Source: Ranitomeya imitator (taxonomy: Eukaryota). From it: 64,000 bases of DNA. A program made the position numbers and the translations under genes. This document shows, one piece after another, positions 1 to 64,000 of this stretch (the first letter of the stretch is position 1; each line of letters begins with the position of its first letter). The stretch covers positions 62,558,001-62,622,000 of the forward strand of contig NC_091290.1 of assembly GCF_032444005.1 (NCBI RefSeq). The letters run 5' to 3'. Under the pieces are notes generated by a model that was not told the origin of the DNA, searched no databases, and worked only from the letters and a program-made list of their open reading frames with translations.

Positions 1-1201
1 CTACATACGCTGCCCACGTTGTGCACAATTTTCACAACGTGCATCGGTATGTTGGGCCGACGCATTGCGATGGCCCCGTACTGACGTAAGTGTGAAAGAA
101 ACCTAACCCTGAATTTAGCCCCAACCCTAACCCTAAATTTAGCCCCAACCCTAACCCTAAATTTAGCCCCAACCCTAACCCTAAATTTAGCCCCAACCCT
201 AAATTTAGTCCCAACCCTAACCCTAACCCTAGCCCTAACCCTAGCCCTAACCCTAACTCTAACCCTAACCCTAGCCCTAACCCTAGCCCTAACCCTAACC
301 CTAACTCTAGCCCTAACCCTAACTCTAACCCTAGCCCTAACCCTTGCCCTAACCCTAGCCCTAACCCTTGCCCTAACCCTAGCCCTAATCCTAGCCCTAA
401 CCCTAACCCTAACCCTAGCCCTAACCCTAACCCTAATTTTAGCCCCAACTGCTCTTCTCCTGTCGGCCGGCAGATGGCGATAGATGGCGGGCGCACTGCG
501 CATTCGCCCGCCATTTTCTTTTCCCCGGCAGCCAGGAGGAGCAGCAGGAGGATCCAGGGACACCGGTAAGTATAATATGGTCCCCGAATCCCCCTATTTC
601 TCTGTCCTCTGATGTGCAATCACATCAGAGGACAGAGAATTACACTTTAATTTTTTTTTTTTTTTGCGGTCGCCGGTAAACAGTTAATTACCGGCGATCG
701 CAAAACAGGGGTCGGTAAAACCGACCCCAATAATGTTGTTTGGGGTCTCGGCTACCCCCAGCAGCTGAGACCCCAAAGATTCTCCCGGTGCCGGCCGGCG
801 GGCGCACTGCGCATGTGCCCGCCATCTTGAAGAAGGCAGCGCCCACCGGGAGCCACGAGGGGAGATAGGTGAGTATCGGGGGGCTATCTGGGACCCCTTT
901 TCTCTGTCCTCTGATGTGCGATCACATCGGAGGACAGAGAAATTAAAAAGAGATCGCGTTTTTTTTTTTGCGATCGCCGGTAAACGGTTAATTACCGGCA
1001 ATCGCAAATGCGGGGTCGGTAAAAAACCCCTCGAATCATGTTCTCTGGGGTCTCGGCTACCCCCGGCAGCCGAGACCACGGAGAAAATCCGACTCTGGGG
1101 GGCGCTATTCACTTTTTCCACAGCGCCGCTAATTAACGGCGCTGTGGTTTAAGTACCCTTAGCGGCCACCATTAAAAGGTGTATCGGCGGTCGCTACGGG
1201 G
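1..1201. mobile_element. Right-hand part of a non-autonomous piggyBac-type (TTAA) DNA transposon, running off the window start
   Basis: Ends ...GGTCGCTACGGGG|TTAA (TTAA at 1202-1205). Palindrome-rich subterminal region with a ~310-bp internal duplication (486-796 / 797-1105). No transposase visible. Confidence 0.55.
101..449 (+). repeat. Degenerate telomere-like (CCCTAA/CCCTAG)n array, interstitial
   Basis: Directly visible CCCTAA, CCCTAG, CTCTAA and CCTTGC hexamers; lies inside the TTAA-ended element. Confidence 0.9.
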
Positions 1202-1205
1202 TTAA

Positions 1206-2040
1206 ACTCTTCATGCCACGGACCATTTTCTTTTTGTTGTTCTGTTTTTCGCTCCCCTTCTACCCAGAGCCATAACTTTCATATTTTTCAGTCAAAATGG
1301 CCATGTGAGGGTTTCATTTTTGTGGGGCGAATTGTACTTTTGAACCACATCATTTCTTTTACCATATAGTGTACCAGAAAACAGGAAAAAATATTGCAAG
1401 TGTTGTGAAATTGCAAAAAAGTGCAATTCCATAATTGTATTTTTTTTTAACCATGCTCAGCAAATGCTAAAACTGACCTGCCATTATGATTCTCCAGGTC
1501 ATTATAAGTTCGTAGATGCCAAATATGTATAGGTTCTTTTTTACTTAAGTGGTGAAAAAAAAATTGTAAAAAAAAAGTGTCATATTCCGAGACCTTTAGC
1601 GTCTCCATTTTTCATTATTTGGGGCTTGTTGAGGGCTTATTTTTTGCGCGCCAAGCTGACAATTTTATTGGCATCATTTTGGTGCGGATACGATATTTTG
1701 ATTGCCCAGTAATTGCATTTTAATGCATTGTTGTGGTGACCAAAAAAGTAATGGTGTTATGGTGTGGTGTTTTTACTTTTCTCATTACACCGTTTACCAA
1801 GTGGATTAATTCCTTTTATATATTGATAGATCGGGTGATTCTGAACTCTTCCATACCAAATATATGTATTTTTTATTATTGTTTTATTTTAAACGGTGTG
1901 AATGGGATGAGATTTAAACTTTTATTTTTTAATTTTTGTAATATTTTTAAAAACATTTTTTTCTTATATTACACTGTAAATGTCTCCATGGGAGACTAGA
2001 AGCTGCGATCATCTGATCGCTCGTGCTACACAGAGCAGGG
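1206..2040. mobile_element. Truncated left part of a second piggyBac-type non-autonomous element
   Basis: Starts TTAA|ACTCTTCATG, resembling the TTAACCCCTT-type start. Shares sequence with 16217-16310, 18719-18860 and 42095-43127 (e.g. GTGAAATTGCAAAAAAGTGCAAT, CTAAAACTGACCTGCCATT). Other end not found. Confidence 0.45.
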
Positions 2041-2338
2041 CACTGTTGGGCGGGATTAGTGTTGTGCTTTCAGCGCAATCATGTTAAATGCTGCTGTCAG
2101 AGATTACACATATAGGAGGATTTGTGGATAATCTGTGCTGCTGGTATCCCATATAATAAATCCATATCCAGACATAATAAAAACAAATAATAAAAGCATA
2201 AATGAGCACGTGCGGTTGAGCTCCCCTCCAAGTTTTGTCCCTTCTTATAGTGTACTCTGTTTCTATTAGGTTTGTGCTTTTATTATTGTCTATTGCCTTT
2301 TGCAGACTTTGACCTCTGATAACCAACCACCTGTCTTA

Positions 2339-3351
2339 GGCCTGTCCCACACGTCCAGATAATTCCGGTACCGGAAAAATTGGTACCGGAGTTATCCGCG
2401 TTCGTGTGCTCACGTGGCACATCAGTGTGGCACACAAGCAGCAGTCGTGTGCCGTCCGTGTGTCGACTGGGTACCACACGCACCATGCAGGAGACAGCGC
2501 TACAGTAAGCGCTGTCCCCGGCTTTGGGTGCTGAATCCAGAATTCATTCCTTCTTCCCAGCAGCATTCGCTGGAGAGAAGGAATGAAAAATCAGGGGTTT
2601 TTTTTGTTGTTGTTAAAATAAAGTTCCCGGTAATCTCGCACCTCCCTCCCCCTGTTCGCCCGCCCGCTGGCATTAAAATACTTACCCAGCTCCCTTGATG
2701 CTTCCTCTCAGCGTCGCAGCTCTTCCTGTATGAGCGGTCACGTGGTGCCACTTATTACAGTGATGAATATGCGGCTCCACGCCTATGGGAGGTGGAGCCG
2801 CATATTCATCACTGTAATAAGCGGCACTACGTGACCGCTCATACAGGAAGAGCTGCGACGCTGGGAGGAAGCATCGAGGGAGCTGGGTAAGTATTTTAAT
2901 GCCAGCGGGCGGGCGCACAGGGGGAGGGAGGGGGTAGGTTACTGGGAACTTTATTTAGACAACAACAAAAAAAAAACCCTGATTTTTCATTCCTTCTCTC
3001 CAGCAAACGCTGCTGGAGAGAAGAAATAATGGGGCTTCAGCACCACAAGCTGGGGGGACAGCGCTTACTGTAGCGCTGTCTCCTGCATGGCACACGGACT
3101 GCACACAGACAGCATCCGTGTGCTGTACGTGTTTTACACGGACCCATTGACTTTAATGGGTCCATGTGATCCGTGCGCTCCCACGAACACTGACATGTCT
3201 CCGTGTTTTTCAAACGGACACAAGGTCCGTGAAAACACGCTGACATGTGCAGAGACACATTGATTTTAATGTGTCTACGTGAGTCAGTGTCTCCGGTATG
3301 TGAGAAAACTGTCACCCCACGTACCGGAGCCACTGACGTGTGAAACCGGCC
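2339..3351. mobile_element. PIF/Harbinger-type MITE with a long internal fold-back
   Basis: TTA TSD (2336-2338, 3352-3354). TIRs GGCCTGTCCCACACGTC versus reverse complement GGCCGGTTTCACACGTC. Internal inverted arms centred near 2784. Confidence 0.75.
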
Positions 3352-3429
3352 TTATGGAGGGAACAAACTTATACACTATATAACTATGAGTCCTCCTGGG
3401 TCTTTTACCATAGAGTTTCATTTAATTCA

Positions 3430-4091
3430 AATGTCAACAGATAGTTTGCGCTGACACTGATGGACCCTCAGCCTGCAGGACAGATTGAATTTCTTTGGAA
3501 CTTCATTTGGGCTGCTTATCCACCATACAGACCATCCTGCGTTTCAACCTTTCAGCATTTTTTTTGGTGCCATCAACATCCAGGGAGATTAGCTGCAATG
3601 TCATGAGTTGCAAACTTCTTTATTATGTTGCACACTGTGGACAAAAGAACATCTAGATTTGTGATGGACTTGTAACTTTGAGATTGCTGATAATTTTCAA
3701 ACATTTTAGTTCTTAGTGTGCCACACGCATACACACAATGAAACATTGAGTCAACTTCTCCCTTTTTTATCTGCTTTCAGATATGATTTTCATATTGCCC
3801 ATACCCTTTCTTTGCCACAGGTGAGTTTGAATGGGCATCACATGCCTGAAGCAGTTGTTTACCCAAAATTTTGGAAGGGTGCCAACCATTTTGCCTGGCC
3901 CATTTTTTTTTTATTTTGAGTGAAATTATGTCCAATTTGCCCTTTTGTCTCAGTTTTTTGTGTTGTTACAATACACACAAAATAAATAAACAGGTGCATA
4001 ATAAAATATATGTAGTTGAAATAATTTTTTGGGAGAAATACTACATTTTCTGGAACAATTTCAAGGGTGTCAACACTTTCGGTAATGGCTG
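3430..4091 (-). mobile_element. Tc1/mariner remnant (terminal repeat plus N-terminal HTH fragment)
   Basis: Minus strand reads ...RRMVCMVDKQPQ.SSKEIQSVLQAEGPSVSAQTI (Tc1 DNA-binding region). Ends in a TIR-like AAGGGTGTCAACACTTTCGGTAATGGCTG|TA. Confidence 0.7.
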
Positions 4092-4399
4092 TATTTGATA
4101 TTCTCCATTCATATCAAGTGCCTATATTTAAAATATATTAAGGGGTATCCAGAAGAGTTTTTGAAGTGGGTATACTAAGACTCTTTGCACGTTGTGTTTT
4201 TGTCCATAGACTACAATGGTGCTAACAGATTTAAGTTGTAGTAGACTATGTCTGGGTTCTGCCTCCATTAAGTCTATGTAAAGTTCCCGAGGTTCTGTCC
4301 AGTTATGCTTTGGCACAAAAAAAACAGTGCAGCAGGCCCAGTGTGCTGTCAACAGTGGGGTGTATCACACACACTTGTAGGCCGCAGGCCTCCACTGTC

Positions 4400-5200
4400 T
4401 ACAGGCCTCCATTCTCAGGAGCTGCAACACGAAATTCAGGGGACACAAGCTCATTGCAACAAGCAAACGTTTACTGGTCAGCCCAATTTCATCAGAGTGA
4501 AACATGTGGGATAGAGCACAGCACTTCATGTTTCTTACTTCCTTAGTACAATGCATCTTCATCTCTACCATTCATTTGTCCTGGACTATCCCTAAACCCA
4601 CTGACTCCGTCAGCCTAATGAATTTCCTATCCACTTAAGAAGTGCATCTGGGACCAGCAACCGAGCTATTTGATTCTACGTCCAATGAAATTGAGATGTC
4701 AGAAGACCAGACACTCTCTCTAGTACCTGGACCAAGCCCTAGACCCTGGACGTGATGCAGGAATGTCCACAGGAGATATCTGCATGGCCTCCTACAGCCT
4801 TGAACAATTGGGACCTGCCAACCCTAGCAGCCCACTGCACCTGTACTTGCCCTTGTCATGGCACTTCCCTACCTGATCTACTATCAGGAAGTGCCCACAT
4901 TTTATTAACACCAGTCCTCAGCCATTGGGCTAGTTCTATCCATTAACTATATCCTGTCCTGTAGACCAGACCTGGGCAAATTGCAGTCCAAGGGCCACAT
5001 CAAGTCCTCTGGCTGTTCCAGTTTGGCCCATGAACCAGACAGCCAAAGGGCTTAAACAGTGACTCATGGACCACACCATGCCCTCCAACACCTGCCACTC
5101 ATCTGCCCCCACTGCTTGCTTTCACTGCTATCTACATCCTCAGGATGCAGACAGCGGTAAATACATATATTGGAGGAAGACATGGTCAATGACTTCATCT
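4400..5200 (+). pseudogene. Possible highly decayed Penelope-like RT/GIY-YIG remnant
   Basis: One frame near 5125-5190 reads AIYILRMQTAVNTYIGG, spaced like a GIY-YIG motif. Weak RT-like fragment upstream (TIHLSWT). Heavily broken. Confidence 0.3.
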
Positions 5201-5254
5201 TCCATCAATCAACATGCGAGATAGCAAATGTTATTATTATGTGGTGCTCATAAT

Positions 5255-6178
5255 GTATATAGGAATCTATGTGGGGACTTATACTGTTCATTGGAGGCTA
5301 TGTTTGGGGCACATACTGTATATTGAGAGGCTATGTGAGGGATCATACTGTAAATAGGAGGCTATGTGAAGGCTCATACTGCATGTAGGGAGCTAGGTGG
5401 GGGCTGATACTGAATATAGGGGCTATGTGGGGCTCATAATGTATATATGAAGCTATGTGGGGGCTCAAACTATATACAAAGGGCTATGCTAGCGCTCATA
5501 TTGTATATAGGGAGCTATGTGGTGGCTCATACTGCATAAATAGTGGCTATGTGGGGGCTCATGCAGTAGGTCAGGGGCTGAGTGTGGGCAAACTGTTTGT
5601 AGAGAGGCTATGTGAAGGCTCAGACTACATATAGGCAGCTATGTGTGGGCTCATACTGTGTACAGGGGGCTATGTGATGGATCATATTATATATAGATAG
5701 GTTATGTGGGGACTTACACTGTATATAGGGGCTATGTGGAGGCTCACACTGTATATAGAAGACTATGTGGGACCTTATACTGTATATACGGGTAGGCGAG
5801 GTCTCATATTGTATATAGAGAGGCTATGTGGGGCTCATACTGTATAAAGGGGGTTATGTGGGGATCTCATACTGTATATAGAGAGGGTATGTGGGTGCAT
5901 ACACTTTACACATAATGCTATGTAGGGATCAAATTGTACATAAGGGGCTATGTGAGGGCTAATATTGTATGTAGAGAGGCTGTGTGGGGGCCCATAATGT
6001 ATATAGTGGACTATGTGCGAGCTCATGCTGTATACAGGACATTAGTGGGAGCTCATGCTGTAAACTGAGGGTTATGTTAGAGCTCATATTGTATATACTG
6101 AGCTATATGGAGGCTCATACTGTATATAGGGGGCTATGTTGGGGCTCATACTATATATAGAAGGCTTTGTGGGGGCTC
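5255..6178. repeat. ~31-bp minisatellite (CTCATACTGTATATAGGGGGCTATGTGGGGG)
   Basis: CTCATAC recurs at ~31-bp spacing (e.g. 6114, 6145). Confidence 0.85.
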
Positions 6179-6519
6179 ACACCAGGGCCAGACTGGCCAT
6201 TGGGCACTTCTGGCAAATTCCCCCCCGCCAGCGCCGCCGCATTCAACTATACCGGTGTCTATGACGCCAATACAGTTGAATGCAATGATGGAGGAGAGAA
6301 GGTCTGCTGTCACTCCATCTTCCATCATTCCCTGCTCTGCCTCTGACACTGCGGGTGCGCGATGACATCATATCATCGCGTACCTGCTGTGTGTCGGGCG
6401 GGCAGATTGCAGCTGCTGAGACCAAAGCCGGGAGCAGCGCGGGGCATGAGGAGAGGTGAGGAGAGTGTTTTTTTGTTTATTTTAAATATATCAATGAGTG
6501 ATAACTGGATTGTGGGATT

Positions 6520-8990
6520 GGGGGGGCTGTATTACATTCAATGGGGGCTGTGCTGTAATGCATTCTATGGGGGGGATTTATTGCATTCTATTGGGGCTGG
6601 CTGCATTACATTCTATGGGGGTCTGGCTGCATTACATTCTATGAGGGGATTTATTTTATTACATTGTAGTGGGGCTGGCTGCATTACATTCTATGGGGGC
6701 TGGCTGCATTACATTATATGGGGGCTGGGCTGCATTACATTCTATGGGGGCTGTGCTGTATTACATTCTATGGAGGCTGTGCTGCATTACATTCTATGGG
6801 GGGCTGGCTGCATTACATTCTAAGGGGGCTGGCTGCATTACATTCTATGGCGGCTGGCTGCATTACATTCTATGGGGGCTGGCTGCATTACATTCTATGA
6901 GGGGATTTATTTTATTACATTGTAGTGGGGCTGGCTGCATTACATTCTATGGGGGCTGGCTGCATTACATTATATGGGGGCTGGGCTGCATTACATTCTA
7001 TGGGGGCTGTGCTGTATTACATTCTATGGAGGCTGTGCTGCATTACATTCTATGGGGGGCTGGCTGCATTACATTCTAAGGGGGCTGGCTGCATTACATT
7101 CTATGGCGGCTGGCTGCATTACATTCTATGGGGGCTGGCTGCATTACATTCTATGGGGGGATTTATTTCATTCTATTGGGGCTGGATGCATTACATTCTA
7201 TGGGGGCTGGCTGCATTACATTCTATGGGGGCTGGCTGCATTACATTCTATTGGGGGGATTTATTACATTCTATTGGGGCTGTCTGCTGTTGTGAATTCT
7301 GCTCTTGGGCTCCCTCCGGTGGTTATGAGTGGTAGTGCTGCGGTAGTTGGATCGCAGCATTTATCAGGTGTATCTATTTTTTGCAATTTGGGCTGGGCTA
7401 TATAGCCTTGCTTGATCCTTTAGTCAGTGCCAGTTGTCCATTGTTTTTGGAGGATTCACATCCCTTCTGGTCTCTCCTGTTTGCTGTGCTTTTCTTCAAA
7501 GATAAGTCCTGGCTTTGTTTTTGCTGTCCACCTGCTGTGGACCTTATAGTTCTGTGCATTTTTATGTCTTTGTCTTGTCCAGCTTGGTCTGTGAAGGATT
7601 TTTTGCAGCCTAGCTATTTCTCTGGAGATGCAGATATACCCTCCATGTCTTTAGTCAGATGTGGTGTTTTGTATTTTCTGTGGTGGATATTTTCTAGTGT
7701 TTTTATACTGACCGCATAGTACTCTGTTCTATTCTTTCTTTTTAGCTAGTATGGCCTCCTATGCTAAATCCTGATTTCATTTCTGCGTGTTATTTCCCTC
7801 TCCTCTCACAGTCAATATTTGTGGGGGGCTGTCTATCCTTTGGGAATTTTCTCTGAGGCAAGATAGGTTTCCTTTTTCTGTCTTTAGGGGTAGTTAGTTC
7901 TTAGGCTGTGTCGAGGGGTCTAGAGAGTGTTAGGTACCCCCCACGGCTACTTCTAGTTGCGCTGTTAAGTTCAGGGTTTGCGGTCAGTACAGGTACCACC
8001 TTCTCCAGAGTACGTCTCATGCTGCTCCAAGGCCACCAGATCATAACAGTCTGCATTACATTATATGGGGGCTGGCTGCATTACATTTTATGGGGGCTGG
8101 CTGCATTACATTCTATGGGGCTGTGCTGCATTACATTCTATGGGGGCGGTTCTGTATTACTTTCTGTGGGGGGCTGGCTGCATTACATTCTTAGGGACTA
8201 GCTGCATTACATTCTATGGGGGCAGTGCTGCATTACATTCTATGGGGGTTGTGCCGTGTTACATTCTGTGGGGGTAGGCTGCATTTCATTCTATGGGGGC
8301 TGCCTGCATTACATTCTATGGGGGCTTGCTGCATTACATTCTATGGGGACTGGCTACATTACATTCTATGGGTGGTTGGCTGCATTACATTCTATGTGGG
8401 GCAGTTTTACGTTCTCTGGGGGCTATATTACATTCTATGGGGGGCTGTATTACCTTCTATGGGGTGCTGTATTATATTCTATGGAGGGGCTACATTATAT
8501 TCTGTGGGGGGGCTGCATTATGCTCTATGAGGGGGCTACCATATATTATATATGCAGGAGCTGCATTATACTATATGAGAGGGCTGCATTATATTCTCTG
8601 GGTGTTACATTATACTCAGGGAGCTACAATTTATTCTGTGAGGTGGCTACATTATACTCTGGGGTGGCATCATTATACTATATGTGGGCTGCATTATACT
8701 GTATCGAGGACTATGGGGAATACATTATACTATATGAAGAATTATAGGGTGCATTGTACTATGGGAAGTGAATTGTACTACATGGATGACAATGGCGGGG
8801 CATTATACTATATGGAGCACTATGAGTAATGTATTATACTATTTGGAGGACTGAGGAGTGCATTATACTATATGGAGGAATTGCAGTGTATTTTAATATA
8901 TGGGGGACTGAGGAGTGTATTATACTATATGGAGGACTGAGGTGCACATTATAATATATGGAGGACTATGGGGTGTAATATACTGAACAA
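6520..8990. repeat. 24-25-bp minisatellite (GGGGCTGGCTGCATTACATTCTAT), split by a solo LTR
   Basis: Visible tandem units 6520-7287 and 8049-8990, more degenerate to the right. Confidence 0.9.
7288..8048. mobile_element. Solo LTR (761 bp) of an LTR retrotransposon
   Basis: TGTT...AACA termini; GTCTGC duplicated on both sides (7282-7287, 8049-8054); interrupts a minisatellite unit cleanly. Confidence 0.8.
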
Positions 8991-9652
8991 GCAAAATGCT
9001 GCCTATTCATCAAGTGATTGGATTGTTCATGTGGGAACAGAAATCCTTGTTCTCAGCAGCACATTGCTGGTGTAAACTGTAGTTGTGCTGCTGATAACAT
9101 GATACTGTATGGGGACAGATTGATCTAATTGTGATTGTTCTGTTCCCTTCATTCTTTCTCAGTTGGTGTAAAGAGGCTGGGAAACAAGCGAACGACCTCA
9201 GTATTGTCGATTAAACTTGTTTAATGGCCTGAGATCAGCCCATGTAAATACAGCAGAAATGCTTCGCAGGGAGACTAGGCAAGGATGATGACAGTTGTAG
9301 TTAGCACCCGGCGTCTGGGAATAGCGTTAACTCTGCTGCTTTTCCCAGCCGCCAGAGGATTTAATTCTGGTATGTGTAATGATTTTTAGGGTTGATGTCA
9401 GCTGCGTATGTCAGCTGCCATCAATCCCTGGTGTAAGTAATGGAGAGGTATCTATCAGACACCCCCACTACTAGCCCAGACCTGGCGAGATCTAGCGACT
9501 CTGAAAAGCGGTGACAGTAGTAACAATACCGCTCTTCACAATCGTCAAGCTCAGTGCAAGACCCGGAATATCTGAAGAGCGGTGACATTACTCTTCAGAG
9601 TCACCGAGTCTCGTGCTGTGCAGCGGAACCAAAAGTGGCTGTAGGCTACTTT

Positions 9653-9870
9653 TGTGTGTGTGTGTGTGTTTTCCTGTGTGTGTGTGTTTTCCTGAGTGTG
9701 TGGGTGTGTATGTATGTGTGTTTTCCTCAGTGTGTGTGTGTTTTCCTGAGTGTGTGGGTGTGTGTATGTATGTATGTGTGTGTTTTCCTCAGTGTGTGTG
9801 TGTTTTCCTGAGTGTGTGGGTGGGGGTGTGTGCGTGTAAGTTTTCCTGAGTGAGTGAGTGTGTGTGTGCG
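9653..9870. repeat. Compound (GT)n / TTTTCCTGAG microsatellite
   Basis: Directly visible. Confidence 0.85.
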
Positions 9871-10074
9871 CATGTGCCTGCACGGCATCAGTTAAAGCCG
9901 CAAGCCAATCAGAGGCTGGCAGCTGACATCAGCATGCATGTCGCCAGTGTATGACATCATTGTTATTCGCCGGCGAGTCCGCACTGAAATGCAAGGGATG
10001 GACGTCGGTGCTGGAACATGGCCAGGTAAGGAGAAAGGTGTTTTTTTTTATTTTTATTGAATGCGGCAAGTCCG

Positions 10075-10620
10075 GGGCAGAATGGAGACACAGGGGCAGG
10101 AATGGAATCAACACAGGGGGCAGGAATGGAAACAACACAGGGGCAGGAATGGAAACAACACAGGGGGCAGGAATGGAAACAACACAGGGGGCAGGAATGG
10201 AAACAACACAGGGGCAGGAATGAAAAGAACACAGGGGGCAGGAATGGAAACAACACAGGGGGCATGATGGAGACACAGGAGGCAGAATGTGAGACACGGG
10301 GGAATGGGAGACATGGGGGCAGGAATATGGTGACAGATGGGGCAGGATGGAGGCAGATGGGGCAGGATCATGGTGCAGGATGGAGACACATGGTGCAGGA
10401 TCATGGGGCAGGATGGATATGATGGAGACAGATGGGGTGGTAGGATGGGACAGATGGGGCAGGATCATGGGACAGATGGGGCAGGATCATGGGACAGAAG
10501 GGGCAGGATGCGGAGATCATATGGGGGCAGAATGGATCCTAATGAGGGCAGAATGGGAGAACATACGGCTATAGCCAGGAATGAGATACACGGGGCCAGG
10601 ATGAGGGATATTATTACCAT
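10075..10620. repeat. 23-24-bp purine-rich minisatellite (CACAGGGGGCAGGAATGGAAACAA, grading to GGGGCAGGATCATGGGACAGAT)
   Basis: Directly visible tandem units. Confidence 0.85.
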
Positions 10621-10924
10621 GGGGGCTAATTAAGGGATATTATTACTGCAGTGGTGTATTTATTTTATTTTTTGAGGGTACTGTTTTAAATGAGGGGCAG
10701 TCCTGTTACTGTGCAGAGCGACATTATTTCGCCCTTTTTTCCTCATCTCGTGCAGTGTAGAAGTTGGGAAAAAATTAAGTAATGTGTTCTGCAAGTAGAG
10801 CTCTAGATAACTGTGTTATTTAATGCAGAGATCCATCCTGGCTGGAAGATGTGATGGTGGTCTGTGCTGGTTGAGGATGAAAAGCGAAGCTGAAGGACTT
10901 CACCTAGAGACGTCACTGGTGAGT

Positions 10925-11215
10925 CAGTGTATTACCTGTACACTGACACTATACACTATTTACAGAGTTCCTGTGTACAATGTCACCAGTGATCACTGTG
11001 TTACCTGTACACTGGCACTATATACAGAGGTCCTGTGTACAATGTCACCAGTGATCACTGTATTACATTTACACTGACAATATACAGAGCTCCTGTGTAT
11101 ATTGTCACTGAAGATCACTGTATTACCTGTATGCTGACACTGTATACAGAGCTCCTGTGTATTATGTCATCTGTGATCAATGTATTACCTGAACACAGAC
11201 ACTGCATACTAAGTA
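10925..11215. repeat. ~60-bp tandem repeat (TGTACAATGTCACCAGTGATCACTGTATTACC...)
   Basis: Anchor TGTA recurs at 10974, 11036, 11096. Confidence 0.8.
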
Positions 11216-11294
11216 CAGATCTCCAGTGCATAGTGGCACTTTTGGTGATAGTATTGTGTTTTTTTTTAATTAATGATCAGCATTGTAGTATTCA

Positions 11295-11725
11295 GTCACT
11301 ATGTGGTGGTAATATGTGGTCCGGTCATGGTGTTGAAGTATTTGTCTCCTGTATGTGCTATTATTCATTAACTATGGTGGTAATATGTGGACTGGTCATG
11401 GTGTGGTGCTATTTGTTCCCTGTATTTGGTATTATTGGTCACATGTGGTGGTAATGTGTTCTTGATATGGTGTGATGTGTTTGTCCCTTATATGTGATAT
11501 TTGCCGGTCACTGTGGTGGTAATATGTGATCTGGACACGGTGTGGCAGTATTTGTTCCTTGTATGTGGTATTATAGGTCACTATGTGGTGGTAATATGTG
11601 GTCTGGACATGGTGCGGTTGTATTTGTCCCTTGCATGTGATATTGTTGGGTCACTGTGGTGGTAATATGGTGTCTGGTCATGGTACAGTGGCATTTGTCC
11701 CTTTGGATGTGACATGATTGGTCAT
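11295..11725. repeat. ~62-bp tandem repeat (GGTCACTATGTGGTGGTAATATGTGGTCTGG...)
   Basis: GTGGTGGTAATATG recurs about seven times. Confidence 0.75.
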
Positions 11726-13962
11726 TTAAAAAATTGAAAAATAAATTAAACTATATCTAAATAGTATTGCATATTTTAACAAATTTTTAAAAGGTTAGTA
11801 TACAGTAGGGCCCACCCAAATGAGTCTACCTTGTCGTGGTGGCAGATTAGATTTGGCCAAAACAAAAGCTGCTGGCTATATGTGTGATCTGGTGATGGGA
11901 ACTGTTAATGTGTGATTGGTGAGAAGTGGATCTTTTCCAAGATAGAGCGGTGGGACTGAGGACAGTTCGAGGTGTGGAGGCAAGGCTGGAGTTGGAGCCT
12001 GAGTAGAGTCTCAATGGGCCCCGAAAATTTGGCCAGTATGGGGCCCCAAAATTCCTAGTGGCAGCCCTGTTTGAAAGTTTTGTATGGTGATGTTAAGGAG
12101 GTACTCTATGGTTATGTTATGAAGGTTTTGCATGGTGCCGTTATGGAGGTACTGTATGGGCGCTGAACAGCGGGAATGGTGAGCAGTGATCCACATATAA
12201 GCTGAAGATTACATGGGGAAAGGAGGGAAGGGAGTATTGGGCAAAGTGTTTTACTGCTAGCGCATTTCAAAGACTGTGGTATTTGTGTGTCATTATACAG
12301 TGGGGCTGTGCATGTGTCATTGGTGCATTCACTCTGTGTCATTCTATGTGACTGTAGACTTGTGAATCCTCACATTGCTCGCAGTGCTGTGCTTATTCAG
12401 GGGGTATATGACTGCAAGTTTGTGATTTGCATACATGCGGTCACATGCTGACTAGACACTAGACTTGCATGGCCTAATGCAAGTGTATTGAACAAGGCCA
12501 GAAACAGTCTTGTCGGAATGTGGCTGGGAATATATATATATTGCATGCTTGTGCTCACAAGACCACCTGTTCCCGGCGCCGGCACCAGAGAATCTTCACA
12601 GCGCACAGTGTGCACGACATGAGGATTCACACATAGTGACTGTAGACATGTAGCATAAGATCCGACAGCCCCTTTAAGGATGGGCCACTTTTCATGGGCC
12701 ACTGTTGTGTGCTTGCCCCAGGATAAAATTTGCCAGCCAGCCCCTGCAGTAGTTGATATTTTGGCCAAAATATGTAAAATTGCAACTTCCCTGAAGGGTC
12801 CTCAATTTCTTTTAACTACTTATGCTTAGAAAGTGACATGTAGGTTGAAAATGAGAATAATTAAATGGTTAAAAAACATACTTTAAGTCTATGTTCACAG
12901 GTAGCTTGTTTTCTGCATTTTATTTAGACATGAGCAAATCAATTTGATATAAATCTAAATTGTGTTGTGTCTTACAACATTTGAGTCATCTTGAAAATTC
13001 AGTCAATTTGCGATTCAATTCACTCAAATTGTCAAAACAAATCCCAGCAATATTTTATACACTGTAGAAGATTATATTAGCCAGCGAAAGCTCTCGTAAA
13101 CTCAGGCTTAACATCACAAGCTTCCCAATTTTGCAGCTATCAAATCTCCTAGTATTCGATTAAGGAAGGGCTGTCTCAGACTATATAAAAGCTGAGGCAG
13201 GGAATGCAACAGCCATATTAGGATGATTCATGAAAGACAGAGGATGTCAGAGTTCAGCTCAGAAATAGAGATATGGATAGAAGGCTCTAAAGTATTGACC
13301 AAAGGCAAAATACTCCAGACAGTATATATTGTACAGCTATTGCACTTAAGAAGATGAGAATAATAGCCCATAAATAATACAGATATTCAATTTAAAGGTG
13401 AAGAGAGAGAAAGGGAAGGTGCCAACAGCAATTCCAGACCCAGTGTGACAATTTTCTTATAGCCTCTCGATGAGCCTTTTACAATGTGTAGACTTTGCAG
13501 AAGGAAATTATGCCACGGTTAGCCAGACTTAAATAGACAATTGTCGCATGAAGGTGCATCACCTCCTTATTTGGGAAAAGCAAGCTGGTCAGCAAAATGA
13601 GCAAAGCTCCAACTGTCATTCTGTAACTTCTCTTCCCTCTCAGTTTTCTGATGGCCAGGCACCATCCTCAAATAGTGCATGGACATTGTCATCATCATCA
13701 TTACCATCCTCATCTACTGCTTTCCATACTTTTCCTCCTATTCAACCATTGCATCATCAGCCATATTACTGCTTAGGAACGATGTGGTCAATTTTCCATT
13801 TGTGTGGAAACTCAACTCACATGTCTAAAATCACCAAAAATCACCCATGAATAGAACAGAACTATCACTATCACATATCATTCATAATAAATGTGGAGGA
13901 CCACCTAGTGGCAAAAGTGGAAGCACAGATGACAGGAAACAGCACAAATGTTACAGTGCTAC

Positions 13963-15106
13963 TGTGGCACCCCTGAGGGTCCAGTTGCCACAGAGGTACT
14001 GCATCTCAGCCAGAGGTGTGGTACTCCGATCTCAGGCAAGGAGGGGGAACTGTCCGAGACCCATACGAGCATCCAAAACCACTCCAGGCTAGGGGATCTG
14101 GGCAGTCCGTATTGAGGAATGGTCCTATCTCAGGCTGGAGGGGGAACTAGGTAGAGGGTGTGGGTGGAGAGAATTGCAGTGGGTAGTGAGGAGTTGTCAT
14201 CGAGACAGGAGGGATGAGTTAGTTAGTGAGTTGATGGGGAGGAGCTAAGGAGAGCAGAAGTGAAGAGAGGAGCTAGTGAGAGAGAGAGTGAGAGAAGAGG
14301 TCCTAGGGGCCAGGGAAGTAAGGAATCCACCTGTGGCACCGGAATCCACACCGACCGTAGTCGGGTGGAAGGACTAGTTCACAGAGGGGACCGGCCCCAG
14401 ACTAGTGGAGGAACTGCAAGACTCAGTTAGCAAACCGGAAGCTGTAATGTCTGCATGTGCTACAGCCAAATTCCAAACACATTCACTGAAAAGGCAACCA
14501 TATAGGATCAAGGGGACCAGGAGAAGGCCGCCTGACAGGACCCGAGGCTGCTGGCTTGGGACACTGTTTGTGAGACGCAGGGCAGGAGGGCGAAGCCAGC
14601 ATAGACAGATGGCCTGGGAAGGTACCCAAGAAAGGGAGTCTCAGAAAAGTGCACCCAAATTACCTGAGAGCGGGCTGGATCATAGAACCGGAGGACACAG
14701 CACCCGGCTGGGATTGTACCAAACAAACTGTGAGTAAAGTGTGGAAACTGCACCCTGCTGTGTCCTCAGAATTATTACTGCGTCACCTGCCCTGCACTAC
14801 ACCAGTTCATCATTGACTTTATTACTTTAACTGCCCTGGGGCCTAGCTCTACCCCTGGAGAGCTGTAACATCTCTGCTGCATCACCAACTGCCCAAGACG
14901 ACCTGAATCGCAGCGTCGGCATTTTCTTATTGCCGAACATCACGGGTGGCATCATGAACTAATCCCTTTAAACTTTATTTCCCCTTTCCCTTTCAATTAA
15001 TTTTATTGTATGCCCAGGTCCACAGACTGGGTCACTGCTGCCGTGACAACCCCCGAAGAATGATCAGACCCAGCCCGAGTACCCCACGACCCTGGCGGGT
15101 GCTCCA
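13963..15106. mobile_element. Solo LTR (1144 bp), probably Gypsy-type
   Basis: TG...CA termini with imperfect terminal IR (TGTGGCACCC / GGGTGCTCCA); 4-bp TSD CTAC (13959-13962, 15107-15110). Confidence 0.8.
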
Positions 15107-16312
15107 CTACCTTTTACGAGGGGACTCTGGACACTTAGAACCAGGCTTACCGATTAAACTTTCTGTTAATATTATCAGAATTATTAGTTGCCACCCATGA
15201 CCATTCCTCTGGCGTACAGCCTTTCCAATGAACAAGGCATCCTTCTCTCTACCCGTAATAAAGGATTATGTTTTACTTCATACTAAAGGTTAACTCCAAT
15301 CAACACAGGTGGAGGGCAGTGATTAATACGGTGCACAGGTAAACAATATGTCTTTAGCAAGGATCTGTGAAAGACATCTGGAATAAGAAAAAAGGGATGA
15401 GTTTCAAACTGAATGCTACTGGATTGACAGCATCAGTTATCTCATAAGGACCAATAAACTTGGATCCCAACTAAGCAGAGGGAGTGGGTATTACAGGTGG
15501 ATAGCCACATGTTGTTCCTGTAGCACATTTCATCCCATCCATGCTCTTTTTATTAACAGAAGAGGTCAGTCTACCCTGTGCTCTTAGCAGGGTTACTTTG
15601 ACTTCAGACCAAACAAAGTACAACTTATCCATGGATTTACCAACAAATGGAGCATCAGCATAAGAAGACACAAAGACACAAATAAACCAAAATTAGGATG
15701 ATAACCACGATTACAGGAGAACGAAGATGTATTAATGGATTCCTGATATTGATTATTAATGGCAAACTCAGCTTATGGAAAGTGTTCCACCCAGTCAGAC
15801 TGGTAATCAGAGAAATAAAACCTAAGATCATGCTTGACTGCAGGAGAAAGGGCGTTAATTCAGCAGCCTCAAATGACAGTGAGCGGTCAATAGGGGGGGT
15901 GAAGTAAAAGTCAATTTGATACCCAATCTTAAGACGGAAATGTAAAAAGTTGGATAATACTTTATTGGGATGCTCCCATGAGAATATTTTATAATTTAAC
16001 ACAGATTGAAGCTAAAAACAGGGACAGATGCTGTGAAAACTAAAACTAGTTTTTGATTCTGAAGAATTGTAATCTAAGACATATTTCAAAATTCATCATG
16101 TTAAAATATGCATATGAATCATTTATAAAAATAAAGACAGACATAACATGAGCTTTATGAGATTACACATTTGAACTCAAACAATCAATATAATGTGGCA
16201 ACTCATGACACCTTAACCTCTTCATAACAGGGCTATTTTCCACTTTTTTGTTCTGTTTTTATCATTCCATTCTTCTAAAAGCCATAACATTTTTTATTTG
16301 TCAGTCCATGTA

Positions 16313-18716
16313 CAGTTTTGCTCAAAATTTTACATACCTTGTCAGGATTTTCGCTTTTTTGGCCTTTTTCAGATAACATGAATGATAACACCAAAACTTT
16401 CTCTCCGCTCATAGTTAGTGATTGGGTGAAGCCATTTATTATCAAACTACTGTGTTTTCTCTTTTTAAATCATAATGACAACCCAAAACATCCAAATGAC
16501 CATGATCAAAAGTTCTCATACCCCATTTCTTAATACCATGTATTGCCCACTCAAACATCAATGAAAGCTTGATGTCTTTGGTGGTAGTTGTGGATGAGGT
16601 TCTTTATTTTCTCAGATGGAAAAGCTGCCACTCTTCTTGGCAAAAAGCCTCCTGTAAATTCCTTTGCTGTCTAGAATTAATTGCATGCTTGAGATTTCCC
16701 CACAGTGGCTCAATTGAGGTCAGGAGACTGAGATGGCCACTACAGACCCTTCACTTTGTACTGCTGTAACCAATGACAGGTCGACTTGGTCTTGTGTTTT
16801 GGATTGTTGTCATGTTGGAACATCCAAGTATGTCCCATGCGCAGCTTCTGAGCTGATGACTGTAAATTTGCCTCCAGTATTTGCTGATAAAGTGCTGCAT
16901 TCATCTTTCCATCAACTTTTACCAAGATTCCTGTGCCTTTGTAGCTCACACATCCCCATAACATCAGCGATCCACCTCTGTGCTTTACAGTAGGAATGGT
17001 GTTCCTTTCATCACAGGCCTTGTTGACCTCTCTACAAATGTATAATTTATGGTTGTGGCCAAAATATTCAATTTTGGTCTCAAAACTCCAAATTACCTTG
17101 TTCCAGAAGTTTTGAGGCTTGTCTCCTGTGCTGTTTTGCGTATTGTAGGTGTTAGGGCTAGCGGAATGCACCGAGTATAGATAGGTAGCTACAAGGTGCG
17201 ATCGCAGCCCGTGGTCCACCGTGCAGAGATATCTGCTGCAAAGTAATGGCGGATAACATCTGAGCTCACATGTGGGTTAAGCTTCACCCCATTTGAACTG
17301 GAAGTGATCTCTGTTTACTCACAGAGTCGCACTGTACACAAAACTATTACCCTAATTAAGGGTTGTGCTTGCTCTGGAACTCTTCTGTGCTAACCGCACA
17401 CATGAAGGAACCAAATGCTAAGCCAAGGCTAAGTGCCCCCACTGATGCTAGCTGCCTGCCTGAGTGTACAGTCCCAAAGCTACAGCCTCACACCACATAT
17501 ATAAAGAGTGGTACAGTATCCACTGGCATAAGCGAAACACATGTGATACTAGCACATGGCCATGCGAACCTTTTATAGTTGCAGCTCTACAGGACCTTCC
17601 TGGTGGACCAATAGGAGCTGCAACAGGGCCTGTAACCCCCGACCTCCAATGAGAGGTCCTCCCGTGGGCATGCTAAGTGCGTGGAAAGCAGGACTTAGTC
17701 CCAGAAAAGCCTGCTTGCCGCTGGCCAGTGCTGGCTGCAAGGGCAGAGCCTGGAAAGGCTACAGTAACCATTCGCACAGTATCAGGCTTAGCCTGACGCT
17801 GGGACTGACGTCTCCGCTGAGCAGGCTCCACTGCAGCTGGAGAAGAATGGGAGACCGCAGCGGACATGACTCGAGATTCCCCATGTGCAGCGGCAGGAAC
17901 TCGATGCCTAACAGTAGGTGAGATACTTTGTGGCATTTGTGCAGTAATGGCTTTCTTCTGGTGACTCGACTATGCATCCCATTTTTCTTTAACGGCCTCC
18001 TTTTTGTGCACCTTGAAACAGCCATACCGCTAGTTTTCAGAGAGTCCAGTATTTCAGCTGATGTTTTTTGTGGTTTTTTTTTTGCATCCTGAAATTTTTT
18101 CCTGGCAGTTGTGGACGACAGTTTTGTTGGTCTACCTGACCGTGGTTTTGTTTTTACAGAACGCCTGATTTCCATTTCTTAATCACAGTTTGAATGTTGC
18201 GGACTGGCATTCTCAATTCCTTGGATATCTTTTTGTATCCGTTTCCTGTTTTATATGGTTCACTACCTTTTCCCGTAAATCTGTTGACAATTCTTTTGCT
18301 TTTCCCATGACTCACGATCCAGAAACGTCAGTGGCTGTATGAAAGACGCAAGAGTCTGTCTGGATCCCATAAACTCACTCAGCTTTTATGCACATACTGT
18401 ACATTGATTACAAGCAAACAGGTCACAGGTGAGGATGATACCTTTAGTAGCCATTCAAACCCATATTTGTCAACTTCTGTGCATGTTATCAGGCCAAAAT
18501 CACCAGGGTATGTGAACTGTAATCAGAGTCATTTGGATGTTTTGGATTGTCATTATGAATTCAAAAGAGAAAACACAGTAGTTTGACAATAAATTGCTTC
18601 AACCAACCACTAACCATGAGTGGAGATAAAGTTTTGGTGTTAACATTCATATTCTCTGAAAAAAGGCCAAAAGAGCAAAAAATCTGCCGGGGTATGTAAA
18701 CTTTTGAGCACATCTG
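16313..18716 (-). mobile_element. Tc1/mariner element with decayed transposase, interrupted by a solo LTR
   Basis: TA-flanked TIRs CAGTTTTGCTCAAAATTTTACATACC / GGTATGTAAACTTTTGAGCACATCTG. Minus-strand ORF fragments GRPTKLS and TVKHRGGSLMLWGC...FQHDNNPKH. Confidence 0.85.
17150..17913 (-). mobile_element. Solo LTR, TGTTAGG family, copy 1
   Basis: TGTTAGG...CCTAACA; 5-bp TSD GTAGG (17145-17149, 17914-17918). Strand inferred from TATA-like CTATAAAAG on the minus strand. Confidence 0.9.
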
Positions 18717-19895
18717 TAGCCATATGAGAGCTTGTTTTTGTGAGAAGAGTTATACTTTTGTCACTATGATTTTTTTTATATGATGCACTGGAAATCAGGA
18801 AAAAAAATTCAAGTGCATTGAAATTGCAAAAAAAATAGTTTTTTCAGCTTTCTATTTATCGGCAAGCGCGATCCAGGTATCTGAGTTTCCTTTGCAGCTT
18901 TTTCAGCAAGTGCCATAGTTTGCCAAATAAGAGGGAACCTGAGCAAATTCGCTTATTGCTAATCTGAAGTCACTTCTAACTTATGTTGGAAACCAGTAAA
19001 GTGTGGAGAAAAGTAAAGTGAATGTAATTACAACTAAAGTTACAATGTAGATCATCACACTGAAATCAACTTTCCCATACAGCAAAATACAGACCTGATG
19101 AGGATTCTGCGTGTCGTTTAGTTGAGTATAGAGACATAGACACAGTCATTTACTAATTATATTTCACGCAAAAACAGCATTTACAACCAGGGGAGAAGAT
19201 CAATTTTTAATGAGAAAGCATATCTTCCTTTTCAAGCAATGCACTGAAACATTACTATTAAATCACTACAACAAGCACAAGTCGAATTCATTTGTCAAGT
19301 GCTTTTGCAGCAATATGTTTTACTAGTTAAATTAGCCTGGAACTATGTATTATCTTTGGAAGCAGGGATTCATACACACATAAAAATATAAATTAAACAC
19401 GAATGTGGGAAATATTGCAGGCGATGGATTGTGAGAAGTACATTAATATGTAAAGTATTTATAATATGAGCAGATAACAATTCTGAATGTTTTATGAATG
19501 TCCATAGCTGGAGGAGAATAAAGCAATTCCTTATAGATTGGCTTAGAGGACATATTGCAGCGAAATCAAAGGGCTCGCATTATTCTACACTTTAATTCCA
19601 ACTTTTCACTCTACTTTAAAAAATGTTTTAATTAAATATTATGATTTTCTTTAACCTAAAAATATATATATTTTTGACTTAACTGGGTTATAACATGAAG
19701 ACAATCATTTTCTATGCTCTCCCAAATAATCTGAAAATCAAAGCTGGATATGTCTTACTCAGGAACTTCTTGTATTAGAGCAAAAATTGCTAAGTGTTAA
19801 CAATGGACCAGTCAAGGCTGGACTGATACCAATATTTCAAATCAAGGAAAATGCAAAAAATCTAGATACATATAGATAGATATGCTGTATATATA

Positions 19896-21377
19896 CAGTA
19901 CAGACCAAAAGTTTGGACACACCTTCTCATTTAAATTTTTTTCTGTATTTTCATGACTATGAAAATTGTAAATTCACGCTGAATGCATCAAAACTATGAA
20001 ATAACACATGTGGAATTATATACTTAACAAAAAAGTGTGAAACAACTGAAATTATGTCTTATATTCTAGGTTCTTCAAAGTAGCCACCTTTTGCTATGAT
20101 GACTGCTTTGCACACTCTTGGCAGGTTCACTTTCAGGTCTGGTGGGCTGTGGAGGCAAGGTCATCTGGCATAGAACCCCATCACTCTCCTTCTTGGTCAA
20201 ATAGCCCTTACACAGCCTGGAGGTGTGTTTTGGGTCATTGTCCTGTTGAAAAATAAATGATGGTCCAACTAAACGCAAACCGGATGGAATAGCATGCTGC
20301 TGCAAGATGCTGTGGTAGCCATGCTGGTTCAGCATGCCTTCAATTTTGAATAAATCCCCAACAGTGTCACCAGCAAAGCGCCCCCACACCATCACACCTC
20401 CTCCTCCATGCTTCACGATGGGAACCAGGCATGTACAGTCCATCTGTTCACTTTTTCTGCATTGCACAAAGACACAGTGGTTGGAACCAAAGATCTCAAA
20501 TTTGGACTCATCAGACCAAAGCACAGATTTCCACGGGTCTAATGTCTATTCCTTGTGTTCTTTAGCCCAAACAAGTCTCTTCTGCCTGTTGCCTGTCCTT
20601 AGCAGTGGTTTCCTAGCAGCTATTTTACCATGAAGGCCCGCTGCACAAAGTCTCCTCTTAACAGTTGTAGAGATGTGTCTGCTGCTAGAACTCTGTGTGG
20701 CATTGACCTGGTCTCTAATCTGAGCTGCTGTTAACCTGTGATTTCTGAGGCTGGTGACTTGGATAAAATTATCCTCAGAAGCAGAGGTGACTTTTAGTCT
20801 TCCTTTCCTGGGGCGGTCCTCATATGAGCCAGTTTCTTTGTAACACTTGATGGTTTTTGCAACTGCACTTGGGGACACTTTCAAAGTTTTCCCAATTTTT
20901 CGGACTGACTGACCTTCATTTCTTAAAGTAATGATGGCCACTCATTTTTCTTTACTTAGCTGCTTTTTTCTTGCCATAATACAAATTCTAACAGTCTATC
21001 CAGTAGGACTATCAGCTGTTTATTCACCAGACTTCTGCTCAACACAACTGATGGTCCCAACACCATTTATAAGGCAAGAAATTCCACTTATTAAACCTGA
21101 CAGGGCACACCTGTGAAGTGAAGACCATTTCCGGTGACTACCTCTTGAAGCTCATCAAGAGAATGCCAAGAGTGTGCAAAGCAGTCATCAAAGCAAAAGG
21201 TGGCTAGAATATAAGACATATTTTCAGCTGGTTCACACTTTTTTGTTAAGTATATAATTCCACATGTGTTAATTCATAGTTTTGATACCTTCAGTGTGAA
21301 ATTACAATTTTCATAGTCATGAAAATACAGAAAAATCTTTAAATGAGAAGGTGTGTCCAAACTTTTGGTCTGTACTG
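19896..21377 (-). mobile_element. Tc1/mariner element with long (~200 bp) inverted repeats and internally deleted transposase
   Basis: TA|CAGTACAGACCAAAAGTTTGGACAC...GTCCAAACTTTTGGTCTGTACTG|TA. ORFs 20546-20941 (HTH, DRPRKGR) and 20075-20524 (WSDESKF...KHGGGGVMVWG...QQDNDPKH). Confidence 0.9.

Positions 21378-21419
<42 letters not shown>
21378..21419. repeat. (TA)n microsatellite abutting a Tc1 end
   Basis: Directly visible. Confidence 0.9.
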
Positions 21420-21422
<3 letters not shown>

Positions 21423-23037
21423 TCATTATTTATTTGTAACAGCATTAACAGAATACATGTTTAATATGGGAAACATCTTCAGCCCATGGATGAAGTTATT
21501 TCTCCATACTGTTCTAAAACAAAAACAAATGGAGGTTAGGGTGAAAAAACGTATTGGTTTTCATCCTGACATCCATTAATGTTACTAAAGATGAGCAAAT
21601 CAGTCAAAGTTCGAATTCACCTATTCACCTGGTTCTTCCTAGGGAATTCGATTTGCAAAGATATTCTCTGCAAATTTAATGTCCACTATTATGCTATGGG
21701 GTCATCCAAGACTCCAAAACATAATAAAAGTAAGATGTAAAAAATAGGAAAATACTAATATTCACGATACCTCCCACTGTTTCGGCCTCCATGCTACTCA
21801 TTCCGTACTTGCCACATATTCTGATCCCCTGCTGCTCATGTCGGAATCCCTGAACCTCTCACACTCAGCTGGTATTTCTGGCTTTCATGATGTCATGATA
21901 TTCGCCATGATCTTCCACAAAATCTTCCCTGCCCATGAAAATCAGAAGTCACAACTCAGCATTATAAGCCTTGAGATTCCAGTTTCAGTTGTGGGTGATC
22001 AAAAGATGCTAAGATGACCAGATTGGAGGTAGTGAGTAGTTGAGAGAACAGATAGGTGTGCGGTAAGGTGAGTGCAAAGATTTTTAATAATTTGATAGCA
22101 CTTTAAGATACAGTGGCCGCTATTTTGCTAAGTCCACATGGAGTCAATTTTAAAAAAATCAGATTTTTGTGAATGCAGATTTTTATAGAATTCAGTTTCA
22201 TTCTAATGTTTTTGCTTATTTTCACATCAACATCAACTGTATAAAGTTTTGCCTATTATTTGCACAATACCACAAAATCAGACAGTGTGGAAAGGGTTAG
22301 GAGATGAGAAAACACAATCATAGTTGGTTTGTGATACAAAGCAAAACAAATATATTAAAGATGTAAACTTTAGCCTTTCTGTAATTCCCCTCATTACAGT
22401 ACTAGTGTCATGGCTCAATTTAGGGATTTGATCTGGTGATCTGTTGCTTCCTGGTCAGTTCTTCTGCTTGCTGAGCTGTAACTCTTTTGATTCCCTGTCA
22501 AAATGCTGATTGTTTCTTTGTCCTTATTCTTCCTTCTTGGTTTGCCTCTTTCCAGGTGTTTTCCATTTTCCCATTTTGGTTTACTCTATCACGTTCTGGG
22601 AGGGGCTTTATATTGCATCCCTTCTCTGCACTTCCTTGCTGGCTTTATTTCCTGGTGGCTGAACATTTAGGAGTTCCATCTCTTTATCTTAAGGGGTTTA
22701 CATTTTTTTTACAACATACCACACCCATTAACAGTACCACTTTTGCCAAAGTCTATATTCTTTATTTACAAGAGGTCTCATAGTGTCCTTTTTTGTATAT
22801 GTTGCATTTGATCCAAGGAGATAAGTGTATTTGTGAATGTTACCAAAAATAAGCCTGATCCTCATGATTAGGTGAAAAATATTATGTTGGAAATGGTTTT
22901 TTTTTTTAAATAATTCTTAAACTTTCATATTTTTATTAAATGCTGTTGAAAATACTCTTACAATGTTTGCAGAAATAAAAATGTTTCTGTATTATGTCGC
23001 ATAGCTGTAGTTATACCAGGCCAAAGTACAAATGTAT

Positions 23038-24014
23038 TGTTAGGACTGGCGGAACGCACCAAGTAAGATGATATAGATGCGTTCGCAGTCCGGGGTCCAC
23101 CGTGCAGGCGAAACCCGCTGCTAGTGAATGACAGACTATATGGCAGTACTAAAAGTATAAACACGTGGGTTAAACCTCACCCAACGTGAAGAAAGCGATC
23201 CTGTTAAGTCACAGGACCGCGGTACCGCACATAGAGCGCGAGCAAGTAGTCAGCGAACTTAACCCCGAAAGGGATTGAAGTCCGATCAGACCCTTGCTGG
23301 CACAACACCGCAACTGGGTGTGTAATGAACCTTATTAGTAATAAATGAGCACAAGAGTGCGTGCGATGCCGCACTGACGGACGCCACTAACCACCCAGGC
23401 TTGGGTATGGAAAGCGCAAGGCAAGCGCACGGCGCCGTACTGGCAGGCACAGCTATAGGACGCTGTGATGTGTGTAACATACAGATGGATAGTCGGGCGC
23501 TAGAGAGCTACTATCATCCGCGAGCAGTCAACAACTCTAGGGAGGGATATTTAGGAGCTTTCATCCATCGACATACATCCATCTACACACACACATAATA
23601 ATTGTACACTAGCGCATGGCCGTGCGGTCATGCGCAGTTTATATAGTTGCAGGACAGGAAGTGGCCACAGAAACTTTGCCCTTCCAAGACCTGCCAAGAG
23701 GACCAATGGAATGCGCTGCAGAGCCTGAGCACATGACCCTCGATCTCCAACGGGAGATCTTGCCCTGGGCATGCTCAGTGTGCGCAAATAAGGACTTAGT
23801 CCCAGAGAAGTCCGCTCGTTTCTGACCAGCACTGACTTTAATGGCAGGAGCTGAAGAAGCAGCAGTAACTCTCTGTACAGAGCGAGACCGAGCAAGACGC
23901 TGGGACCGACGTCCCTGCTGAGCAGACTCCACTGCGGCTGGATAGGAATGGGAGACCGCAGCGGAGACGGCCTGAGATTCCCCCTGTGCAGAAGTGGGAA
24001 CTCGAGACCTAACA
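23038..24014 (-). mobile_element. Solo LTR, TGTTAGG family, copy 2 (977 bp)
   Basis: TGTTAGGACTGGCGGAACGCACC...GACCTAACA; 5-bp TSD TGTAT (23033-23037, 24015-24019). Confidence 0.9.
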
Positions 24015-24514
24015 TGTATTACCGTAAGTCAGTTGTTTGAGACAATATATCAACTGTGTAAATGTATCTCACGAGGAATTAAAGTGATTTCATCAAACTG
24101 ACTTAAAACTATAAATCTGTGTTTCCATTGCCCATTCACAACAAACATAAATGCAATTAAAATTTGTAACAGTATGTGCCAGCAGTTATAGTTTTATTTG
24201 TTATGGAACTCTGGTTATACATCTCTGTTATTTACCAGGGGTTATACGTTTTTGCTATCCAGCATTTGTTAGTTATATATATTTTTGTGCATCCTAGGGG
24301 TTAATAGTTTTTTTATGTGCCAGGGGTGTATACTTTTTATTAAGTGCCTGAAATTTTTTATTAGTTTTTTAAACAAAAGGTTTATTTAGGATACAATGTC
24401 AAAAGCACAATACAAGCAAAAGTAAAGGGAATGGGTTTAAATCAATACAGGGGAAAAGTCATTGGCGCCCCCAATGAGGGGACAGGGTAAAGTGTGAGGA
24501 ATCTGATTTATTAA

Positions 24515-24844
24515 AGGGGACCTGTCACCAGAAAAAAACCAATATTAACCTGCAGTTCTGGGGTTGATCTGCAGGTTAATAGCTTTAGTAACCTGCCCGG
24601 CACCAGCACGTATCTGAATGCTACAAGAACAAAATTAATTTTATTCTCCAAGGCAGCATTTGGTGTCAGTCACTGCTCTGAGAATACAGAGCACAGGATA
24701 CAACTGCGCCCCTGGCCGACACTGTCTGTGTATTGGGGCCAGCTGTAGCAATCGGCTATGTGTAGGCGCCAGGCAGATTAGAAAACTACAGATTAACTCC
24801 ATATCTGCAGGTTAATATCATTTTTTCTGGTGGCAGATTCACTT
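24515..24844. mobile_element. Kolobok/T2-type MITE
   Basis: TTAA|AGGGGACCTGTCACCAGAAAAAAACCAATATTAACCTGCAG is mirrored by CTGCAGGTTAATATCATTTTTTCTGGTGGCAGATTCACT|TTAG. Confidence 0.6.
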
Positions 24845-26109
24845 TAGGAGAATAGAATGATATGTGCTCGTCTTTTTCACTATTTGTATTATAGCCCTGT
24901 TGGACATATGTACTCCCACTCCCAACAGTCACAGGTGATTCTAAGTAGTTAGCTGGTCCACTCCAGACCCATAAGTTGTAGGCTTTTTGCCCAGGAGAGG
25001 TGACAAAACAGAACAGGGACCCAATTTACAAAGGACGCCTTGAGGTGGCAATTGTGAACAGAGTCAGAATAGGCGGCTTCACAGGAGCGCCAAGCTGGTA
25101 ATGGAAGTTTTTTAGTGCAGAAAGCACGCTGCAGCTCCAGCCAGATGCCTCAAAAGAGGATAAGACTGGATGATGTAAAAATGGACCGATCATATGGAGC
25201 ACAAGCGACACAGTTCAGCTGGTATTAAAAAGTTTTCATTTAATATTTCCACAACGCGTTTCAACAGAATAGTTCCGTCTTCTCCCGGTGGCAGCTATAT
25301 ATAGAGTAGGACAGGGAAGGTATATAAAGGAAGAACAGCAAATGAAAATTAAGAAGCAATTTCTAAGAACACCCACATAATTAAAAATGCAAATTATAGC
25401 TGCACTAACAAAAAAATCAGCACACACATACATATACATGGCTGCACTAGTATAAATAAAGATAAAACCAATCTTAAACAATTAAAATAATGTACACAAA
25501 AAAAATGTATGTACACAAAAAATTATAACAACGTACATATACGTACACATATTATGTGACTTTCTCAATTGTGAGGTTTAACCCCTCAGGGGCCAGCGTG
25601 CTGACACCATCCAGTCTTGACGTGGCAATTGGGCTCACATACTGTACATTGACCAATTTATGCTTGAAGTACCTTTCTTTTTTCATAGCAATTTTTGCAG
25701 AAAAATATTTCATGTGTGCAATAATGAATTTTCATGTTCTAGACTTAGAGGAATTATTCTTGGTAAATCCTGGTGCAACCTTTATCGTTTTTCAACTTGA
25801 AAAAAAAGATACTGGACAGTTTTATGGTGCCAGTTGATCGTTTGCTTTAGCATCAGGACCTTCAAAGGAAGACGACAACAGATGCATGCTGCCTGAGTCA
25901 CAGGCGGGATGCTTCAGACCATTGTTGCATGATTTCAGCCATATGTTTTTGCAACTCTGAAATGCTGCAGCATTTCAGAGAAAACCACAATTATACATCC
26001 ATCTGGAATTGAACCCCATGGGCGATTGGTTGGACAGTCGGCTCCCAGGCAGCTTCTCGCTGCTGCTGTTGAGTGATAGATCTATTTCTATCCACATATG
26101 TGGATATGT

Positions 26110-27843
26110 GCATCCCATCCCACCTCCTCCCCAACCTCACCACCTCACACTTATCCCATCCCTAACCCACCTCTTCAACCTATCAATATCTTCTGGCACC
26201 TTCCCTTCTGCTTTCAAACATGCCACAATCACGCCTATCCTTAAAAAGCCAACCCTCGATCCAACTGCTATGTCCAGCTATCGCCCAATATTACTGCTCC
26301 CATTCGCTTCCAGACTCCTGGAGCAGCACGTCCACTCTGAACTTTCCTCCCACCTCTTATCTAACTTGCTCTTTGACAATCTACAATCTGGTTTTCACCC
26401 CATCACTCAACTGAGACAGCCCTGACCAAAATCACTAATGACCTACTTACCGCCAAAGCTAATGGACAATACTCTGTACTCCTTCTTCTAGACCTGTCCT
26501 CTGCTTTCGACACAGTTTACCACTGCCTCCTACTACAGATTCTCTCCTCCTTTGGCATCAAAGACCTCACCCTATCCTGGATCTCCTCATACCTTTCCAA
26601 CCGCACATTCAGCATCTCCCACACTACCTCCTCATCCCATCCTCTCTCTGTTGGAGTCCCCCAAGGCTCTGTTCTAGGACCCCTACTCTTCTCAATCTAT
26701 ACACTTGGCTTGGGACAACTCATGAAGTCCCTCGGATTCCAGTACCACCTCTATGCTGATGACACTCAGATCTATCTCTCTGGCCCAGACGTCACCGCTC
26801 TGCTGTCCAGAATACCAGAGTACCTATCAGCCATATCCTCCTTCTTCTCCTCTTGCTTCCTGAAACTCAATGTGGACAAATCTGAACTCATCATCTTTCC
26901 TCCATCCCATAGATCTTCCTTACCTGACCTATCTATCGCAATCAATGACATCATGCTTTCCCCCATACCGGAAGTCCACTGCCTCGGAGTAACCTTCGAC
27001 TCCGCCCTGTCCTTCAAACCGCACATCCAAGCTCTTTCCACCTCCTGTTGCCTCCAGCTCGAAACATCTCCAGAATCCGTCCTTTCCTCAACCGTCAATC
27101 TACTATTATGTTTGTGCATGCCCTCATCATCTCCCGCCTTGACTACTGCAACATCCTTTTCTGTGGCCTCCCTGCTAACACCCTTGCACCTCTCCAGTCC
27201 ATCCTTAACTCTGCTGCACGACTAATTCATCTCTCTCCTCGCTACTCCTCTGCTTCCCCCCTCTGCAAATCTCTTCACTGGCTCCCATTCCCTCAACGTA
27301 TCCAGTTCAAATGACTAATACTGACCTACGAAGCCATCCATAACCTGTCTCCTCCATATATCTCTGAACTAATCTCCCGATATCTTCCCTCACGTGATCT
27401 CCGGTCCTCCCGAGACCTCCTCTTTTCCACACTTATTCGCTCCTCATCCAATCGCCTCCAAGACTACTCATGAATATCCCCAATCCTCTGGAATTCTTTG
27501 CCCCAACACGTCCGACTATCAACCACATTCGTATCCTTCAGAAGACAGAACCTGAAAACCCATCTCTTCAGGAAAGCCTACAGCCTGCACTGACCCCGCT
27601 GCCTCCTTATCACTACTTAAGCTACCACCTCACCAACGCCGGAGCTGTAGCAACCCTCAACCTATTGTCTCTTTCCCCATAATCCTGTAGAATGTAAGCC
27701 CACAAGGGCAGGGTCCTCGCCCCTCTGTATCAATCTGTCATTGTTAATTTGTTTACTGTAAGTGATATCTGAAACTTGTATGTAACCCCTTCTCATTTAC
27801 AGCACCATGGAATCAATGGTGCTATATAAATAAATAATAATAA
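26110..27843 (+). mobile_element. 5'-truncated L2/CR1-clade LINE (decayed RT plus 3' UTR)
   Basis: Frames give [63 protein letters not shown]. Ends in a stem-loop and (TAA)n tail. Confidence 0.9.
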
Positions 27844-28091
27844 TTTGTATGGAGAGACCTGTTACTCCAGAGAATCAGGGGTTAATAGCCCCCAGGGACA
27901 TGCCAATGCAGCCAGTCTCACATGCCGCTTTTAAACTATGTTTTTCTCAGAAAAAGAAGAATTTAAAAGTTAAAAACATATGGCTGAAATCATGGACTGA
28001 TGGTCTAATGCATGCTGCCAGTGGATTGGACAGCATGTATCAGCTGTCACGTTCCGTCTAATTAAGGGATAGACACACTTTCCAAGGAAAA

Positions 28092-28277
28092 TCATCTTAC
28101 CTGATGCCTAAACTCCAGCCTGTCATACACCTCCCAAGGGTTTCTGACAAAGTAGGAGTGATTCTCTGCTGGCACCTTCAAGAGAGATGGGTAAAATACA
28201 GCATATTTGACATTTTGCTCCTTTACATGCTTCTTGACAGAGAAAAATTGGGCTGACTTGCATTCAACTTCCACCAA
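28092..28277 (-). pseudogene. L1 ORF1p C-terminal remnant
   Basis: KYAVFYPSLLKV...SYFVRNPWEVYDRLE resembles the L1 ORF1p C-terminal pattern (Y.l.yPa.L.v....fF..Peev..wl). Confidence 0.45.
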
Positions 28278-28551
28278 GGTTTTATGGTTTTTAGGAACTA
28301 AATAACATTTGCTTGGTTTGGACTAGTAAAAAGAGGCTTGTTGAAGTTGAGTAACAGGCTTATAGTAATAATTATATCTAAAAGGGATTAAGATACATAT
28401 CAAATGAGAGGATGAGATGCAATAAAGTACTTGATATACTGTATGTACGTCAAAAGCTAGATTATGTTGGACTTTCTAGTTAAAAATGCAAAAGAGGACA
28501 GCGCCACACCAGGAAGTGAAAAAAGCAGCTCACATTTATTCTGCCTTCTGC

Positions 28552-29789
28552 AGCGCCGCGGGACAGCCATGGGGTCCAATGTGGCCCCTACATATGCAAA
28601 CATCTATATGGCTGTCCTGGAGGGCGACCATGTGTACAATTCATCTTTCTGGGGCCTTGTCAGGGGCTGGCGGCGCTACATCAACGACATCTTCCTGGTA
28701 TGGGATGGGGATCGTAGTGAGCTTGAGGCATTCCATTTGTATCTCAATAATATACACCCTGGGTTGGGATTCACTATGGACTGTTCCCAGATTAAGATGC
28801 AGTTTTTGGACACTTGTGTATAATTGATGGATGGCCTTCTACATACTGATCTGTTCATTAAACTTATGGACAGAAACAATCTGTTGCATTTTTCTAGTGA
28901 ACATCCACGCCGTATGGTGGAGTCTCTGCCATGGAGCCAATTGCTGAGAGTGAGAAGAGTTGTCTCCAGTGATACTCTAATTGATGAGAGACTTAATGAA
29001 ATGTGTCAGAAATTTCTTAAAAGAGGGTACCCTAAGGCTGATCTGGATAGGTTTAAAATGAGAGTCTTGTCGAAAGATCGTGATGTGCTTTTTACCCCTA
29101 GGGTGACTGTAGAATCCAGTAAGAGGATTCCGTTTGTAACAGCATACAATGGTGTGAGTAATCAAATTTCAGCGGTTATACGGAGACATTGGCCACTACT
29201 TAGTAGAGGTCATGCTCATATCAATGAGTTTCAACAACCTCCTCTGTTCTCGTTCAGAAGGAACAGAAATTTGAGGGATGAGTTGGTGGCATCGGACGTG
29301 GGCAGCGCAAGGAGGGACCTACAAACTACTCTTAGCCGTCCGAGCTTGGGTAATTTCCCTTGTCTCGGGTGTGCATGTTGTAATAATATGCTGAAGGGGG
29401 CTTATTTTTATCACCCCCATACTGGAAAGAAATACGAGATTCGTAAACGGTACACTTGTAAGAGTAATTTTGTGGTCTATGTCCTTAGCTGCCCATGTGG
29501 CCTCTATTATGTGGGTGAAACCACGATGGAGATCAAAGCTAGAATTAGTAAACACAAGAGTACTATCAGAACTAATCGTATCGAGCTTCCGGTACCTAAG
29601 CACTTTCACGAATTTGGACATTCAGTCAATCAGTTGAGGTACAAAATAATAGATGATGTTCCTGTGCTAAGGCGGGGAGGGGACCGTATCTCTCTTTTGA
29701 AGAAAAAGGAGCTTAAGTGGATATTTGAACTCGATACACTTTCCCCGAGGGGACTGAATATTGAATATCAGCAAAGTTGTCTCCTCTAA
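28552..29789 (+). pseudogene. PLE reverse transcriptase (C-terminal half) + Cys-rich linker + GIY-YIG endonuclease
   Basis: GTAMGSNVAPTYAN, RRYINDIFLVW, FLDT, SLPWSQLLRVRR, CLGCACC, VVYVLSCPCGLYYVGET, R..KH, GLN. One in-frame TAA (28821-28823), otherwise one frame. Confidence 0.9.
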
Positions 29790-31014
29790 TTTGATGTGGA
29801 TCCATTGTGGCATTCTCGTCGATATATTGCTTTTAACCACATTATAGTTTTTTTGTGCTTTTGTGTTTGATATGTGAATGGCTATATGTATTATTCCATT
29901 ATATCTGGGTCCTCTGAAAAAGGATGATATGATGGGTTTGATGGGTATATTCTTTTGATGATTGTATAGCATGTATCTATATCTAATATTGGGTGCCCTC
30001 ATTACTGGAGTTTCACTTGTTTACTCCATTGATGATGGCGTAAAATATAGCCTTAGTTTTATGGCATCTGAAATATGTATGGATCTATATTTCCCCATTA
30101 GTATTTCTATGGAATGTGGCCCCAATTAAATGCAGAGCGTTACCATTACATATATATATATGATCCTGTTGTGTGTATAGTGTTTTTAGAATTTATTCTT
30201 ATAGGTTCTATACGGCAAATATAAGGATTATGTTTCCGGTAGATATTGCGCAACATATTTATCTATACTGTCCGGATGTATCCCTCTTCGTGCGCTGTGG
30301 ATTTGAAATGGAGAACTATATCCCTGTGACAAGTGCAATAAAGATCTACTGAGGACATGCGCATAGAGGATGTCATATATCGGAATTGGGACATGCGCAC
30401 TGGAATATTGGAAGACTTTGTTGCTTGTGTGGAACGCTGAGCCCGGACATGCGCAGTTACTCCAATGACATTGGACTCATGTGGGGATTGGCGCTGTACC
30501 ATATATCCCCTGCTGATTGCGGATCCACGGTGTTACACATGGGGAGGTGGACTCTGACGCATGGGGGCGGATCTCTTTCCGGGCATTTGCACTGTTGTAG
30601 TAGCGCCTGTGGGACTGTACAATGGGCGGCATTGCCTGCTGGGAGGGTTGCGGTCACATGGGACCAACACTGTGTCCGGATTGGGCGGTGTGTCCCGTGG
30701 GCAGACACACGGTGCTATGGCAACTTTAGATGCATTGCCCGGATAGGAGGATGGGGTTTGTTTACGTTTCATGTGTCGGGAACATTATGCTACGTTATGA
30801 GCGGTATTATGTAAATATAAGCGATCAGAGGTGATGATGCGGTGTTAGATGTTGATATGTATTGATTACCATTCATGTATCTTTGTTTTTATCTGTATTT
30901 ATGTAGATTATATTGGTATTGGTTTTTTCTATTTTGTTACATGATCCCTATTGGCTGTCAGCTAATTAATGGGTGGGTTTAAGGGTTTATAATGGTGGTT
31001 TGATTGCTGCTGTA

Positions 31015-31055
31015 CTGTGCTTGACAAAGGTCTTATGACCGAAACGTTGACGCAG
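31015..31055 (+). ncRNA. Minimal type I hammerhead ribozyme variant (PLE-1)
   Basis: Stem I CTGTGC/G(A)CGCAG; core TTGACAA + A; stem II GGTC-TTAT-GACC; GAAA; palindromic AACGTT stem III; predicted cut GUU^ after 31048. Folded by eye. Confidence 0.8.
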
Positions 31056-32879
31056 AAGGCAGAATAAAAAAAAAAAAAAAGCCGCAGAAGGCAGAATAAA
31101 TGTGAGCTGCTTTTTTCACTTCCTGGTGTGGCGCTGTCCTCTTTTGCATTTTTATTTGGATCTATTTTCTGGGATGGACCCCCTGGTGAGGACGTGCGCC
31201 ATGATGTCCTGAGAGACGGTATTGGTATAGGGTGCGGCCAGACAAATTTCTTTGGATTTGGACTTTCTAGTTAGTCATCAAGTACTTGGATGCATAATGA
31301 TAATGATGATAATGGCCTTAGTTACAGAGTGAAGTGTTTTTATATGCTTGATTTGATTATAAGTACTTTGCAAAGCAAGTTTAGTGTTCTTCGTCTGTTT
31401 TGCTCCCTGTTATAAGCCCACTCCTTTTCCTTATTTTTCAAATGCATTTTTTTCTAGAATGGAGAGATGGAAGGGAAAATAAAAGAGACAACCCCAGAAA
31501 TACATATAGAATAATTTATTCTATACATTTACATTTTTGCCTTAAGGATTATAATAAGGGACAAAAGACCACAATGAGGAAGGGGAGATTGGTTAGCATT
31601 TTACTAATTCAGCCTTTTATTTCATCATACAAAGTCAGATGTTCCAATTAACTTGCTTAACTTGTGAAACAAATAACATTTTTCTTTATGCTGTATATTA
31701 AAAAACATTCCTTAAATGGAATCTGTCACCACATTTAACCTATCTGAACTATTAATATGGGCATACAGGTTATAGACTGCTGAACAGGGTGATACTGGTA
31801 TATGCACTACTGCTAGTACACACATGAAATGACATTTTCCAGACAATGGCCAGGATGTTTCCAGGAAGATGACGATGCCTCCTCACAATTGAGGAAAATT
31901 GTAATGTTAAAACTTTTGCTCGTCACGTCATATAATTATAAATTGCAAAATACAGTATGGGGGAAATCTCATGTAGAAAAACATATGAAAAAGCCAAAGC
32001 CCATTTAGAATTTAGAGTAATGTGCAGATCTACATATTTGATGGACAATATGCAGACACGACAATTAATGAATACATAAACTACACTGTTAGTACTAAAT
32101 AATGACACAAGCTCAATTTACATTATTTTCGTAAAAAATGTACAAGTCATTCACCAGCGAGAATGTGAACTGCATGGGTACACCACTCCATGTGCCCGAC
32201 CAGGCCTCATATGATGTATAGATAATACAAAATCTATCTGAACGCTAATTAAAACTTTTCTAGGAATGACGAAGCAGATACTTCCTTACTACTCATTGCA
32301 GGAAAACCTATAAAGAGGCCTATAGTATTAAATTTGAGTTTTACGCATATATAGTCAAATGGATTACTAGTTAGCTAACTCAAAATGATGTTGCGTTATG
32401 CAGGACCTTTGGACCTTTGTCATGTCAGAGCCTGGGCTCACTATACAAGTCGGTGATTAAACCCCAAATTTTATGTCAGCGTATCTTCAAAAAGCTAAGA
32501 AATAACCAATGATCATATATTCTTGTCTGCGTAAAGTCTAGTGTGAACATTTGTTAGCTCAAGATAGCTCATCAGATAGTTTGCAATCTTCACTCCTGCT
32601 GATCAATTAGCAGGGACAATGCTGTAGTTATTCATTATTGGTATGTATTTCATGCAGATTTGAAATTTTAATTTAAAGCCAATTATGTAACAACTAGATG
32701 GTAGCCGATTTTAACGCATTGGGTATTCTAGAATATGTATGTAGTTTATTTATGAAGATTTTAGAATAATACATTGAATACACAGGATTCGGCCGGACGC
32801 GAAGAATTAGTGAAGAGTGGTTCAAATCCCGTGCCAATTTGCGGCCGGACTGTGCTTGTCGCTGATTGTTTGCGGCCAG

Positions 32880-33482
32880 TCACGTAGTATATAGCACAGC
32901 CACATAGTATATAACAGCCCACATAGAAAATAGCACAGCCACATAGTATATAGCACAGCCACATAGTGTATAGCACAGCCACGTAGAATATAACACAGCC
33001 CACGGAGTGTATAGCACAGCCACATAGTATATAGCACAGCCCACAGAGTGTATAACAGCCCACGTAGCATATCACACAGCCACGTAGTTTATAACAGCCC
33101 ACGTAGCATATAACACAGCTCACGTAATATATAACAGCCCACGCACGCAGTATATAACACAGGCCATGTAGTGTATAACACAGGCCACGTAGTGTATAGC
33201 ACAGCCCACGAAGTATATAGCACAGCCACGTAGTATATTGCACAGCCCACACAGTTTGCACAGCCCACGTAGTATATAGCATAGCCCATGCAGTACATTG
33301 CACAGCCCACGTAGTATATAGCACAGCCCACGTAGTATATAGCACAGCCCATGCAGTACATTGCACAGCCCACAAAGTATATAGCACAGCCCACATAGTA
33401 TATTGCACAGCCTACATAGTATATTGCACAGCCCATGTAGTATATTGCACAGCCCACATAGTATATTGCAGAGCCTATAGTA
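32880..33482. repeat. 21-bp minisatellite (CACAGCCCACGTAGTATATAG), left half
   Basis: Visible tandem units; continues at 38117-38455 beyond the PLE-2 insertion. Confidence 0.9.
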
Positions 33483-33484
33483 GA

Positions 33485-34061
33485 AAAATAGAAAAAGACG
33501 TGGCAACACTCACCGACCCCGTAGAGCAGATTATTCCTTTATTAAAGCAACTGTGAAACTATCTTCATGGCACGGGGGAGACGAAGAACAAAGAGAGGTG
33601 AGCGGGGAGAGGACAACAGCCGTTTCACGCCAACACCGGCGCTTCTACGGGTCCACGCTGGAAAGAAGTAACGCCAGGTGAGATAAGTGCCAAAACACCG
33701 CCCCCTCTGACGCAAGTCCCGACCAGCGCAGGCAGAAAACAGGTGCAAATTAAAACATAATTAAAAACATGAATATTAGAATCAACAAAAGGGCATATGC
33801 ACAACAGTATTGTATATATATACACCTGGAGTTACGAAATCCAACAAAATATTGGCGTTGATCACAAACAATCATATCAAACAAAATTGAGGCCGTACAG
33901 AATACACCTATGTAACATTAAAACGGTGTACCCCAGAGCTGATATTACGTCCAGTTCCAATATACCTACCGATCTATATATTTACAGACATGGTTCCACC
34001 GAGAGAAAACAATAAAAAGAGGACACCCATTATAGACCACTAATTAATCGCAGTAAGAATG
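33485..34061 (-). repeat. PLE-2 3' pseudo-LTR (copy A)
   Basis: Matches 37544-38118 with about 9 substitutions and one 2-bp indel (counted by eye). Confidence 0.92.
33601..33659 (-). ncRNA. Minimal hammerhead variant, PLE-2 copy A
   Basis: Minus strand: AGCGTGGAC-CCGTAGA-A-GCGCC-GGTGTT-GGCGT-GAAAC-GGCT-GTT^GTCC...CGCT; stem I GGAC/GTCC. Confidence 0.65.
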
Positions 34062-34093
34062 GTACTTTTATAGCGGTATGTCAAACATAGTTA

Positions 34094-37000
34094 TTATAAA
34101 AATATAGACATATCGATTTTTTCGTTAAGACCAGCCGTTCCTGTCGCCTTAGTTCTCATAATCCATCTGGCTTCTCGTTGTAACAATAGCTTCTGAAGAT
34201 TCCCTCCTTGTTTTGGCAGAAAAACTTTTTCAATCCCTGCAAAGGTTAACACATCGGGATCACCCTCATTGCATTCTCTGATATGTTGGATCAGTCTGGG
34301 AACGCCTTTCCCTGAATCGATAGACTTATGATGTTCCCTAAAGCGCATATACAATTTCCTTATTTATTCCCTATGTAGAATCTCCTGCAAGGACAGAATA
34401 TCATGTAAACTACGTAGTCTGTCTTGCAGGTTATTAGTTGTTTAACATGATGTATACAGGGACCAATATTCAAAACGGGAGCCTGGATATGAAAACGGCA
34501 ATACCGACACTGTCCGCATCTGTGATTCCCTTTCGGGGTCATCTGTTCTAACCAGGTACTTTTGTGATCAGTTATATGGTTCCGGACTAACACATCCCTC
34601 ACTCTTTTCCCCCATCTATTCGCAATAAGGGGACCACCTGCAGCTATACTGGCCAGCTCTCTATCCCTTTCCAATATATGCCAGTGTTTTCTTATTATCA
34701 ATCTGATATCCTTGTCCATAGGACTATATTGGAAACAGAAGGTAAACCACCGAGGGGGGATCTCAATGGGATGTGCAGACTGTGAACGGATATTAACCTG
34801 TTCAATGGCGTTCCCTAGAATGTCCTCAGGATACCCTCTGTCACGAAATCGTTGACATAATTCTTTTGACTGCTCCTCAAACCCTCTAACTGTATTATTG
34901 ACCCTTTTTGTCCTCAGCAATTGGCTATAGGGTAACGACCTTTTAACATGAGGGGGGTGGAAGCTATCAAAATGTAACAACGAATTGACGGCAGTAGGTT
35001 TCCGGAATACAGATGTACATAATCTGTCCTCCTGGATGTGAATAATAACATCCAAAAATTCTAATTTATCACTGCCAAAGTTAGAGGTGAAAGACATCTC
35101 CATTATATTTCTTGTATTCAAAAAATCGACAAACTGATTAAATTCGCCCTCTGTACCATCCCAAATAAGGAATACATCATCCACATACCTTAAGTATGTT
35201 CTTATGTGTTTCAAAAAGATGTTCAGATTTGAATATGCATAATCCTCCTCGAACACTGCCATGTACAAATTAGCAAATATACATGCAGCCGGGGTCCCCA
35301 TGGCAGTCCCAGTGATCTGCCTATACCAAATATCAAGAAAAGTGAAAGTGTTGTGGGTGAGAATTAAATGAAGACTCTCACACACAAAATCAACATAATT
35401 TATACTTTTCTCAGTGGTCTCTAAAATTCGTCTGATGGAGCGAATACCCAATTCTTGCGGGATGTTGGTATATAAGCTGATCACATCTATGGATGCCAGG
35501 GAGAACCCCGGCTGCCAATCCATATTCTGCACGTGTTCCAGGAAAGAATTTGTATCCTTAATATATGAAGGACTATCTTTCAAAAGGGGACGTAAAAGCC
35601 AATCGATATATTGAGAGAGGGGTTCAGTCAGTGATCCGATCCCTGACACAATCGGTCTCCCAGGAGGTGACGTGACCGATTTATGAATTTTAGGGAGATA
35701 ATACCTATGAGGCTTTGTGGGGAATTGCGGTAGCAGTCTTTCTGCTTTATTCTATGTAATAATTTTGTTCTCAACTGCTCGTCTCAAGAGGGAGCAGAGT
35801 TCCCCCTTAAATTTTGTGTATGATCCCCCTTTAATTGAAGATAAATGGTGGTATCTGATAGCTGCCACAAAGCTTCAGCTATATATGCCTCTCTTGATAT
35901 TAAAATGACTTTACCCCCTTTATCAGCTGGACATATTATGACATCTGTCCAGCTAGCCATGTCTTTTAACGGCTCCTTTTCAACCAAAGTCAGATTAGTA
36001 GATGATTTTTTATACAGTATGGCCTCCATATCTTTTAGAACTAATGTCTCAAATAAATCTACCATATTCCCGGGAGAAGAAGGGGGGGCATATATGTGGA
36101 AGGAATGCCACCAAGGAAAGGACTGTTGAAAGTAGATGTATTCTTTCTTTGATCAGAAGGGGTATTGGTGATATCCAGGAGGAGATTCGCATCCTCCCGC
36201 ATATCAGCCAAAGTTTCATCTTTACCACCCACCATGAATCCAAGAGCTCCCACATGACATGGCTGTTCACCCTCCCATGTTACTGAATTAGTTGTCTTAG
36301 AAGAGAAAAATTTATACAAATGAATTTTTCTAATAGCTTTAAATAAGTCAATCTGAAAAGTAGGAAAATCAAAAAGTTCGGGTATACAGAATTTCAGACC
36401 TTTCGAAAGTAATGTTAGGTGGGCAAGACCCAGTTCACGTTGGGTCAAGTTGACGACACAGTCACTAGGATTAGATTGAGACGCTCCTTCTATTTCCAAG
36501 AGATGGACTTCCTCTTGTTTCGCCATCTTGGGGCGATACTTGCGTTTACTTCTCTGTGTTTTCCTTCTAAAGGGACAGAAGAAGTGGAGGGACTCTCTGA
36601 AGCAATCTCCTCGGAGGAATCGATGACATTAGGCCCAGTCTCACTGAGGCTTGAATCTGACTCGGTGGTCAAATAATCTCTCCTAGTACCTTGACCGCGC
36701 TTTAAAAATCTTCGTTTGTGTTTAGTCTGTCCGGGACCTCCTTCCTGGATTCCTATTTCTTTATTTTCTCTATGTTTGTTCTGAGTTTTGTTCCAGGTGA
36801 ACACTTTCCCGGAATCATAGTCATTTTTATCCCGCAAAAATTTATCGCGTTTTTTTGATTTAATGTCCACCTGCATCAGCGTCAGTTTGGTGTCCAGTTT
36901 TTTGCTAAAAGCTGTCCATTGACTCTCGGTCAGTCTGTTCTTCAGTTCGGATTGTGTCTTTAATATCTCAGCATTCACAGTTTCATAATTCTGTACGTTA

Positions 37001-37315
37001 GATTTTAGGACCAGTTTTAACACATCCTGGGAGCATTTAATCATAATGCTTTCCCATTCAAGTCTCAAAGCAGCGTCATTATTAAAATGCGACATCTCTT
37101 TCCAGATGCGTAGTCCTCTAGGGACTCGTCCATTATCCACATATGATTGTAAAGAGTTGTTAGTCCAGAACAATCTAATTAGTTAACTTAAATTCTAAGG
37201 ATTTCGTGCTCAACATCTGCACCTCATCCACCCGCTCACACTCATTGAAATAATTACTGGCATCCTCCCGGCCGGCTTGCAGGCTTGTCCGCATGGGGGT
37301 TGGCTCGGATTCCAT
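34094..37315 (-). pseudogene. PLE-2 polyprotein (N-terminal domain, RT, Cys-rich linker, GIY-YIG), disrupted
   Basis: Probable ATG at 37315 (MESEPTP...). Motifs VPRGLRI, LLSKGLKFC, ADKGG, LPKIHK...PGRPIVSG, DVISLYTNIP, GTAMGTP, YLRYVDD, CGQCRYC, VVYMIFCPCRRFYIG, GLNEK. Frame breaks near 37180, 36490-36526, 36085, 35815, 34360; stop near 35750. Confidence 0.9.
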
Positions 37316-37543
37316 AGTGCAGTACAATCAGCTGCACACTTCTGACCATATGTCTGTGAACACCACCAACTCAAACCAGGGCGTGCGTGCTCAGAAAATA
37401 GACAGTAAAACCAATGCACAAAAAGAAAAAAAGAAGGCAGCACAGCCCAACAGCGAGACTGAATGTGGAGTCACTAATGGAGCAGCTGAGCCTAACACTC
37501 CAGGGAGGTGCTCACGTCCGAAGCGAAGCAGGCATAGAGTAGC

Positions 37544-38118
37544 AAAATAGAAAAAGACGTGGCAACACTCACTGACCCCGTAGAGCAGATTATTCCTTTA
37601 TTAAAGCAACTGTGAAACCATCTTCACGGCATGGGGGAGACGAAGAACAAAGAGAGGTGAGCGGGGAGAGGACAACAGCTGTTTCACGCCAACACCGGCG
37701 CTTCTACGGGTCCACGCTGGAAAGAAGTAACGCCAGGTGAGATAAGTGCCAAAACACCGCCCCCTCTGACGCAAGTCCCGACCAGCGCAGGCAGAAAACA
37801 GGTGCAAATTAAAACATAATTAAAAACATGAATATTAGAATCAACAAAAGGGCATATGCACAACAGTATTGTATATATACACCTGGAGTTACGAAATCCA
37901 ACAAAATATTGGCGTTGAACACAAACAATCATATCAAACAAAATTGAGGCCGTACAGAATACACCTATGTAACATTAAAACGGTGTACCCCAGAGCTGAT
38001 ATTACGTCCAGTTCCTATATACCTACCGATTTATATATTTACAGACATGGTTCCACCAAGAGAAAACAATAAAAAGAGGACACCCATTATAGACCACTGA
38101 TTAATCGCAGTAAGAATG
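37544..38118 (-). repeat. PLE-2 5' pseudo-LTR (copy B)
   Basis: Direct repeat of 33485-34061. Confidence 0.92.
37660..37718 (-). ncRNA. Minimal hammerhead variant, PLE-2 copy B
   Basis: Same as copy A, but stem III is the perfect palindrome AACAGCTGTT (37674-37683); predicted cut between 37674 and 37673. Confidence 0.68.
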
Positions 38119-38455
38119 CAGAGCCTATAGTATATTGCACAGCCCACGTAGTATATTGCACAGCCCACACAGTATATAGCACAGCCCACGCAGTATATAG
38201 CACAGCCCACGTAGTATATTGCACAGCCCATGCAGTATATTGCACAGCCCACGCAGTATATTGCACAGCCCACGTAGTATATTGCACAGCCCACGCAGTA
38301 TATAGCACAGCCCACGCAGTATATAGCACAGCCCACGCAGTATATTGCACAGCCCACACAGTATATTGCACAGCCCACACAGTATATTGCACAGCCCACG
38401 CAGTATATTGTACAGCCCACGTAGAATATTGCACAGCCCACGTAGTATATAGCAA
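38117..38455. repeat. 21-bp minisatellite, right half
   Basis: CACAGCCCACGCAGTATATTG units resume right after the PLE-2 TSD. Confidence 0.9.
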
Positions 38456-38789
38456 TGTGGGCATCATATCCCTGTTAAAAAAATAATTAAAATAAAAAAT
38501 AGTTATATACTCACCCTCAGTTGCCCCCCGGATCCAAGCGAAGCGCTTACCGATGCTCCTCTCGTGCTCCGGTCTCAAGAGTGCATTGCGGTCTCACGAG
38601 ATGATGACATGGTGGTCTCTCGAGATGATGGCGTCGCAGTCTCGCGAGACCGCCACGTCATCTCTCTCGCGAGACCGCAATGCATGGACCGGCAACCGGA
38701 GCATCGCAAAAATCGGGAAAGGCCTGGGCTGGATCCAGAAGGTGAGTATATAATGATTTTTTATTATTTTTAACATTAAATCTCGCACC

Positions 38790-39295
38790 AATGTCGCTGA
38801 TTGGTCACGCTGGCTGAGCGCAAGCAATCAGAGAAGCGGGATTTAACTCCCACGGCAATGTCGCTGATTGGTCGCGAGCAATTAGCGAAGCGGGATTTAA
38901 ATCCTGCGCCAATTGCACTGATCAGTCGCGCATGCCGTCTGGGTACGACCAATCAGCGAAGCGGGATTTAAATTCTGTGCCAATGTCGCTGATTGGTCGC
39001 ACCAGTTGGGCGCGAACAATCAGCGAAGCATTATTTAAATCCTGTGCCAATGTCGCTGATTAGTCGCGCGGCTGGGCGTGAGCAATCAGTGAAGCGGGAT
39101 TTAAATTCCGCGCCAATGGCGTGATTGGTCGCGCCGGCTGGGCGCGAGCAATCAGCGAAGTGGGATTTAAATCACATGCCAATGGCGCTGATTGGTCGCA
39201 CCGGCTGGGCACGAGCAATCAGTGAAGCGGGATTTAAATCCCGCTCCAATGTTGCTGATTGGTCGCGTGGGATTTTAATCCCGCGCCAATGTCTG
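38790..39295. repeat. ~59-bp tandem repeat rich in CCAAT/ATTGG (inside Helitron)
   Basis: CCAATGTCGCTGATTGGTCGCG...CAATCAGCGAAGCGGGATTTAAATC recurs about eight times. Confidence 0.85.
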
Positions 39296-40470
39296 GGGGG
39301 TAGTATAGAGGGGGCACTGACTGCAGGGGAGTAGGGAGCGGATGGACTGTGCCCATCACTCTCAAGAGTGCATTGCAGTCTCGCAAGATGTTGACTTGCT
39401 GTCTCGCGAGGCCGCTACATCATCATCTCGCGAGACCGCAATGCATGGACCGGTCACCGGAGCGTCGCGAGGAGAGGGAAAGGCCTGGGCTGGATCAGGA
39501 ATGTGAGCATATAATGATATTTTATTATTTTTATTATTTTTAACATTATATCTTTTTTACTATTGATGCCGCATAGGCAGCATCAATAGTAAAAAGTTGG
39601 TCACACAGGGTTAACAGCAGCATTAACAAAGTGTTTTACACCGCGGCATAACGCGGTCCGATAACGCTGCCATTAACTCTGTGTGAGCGCTGACTGGAGG
39701 GGAGTATGGAGCGGGCACTGACTGCAGGGAGTAAGGAGCGGCCATTTTGCCGCCGGACTGTGCCCGTCGCTGATTGGTCGTGGCTGTTTTGCCGCGGCCA
39801 ATCAGCGACTTGGGATTTCCATTACAGATAGACAGAAAGACAGACAGAAAGACAGACAGACAGAAAGACGGAAGTGACCCTTAGACAATTATATAGTAGA
39901 TTTTATTTTACCTCTTGGATTAAAATGAAAAGACTATTTAGCAATAGAAAAGCAGATGTTCTCTTTCTTTTTTTCTTGCTTGTATAATTGCTATTGAAAT
40001 GCAATTAAAACAAATATAGAAAAACTAAGCATTAATTCATAGATTACCATCTGCTTTCAGCATCGTGTTTACTTTTTAATTCTTCATATGACTTTTGCAG
40101 ACAAACATGCTGATTCTCAAAAGCTCCGTGTGTACACTTCTCCTATCAAATTCCGGCAGACGTCTTTTTTATCACAAGGCTTGAAATAAAATAGAAATTG
40201 TGTAAAGCAATGAAATTGAGTATGAGAACCATTTGATAATTCAATTTTGACAGATTTCTCTGAATTTTTAGCAAATGTAATGGATTGTTATATAACTTTT
40301 TAAATGAAAACAAAATCTAAGGTTCTGTTTATGCAAACGGCTTTATGCTTCTTTCAGGGTTTATAGAATTTTTGGTGGCAAGAACATTGTCAAATTGTCC
40401 ATATCATGGGTCAGTGTTGGGATCAGTTAAGACTTAAGATTCACAAATTTGTGTGAATGATCTGACAATA

Positions 40471-41942
40471 CAGTTAGGTCCACATATATTTGGACAGAGA
40501 CAACATTTTTCTAATTTTGGTTATAGACATTACCACAATGAATTTTTAACAAAACAATTCAGATGCAGTTGAAGTTCAAACTTTCAGCTTTCATTTGAGA
40601 GTATTCACATTAAAATTGGATCACGGGTTTAGGAGTTTCAGCTCCTTAACATGTGCCACCCTGTTTTTAAAGGGACCAAAAGTAATTGGACAATTGACTC
40701 CAAGGCTATTTCATGGACAGGTGTGGGCAATCCCTTCGTTATGTCATTCTCAATTAAGCAGATAAAAGGCCTGGAGTTGATTTGCGGTGAGGTGCTTGCA
40801 TTTGGAAGGCTTTGCTGTGAAGTAAACATGCGGTCATGCAGGTGAAACAAGCCATCCTTAAGCTGCAAAAACAGAAAAAAAACCATCCGAGAACTTGTTA
40901 CAATATTAAGAGTGGCAAAATCTACAGTTTTGTACATCCTGAAAGAAAGAAAGCACTGGTGAACTCATCAATGCAAAAAGACCTGGGCGCCCACGGAAGA
41001 CAACAGTGGTGGATGATCACAGAATAATCTCCATGGTGAAGAGAAACCCCTTCAAAACAGCCAATCAAGTGAACAACACTCTCCAGGAGGTCGGCGTATC
41101 AATATCCAAATCTACCTTAAAGAGAAGACTGCATGAAAGTAAATACAGAGGGTTCACTGCACGGTGCAAGCCACTCATAAGATTCAAGAATAAAAAGGCT
41201 AGACTGGACTTTGCTAAAAAACATCTAAAAAAGCCAGCACAGTTCTGGAAGAACATTCTTTGGACGGATGAAACCAAGATGAACCTCTACCAGAATGATG
41301 GAAAGAGAAAAGTATGGCGAGGGCGTGGTACAGCTGTGTGCTCAGATCCAGCCAAATGCAGCCAAACTGATTGGTTGTCGTTTCATACTACAGATGGAAA
41401 ATGACCCAAAACATAAAGCCAAAGCAACCCAGGAGTTTATTAAAGCAAAGAAGTGGAATATTCTTGAATGGCCAAGTCAGTCACCTGATCTCAACCCAAT
41501 TGAGCAGCATTTCACTTGCTAAAGACTAAACTTCAGACAGAAAGGCCCACAAACAAACAGCAAATGAAAACCACCGCAGTGAAGGCCTGGCAGAGCATCA
41601 AAAAGGAGGAAACACAGCATCTGGTGATGTCCATGAGTTCAAGACTTCAGGCAGTCATTGCCAACAAAGGGTTTTCAACCAAGTACTAAAAATGAACATT
41701 TTATTTAAAATGATTGAAGTTGTCCAAATACTTTTGGTCCCTTTAAAAACAGGGTGGCACATGTTAAGGAGCTGAAACTCCTAAACCCTTCATCCAATTT
41801 TAATGTGGATACACTCAAATGAAAGCTGAAAGTCTGAACTTCAACTGCATCTGAATTGTTTTGTTTAAAATTCATTGTGGTAATGTTTATAACCAAAATT
41901 TGAAAAATGTTGTCTCTGTCCAAATATATATGGACCTAACTG
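40471..41942 (+). mobile_element. Tc1/mariner element with long inverted repeats and deleted transposase
   Basis: TA|CAGTTAGGTCCACATATATTTGGACAGAGAC...GTCTCTGTCCAAATATATATGGACCTAACTG|TA. ORFs with [26 protein letters not shown]; the KHGGG region is missing. Confidence 0.9.
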
Positions 41943-42094
41943 TATCTGCTATTGCTTTGCTAAAAATTTAAATGAACAAGGCTTAACTTGAAACAAAATT
42001 CCTGCCATTTTTCGAAGGGGATGTTCACATTGTTTTTTTGTCATATATTAGTGGCTCTGCCCCAACTTCCAATTAAAGACTAAAAAACATGACT

Positions 42095-43127
42095 TGTGAA
42101 ATAGCAAAAAAAGTGCAATCCTACACTTGTTTTTTGTTTGGCTTTTTTGCTAGGTTCACTAAATGCTAAAACTGACCTGCCATTGTGATTCTCCAGGTCA
42201 TTATGAGATCAGAGGCCAAACTTTTCTAGGTTATTTTTTATCTAAGTGGTAAAAAAAATTCCAAACTTTGCAAAAAATAAAAAGCGTAATTTTCCGAGAC
42301 CCATAGCGTCTCCATTTTTCGTGATCTCAGGTTGGGTGAGGGTTTATTTTTTGCGTGCTGAGCTGACATTTTTAATCATATCATTTTGGTGCAGATATGT
42401 TCTTTTGATCACCTGTTATTGCATTTTAATGCAATGTCGCGGTGACCAATAATAGCGTAAATCTGGCGTTTTGATTTTTTATCGTTACGCTGTTTAACAA
42501 TCAGGTTAATCCTTTTTTTATTGATAGATCAGGCATTTCTGAACACGGTGATACCAAATATGTGTAGGTTTTTTTTATTGTTTTATTTTGAATGGGGCGA
42601 AAGGGGGGTGATTTGAACTTTTATATTTTTTATTTTTTTCATATTTGTTAAAAATTTTTTTACTTTAGCCATGCTTCAATAGCCTCCATGGAAGGCTAGA
42701 AGTTGGCATAGCCTGATCAGCTCTGCTACATAGCAGCGATCACCAGATCGCTCCTATTTAGCTGAATTACAGGGTGGTGCTCACAGCAGTCTGGCATCAA
42801 CAGCCATAGAGGTCTTCAGGAGACCTCTGGTTGTCATACCGATGCATCGCTGACTCCCGATCACATGACGGGAGTCAGCAATGCGTGCATTTCTGGTCCA
42901 ATGGCCGTAAGTACTTATTAAATGGCGCTGTCAGAGTAGGACAGTGGCATTTAACTAGTCAATAGGTGTGGGTGGATCATGATTCTGCCCGCGCCTATTG
43001 CAGGCACATGTCAACTATTCAAAACAGCTGACATGTCCTGGCTTTGATGTGGGCTCACCGCTGGAGCCTGCATCAAAGTGTGGGTTCTGCCATCGGGCGT
43101 ACTATTCTGTCTGATGGCAGAAAGGGG
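42095..43127. mobile_element. piggyBac-type non-autonomous remnant (right end)
   Basis: Homologous to 1400-2040; ends GATGGCAGAAAGGGG|TTAA. Confidence 0.5.
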
Positions 43128-43704
43128 TTAAAAGCTAATAAAGGGGTTGTAACTTTCACAATCCCTCAGGTGAGCCAATACCATTTTGCTTTTTCCATAG
43201 TAATCCGGATAAGACTCGACAGCGCTTTTTGTCATTCCAGTTTTTGTCTATACATCTACAGGCACTGAAGTATACTTGCTGCCATTGTGCAGTACCACAA
43301 CTTTCACACTTTTTTTTGGATGAAACAATGAAGTGACTCTCACATTGTAGTCAATGTTACATTTTTCTATCAGCCAAGGAACATCACTGCAAAACACTAG
43401 AGAACCGTCTCGAATAAAGTATGAAAGGAACACCCTTTCTCTGCTTCTGTTCTATGATGATTTCTAATCAATGTAATAGTATCAAAATCATAACCCAAAG
43501 TTCACGCAAATGCACCAATGTATAATGCAAGAAAAAGCCTATGTAGTCAGTGTTTGTGAAGGAATTTTTTCGATATTTTTATTGAATTTTACAATCGAAA
43601 ATATGGAAAGATCATTTGCATGGTGTGGACGAAGAAAAGCTCCTGAGCTGGCTTCACACATCACTATGACAAAAATGTACCTCATAAGTCATTAAGCAGT
43701 TTAA

Positions 43705-44156
43705 AGGGTAGTCCGGTCTTTTGATAAACAAAGTCTGCAGTCTCCATATGTGGCTGAAAACTTTTGAATCTTTGCAATATGCAGTGCACAACTTATCAGG
43801 ATGCAATATTATTGCCGGTGACAGGAGATAGTCACATGACCGCAAGCATGCGATTTGCATTTATGCAGTCACTTGCTGACTAGACAAGCATTGCTTTTTT
43901 CAATGCACTTCTATTGAAAGAAGCCAGGCCTGGCTAAAAAGAAAATGGCTGGTGGTATGCAAGTCACCACCATTGCCGGTGAATCCTGACAGTGTGTGCA
44001 CTTCACATTCTCGGGATTCAGAAGTCTGCAAAAAACTTTAAAATTTAGACTGAAATATAGACTAAATGCTGTGGAGACTACTTTGGGCCAAGAACTTTCA
44101 GCAAGTAGTCCCTTGTGCCACATAGTAATTCTGTGCTGTAGTAGTTTAACATCCCT
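43705..44156. mobile_element. Possible decayed Kolobok/T2 MITE
   Basis: TTAA|AGGG...CCCT|TTAA ends; the TIR beyond this is poor. Confidence 0.3.
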
Positions 44157-45762
44157 TTAATGAGCACATGCTCTCCAATTATGAAGTTCTCAAAAGTAAA
44201 TTCTACAGTAGGTTATCTTCAAAATGCTAAATAACATTAGAACATTGGAATGTTTCACAGATTGGCTGTTATAACCTTGTGTATACTGTTTTTATAGAGA
44301 GCATATGGTAAATGTGTTTATAGAATTTTGTCCATGAGAGAATTTCAAATAAAAAAATATTCTAAAATGCTGATTTGTGCTTAATGTTTTCTATGGATGG
44401 GTTTTTCATATAAACATTTACCATATGTTGTCTATAAAAGTAGTATACTCAAGGTTACACTAGCTAATGTGCGAGAACTTTCTTTTTAATATTTGGTGCA
44501 AAAAACCCCCCACAAAGAACAATATAATACTATGCTTTATACGCTCGGAAAATATTGCCTACTGAAATAAAGAATTACCATAGATTTCACTGACAAAAAC
44601 TCACAAAAACCCTCAGAAAAGGCTAATTTTGCATCTAGATGGATGACAGAAGGAGAGGACTCCCTCTGTAACCCTACCAATTTGTGGGTTCTAATAATTG
44701 CTACGGTAGCACTAGGCAAAGTAATAGATGTGGGGTATGGTGGCCTGTTAGGTCCTGCTATAAGCTGTGTCAGTGTGAAACTAGTACCCCAGCATTGGAG
44801 ACCAGTGAACAAAATGAAAAATACTCAAATACCATAATGCAAAATTTAACAATAAAATTCAGTAATAATTATTAAAAAATGAAAATAAACTACAATAAAG
44901 GCTTGGAAAAATAACGATAAACTGTTTTGCACCTAAAAATGCAGCTTTTCTGATGAAACAAAGATATACAAAAAAAAATCACTGCAAATGGAATGACCAA
45001 TCTGTAAAACTGTCTCATTTTTTATCCCATACAGTGAATATAGTAAAAAAAGAATTAATAAAAATTTTCCAAAAATGTATCTTTCTCATCAATAAATAAA
45101 TATCAATAAAAAAAGTCAAAAGTAGCTAGCAATGGCATCACTGAAAGAAATAACATTTTTTTTATCAAATACAAGCCCTCATAAATCTCTGTTGGACTAA
45201 AAGTAAAAAAGTTATGTGACGACACAGCATTTTATCTTAATTATCCAGATGTCTATTTTCAGTAACCAGGAGGCATAAACTGTTATCTATATGATGACTT
45301 TTGAATTCATGTGTTTCTTTCCTTGGTTGGTCAAGAGTCTGAAATGTTGACTCTTCTTGTAGGCTAAATTGATTTTTATAGATTGATGAATGGTTGTTAC
45401 TTACCTCTTAAATCAAGTACTAAAGTGTATTGTACTGTTATCTTTGCAAAATAGGGATGCAGAGTCACTGAACAATGATGTTTCCTGATATGTTGATTGC
45501 ACTTTATACCAGGCCATGCAGTTTGTTGATTTGAAAACACTGAAGGAAAAACTAAATAACCAATCAAAGCGAGTTTAATCTCATCACGCTCCCCTTCCTC
45601 TTGACTTGTGAATAATGTCTTGAAGAACAGTTGTGAACAATTAAAAGAGGATATGACTCTGTAACATGATACATCCAAATGACCAAGTCATCCACGAGAT
45701 CCAAAGATCCAAAAATAACCAGAGACCCTTTACAATACAGCAGGCAATATGTCATGGCTCCA

Positions 45763-46100
45763 TCACGAGGGGCACAAATTTGACATTCTACAGGGTGTCA
45801 GCTTAGGGGAACATGACCCAGGCTGAAATAATACAGATTTACTCCTTTGACCATCACTGAACCTAAGGATACTGAACACATGGGATAGTAAGCATTTGAA
45901 CCCACTGAACCTGAGCACCCTGGATACGTTTGGGAGGGCCAGGATTGAGACCCACTGGTCACTTGACTCCATGGAGATATTCAGAGACGCAAGGTTGTGA
46001 CCCTCCAATCACCTGGCCTTGTACCTCAATGGACTGTCAGCTTGTCGTTACCTCCTCTTTATGCTTGCCAGAGGTTGGGATAGTTGGCCCTGGAAGCTCT
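45763..46100 (-). pseudogene. Possible L1 endonuclease remnant
   Basis: ILALPNVSRVL.F...LS...FSDG loosely resembles the L1 APE segment preceding GGDFN; very degenerate. Confidence 0.25.
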
Positions 46101-47205
46101 GAAGTCAAATATAGTCTTATCTAGGCGATTCAACAAATGGGCGAGACTCTGTAATTTGCACCATCTTGGGGTATTTGCTGCAACTGTTCTATATATTATT
46201 GTTTGTTGGTGGTTCAATATTGCCACACTGTTTTACTCTGTTGTATGAGTAGTATTTTGCCCAGCGTAAAAGGAGAGGGGGCATTCAGTGGGATGATTCC
46301 TGGTCCATGCGGTTTTGGCTAGCGGACTAGGGCACCTGCTGACCCCCTGTTTCTTTCTTCACATTATGGCATTCATAATATGTTGACAAAAGAAAAATTG
46401 TGATAAAAAAATCATTTTTAGTGTGCCAATATAGCTAAATTTAACAAAACAATCATACTGACTAAATTGACTTTGAGTCTAATTTACTGAAATTCTAAGT
46501 TGCACACAAATATGAAGATTTCGTGGTTCACAAAAAAAAAAATTGCCAGGCACCATTACCAGCATTGGTGAAATATAATTTTGCATTGTCGCACAGGCCT
46601 CCCCATAATGCTTTGCAGCAATGATATTGCATTGATTATCATGCATTGTACAGTGGTGGCTAGTACCTCCGTCATCACATATCAGTAGTTCCAAGTGGAG
46701 CACAGTGTGTATGGCAGTCATTTCCCATCTAAAGAGTCAATGGGTAACCGTCTCTCACATAGTGTGTAAGCTCTTAGGTTTAATTCACTCATCAATATTT
46801 TTGAACAGTATTTCTATCAGTATTTTTTGATCAATATCTCTGTACATCTGTCAGTATTCTATATCCAACCCAGGAGTGTCTCCAAATCACCTAAAAGGTG
46901 TCAATCTTTCAATTATAGTTTTTCTCTGTAAGTTTTTCACAAATACTAATGTGTGAATAAACCCTCATGGCAAGCATGGTCCCCCCAACTGTTGAATGTT
47001 AGCTCTTATGCCTAGCAGGGTCCCCTCTCTCTTTCTCTTGTAAAGCATAAGCTCTTCTGACCATCAGGATTCTCTATCTCGTGCCTGTAAAAGCAAGCTC
47101 TTTTGGTTAGCAGGGTTTTCTCTCTCCTCTCCACCACATGTATTTTCCAAGCAATTACAAGTTGCACAAATTTATTCATCATAAATCAAAATTTGGAGGG
47201 GGGAG

Positions 47206-49049
47206 TGTTAGGGGTCAAGTCCCCACCTCTGCACAAGGGGAATCACGAACCATCTCCGCTGCGGTCTCCCATTCCTCTCCAGCCGCAGTGGAGCCTGTTC
47301 AGCAGAGATGTCGGTCCCAGCATCTGGCTCAGCCTGATACAGTGCAAATGGTTACTGCTGCCTTTCCAGGCTTAGCCATTGTAGCCAGTATTGGTCAGCG
47401 GTGGGCAGACGTCTCTGGGACTAAGTCCAGCTTTTCCCCTTCTGAGTATGCCCAGGGTAAGTCCTCTCATTGGAGGTCAAGGGTGTTAGGACTGGCGGAA
47501 CGCACCAAGAAAGGTGATATAGATGTGTTCGCAGTCCGGGGTCCACCGTACAGGTGAAAACCTGCTGCTAGTAAATACAGACTATGTGGCGGTACACTAA
47601 AGTATATACACGTGGGTTCAACCTCACCCAGCGTGAAGGGAGCAATCCTGTTGTGTCACAGGATCGCGGTACCGCACCTAAAGCGCGAGCGAGTAGTCAG
47701 CGTACTTAACCCCAACAGGGATTGAAGTCCGATTAGACCCTCGCTGGCACTACACCGCAACTGGGTGTGAAAGGAAACTAAATATAAATATATAAATGCA
47801 CAGGAGTGCGAGCAATGCCGCACTGACGGACGCCACCAACCACACTGGCTTGGGTATGGAAAGCGCTAGGCAAGCGCACGGCGCCGTACAGGCGGACACA
47901 GCAAGAGGATGCTGTAATGTGTGTATCGTGCAGATGATTAGTCGGGCGCTAGATAGCTACCAACATCCGCGAGCAGACAACAACTCTAGGGAGGGATATT
48001 TAGGAGCTTTCATCCATCGACATACATTCATCTACACACACACATATAACATTATGAGACAATACTAGCGCATGGCCGTGCGGTCATGCGCAGTTTATAT
48101 AGTTGCAGCACAGGAAGTGGCCACAGAACTTTTGCCCTTCCAAGACCTGCCAAGAGGACCAATGGAATGTGCCGCAGAGCCTGAGCACATGACCCTCGAT
48201 CTCCAACGGGAGATCTTGCCCTGGGCATGCTCAGTGTGTGCAGATAAGGACTTAGTCCCAGAGAAGTCCGCTCGCTGCTGACCAGTATTGGCTTTAAAGG
48301 CAGAAGCTGGAGAAGCAGCAGTAACTCTTCTCACAGAGTCAGACTGAGCGAGACGCTGGGATCGACGTCCCTGCTGAGCAGACTCCACTGCGGCTGGAGG
48401 AGAATGGGAGACCGCAGCGGAGACGGATCGAGATTCCCCCTGTGCAGCAGAGGAAACTCGACTCCTAACAAAGGGTCACATGCTCAGGTACTTTAACAGC
48501 TCCCATTGGTCCTCTAGGTAGGTCCTGAAGTGGCTCAGGTACTGTAGCAGCTCCCATTGGTCCTCTAGGAATGTCCTGTAGTTGCTGCAGCTATAAAAGG
48601 TTCGCCTGGCCGCACGGCCATACGCTAGCATCAACTAAGTTGTGTGTTCTGCGCCAGTGTGGTCATGTGTATGTGGTTTCAGGGTTTGGCTGAAATAAGC
48701 CCCTAGAATACCGGCACCTCCGGTGAGCAATTTTGTATGATTGGATTCAGGTCCCAGCTGAAATAAGCCCCTAGAATACCGGCACCTCCGGTGAAGAATT
48801 TTGCGTGTGCTATTCTGACTGCATGACCACTGTTCGCTCTATTTGGTAGCTGTGTACCTCTGAGAGGTTAGCAGGGCACAGCGTTCTCTTGTCTTAAGTG
48901 ACTCTGTGAAGTAACAGAGATCACTTATACCGCCATATAGTACCATCAGTTACTAGCAGCGGGTTTTACTCCTGCACAGGGAACCCCGAATTGCGAACGC
49001 ACCTATTACGCTTTAAATTTATATGTGGTGCTTCCGCCAAACCCTAACA
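47206..49049 (+). mobile_element. Solo LTR, TGTTAGG family relative (outer), interrupted by an antisense relative
   Basis: TGTTAGGGG...CCCTAACA; 5-bp TSD GGGAG (47201-47205, 49050-49054); CTATAAAAGG near 48590. Confidence 0.88.
47484..48470 (-). mobile_element. Solo LTR, TGTTAGG family, copy 3 (987 bp), nested
   Basis: TGTTAGGACTGGCGGAACGCACC...CTCCTAACA; 5-bp TSD AAGGG (47479-47483, 48471-48475); closely similar to 23038-24014. Confidence 0.9.
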
Positions 49050-51097
49050 GGGAGTTGAATATGGTGAATTTGCATTTCAAAAGATCCGCTCTTCTCTAAT
49101 AGTGACGCAAAGAATAAATTTGTCTTATCATTTATACCTCACTGTGACTTGTTTAGAAAAAATTTAACAATTCTTGAACTTTTGTTTATTTGTTCAATCT
49201 GCCTTGCAAAAATCAGTAGAAGGCTTTATTCACGTTTATCCTGTGCTTTCCTCTGAGCACTTACCTTGGGTTTCCATTTACATGATAAACAATCTTGATT
49301 TCATCAAAACACCCAACAGAATATTTCCCCTTAATGAGGCAGATGGAGTCACATTGGGCTTTGTTTGGCCTGTGCATCTTTTTAGTGCACAAAAGTGTGT
49401 TTGACCCTAGTGGTATGTGGCTAAAATGGAAACTGCTGTAACAGAAGCCAGATGAACTACAAATTGACACTATTTATATCTCCTTGTAGTGTGTGGTTCC
49501 ATTCGATGCTTCAACTTGATCTCATTTTTTTTTAGAGAGGATGAAATTCCTGATGCAAGAACTAGGCATAGATCAGAGGATAATTGTGCACTTAGCTTTA
49601 AAAATGTTAAAAAATGTTCTACACCTCAATAAAGTCCCTATTCAGATTTGTTAGCTTCAAAAAAGAGGTTTTCCACATTACTGGTGCACAAAGGTTCTGG
49701 TAAAGCAATATGGCTCCACCTCCATTAGTAAAAAATCTAGTGAATATTGAGCTCCAAAATCCAAATGGTGCCCTCTCATCTCAGTCTCACAGTTAGCAAT
49801 CACATATATGGTATAAAAGTAGGGGTAACAGTCGACTAACAATTTTCCAGAGGCACTGGTGGAAATATTGGCAGTTGTCTCGCTAGTATCATTTATGTGT
49901 GGTTATGTGAGTGGATACTCTACCACTCTGTCTTCACATTTGAGTGTGTCACGTTAGTCTCTGACAGTGCCCACGTAGTCGGGTAGGGTTTGGACTGGGT
50001 AACTTTCCTTGGCTTAGCATCTGTCTCCTTCATGTGGGCGGTTAGCACAGTTGAGTTACAAAAAGTCCAATCCTTAGGCTATACTTCTCTAGGAAAGCGA
50101 CAGGGTTGTACACCTAGCGTCCCCTGTGTTCTCTTCCTTGACTCAGCATTTGCTTTATTACCCAAGTCTGGTTAGTACAATCTCCTTGGAGAGCAAGCTT
50201 AACCCACGTGCTAGTACCCATTTAAGTGGGTTTAGTAAATTGCTTACTTTTTACAGTACCTCTCTGTGCAGTAATGGAGCTGGGTTCTCTGAGTTCTGGT
50301 CACACTGTGTGACATTTAACACAATACGTTTAAGTTGATCGCTTGCTGTTTTGTCCCACTATTGTTCACTACCAGCAATTATTCATCTCTGCAAAGTGGA
50401 CCCCGGGTTGTGATTGCACTTTATTATTTATTTTTATTTAGTGCAATCCGCCAACCGTAACAGTGTATTACAATGCTTATCGATTGCCATCTTCCCTGGT
50501 TTCCAGTGCCGTCCCAATCCCCTTCTGGCCCACATGACCTAAGAACAAATTATCCGGCTCATACAGGGGTATGTGTTTGAAAATTGCTTTCTCACTGTAA
50601 GTCTATGGAGCTTTATTCTGAGACTCTATAGGATTACACTGATCTTTCTCTGTTTGAAGAAGTAGGATTGGTCGTGTGTTACTGTAACAACTCTGGAGAC
50701 TGGAGAAGACAGCAATCGGTAAGTATTTGAACACACATACGCATCTTTAATTAGGACGGACACCAAAATATACATTTCGATGATGCATTTGCTTGGTGTT
50801 TTTTTATACTTTGAGTATGTGTATATATATATACAGTGGGGCAAAAAAGTATTTAGTCAGTCAGCAATAGTGCAAGTTCCACCACTTAAAAAGATGAGAG
50901 GCGTCTGTAATTTACATCATAGGTAGACCTCAACTATGGGAGACAAACTGAGAAAAAAAAATCCAGAAAATCACATTGTCTGTTTTTTTAACATTTTATT
51001 TGCATATTATGGTGGAAAATAAGTATTTGGTCAGAAACAAAATTTCATCTCAATACTTAGTAATATTTCCTTTGTTGGCAATGACAGAGGTCAAACA

Positions 51098-52072
51098 TTA
51101 TCTGTAAGTCTTCACAAGGTTGCCACACACTGTTGTTGGTATGTTGGCCCATTCCTCCATGCAGATCTCCTCTAGAGCAGTGATATTTTTGGCTTTTCGC
51201 TTGGCAACACGGACTTTCAACTCCCTCCAAAGGTTTTCTATAGGGTTGAGATCTGGAGACTGGCTAGGCCACTCCAGGACCTTGAAATGCTTCTTACGAA
51301 GCCACTCCTTCGTTGCCCTGGTGGTGTGCTTTGGATCATTGTCATGTTGAAAGACCCAGCCACGTTTCATCTTCAATGCCCTTGCTGATGGAAGGAGGTT
51401 TGCACTCAAAATCTCACGATACATGGCCCCATTCATTCTTTCATGTACCCGGATCAGTCGTCCTGGCCCCTTTGCAGAGAAACAGCCCCAAAGCATGATG
51501 TTTCCACCACCATGCTTTACAGTAGGTATGGTGTTTGATGGATGCAACTCAGTATTCTTTTTCCTCCAAACACGACAAGTTGTGTTTCTACCAAACAGTT
51601 CCAGTTTGGTTTCATCAGACCATAGGACATTCTCCCAATACTCCTCTGGATCATCCAAATGCTCTCTAGCAAACTTCAGACGGGCCCAGACATGTACTGG
51701 CTTAAGCAGTGGGACACGTCTGGCACTGCAGGATCTGAGTCCATGGTGGCGTAGTGTGTTATTTATGGTAGGCCTTGTTACATTGGTCCCAGCTCTCTGC
51801 AGTTCATTCACTAGGTCCCCCCGCGTGGTTCTGGGATTTTTGCTCAACGTTCTTGTGATCATTCTGACCCCACGGGGTGGGATTTTGCGTGGAGCCCCAG
51901 ATCGAGGGAGATTATCAGTGGTCTTGTATGTCTTCCATTTTCTAATTATTGCTCCCACTGTTGATTTCTTCACTCCAAGCTGGTTGGCTATTGCAGATTC
52001 AGTCCTCCCAGCCTGGTGCAGGGCTACAATTTTGTTTCTGGTGTCCTTTGACAGCTCTTTGGTCTTCACCAT
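51098..52072 (-). CDS. Tc1 DD34E transposase, 324 aa, nearly intact
   Basis: MVKTKELS..., [42 protein letters not shown]. Early TAA after VKTYR; the frame continues (CLTSVIANKGNITKY) to a later stop. Confidence 0.9.
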
Positions 52073-52669
52073 AGTGGAGTTTGGAGTCAGACTGTTTGAG
52101 GGTGTGCACAGGTGTCTTTTTATACTGATAACAAGTTTAAACAGGTGCCATTACTACAGGTAATGAGTGGAGGAAAGAGGAGACTCTTAACCCCTTTACC
52201 CCCAAGGGTGGTTTGCACGTTAATGACCAGGCCAATTTTTACAATTCTGACCACTGTCCCTTTATGAGGTTATAACTCCGAAACACTTCAACGGATCCTG
52301 GTGATTCTGACATTGTTTTCTCGTGACATATTGTACTTCATGATAGTGGTAAAATTTCTTTGATAGTACCTGCGTTTATTTGTGAAAAAAACGGAAATTT
52401 GGCGAAAATTTTGAAAATTTCGCAATTTTCAAACTTTGAATTTTTATGCAATTAAATCACAGAGATATGTCACACAAAATACTTAATAAGTAACATTTCC
52501 CACATGTCTTCTTTACATCAGCATAATTTTGGAACCAATTTTTTTTTTTGTTAGGGAGTTATAAGGGTTAAAAGTTGACCAGCAATTTCTCATTTTTACA
52601 ACACCATTTTTTTTTAGGGACCACGTCTCATTTAAAGTCATTTTGAGGGGTCTATATGATAGAAAATGC

Positions 52670-55015
52670 CCAAGTGTGACACCATTCTAAAAACTGCACC
52701 CCTCAAGGTGCTCAAAACCACATTCAAGAAGTTTATTAACCCTTCAGGTGTTTAATAGGAATTTTTGGAATGTTTAAATAAAAATGAACATTTAACTTTT
52801 TTACACAAAAAATTTACTTCAGCTCCAATTTGTTTTATTTTACCAAGGGTAACAGGAGAAATTGGACCCAAAAAGTTGTTGTCCAATTTGTCCTGAGTAC
52901 GCTGATACCCCATATGTGGCAGTAAACCACTGTTTGGGCGCATGGGAGAGCTCGGAAGGGAAGGAGCGCTATTTGACTTTTCAATGCAAAATTGACAGGA
53001 ATTGAGATGGGACGCCATGTTGCGTTTGGAGAGCCACTGATGTGCCTAAACATTGAAACCCCCCACAAGTGACACCATTTTGGAAAGTAGACCCCCTAAG
53101 GAACTTATCTGGATGTGTGGTGAGCACTTTGACCCACCAAGTGCTTCACAGAAGTTTATAATGCAGAACCGTAAAAATAAAAAATCATATTTTTTCACAA
53201 AAATTATATTTTTGCCCCCAATTTTTTATTTTTCCAAGGGTAAGAGAAGAAATTGGACCACAAAAGTTGTTGTCCAATTTGTCCTGAGTACGCTGATACC
53301 CCATATGTGGCAGTAAACCACTGTTTGGGCGCATGGGAGAGCTCGGAAGGGAAGGAGCGCAGTTTGACTTTTCAATGCAAAATTGACAGAAATTGAGATG
53401 GGACGCCATGTTGCGTTTGGAGAGCCACTGATGTGCCTAAACATTGAAACCCCCCACAAGTGACACCATTTTGGAAAGTAGACCCCCTAAGGAACTTATC
53501 TAGAGGTGTGGTGAGCACTTTGACCCACCAAGTGCTTCACAGAAGTTTATAATGCAGAACCGTAAAAATAAAAAATCATATTTTTTCACAAAAATTATAT
53601 TTTTGCCCCCAATTTTTTATTTTTCCAAGGGTAAGAGAAGAAATTGGACCTCAAAAGTTGTTGTCCAATTTGTCCCGAGTACGCTGATACCCCATATGTG
53701 GCAGTAAACCACTGTTTGGGCGCATGGGAGAGCTCGGAAGGGAAGGAGCGCCGTTTGACTTTTCAATGCAAAATTGACAGGAATTGAGATGGGACGCCAT
53801 GTTGCGTTTGGAGAGCCACTGATGTGCCTAAACATTGAAACCCCCCACAAGTGACACCATTTTGGAAAGTAGACCCCCTAAGGAACTTATCTAGAGGTGT
53901 GGTGAGCACTTTGACCCACCAAGGGCTTCACAGAAGTTTATAATGCAGAGCCATAAAAATAAAACAAAATTTTTTTCCCACAAAAATTATTTTTTAGCCC
54001 CCAGTTTTGTATTTTCCCTAGGGTAACAGGAGAAATTGGACCCCAAAAGTTGTTGTCCAATTTGTCCTGAGTACGCTGATACCCCATATGTGGGGGGGGA
54101 ACCACCGTTTGGGCGCATGGGAGGGTTCGGAAGGGAAGGAGCGCCATTTGGAATGCAGACTTAGATGGAATGGTTTGCAGGCGTCACATTGCGTTTGCAG
54201 AGCCCCTAATGTACCTAAACAGTAGAAACCCCCCACAAGTGACACCATTTTGGAAAGTAGACCCCCTAAGGAACTCATCTTGATGTGTTGTGAGAGCTTT
54301 GAACCCCCAAGTATTTCACTACAGTTTATAACGCAGAGCCGTGCAAATAAAAAATATTTTTTTTTCCACAAAAATTATATTTTAGCCCCCAGTTTTGTAT
54401 TTTTCCAAGGTTAGCAGGAGAAATTGGACCCTAAATGTTGTTGTCCAATTTGTCCTGAGTACGCTGATACCCGATATGTGGGGGGGAACCACCGTTTGGG
54501 CGCATGGGAGGGCTCGGAAGGGAAGGAGCATCATTTGGAATGCAGACTTAGATGGATTGGTCTGCAGGCGTCACATTGCGTTTGCAGAGCCCCTAATGTA
54601 CCTAAACAGTAGAAACCCCCCACAAGTGACCCCATATTGGAAACTAGACCCCTCAATGAACTTATCTAGATGTGTTGTGAGAACTTTGAACCCCCAAGTG
54701 TTTCACTACAGTTTATAACGCAGAGCCGTGAAAATAAAAAATCTTTTTGTTTTCCCACAAAAATTATTTTTTAGCCCCCAGTTTTGTATTTTCCCAAGGG
54801 TAACAGGAGAAATTGGTCCACAAAAGTTGTTGTCCAATTTGTCCTGAGTACGCTGATACCCCATATGTTGGGGTAAACCCCTGTTTGGGCACACAGGAGA
54901 GCTCGGAAGGGAAGGAGCACTGTTTTACTTTTTCAACGCAGAATTGGCTGGAATTGAGATCGGACGCCATGTCGTGTTTGGAGAGCCCCTGATGTGCCGA
55001 AACAGTGGAAACCCC
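52670..55015. repeat. ~390-bp tandem array, about 6 units
   Basis: ATTGG anchor at 52861, 53252, 53643, 54035, 54423, 54812 (spacing 388-392). Confidence 0.92.
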
Positions 55016-55027
55016 CCAATTATAACT

Positions 55028-55181
55028 GAAACCCTAATCTAAACACACCCCTAACCCTAATTCCAACGGTAACCCTAACCACACCTCTAACCCTGACACA
55101 CCCCTAACCCTAATCCCAACCCTATTCCCAACTGTAAATGTAATCTAAACCCTAACCCTAACTTTAGCCCCAACCCTAACT
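55028..55181 (+). repeat. Degenerate telomere-like (CCCTAA)n array running into the assembly gap
   Basis: Visible hexamers; GCCCTAA reappears after the gap. Confidence 0.8.
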
Positions 55182-55484
55182 NNNNNNNNNNNNNNNNNNN
55201 NNNNNNNNNNNNNNNNNNNNNNNNNNNNNNNNNNNNNNNNNNNNNNNNNNNNNNNNNNNNNNNNNNNNNNNNNNNNNNNNNNNNNNNNNNNNNNNNNNNN
55301 NNNNNNNNNNNNNNNNNNNNNNNNNNNNNNNNNNNNNNNNNNNNNNNNNNNNNNNNNNNNNNNNNNNNNNNNNNNNNNNNNNNNNNNNNNNNNNNNNNNN
55401 NNNNNNNNNNNNNNNNNNNNNNNNNNNNNNNNNNNNNNNNNNNNNNNNNNNNNNNNNNNNNNNNNNNNNNNNNNNNNNNNNNNN
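55182..55484. other. Assembly gap (303 N)
   Basis: Run of N. Confidence 1.
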
Positions 55485-57920
55485 GCCCTAATGGGAAAAT
55501 GGAAATAAATACATTTTTTTTTATTTTTCCCTAACTAAGGGGGTGATGAAGGGGGGTTTGATTTACTTTTATAGCGGGTTTTTTAGCGGATTTTTATGAT
55601 TGGCAGCCGTCACACACTGAAAGACCCTTTTTATTGCAAAAAATATTTTTTGCAATACCACATTTTGAGAGCTATAATTTTTCCATATTTTGGTCCACAG
55701 AGTCATGTGAGGTCTTGTTTTTTGCGGGACGAGTTGACGTTTTTATTGAAAACATTTTTGGGCACGTGACATTTTTTTATCGCTTTTTATTCCGATGTTT
55801 GTGAGGAAGAATGACCAAAAGCCAGCTATTCATGAATTTCTATTGGGGGAGGCGTTTATACCGTTCTGCGTTTGGTAAAATTGATAAATCAGTTTTATTC
55901 TTCGGGTCAGTACGATTACAGCGATACCTCATTTATATCATTTTTTTATGGTTTGGTGCTTTTATACGATAAAAACTATTTTACAGAAAAAATAATTATT
56001 TTTGCATCGCTTTATTCTCAGGACTATAACTTTTTTATTTTTTTGCTGATGATGCTGTATGGCGGCTCTTTTTTTGCGGGACAATATGACGCTTTCAGCG
56101 GTACCATGGTTATTTATATCTGTCCTTTTGATCGCGTGTTATTCCACTTTTTGTTCGGCGGTATGATAATAAAGCGTTGTTTTTTGCCTCGTTTTTTTTT
56201 TTTTTTTCTTACGGTGTTTACTGAAGGGGTTAACTAGTGGGACAGTTTTATAGGTCGGGTCGTTACGGACGCGGCGATACTAAATATGTGTACTTTTATT
56301 GTTTTTTTTTTTTTATTTAGATGAAGAAATGTATTTATGGGAATAATATTTTTTTTTTTTTTTTTCATTATTTTGGAATATTTTTTTTTATTTTTTTTAC
56401 ACATTTGGAAAAATTTTTTTTTACTTTTTTACTTTGTCCCAGGGGGGGACATCACAGATCAGTGATCTGACAGTTTGCACAGCACTCTGTCAGATCACTG
56501 ATCTGACATGCAGCGCTGCAGCCTTCACAGTGCCTGCTCTAAGCAGGCTCTGTGAAGCCACCTCCCTCCCTGCAGGACCCGGATCCGCGGCCATCTTGGA
56601 TCCGGGGCTCGAGCAGGGAGGGAGGTGAGGAGACCCTCACAGCAACGCGATCACATCGCGTTGCTGTGGGGGGCTCAGGGAAGCCCGCAGGGAGCCCCCT
56701 CCCTGCGCGGTGCTTCCCTGCACCGCCGGCACATCGCGATCATCTTTGATCGCGGTGTGCCAGGGGTTAATGTGCCGGGGGCGGTCCGTGACCGCTCCTG
56801 GCACATAGTGCCGGATGTCAGCTGCGATAAGCAGCTGACACCCGGCCGCGATCGGCCGCGCTCCCCCCGTGAGCGCGGCCGATCGGCTATGACGTACTAT
56901 CCCGTCCAGGGTCAGATAAGCCCAGGGCACCTCGACGGGATAGTACGTCTAAGGTCACAGAGGGGTTAAAGATGAAGTTACAGGTCTGTGAGAGCCAGAA
57001 ATCTTGATTGTTTGTTTCTGACCAAATACTTATTTTCCACCATAATATGCAAATAAAATGTTAAAAAAACAGACAATGTGATTTTCTGGATTTTTTTTTC
57101 TCAGTTTGTCTCCCATAGTTGAGGTCTACCTATGATGTAAATTACAGACGCCTCTCATCTTTTTAAGTGGTGGAACTTGCACTATTGCTGACTGACTAAA
57201 TACTTTTTTTGCCCCACTGTATATATATATTTATATATATATATACACAGTATATATATATATATATATATATATAATATCTTCTTATAGAACCTTACTC
57301 ATTGTATTGTCTACATTAACAACTGCAGTCAATGTAACAGTGCTTATGGTGTTGCGCCTACTGTAATTATCGAGATCATTAAGTCTCCTCTAATGAACTC
57401 TACTTACTCCTATGTACATTTGTGTATTTTCCATTGTTCATTTTGCCAATATGCTTTGTGGATGTAAGAGTTATTGCAATGTGTAACCTAGTCTTAATGT
57501 ATTAACTACCTCATTTAAACTGGTCTTTTACATCCATTTGTATTTGACCTCTTTAACCACTTGACTTAGTCAAATGACATGCTAGCAAACATGTAGTACT
57601 AGTTTGATTTATTATCACTTAGAAACATTGTATGGAATTTTTAAGAACTCATGCCAAGCATATTTTTACTACGAGCAATACGCATTCCTTACTGAAATTT
57701 CTGCACCATTTGAATGAAGTCTTTTATTATTTAAAATAGTTTACCTCTTTCGAAAAATCTTCATCTGAGACTGCAGATTGTTATAAAACAACAAAGTGCT
57801 CTTTATTCTTCATTTCTGGGTCCAGCGCTGAGTCTTTGGTACTGCACATGCTTCCCATATTTTTTGTGGCACTAACATCACATCAGAAGTGTGGCAGCCA
57901 ATCAGTGAGCTCAGTGGCAC

Positions 57921-58475
57921 TGTGTCGTGTCACTCAGGACGCGATACTGCAGTGACCACTAGGCAGTGCTGCGGCGCAGGAGGCAAAACCTTAGGATCTG
58001 CTGGAAAGCAGGGCCGACACTGCAAATATGTGGTGTTACCAAGCCGGTGAGGAGAACACCAGTTACCCGGGACCTGGACCGAGGACATGAGAGGTGCCGG
58101 ATGCAGTCCAGGCAATGGAGACCTGCGGTCGTGAGTGGCAAACAAGAGGGAATGATGAGACCATGGTGAGTGACAAGCCAGGGGGTTGAGAGCCAGCCGG
58201 AAGCATAGTGACACAAGGAGGAGATGGAGACCAAGTCAGGGGCAAGCAAAGGGGTCAGAAGCCTGAGAAGATGGAGCAGTACCAAATCAGAGGATGGAGA
58301 AACAGGTCAAGAAACGAGCAGTCATACACGTGGGAGCCAAGCATACACAGAGGTGTAGGGCAGGGGCACAGGGAAACTAGGCAGACCCTACACAGGAAGA
58401 TTAGGAACAATAGAATCACATAGAGTAACCTAGGTCAGCTGTTCTAGCCGTGGGACCGGAACTATCACCGACACA
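57921..58475. mobile_element. Probable LTR-type remnant
   Basis: TGTGTCG...CGACACA inverted termini; GC/purine-rich interior; no TSD found. Confidence 0.35.
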
Positions 58476-60443
58476 GAATAATTGACACTTGGAGTAGTGC
58501 CAGTGACTCAGCACTGGATTTGGGGACAAGCCCTTTAATTCTAGTACTTAGGAAAATATGTAAACAGTTTCACTGTAGATTATTTGCATTGCCATTCTTT
58601 TACTTTGATAAATTTTTCAAGTAACTATTTTTGTCATTGAAGTTCACATTTTCTTATTGTATTTATGAATCATGATAGTGGTCTTTCAGTAACTATTATG
58701 AGCAGTATTTTTCCATTCTTTATTAATCATAAGCACATTGCGAAATGATCATTTCAAGTTCATCTTTAATATTTGAGTGGGTTTTAATACTTTCTTTTAT
58801 GGGTATAATGGAAGTTAAATGAATGTATATTTGTGTTATGACTGCAGTACTAAAAGGTCAATTTGTCAATGTAGCAAATTAATTTATTTTTTACACAATG
58901 TATCCTGATTTACAATGTTAATGAATTAGTCTAAAGACTGAGGGTAAATTGATGGAAATTTCCTAGCTCAAATTAAATCTCCCATTTCGCTTATTATATG
59001 AGTTTCATTCTTTTAACCCTCTGCTGCTCAACCTTATCCTTTTACAAACATGATTCCCATATTCAAATGAATATTTTGGGTCATTTAAGGATGTTTTCTA
59101 GGAAATAAAGAAAACTAAGACATAAAAAAAACATTATTGAAAAATTGATGAATACTTGTCATTGTATATTTGTGTCTAAGGGACAACTAGTAGGTTGTTT
59201 TTTTTAAATGTCTGCATTCATATTACGTAGCATAAAACTCGTCCTAAACACTGCAGGATGGATTGTGACTCCTTCCTTCTCTATAAAAAATAAATAATAT
59301 TATACAATCATAGCAGCTTTCACTTGTTCACAATTGCTTTATTCTATGAGGGGATGTTGGTCTGTTCTTGATTTTGTAGTCTATTATTAGAAATGATTGC
59401 TGCCTCTATATTTGACAGAGCACTCCTCCTTTCAGCCTAAGGCTGTTTTAAATTAGTGCTAGATCCTACCTACCTATCAAATTTGTAGGTTTTTAATTTG
59501 GAAGAGGTATGTTTCATAAATATTAGTTTTAGGGTCTTGCTAGGGAAAGGTACGCCTTGTCATGACTGATAGGTTCTAATGGATTGGCCAAGTTGTGTGC
59601 TAAGTACTCTTAATAAGTATATTCTATATAACAGTAATGCAATGCAAATGTCATATATTCAATATTTACATATGTCTTCGTTCTCATACTGTAGAGGCTG
59701 CTGTATTCTTGTGCCTTATCTAGTCATTATATTATATGACAAAAGACAGGACCATGAAATGATGTAATTACTGTATATCACTCCTGAGAGATGTCGTTTT
59801 CCAAGAAAGGAATACAAATTCATGCACGGTGTTAGAAAGCAACAGCTCCCACAGTAGTCTGCATTTCTTCTCATCTATCCTAATGATGGACGCAGCCAGA
59901 AAAGAGAACCCATGCAAGAACAGTGTATGGGCCCTTCTTTGGGTCTGTGAAAGAGCAGGCTTGCAAATTTGAAGATGAAAGTGGACCCCCTTACCTCTTA
60001 TGCACTGTTTTGACAACATAGGTTGCGCCAAGGATATGGCCTCCTCTGGACTATCCTTCTCACTTCTCGCAATGTGTGGGTGAATAACTAGAATTGTAAC
60101 AAGTATACCCCATCCTTATGCTGCCCAGATTCCCCAGTTGTATTCAATTTGATATGAAAGATCAATTATACCAATCAAGATAAATGTCAACAGCTTCATG
60201 CCCATCCACACAAACCCCTCCCATGAGGATCAGATTGACAAAAGGTGTGTTCTGTAAAAATAAATAAACCACTTCAGACATATACCGGTAATTTTATCCA
60301 CAGCTCACTAAAAGCAAATCCAACATTACATATTGAAGTTTGATTTTGGCCTTGATGCAAAATCTAAAAATCTATAGGATATTGTACAACAATGGAAACG
60401 TGTCACATTTTTTACCAACTAAACAGATTTGTTTCATTTCCAG

Positions 60444-60506
60444 AACAAAAGCTTGAAAAACAAACTATTGTCGGGAAACAAGATTTGTGGACTTCGTGCT
60501 GAGGAG
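60444..60506 (+). CDS. luzp2: Internal coding exon of leucine zipper protein 2 (63 bp, phase 0-0)
   Basis: Acceptor GTTTCATTTCCAG, donor GAG|GTGAGT. Translates NKSLKNKLLSGNKICGLRAEE, versus human LUZP2 NKSLKNKLLSGNKLCGIHAEE (recalled from memory). Confidence 0.9.
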
Positions 60507-61552
60507 GTGAGTGCACTGATCTTTTCTTTTGACAGCTGAGAGCAAAATTAGTTTATTACACTCTAGTGAAAATTATAATTCGCATATCGTTAATCTTTGT
60601 TCATGCTGATTAATAAGTTGTTTAACCATTTCCTTTCCAAAATGAACAGCTTTGAGTGAATAATGAAAGTATTGTTCTGGTGGAAGGGTACTAAAGATTA
60701 TGCTATTTTTTTTTATTTTAAATGGGTTACATAAGTGTTTTCAAAAGGCATAGAACGTATGCTGTAGTAGTAATAATAACAATAACGATAACAATGATAA
60801 TAAAAGACATACTTACTGGTTCTATCGCAGTGAGTTTAGCACAGGCAGCTTTGGTTTTCATTGCTGAAGTGACCTGCATTAGACCTTCCTGTGTTGTAAA
60901 TGGTGACTGTAGCTTTTTTTAATATGTTATCCAATTCCCTCTGCCTTTTACATTTTTTTGTTTGCAAGTGGATAGCGGGAGAATCCTTTTAATGTTACTC
61001 CCTCCCCTCAAACCCTCTCTCGTAGGTGTGAACAAAACTGAAATTACAACTTACCAGGTGGAGAATGGGAAGTTTAGGTGGGCATACCATTGACTGTTTG
61101 AGTCCAGTTATTTGATGTAGTTGAAGTGATTTGCTGGACCTTTTATACATACTGTATGGCCTCAATTTTGCTCAGTGCAAACAAATATGTATATCTAATA
61201 GTAATTATTGAAAAATTGGACCATATTTATTTTTTTTTCTAAAGCTAATCTCAAGCTTTATACCAATTTGGTCTTGATCTGAACACCTGAATCACATGAG
61301 ATGGGCCAGTTGCTCATAACGCAGTTTCCTGCATATCATAATGAAATTGCTGGCAAAAAGTGTTCCAATGTCACTAAAGTATGACGACTCCATGTGTATG
61401 TGCAAGCATAGAGGTGCAACAATATGAATGTAAGGCAATAACTTTCCAGACAAGTATTTACATAAAATAATGACCTGTACAATCTTAAGGAGTGACAACT
61501 TGTGGGCGCACATATGTGAATCTGCATGGGAAGAGACAATATGGAAAACTGT

Positions 61553-62530
61553 GAAATGAAACAGATAAGACATTACTCTGTAATGCTATAGCATGCAAAC
61601 ATAAAATATGAAAATTGAATTGCATTACTGCACTAGAAATATGGAAAATTGAGAATGCTTAGCGAATAAATTGGCCAATTCATGTGTACCTGACGATTCT
61701 CGTTGCCAGGACCTAATGCCAATCCTCTCTTAGACAGTCTACATTTCTATGGGAGCCTATTGTGAATCCCCTCTTGGACTGAAGTAAATATCTCTGTGGA
61801 GGGGTAGAATCCTGTTAAAATTAAAAACACCTAAGGCTGAGGGGCAGAGTGCTCAATCAGAAGGCTAATATAAACAGCAGAAAAGTTAAAAATGTCTAAG
61901 AGAGGATTGGCAAAAGGTCCTGGCAATGAAAATCGCCTTAACGTGGCTGCCAGGTACACATGAATTGGCCAATTTATGCGCTGAGCATTCTCAATTCTTC
62001 ATATTTCTAGTGCAGTAAGGCAATTCAATTTTCATATTTTATGCTTGCAAGCTATAGTGCTACAGAGTGCTGCCTTATCTGTTTCATTGTATATGAGTTA
62101 GTGACTCTAGGTAAGCAGCACCTGTTCAGATCTGATATATATTTGTATGAGACGGTCAGTTTTTTTATATTTGTATTACCCTTCTGACTGAGCACTCTGC
62201 CCCTCAGTCTTAGGATTCTACCCCTCCACAGAGATATAGACTTCAAAGAGAGAGGATTGGCATTAGGTCCTGGCAATGAGAATTGCCTTAACGTGGCTGC
62301 CAGGTACACATGAATTGGCCAATTTATGCACTAAGTATTCTCAATTTTTCATATTTCTAGTGCAGTAATGCAATTCACTTTTCATATTTTATGTTTGCAT
62401 GTTATGGCGTTACTGAGTGCTGCCTTATCTGTTTCATTGTATATGAGTTGGCGACTCTAGGTAAGCACCTGTTCAGACCCGATTTATGTTTGGATGTGAC
62501 AGTCAGTTTTTTTTTTTTATATTTGTATTG
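61553..62530. repeat. ~350-bp unit in tandem and inverted copies
   Basis: AGAGAGGATTGGCA at 61899 and 62249; 61553-61880 is reverse-complementary to parts of the same unit. Confidence 0.85.
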
Positions 62531-62999
62531 AAAACTGTGATTTTTCAGCAGGGAAGTAGGTAATCACAGGAATGCAGTTTGATATCTTCCACCATGGTAA
62601 TAGTTGAACACAGAAGTAATTAAAAAATAAATTAAATTTAGTAGAGAGAAAGGGAAGTTCATCAGCACATCAATCCAGGATATATAAAACTTGTCTTTAT
62701 TTAGAAAAAATTATTAAAACATGATAAAAAATTAAACCTCAAAAAACCCCAGCACACTCAGGAGGATCTCCTGTCGAAATACTGGTCCAGCAATTTTCAT
62801 CATGGTAAGCTTTCAAACTACCCTCTCCCTCCTCCCCACTACTATCACTCCTAAATTAAATTTAGTTTCTTCCAGCAGAGCAATGTTTAATAGCAACAAT
62901 GTAACGGAGAAGTAAATGGAGTCTGGTATCCTCCATTAATAACAGTGGTATAGCAGAAAAGAAAATGCAAACTACAGACATGCTTGAAGAGAAGCATTA

Positions 63000-63720
63000 C
63001 TAAAATTGCCAGAACTAGTAATGAAAAGGACTGAAAAGCATTGCAAGAACGTGGTAACTTACATGTTGAGAGGTTGGTAAGAACAACAACTAGCATGTTG
63101 GACTGAACTTAGAAAAATGTTGGCTGTGGCATGGAATAGTAAAGATAATAGACAACTGGCCAGAGCTCAACCAAGGGAAGTAGATGAAATCTCCTTACCA
63201 ACTTGAGGCAACTGTGGACAATGTTACTAAACTCCAACTTGACCTCTGCAAATCCAGCCTTAAAAGGTCTATTGCAAAGATGCCTCAGGAGTTTGCTGGG
63301 TTAACAGAGAAACCTGGAGTGGACTACTGCAAAGAAGGTTATAGGGGTAGATAGAACAAGCTTGGCAGTTGTGCCAGAATGGGGGATTAACACCGAGACA
63401 TTCGTCGCTTAACTAAACATTTTTTGCAGAATAAAGTAGTCTCATTTATAGCAACATTACACCAGAATGGCTATGGACTCTTTCAAATGGATACTATGTC
63501 TCTCTGCTAAATTTTTCAGGGATGGCTTGGAAAGCATGTCAAAAAGTTCATGTTGTGGGCATTGCCTCCAAGTTTGCAAATGTTAATCCAACCCAACCTA
63601 AATATCTAACCTATGGAGGACTCATATTACAGCCAATGCAGCTTGAGCAATCTCTTGCTAACATTTTGGCATCCGATTCCACAGGACACCCTCACATATC
63701 TTTAGGCCCTCTGGCATACA
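63000..63720 (+). pseudogene. Possible L1 ORF2 C-terminal (zinc-knuckle) remnant
   Basis: AWKACQKVH / FMLWALP fragments resemble CWR.C...H..W.CP; very decayed. Confidence 0.3.
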
Positions 63721-64000
63721 GGACTCAATGGAACAGAGATAATTTTGTGCCATTTAAGGGTACCTGCCAATATTAGGCAGGGGTTTATAATATTATGGCC
63801 AATTGATATACTTTATAATAATGTATGTGAAACATGTAAACAAATCTGATACGTACAGTAACGATAAAAAAAGCAGAAACTCAGTTTCTATTTTTTTTAT
63901 GAATTATGTATAATCTTTTTTTTTACTTTTCTGCATGGTTATCAAATCTTTTGTCCATAACTTTTTAAGGCTCAAAAGAATTATTGGCATGACTATTGTA

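What the first reader, a model, noticed from the sequence alone, without database searches (positions are those of the whole stretch)
31049..31257. Element tail restarts exactly at the hammerhead cut after an A15 tract: fossil of an RNA end-to-start junction
Seen: GTT^GACGCAGAAGGCAGAATAAA (31049-31068), an A-run to 31080, then GCCGCAGAAGGCAGAATAAA (31081-31100; 19/20 match) continuing 177 nt to the TSD. The restart is the first nucleotide 3' of the predicted cut. Inference: the template had a ribozyme-made 5' end and an A-tailed 3' end, and RT jumped between them (circularised RNA or a second molecule). This would be direct evidence for how pLTRs are generated. Caveat: the As begin within AATAAA rather than 10-30 nt downstream, so they may be non-templated or slippage products rather than a canonical poly(A).
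Basis: partly seen in the sequence, partly recalled or inferred. Interest (0 to 1): 0.8.

Follow-up and report, generated by a model that had tools for sequence, protein, structure and literature searches.

The report
Template-switch scar at Penelope hammerhead cut
One young frog Penelope-like retrotransposon copy has an extra 32 letters (20 re-copied letters plus an A-run) exactly where its hammerhead ribozyme should cut, which most likely records the reverse transcriptase running off a ribozyme-cut RNA end and hopping to a second RNA; it is a single case.

Summary
The window holds a 5'-truncated Penelope-like element (PLE) between 16-bp target duplications at 28467-28482 and 31258-31273. After the hammerhead (cut 31048^31049) come +1..+20, an A15 run, then +1..+177 again.

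This 32-nt extra is not family consensus. 67 other junctions in about 40 loci of this 5.96-Gb poison-frog genome read GTT^GCC without a break. The A-run, the near-tandem repeat and the +2 A variant are each unique to this copy.

The cut site is supported independently:
- The motif has the published features of PLE minimal hammerheads (U3-A8 core, extra base before stem II, palindromic AACGUU).
- The inverted arm of the same insertion stops 0-3 nt from +1.
- An older mini-insertion joins two arms head-to-head exactly at +1.
- Other mini-insertions end 19-34 nt upstream (mostly 26-33), about 30 nt after a TATA box, which suggests the transcription start.

My reading (about 0.6) is a template switch from a ribozyme-made 5' end to a second, uncut RNA. 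The origin of the A-run is unresolved, because it starts inside AAUAAA. A circular RNA is not supported, and this one scar does not show how pLTRs are generally made. Public contigs neither confirm nor refute the junction. The scan had already noted joints at hammerhead cuts in retrozymes of this genome.

The parts
28467..28482 (.). Left copy of the 16-bp target-site duplication TTGGACTTTCTAGTTA
   Evidence: Identical to 31258-31273.
28483..28554 (-). Short inverted arm: reverse complement of +72(74)..+1 after the hammerhead cut. It is unambiguous to +7. TGC (28549-28551) is shared with the other arm, and AGC (28552-28554) matches the other arm or +3..+1 with one change.
   Evidence: the repeat finder I1 gives 99% complementarity to 31081-31154. 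Junction read: a full run-off would end TGCGGC, and unit 2109-2114 reads TGCAGC.
28555..31048 (+). Long-arm body, equal to unit 2117-4612. It holds the C-terminal part of the RT, the GIY-YIG endonuclease (ORF ends 29789), the 3' UTR, a TATAAT box at 30988-30993 and the hammerhead up to its cut.
   Evidence: 99.1% identity to the genomic tandem unit. ORFs. Homologs carry RVT_1 and GIY-YIG.
31015..31055 (+). Minimal type I hammerhead: helix I CUGUGC / G(N)CGCAG, core UUGACAA plus an unpaired A, helix II GGUC-UUAU-GACC, then GAA and ACGUU^G. Predicted cut is 31048^31049.
   Evidence: The MFE fold gives helices I and II in hammerhead layout. The features match Cervera & de la Pena 2014. There is no Rfam hit.
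31049..31068 (+). First copy of +1..+20, continuous with the uncut hammerhead. It has a private A at +2, which is a bulged base of helix I.
   Evidence: The GAC variant is unique in the genome.
31069..31080 (+). 12 extra A (the whole A-run is 31066-31080, 15 A)
   Evidence: Absent from all other copies.
31081..31257 (+). Restart: +1..+177, ending at the long-type reverse-transcription start site next to the TSD
   Evidence: Unit 1-182 at 98.9% identity. Other loci end their long arm at +177..+187.
31258..31273 (.). Right copy of the target-site duplication

Best explanation
The 32 extra bases are a one-off template-switch scar left when this Penelope-like element copy was inserted. Shown: insertions of this family have two inverted arms, one starting about 72-81 nt and the other about 177-187 nt downstream of the hammerhead cut. 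This fits the published finding that PLE protein nicks both target strands and starts reverse transcription at two internal RNA sites. Inferred for this copy: the long-arm cDNA started at +177 on an RNA whose 5' end was the hammerhead cut (+1) and ran off it. It then continued on a second, uncut RNA, copying 12-15 A, then +20 back to +1, the uncut hammerhead, the 3' UTR and the ORF. The short-arm cDNA started at about +74, also ran off at or near +1, and annealed by microhomology to the long-arm cDNA at unit 2109-2114, which fixed the 5' truncation. The acceptor was most likely an A-tailed 3' end lying at +17..+20. A less likely variant is a short excursion on some poly(A), followed by re-landing on the A-rich AAUAAA at +15..+20.
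For: The 32-nt extra sits exactly between GTT and G+1 and is unique among the family junctions found in the genome. The hammerhead layout predicts that cut. In the same insertion the inverted arm ends 0-3 nt from +1, and its would-be terminal hexamer matches the joining site 5/6. The independent locus C2:303090450-481 has both arms ending at +1, joined by a GC overlap and flanked by a 15-16-bp TSD. In the fetched young two-armed loci, both arms cross the cut and their inner ends scatter over unit positions 362-3725, so an end within 4 nt of +1 is roughly a 1-in-1000 event per arm. The two-arm architecture with short and long outer ends is seen in almost all fetched young two-armed loci and in older copies. 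It matches Frangieh et al. 2024. The sequence left of the A-run passes through an uncut hammerhead, so it needs a different template from the one that ended at +1.
Against: This is a single case, and public contigs did not bridge the A-run. The A-run starts within AAUAAA, with no poly(A) signal 10-30 nt upstream, so a normal mRNA tail is not shown. The conserved CA and GU-rich block at about +36..+52 suggests the normal site would lie further downstream. Cleavage by this ribozyme was not tested. PLE minimal hammerheads cut poorly in vitro. Frangieh et al. found no RNA-seq reads ending at the cut and no need for cleavage in vitro. The short-arm end is ambiguous over +1..+4.
Confidence: 0.6

Rival explanations
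1. No cleavage took place. The reverse transcriptase stalled at the folded (dimeric) hammerhead just after copying +1, because the palindromic AACGUU helix III lies directly ahead. The cDNA end came loose and re-primed 20 nt back on the same or a partner RNA. The arm ends at +1 in this and the other locus would also be stall products.
For: The palindromic AACGUU and the predicted dimer pairing start right at -1. PLE hammerheads cut poorly in vitro, and unprocessed RNA was the main template in vitro.
Against: A 6-bp A/U-rich helix is a weak block. 67 junctions pass it without a trace. A stall does not explain 12 extra A. A head-to-head join with only a 2-nt overlap at +1 looks like two clean run-offs.
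Confidence: 0.12
2. A DNA-level event unrelated to the ribozyme. Either an aborted poly(A)-only retro-insertion made a 20-bp target duplication (+1..+20), or a 20-bp tandem duplication was followed by growth of the A-run. In both cases the start at the cut would be chance.
For: The layout of 20 nt, A12, then the same 20 nt has the form TSD-poly(A)-TSD. The two copies differ at one base, as expected after some time.
Against: The left boundary would fall on the cut by chance, about 1 in 2800 positions of the element. The priming nick would read GGC/AAC, not the T-rich site that an L1-type enzyme needs to pair with poly(A). AAA is too short a seed for slippage to A15. The other arm of the same insertion also breaks at the cut.
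Confidence: 0.08
3. The 32 nt were already present in the transcribed source copy, so they record an earlier event and were simply copied here.
For: Not every source copy need be in the assembly.
Against: No other copy in 5.96 Gb has the A-run, the repeat or the +2 A. This only moves the same question one generation back.
Confidence: 0.05
4. Assembly artefact at a repeat junction.
For: No independent read support could be obtained. Contigs of other runs show only the canonical joint.
Against: Homopolymer errors change run length and do not create a 20-nt duplicate. The flanks and TSDs are coherent, and the locus is otherwise 99% like the family.
Confidence: 0.05

Closest known systems
Penelope-like elements of the Penelope/Poseidon type, including the PAc in vitro system (Frangieh et al. 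2024, PMC11167929)
   Same: It has a single ORF with RT and C-terminal GIY-YIG, tandem units forming pLTRs, an inverted 5' arm, a TSD, two alternative outer ends (the 'tail') and a hammerhead in the pLTR.
   Different: Here the distance between the two outer ends is about 100 nt rather than 30-40 nt. This one copy carries an A-run plus a 20-nt re-copy at the cut, which none of the papers read here describes.
PLE minimal hammerheads (Cervera & de la Pena 2014, PMC4209133)
   Same: It shows the U3-A8 covariant core, an unpaired base between positions 9 and 10.1, a G10.1-C11.1 pair, no loop 3, and a palindromic 15.2-16.2 stretch that implies a dimer.
   Different: That paper proposed that ligated circular RNA serves as a more-than-unit template. 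This scar has an A-run and therefore does not fit a circle.
End-to-end template jumping by non-LTR retroelement reverse transcriptases (R2; my knowledge, and PMC8857657 for the enzyme class)
   Same: The cDNA reaches a 5' end and continues on another RNA without homology.
   Different: The known junctions carry a few non-templated bases. Here there are 12-15 A, and the acceptor end lies at an unexpected place inside AAUAAA. The enzyme is telomerase-related and has not been tested for jumping.
Non-LTR retrozymes of amphibians (hammerhead tandem repeats thought to be mobilised by PLEs)
   Same: Both carry a type I hammerhead. Earlier scan notes on this genome place insertion joints on the cut site (s1-294651, s1-271780), which I did not check.
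   Different: Retrozymes are non-coding and thought to pass through circular RNA. This element is an autonomous family with an open 799-codon reading frame in a tandem copy.

Membership tests
Penelope-like element (EN+) | [quoted passage not shown] | tested here: met
   The open 799-codon reading frame of a tandem copy gives RVT_1 at E 1.5e-5, below Pfam's cutoff. 977 homologs score E<=1e-10, many carrying PF00078 and some PF01541 GIY-YIG. A CxxC..CC linker and GLYYVGET are visible in the window ORF. No phylogeny of the RT clade was made.
Penelope-like element (EN+) | Partial tandems (pLTR), an inverted 5'-truncated arm, a TSD, and an optional tail at one end | tested here: met
   13 young loci and older ones were mapped on a 4612-bp unit. 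They show tandems, inverted arms, and one short end (+72..81) with one long end (+177..187).
PLE minimal hammerhead | Core boxes, extra base between 9 and 10.1, G10.1-C11.1, palindromic 15.2-16.2, short helix I | tested here: met
   Read directly from the sequence and by MFE fold against the criteria. Loop 2 varies among copies while the stem is kept.
Rfam hammerhead families | Match to a curated hammerhead covariance model | tested here: not met
   There is no hammerhead hit at the gathering score or at E<=10. This is expected for loop-less minimal motifs with a U3-A8 core.
Self-cleaving ribozyme | Cleavage between U17 and G1.1 | not testable with these tools
   The evidence is indirect only: three arm ends in two insertions, plus the window restart, fall at or within 3 nt of +1.
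Canonical mRNA poly(A) tail as acceptor | A-tail begins 10-30 nt downstream of AAUAAA/AUUAAA | tested here: not met
   The A-run begins within the hexamer at +15..+20, and no hexamer lies 10-30 nt upstream. The conserved CA and GU-rich block lie at about +36..+52.
Circular RNA / rolling-circle template | Seamless joint GUU-G at the ligated cut | tested here: not met
   This joint carries 32 extra nt including 12 A. The seamless joints of other copies cannot distinguish circles from read-through transcripts.
L1-type poly(A) insertion with TSD | T-rich bottom-strand nick site that pairs with poly(A) | tested here: not met
   The implied nick is GGC/AAC.

The most novel reading that the evidence does not exclude
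PLE reverse transcriptase may normally work on ribozyme-trimmed, about unit-length RNA. It would start internally near the 5' end, run off the hammerhead-made end, and hop to the 3' end of the same or a partner RNA. That would build the pLTR. The two RNAs of a dimeric particle would be cut together by the dimeric hammerhead. Seamless joints would hide this, and the A-run copy would be the rare case where the acceptor end was A-tailed rather than ribozyme-cut.
Probability: 0.2. Interest if true: 0.8.

Novelty: new member of a known kind. Interest (0 to 1): 0.55.

Why it matters
What the hammerhead does for Penelope-like elements, and how their tandem and inverted ends arise, are open questions. 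In vitro work found cleavage dispensable and saw no RNA ends at the cut. Here genomic insertions of a young frog family give natural, sequence-level signs that cut RNAs exist in vivo and are reverse-transcribed: the restart at +1, three arm ends at or within 3 nt of +1, and many other ends at a likely transcription start. They also indicate that the enzyme can continue on a second template. This yields concrete, testable predictions: 5'-OH RNA ends at +1, both arms of an insertion agreeing in where they end, and jumping in vitro. It does not settle the general mechanism.

Tried and rejected
- Rfam at gathering and at E<=10 gave no hammerhead. The motif had to be judged against the published minimal-hammerhead criteria instead.
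- Read laying on four runs returned only Logan contigs. None of those listed bridges the A-run, so the junction is neither confirmed nor refuted.
- A search for other A-run restarts, A-runs after +20, and near-tandem repeats of the post-cut sequence found only the window. One extra hit (L067) had no PLE homology.
- A looser tandem pattern hit an unrelated 25-26-bp satellite more than 10,000 times and was useless.
- A search for a source copy with A at +2 found none.
- Pfam on the window ORF pieces gave nothing.
- Non-templated tailing as the source of the A-run was considered and put low. It would need 12 T added to the cDNA, whereas polymerases of this kind prefer purines (my knowledge; the paper read did not settle it).
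- A transcription start or a splice acceptor at +1 was rejected. The TATA box is 61 nt upstream and there is no AG before +1.
- My first TSD coordinates (28459-28474) were wrong and were corrected to 28467-28482. The short arm reaches +72..74, not +80.

Full report
**What is there.** Window 28467-31273 is one insertion of a Penelope-like element (PLE) bounded by identical 16-bp target duplications, 28467-28482 and 31258-31273. Its ORF is 5'-truncated. It keeps the C-terminal part of the reverse transcriptase and a GIY-YIG endonuclease ending at 29789. The open 799-codon reading frame of a tandem copy gives a weak RVT_1 hit. It has 977 homologs at E<=1e-10, mostly from frogs, that carry RVT_1 and in part GIY-YIG domains. 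The best matches are from Ranitomeya imitator, and one hit's contig length equals that of this genome's contig C3. The genome is 5.96 Gb.

**The observation.** I took a real 4612-bp tandem unit from C3:368793944-368798555 as a yardstick, numbered from the base after GTT^. Against it, the window copy is:
- the reverse complement of +74..+1;
- then unit 2112-4612;
- then 32 extra nt;
- then +1..+182.

The extra is +1..+20 (with A instead of C at +2) plus 12 A. Other copies run GAAACGTT-GCCGCAG without a break.

Whole-genome pattern counts:
- 71 sites have GCCGCAGAAGGCAGAAT. 67 of these are preceded by T and lie in about 40 loci; 4 are not.
- Of those 4, one is the window, two are one palindromic locus, and one is a related family with the canonical GTC^G.
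- The A-run plus restart, an A-run after +20, the +2 A, and any near-tandem repeat of the post-cut 14-mer are each found only in the window.

So the feature is real in the assembly, far beyond chance, and not part of the consensus. Read support could not be obtained: only Logan contigs were served, and none of those listed bridges the A-run.

**Is 31048^31049 really a ribozyme cut?** Rfam finds no hammerhead. The motif at 31015-31055 nevertheless has every feature that Cervera & de la Pena list for PLE minimal hammerheads:
- a U3-A8 covariant core (UUGACAA);
- an unpaired base before stem II;
- a G10.1-C11.1 pair;
- GAA;
- a loop-less ACGU within the palindrome AACGUU, which implies a dimer.

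The MFE fold gives helix I (with +2 bulged) and helix II in exactly that layout. Loop 2 differs among subfamilies while the stem is kept. Cleavage itself was not tested.

**Independent signs that +1 is a template end.**
- All well-resolved insertions of the family have two inverted arms. One has its outer end at +72..81 and the other at +177..187. This fits Frangieh et al. 2024, where PLE protein nicks and extends both target strands and starts reverse transcription at two internal RNA sites.
- In the fetched young two-armed loci both arms cross the cut, and their inner ends scatter between unit positions 362 and 3725.
- In the window, the short arm does not cross. It is unambiguous to +7, shares TGC with the other arm, and the next three bases (AGC) match either the other arm or +3..+1 with one change. 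A full run-off end TGCGGC would have annealed to TGCAGC at unit 2109-2114, a 5/6 match.
- An older subfamily insertion at C2:303090450-481, with its own 15-16-bp TSD, consists of a short and a long arm joined head-to-head exactly at +1 with a 2-nt GC overlap.
- Nine other mini-insertions have inner ends 19-34 nt upstream of the cut, mostly 26-33. A TATAAT box at 30988-30993 lies 28-35 nt upstream of those ends. These ends look like run-offs at a transcription start placed at the 5' edge of the hammerhead.

Run-off products therefore fall into two classes, the likely cap site and +1. That is what a ribozyme trimming a short capped leader would produce.

**Mechanism proposed.** The long-arm cDNA (bottom strand) began at +177 and reached +1 of a cut RNA. 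It then continued on another template: 12-15 A, then +20..+1, then the uncut hammerhead and on into the ORF. The short-arm cDNA ran off at or near +1 and primed on the long-arm cDNA by microhomology, which set the truncation point. The architecture, the uniqueness and the positions are shown. The order of events, the cleavage and the jump are inferred.

Both arms of the window insertion, and both arms of the C2 locus, break at +1, while both arms of most mini-insertions end near the putative start. This agreement between the two arms of an insertion is compatible with two RNAs in one particle being cut together by a dimeric hammerhead. That point is speculation.

**The A-run.** It starts within AAUAAA (+15..+20), and no signal lies 10-30 nt upstream. 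Three features are conserved across three subfamilies: the hexamer (AAUAAA or AUUAAA), a CA at about +36, and UGGUGUGG at about +44. This looks like a poly(A) signal whose normal site would be near +37, and the bases +21..+37 are missing from the scar. The acceptor was therefore one of two things:
- an unusual A-tailed end at +17..+20;
- some poly(A) copied briefly, after which the enzyme re-landed on the A-rich hexamer.

Adding 12 non-templated T to the cDNA seems unlikely to me (my knowledge). A circular RNA would give a seamless joint and is not supported.

**Rivals.**
- A stall at the folded hammerhead without cleavage (0.12).
- A DNA-level poly(A) insertion or duplication that falls on the cut by chance (0.08). 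The implied nick GGC/AAC is not L1-like, and the other arm also breaks there.
- Inheritance from an unseen source copy (0.05).
- Assembly error (0.05).

**Comparison and novelty.** The element is an ordinary member of a known class, and its architecture and hammerhead type are published. What is new is a natural scar, with supporting cases, indicating that hammerhead-cut RNA is used as a template in vivo and that the enzyme can continue on a second RNA. It does not show how pLTRs are generally made. Seamless joints can equally come from read-through of existing tandems.

Earlier notes of this scan on the same genome report inversion joints on retrozyme cut sites (s1-294651, s1-271780) and a five-fold end re-copy in another PLE (s1-312547). 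I did not check those. They point the same way but are not independent evidence.

Noticed in passing
window 30988-30993; loci L033, L060-L063, L058, L031, L032, L042: A TATAAT box lies 28-35 nt upstream of the inner ends of nine mini-insertions, which end 19-34 nt (mostly 26-33) before the cut. This suggests transcription starts at the 5' edge of the hammerhead, so cleavage would remove a short capped leader.
   Followed up: partly
window 31095-31132 (+15..+52); same stretch in L015-L023 and L058: AAUAAA or AUUAAA at +15..+20, a CA near +36 and UGGUGUGG near +44 are conserved across three subfamilies. This resembles a complete poly(A) signal inside the pLTR, upstream of both reverse-transcription start sites.
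   Followed up: no
L056 (C2:303090450-303090481): An older-subfamily mini-insertion with a 15-16-bp TSD has its two arms meeting head-to-head exactly at the predicted cut with a GC overlap.
   Followed up: yes
G000 C1:7667264-7670168 and C1:13533184-13533706: A large 25-26-bp satellite (unit starting GCAGAAGGCAGCTGGACACAG) gave more than 10,000 pattern hits. It shares an 11-mer with the PLE post-cut sequence, probably by chance.
   Followed up: no
window 26009-27314 (+): ORF fragments carry a YADD reverse-transcriptase motif, pointing to a decayed non-LTR retrotransposon. The region has strong negative GC skew (-0.44 in 26001-28000).
   Followed up: no
window 32877-32995: A short tandem array of a 20-nt unit (CAGCCACATAGTATATAGCA-like) is present, with about 5-6 copies.
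   Followed up: no
window 28417-28435 and 31277-31295: The host flanks just outside the TSDs form a 19-nt inverted repeat at 84% identity. It may be chance, or the target may lie in a small palindromic element.
   Followed up: no
I did not examine it.
   Followed up: no
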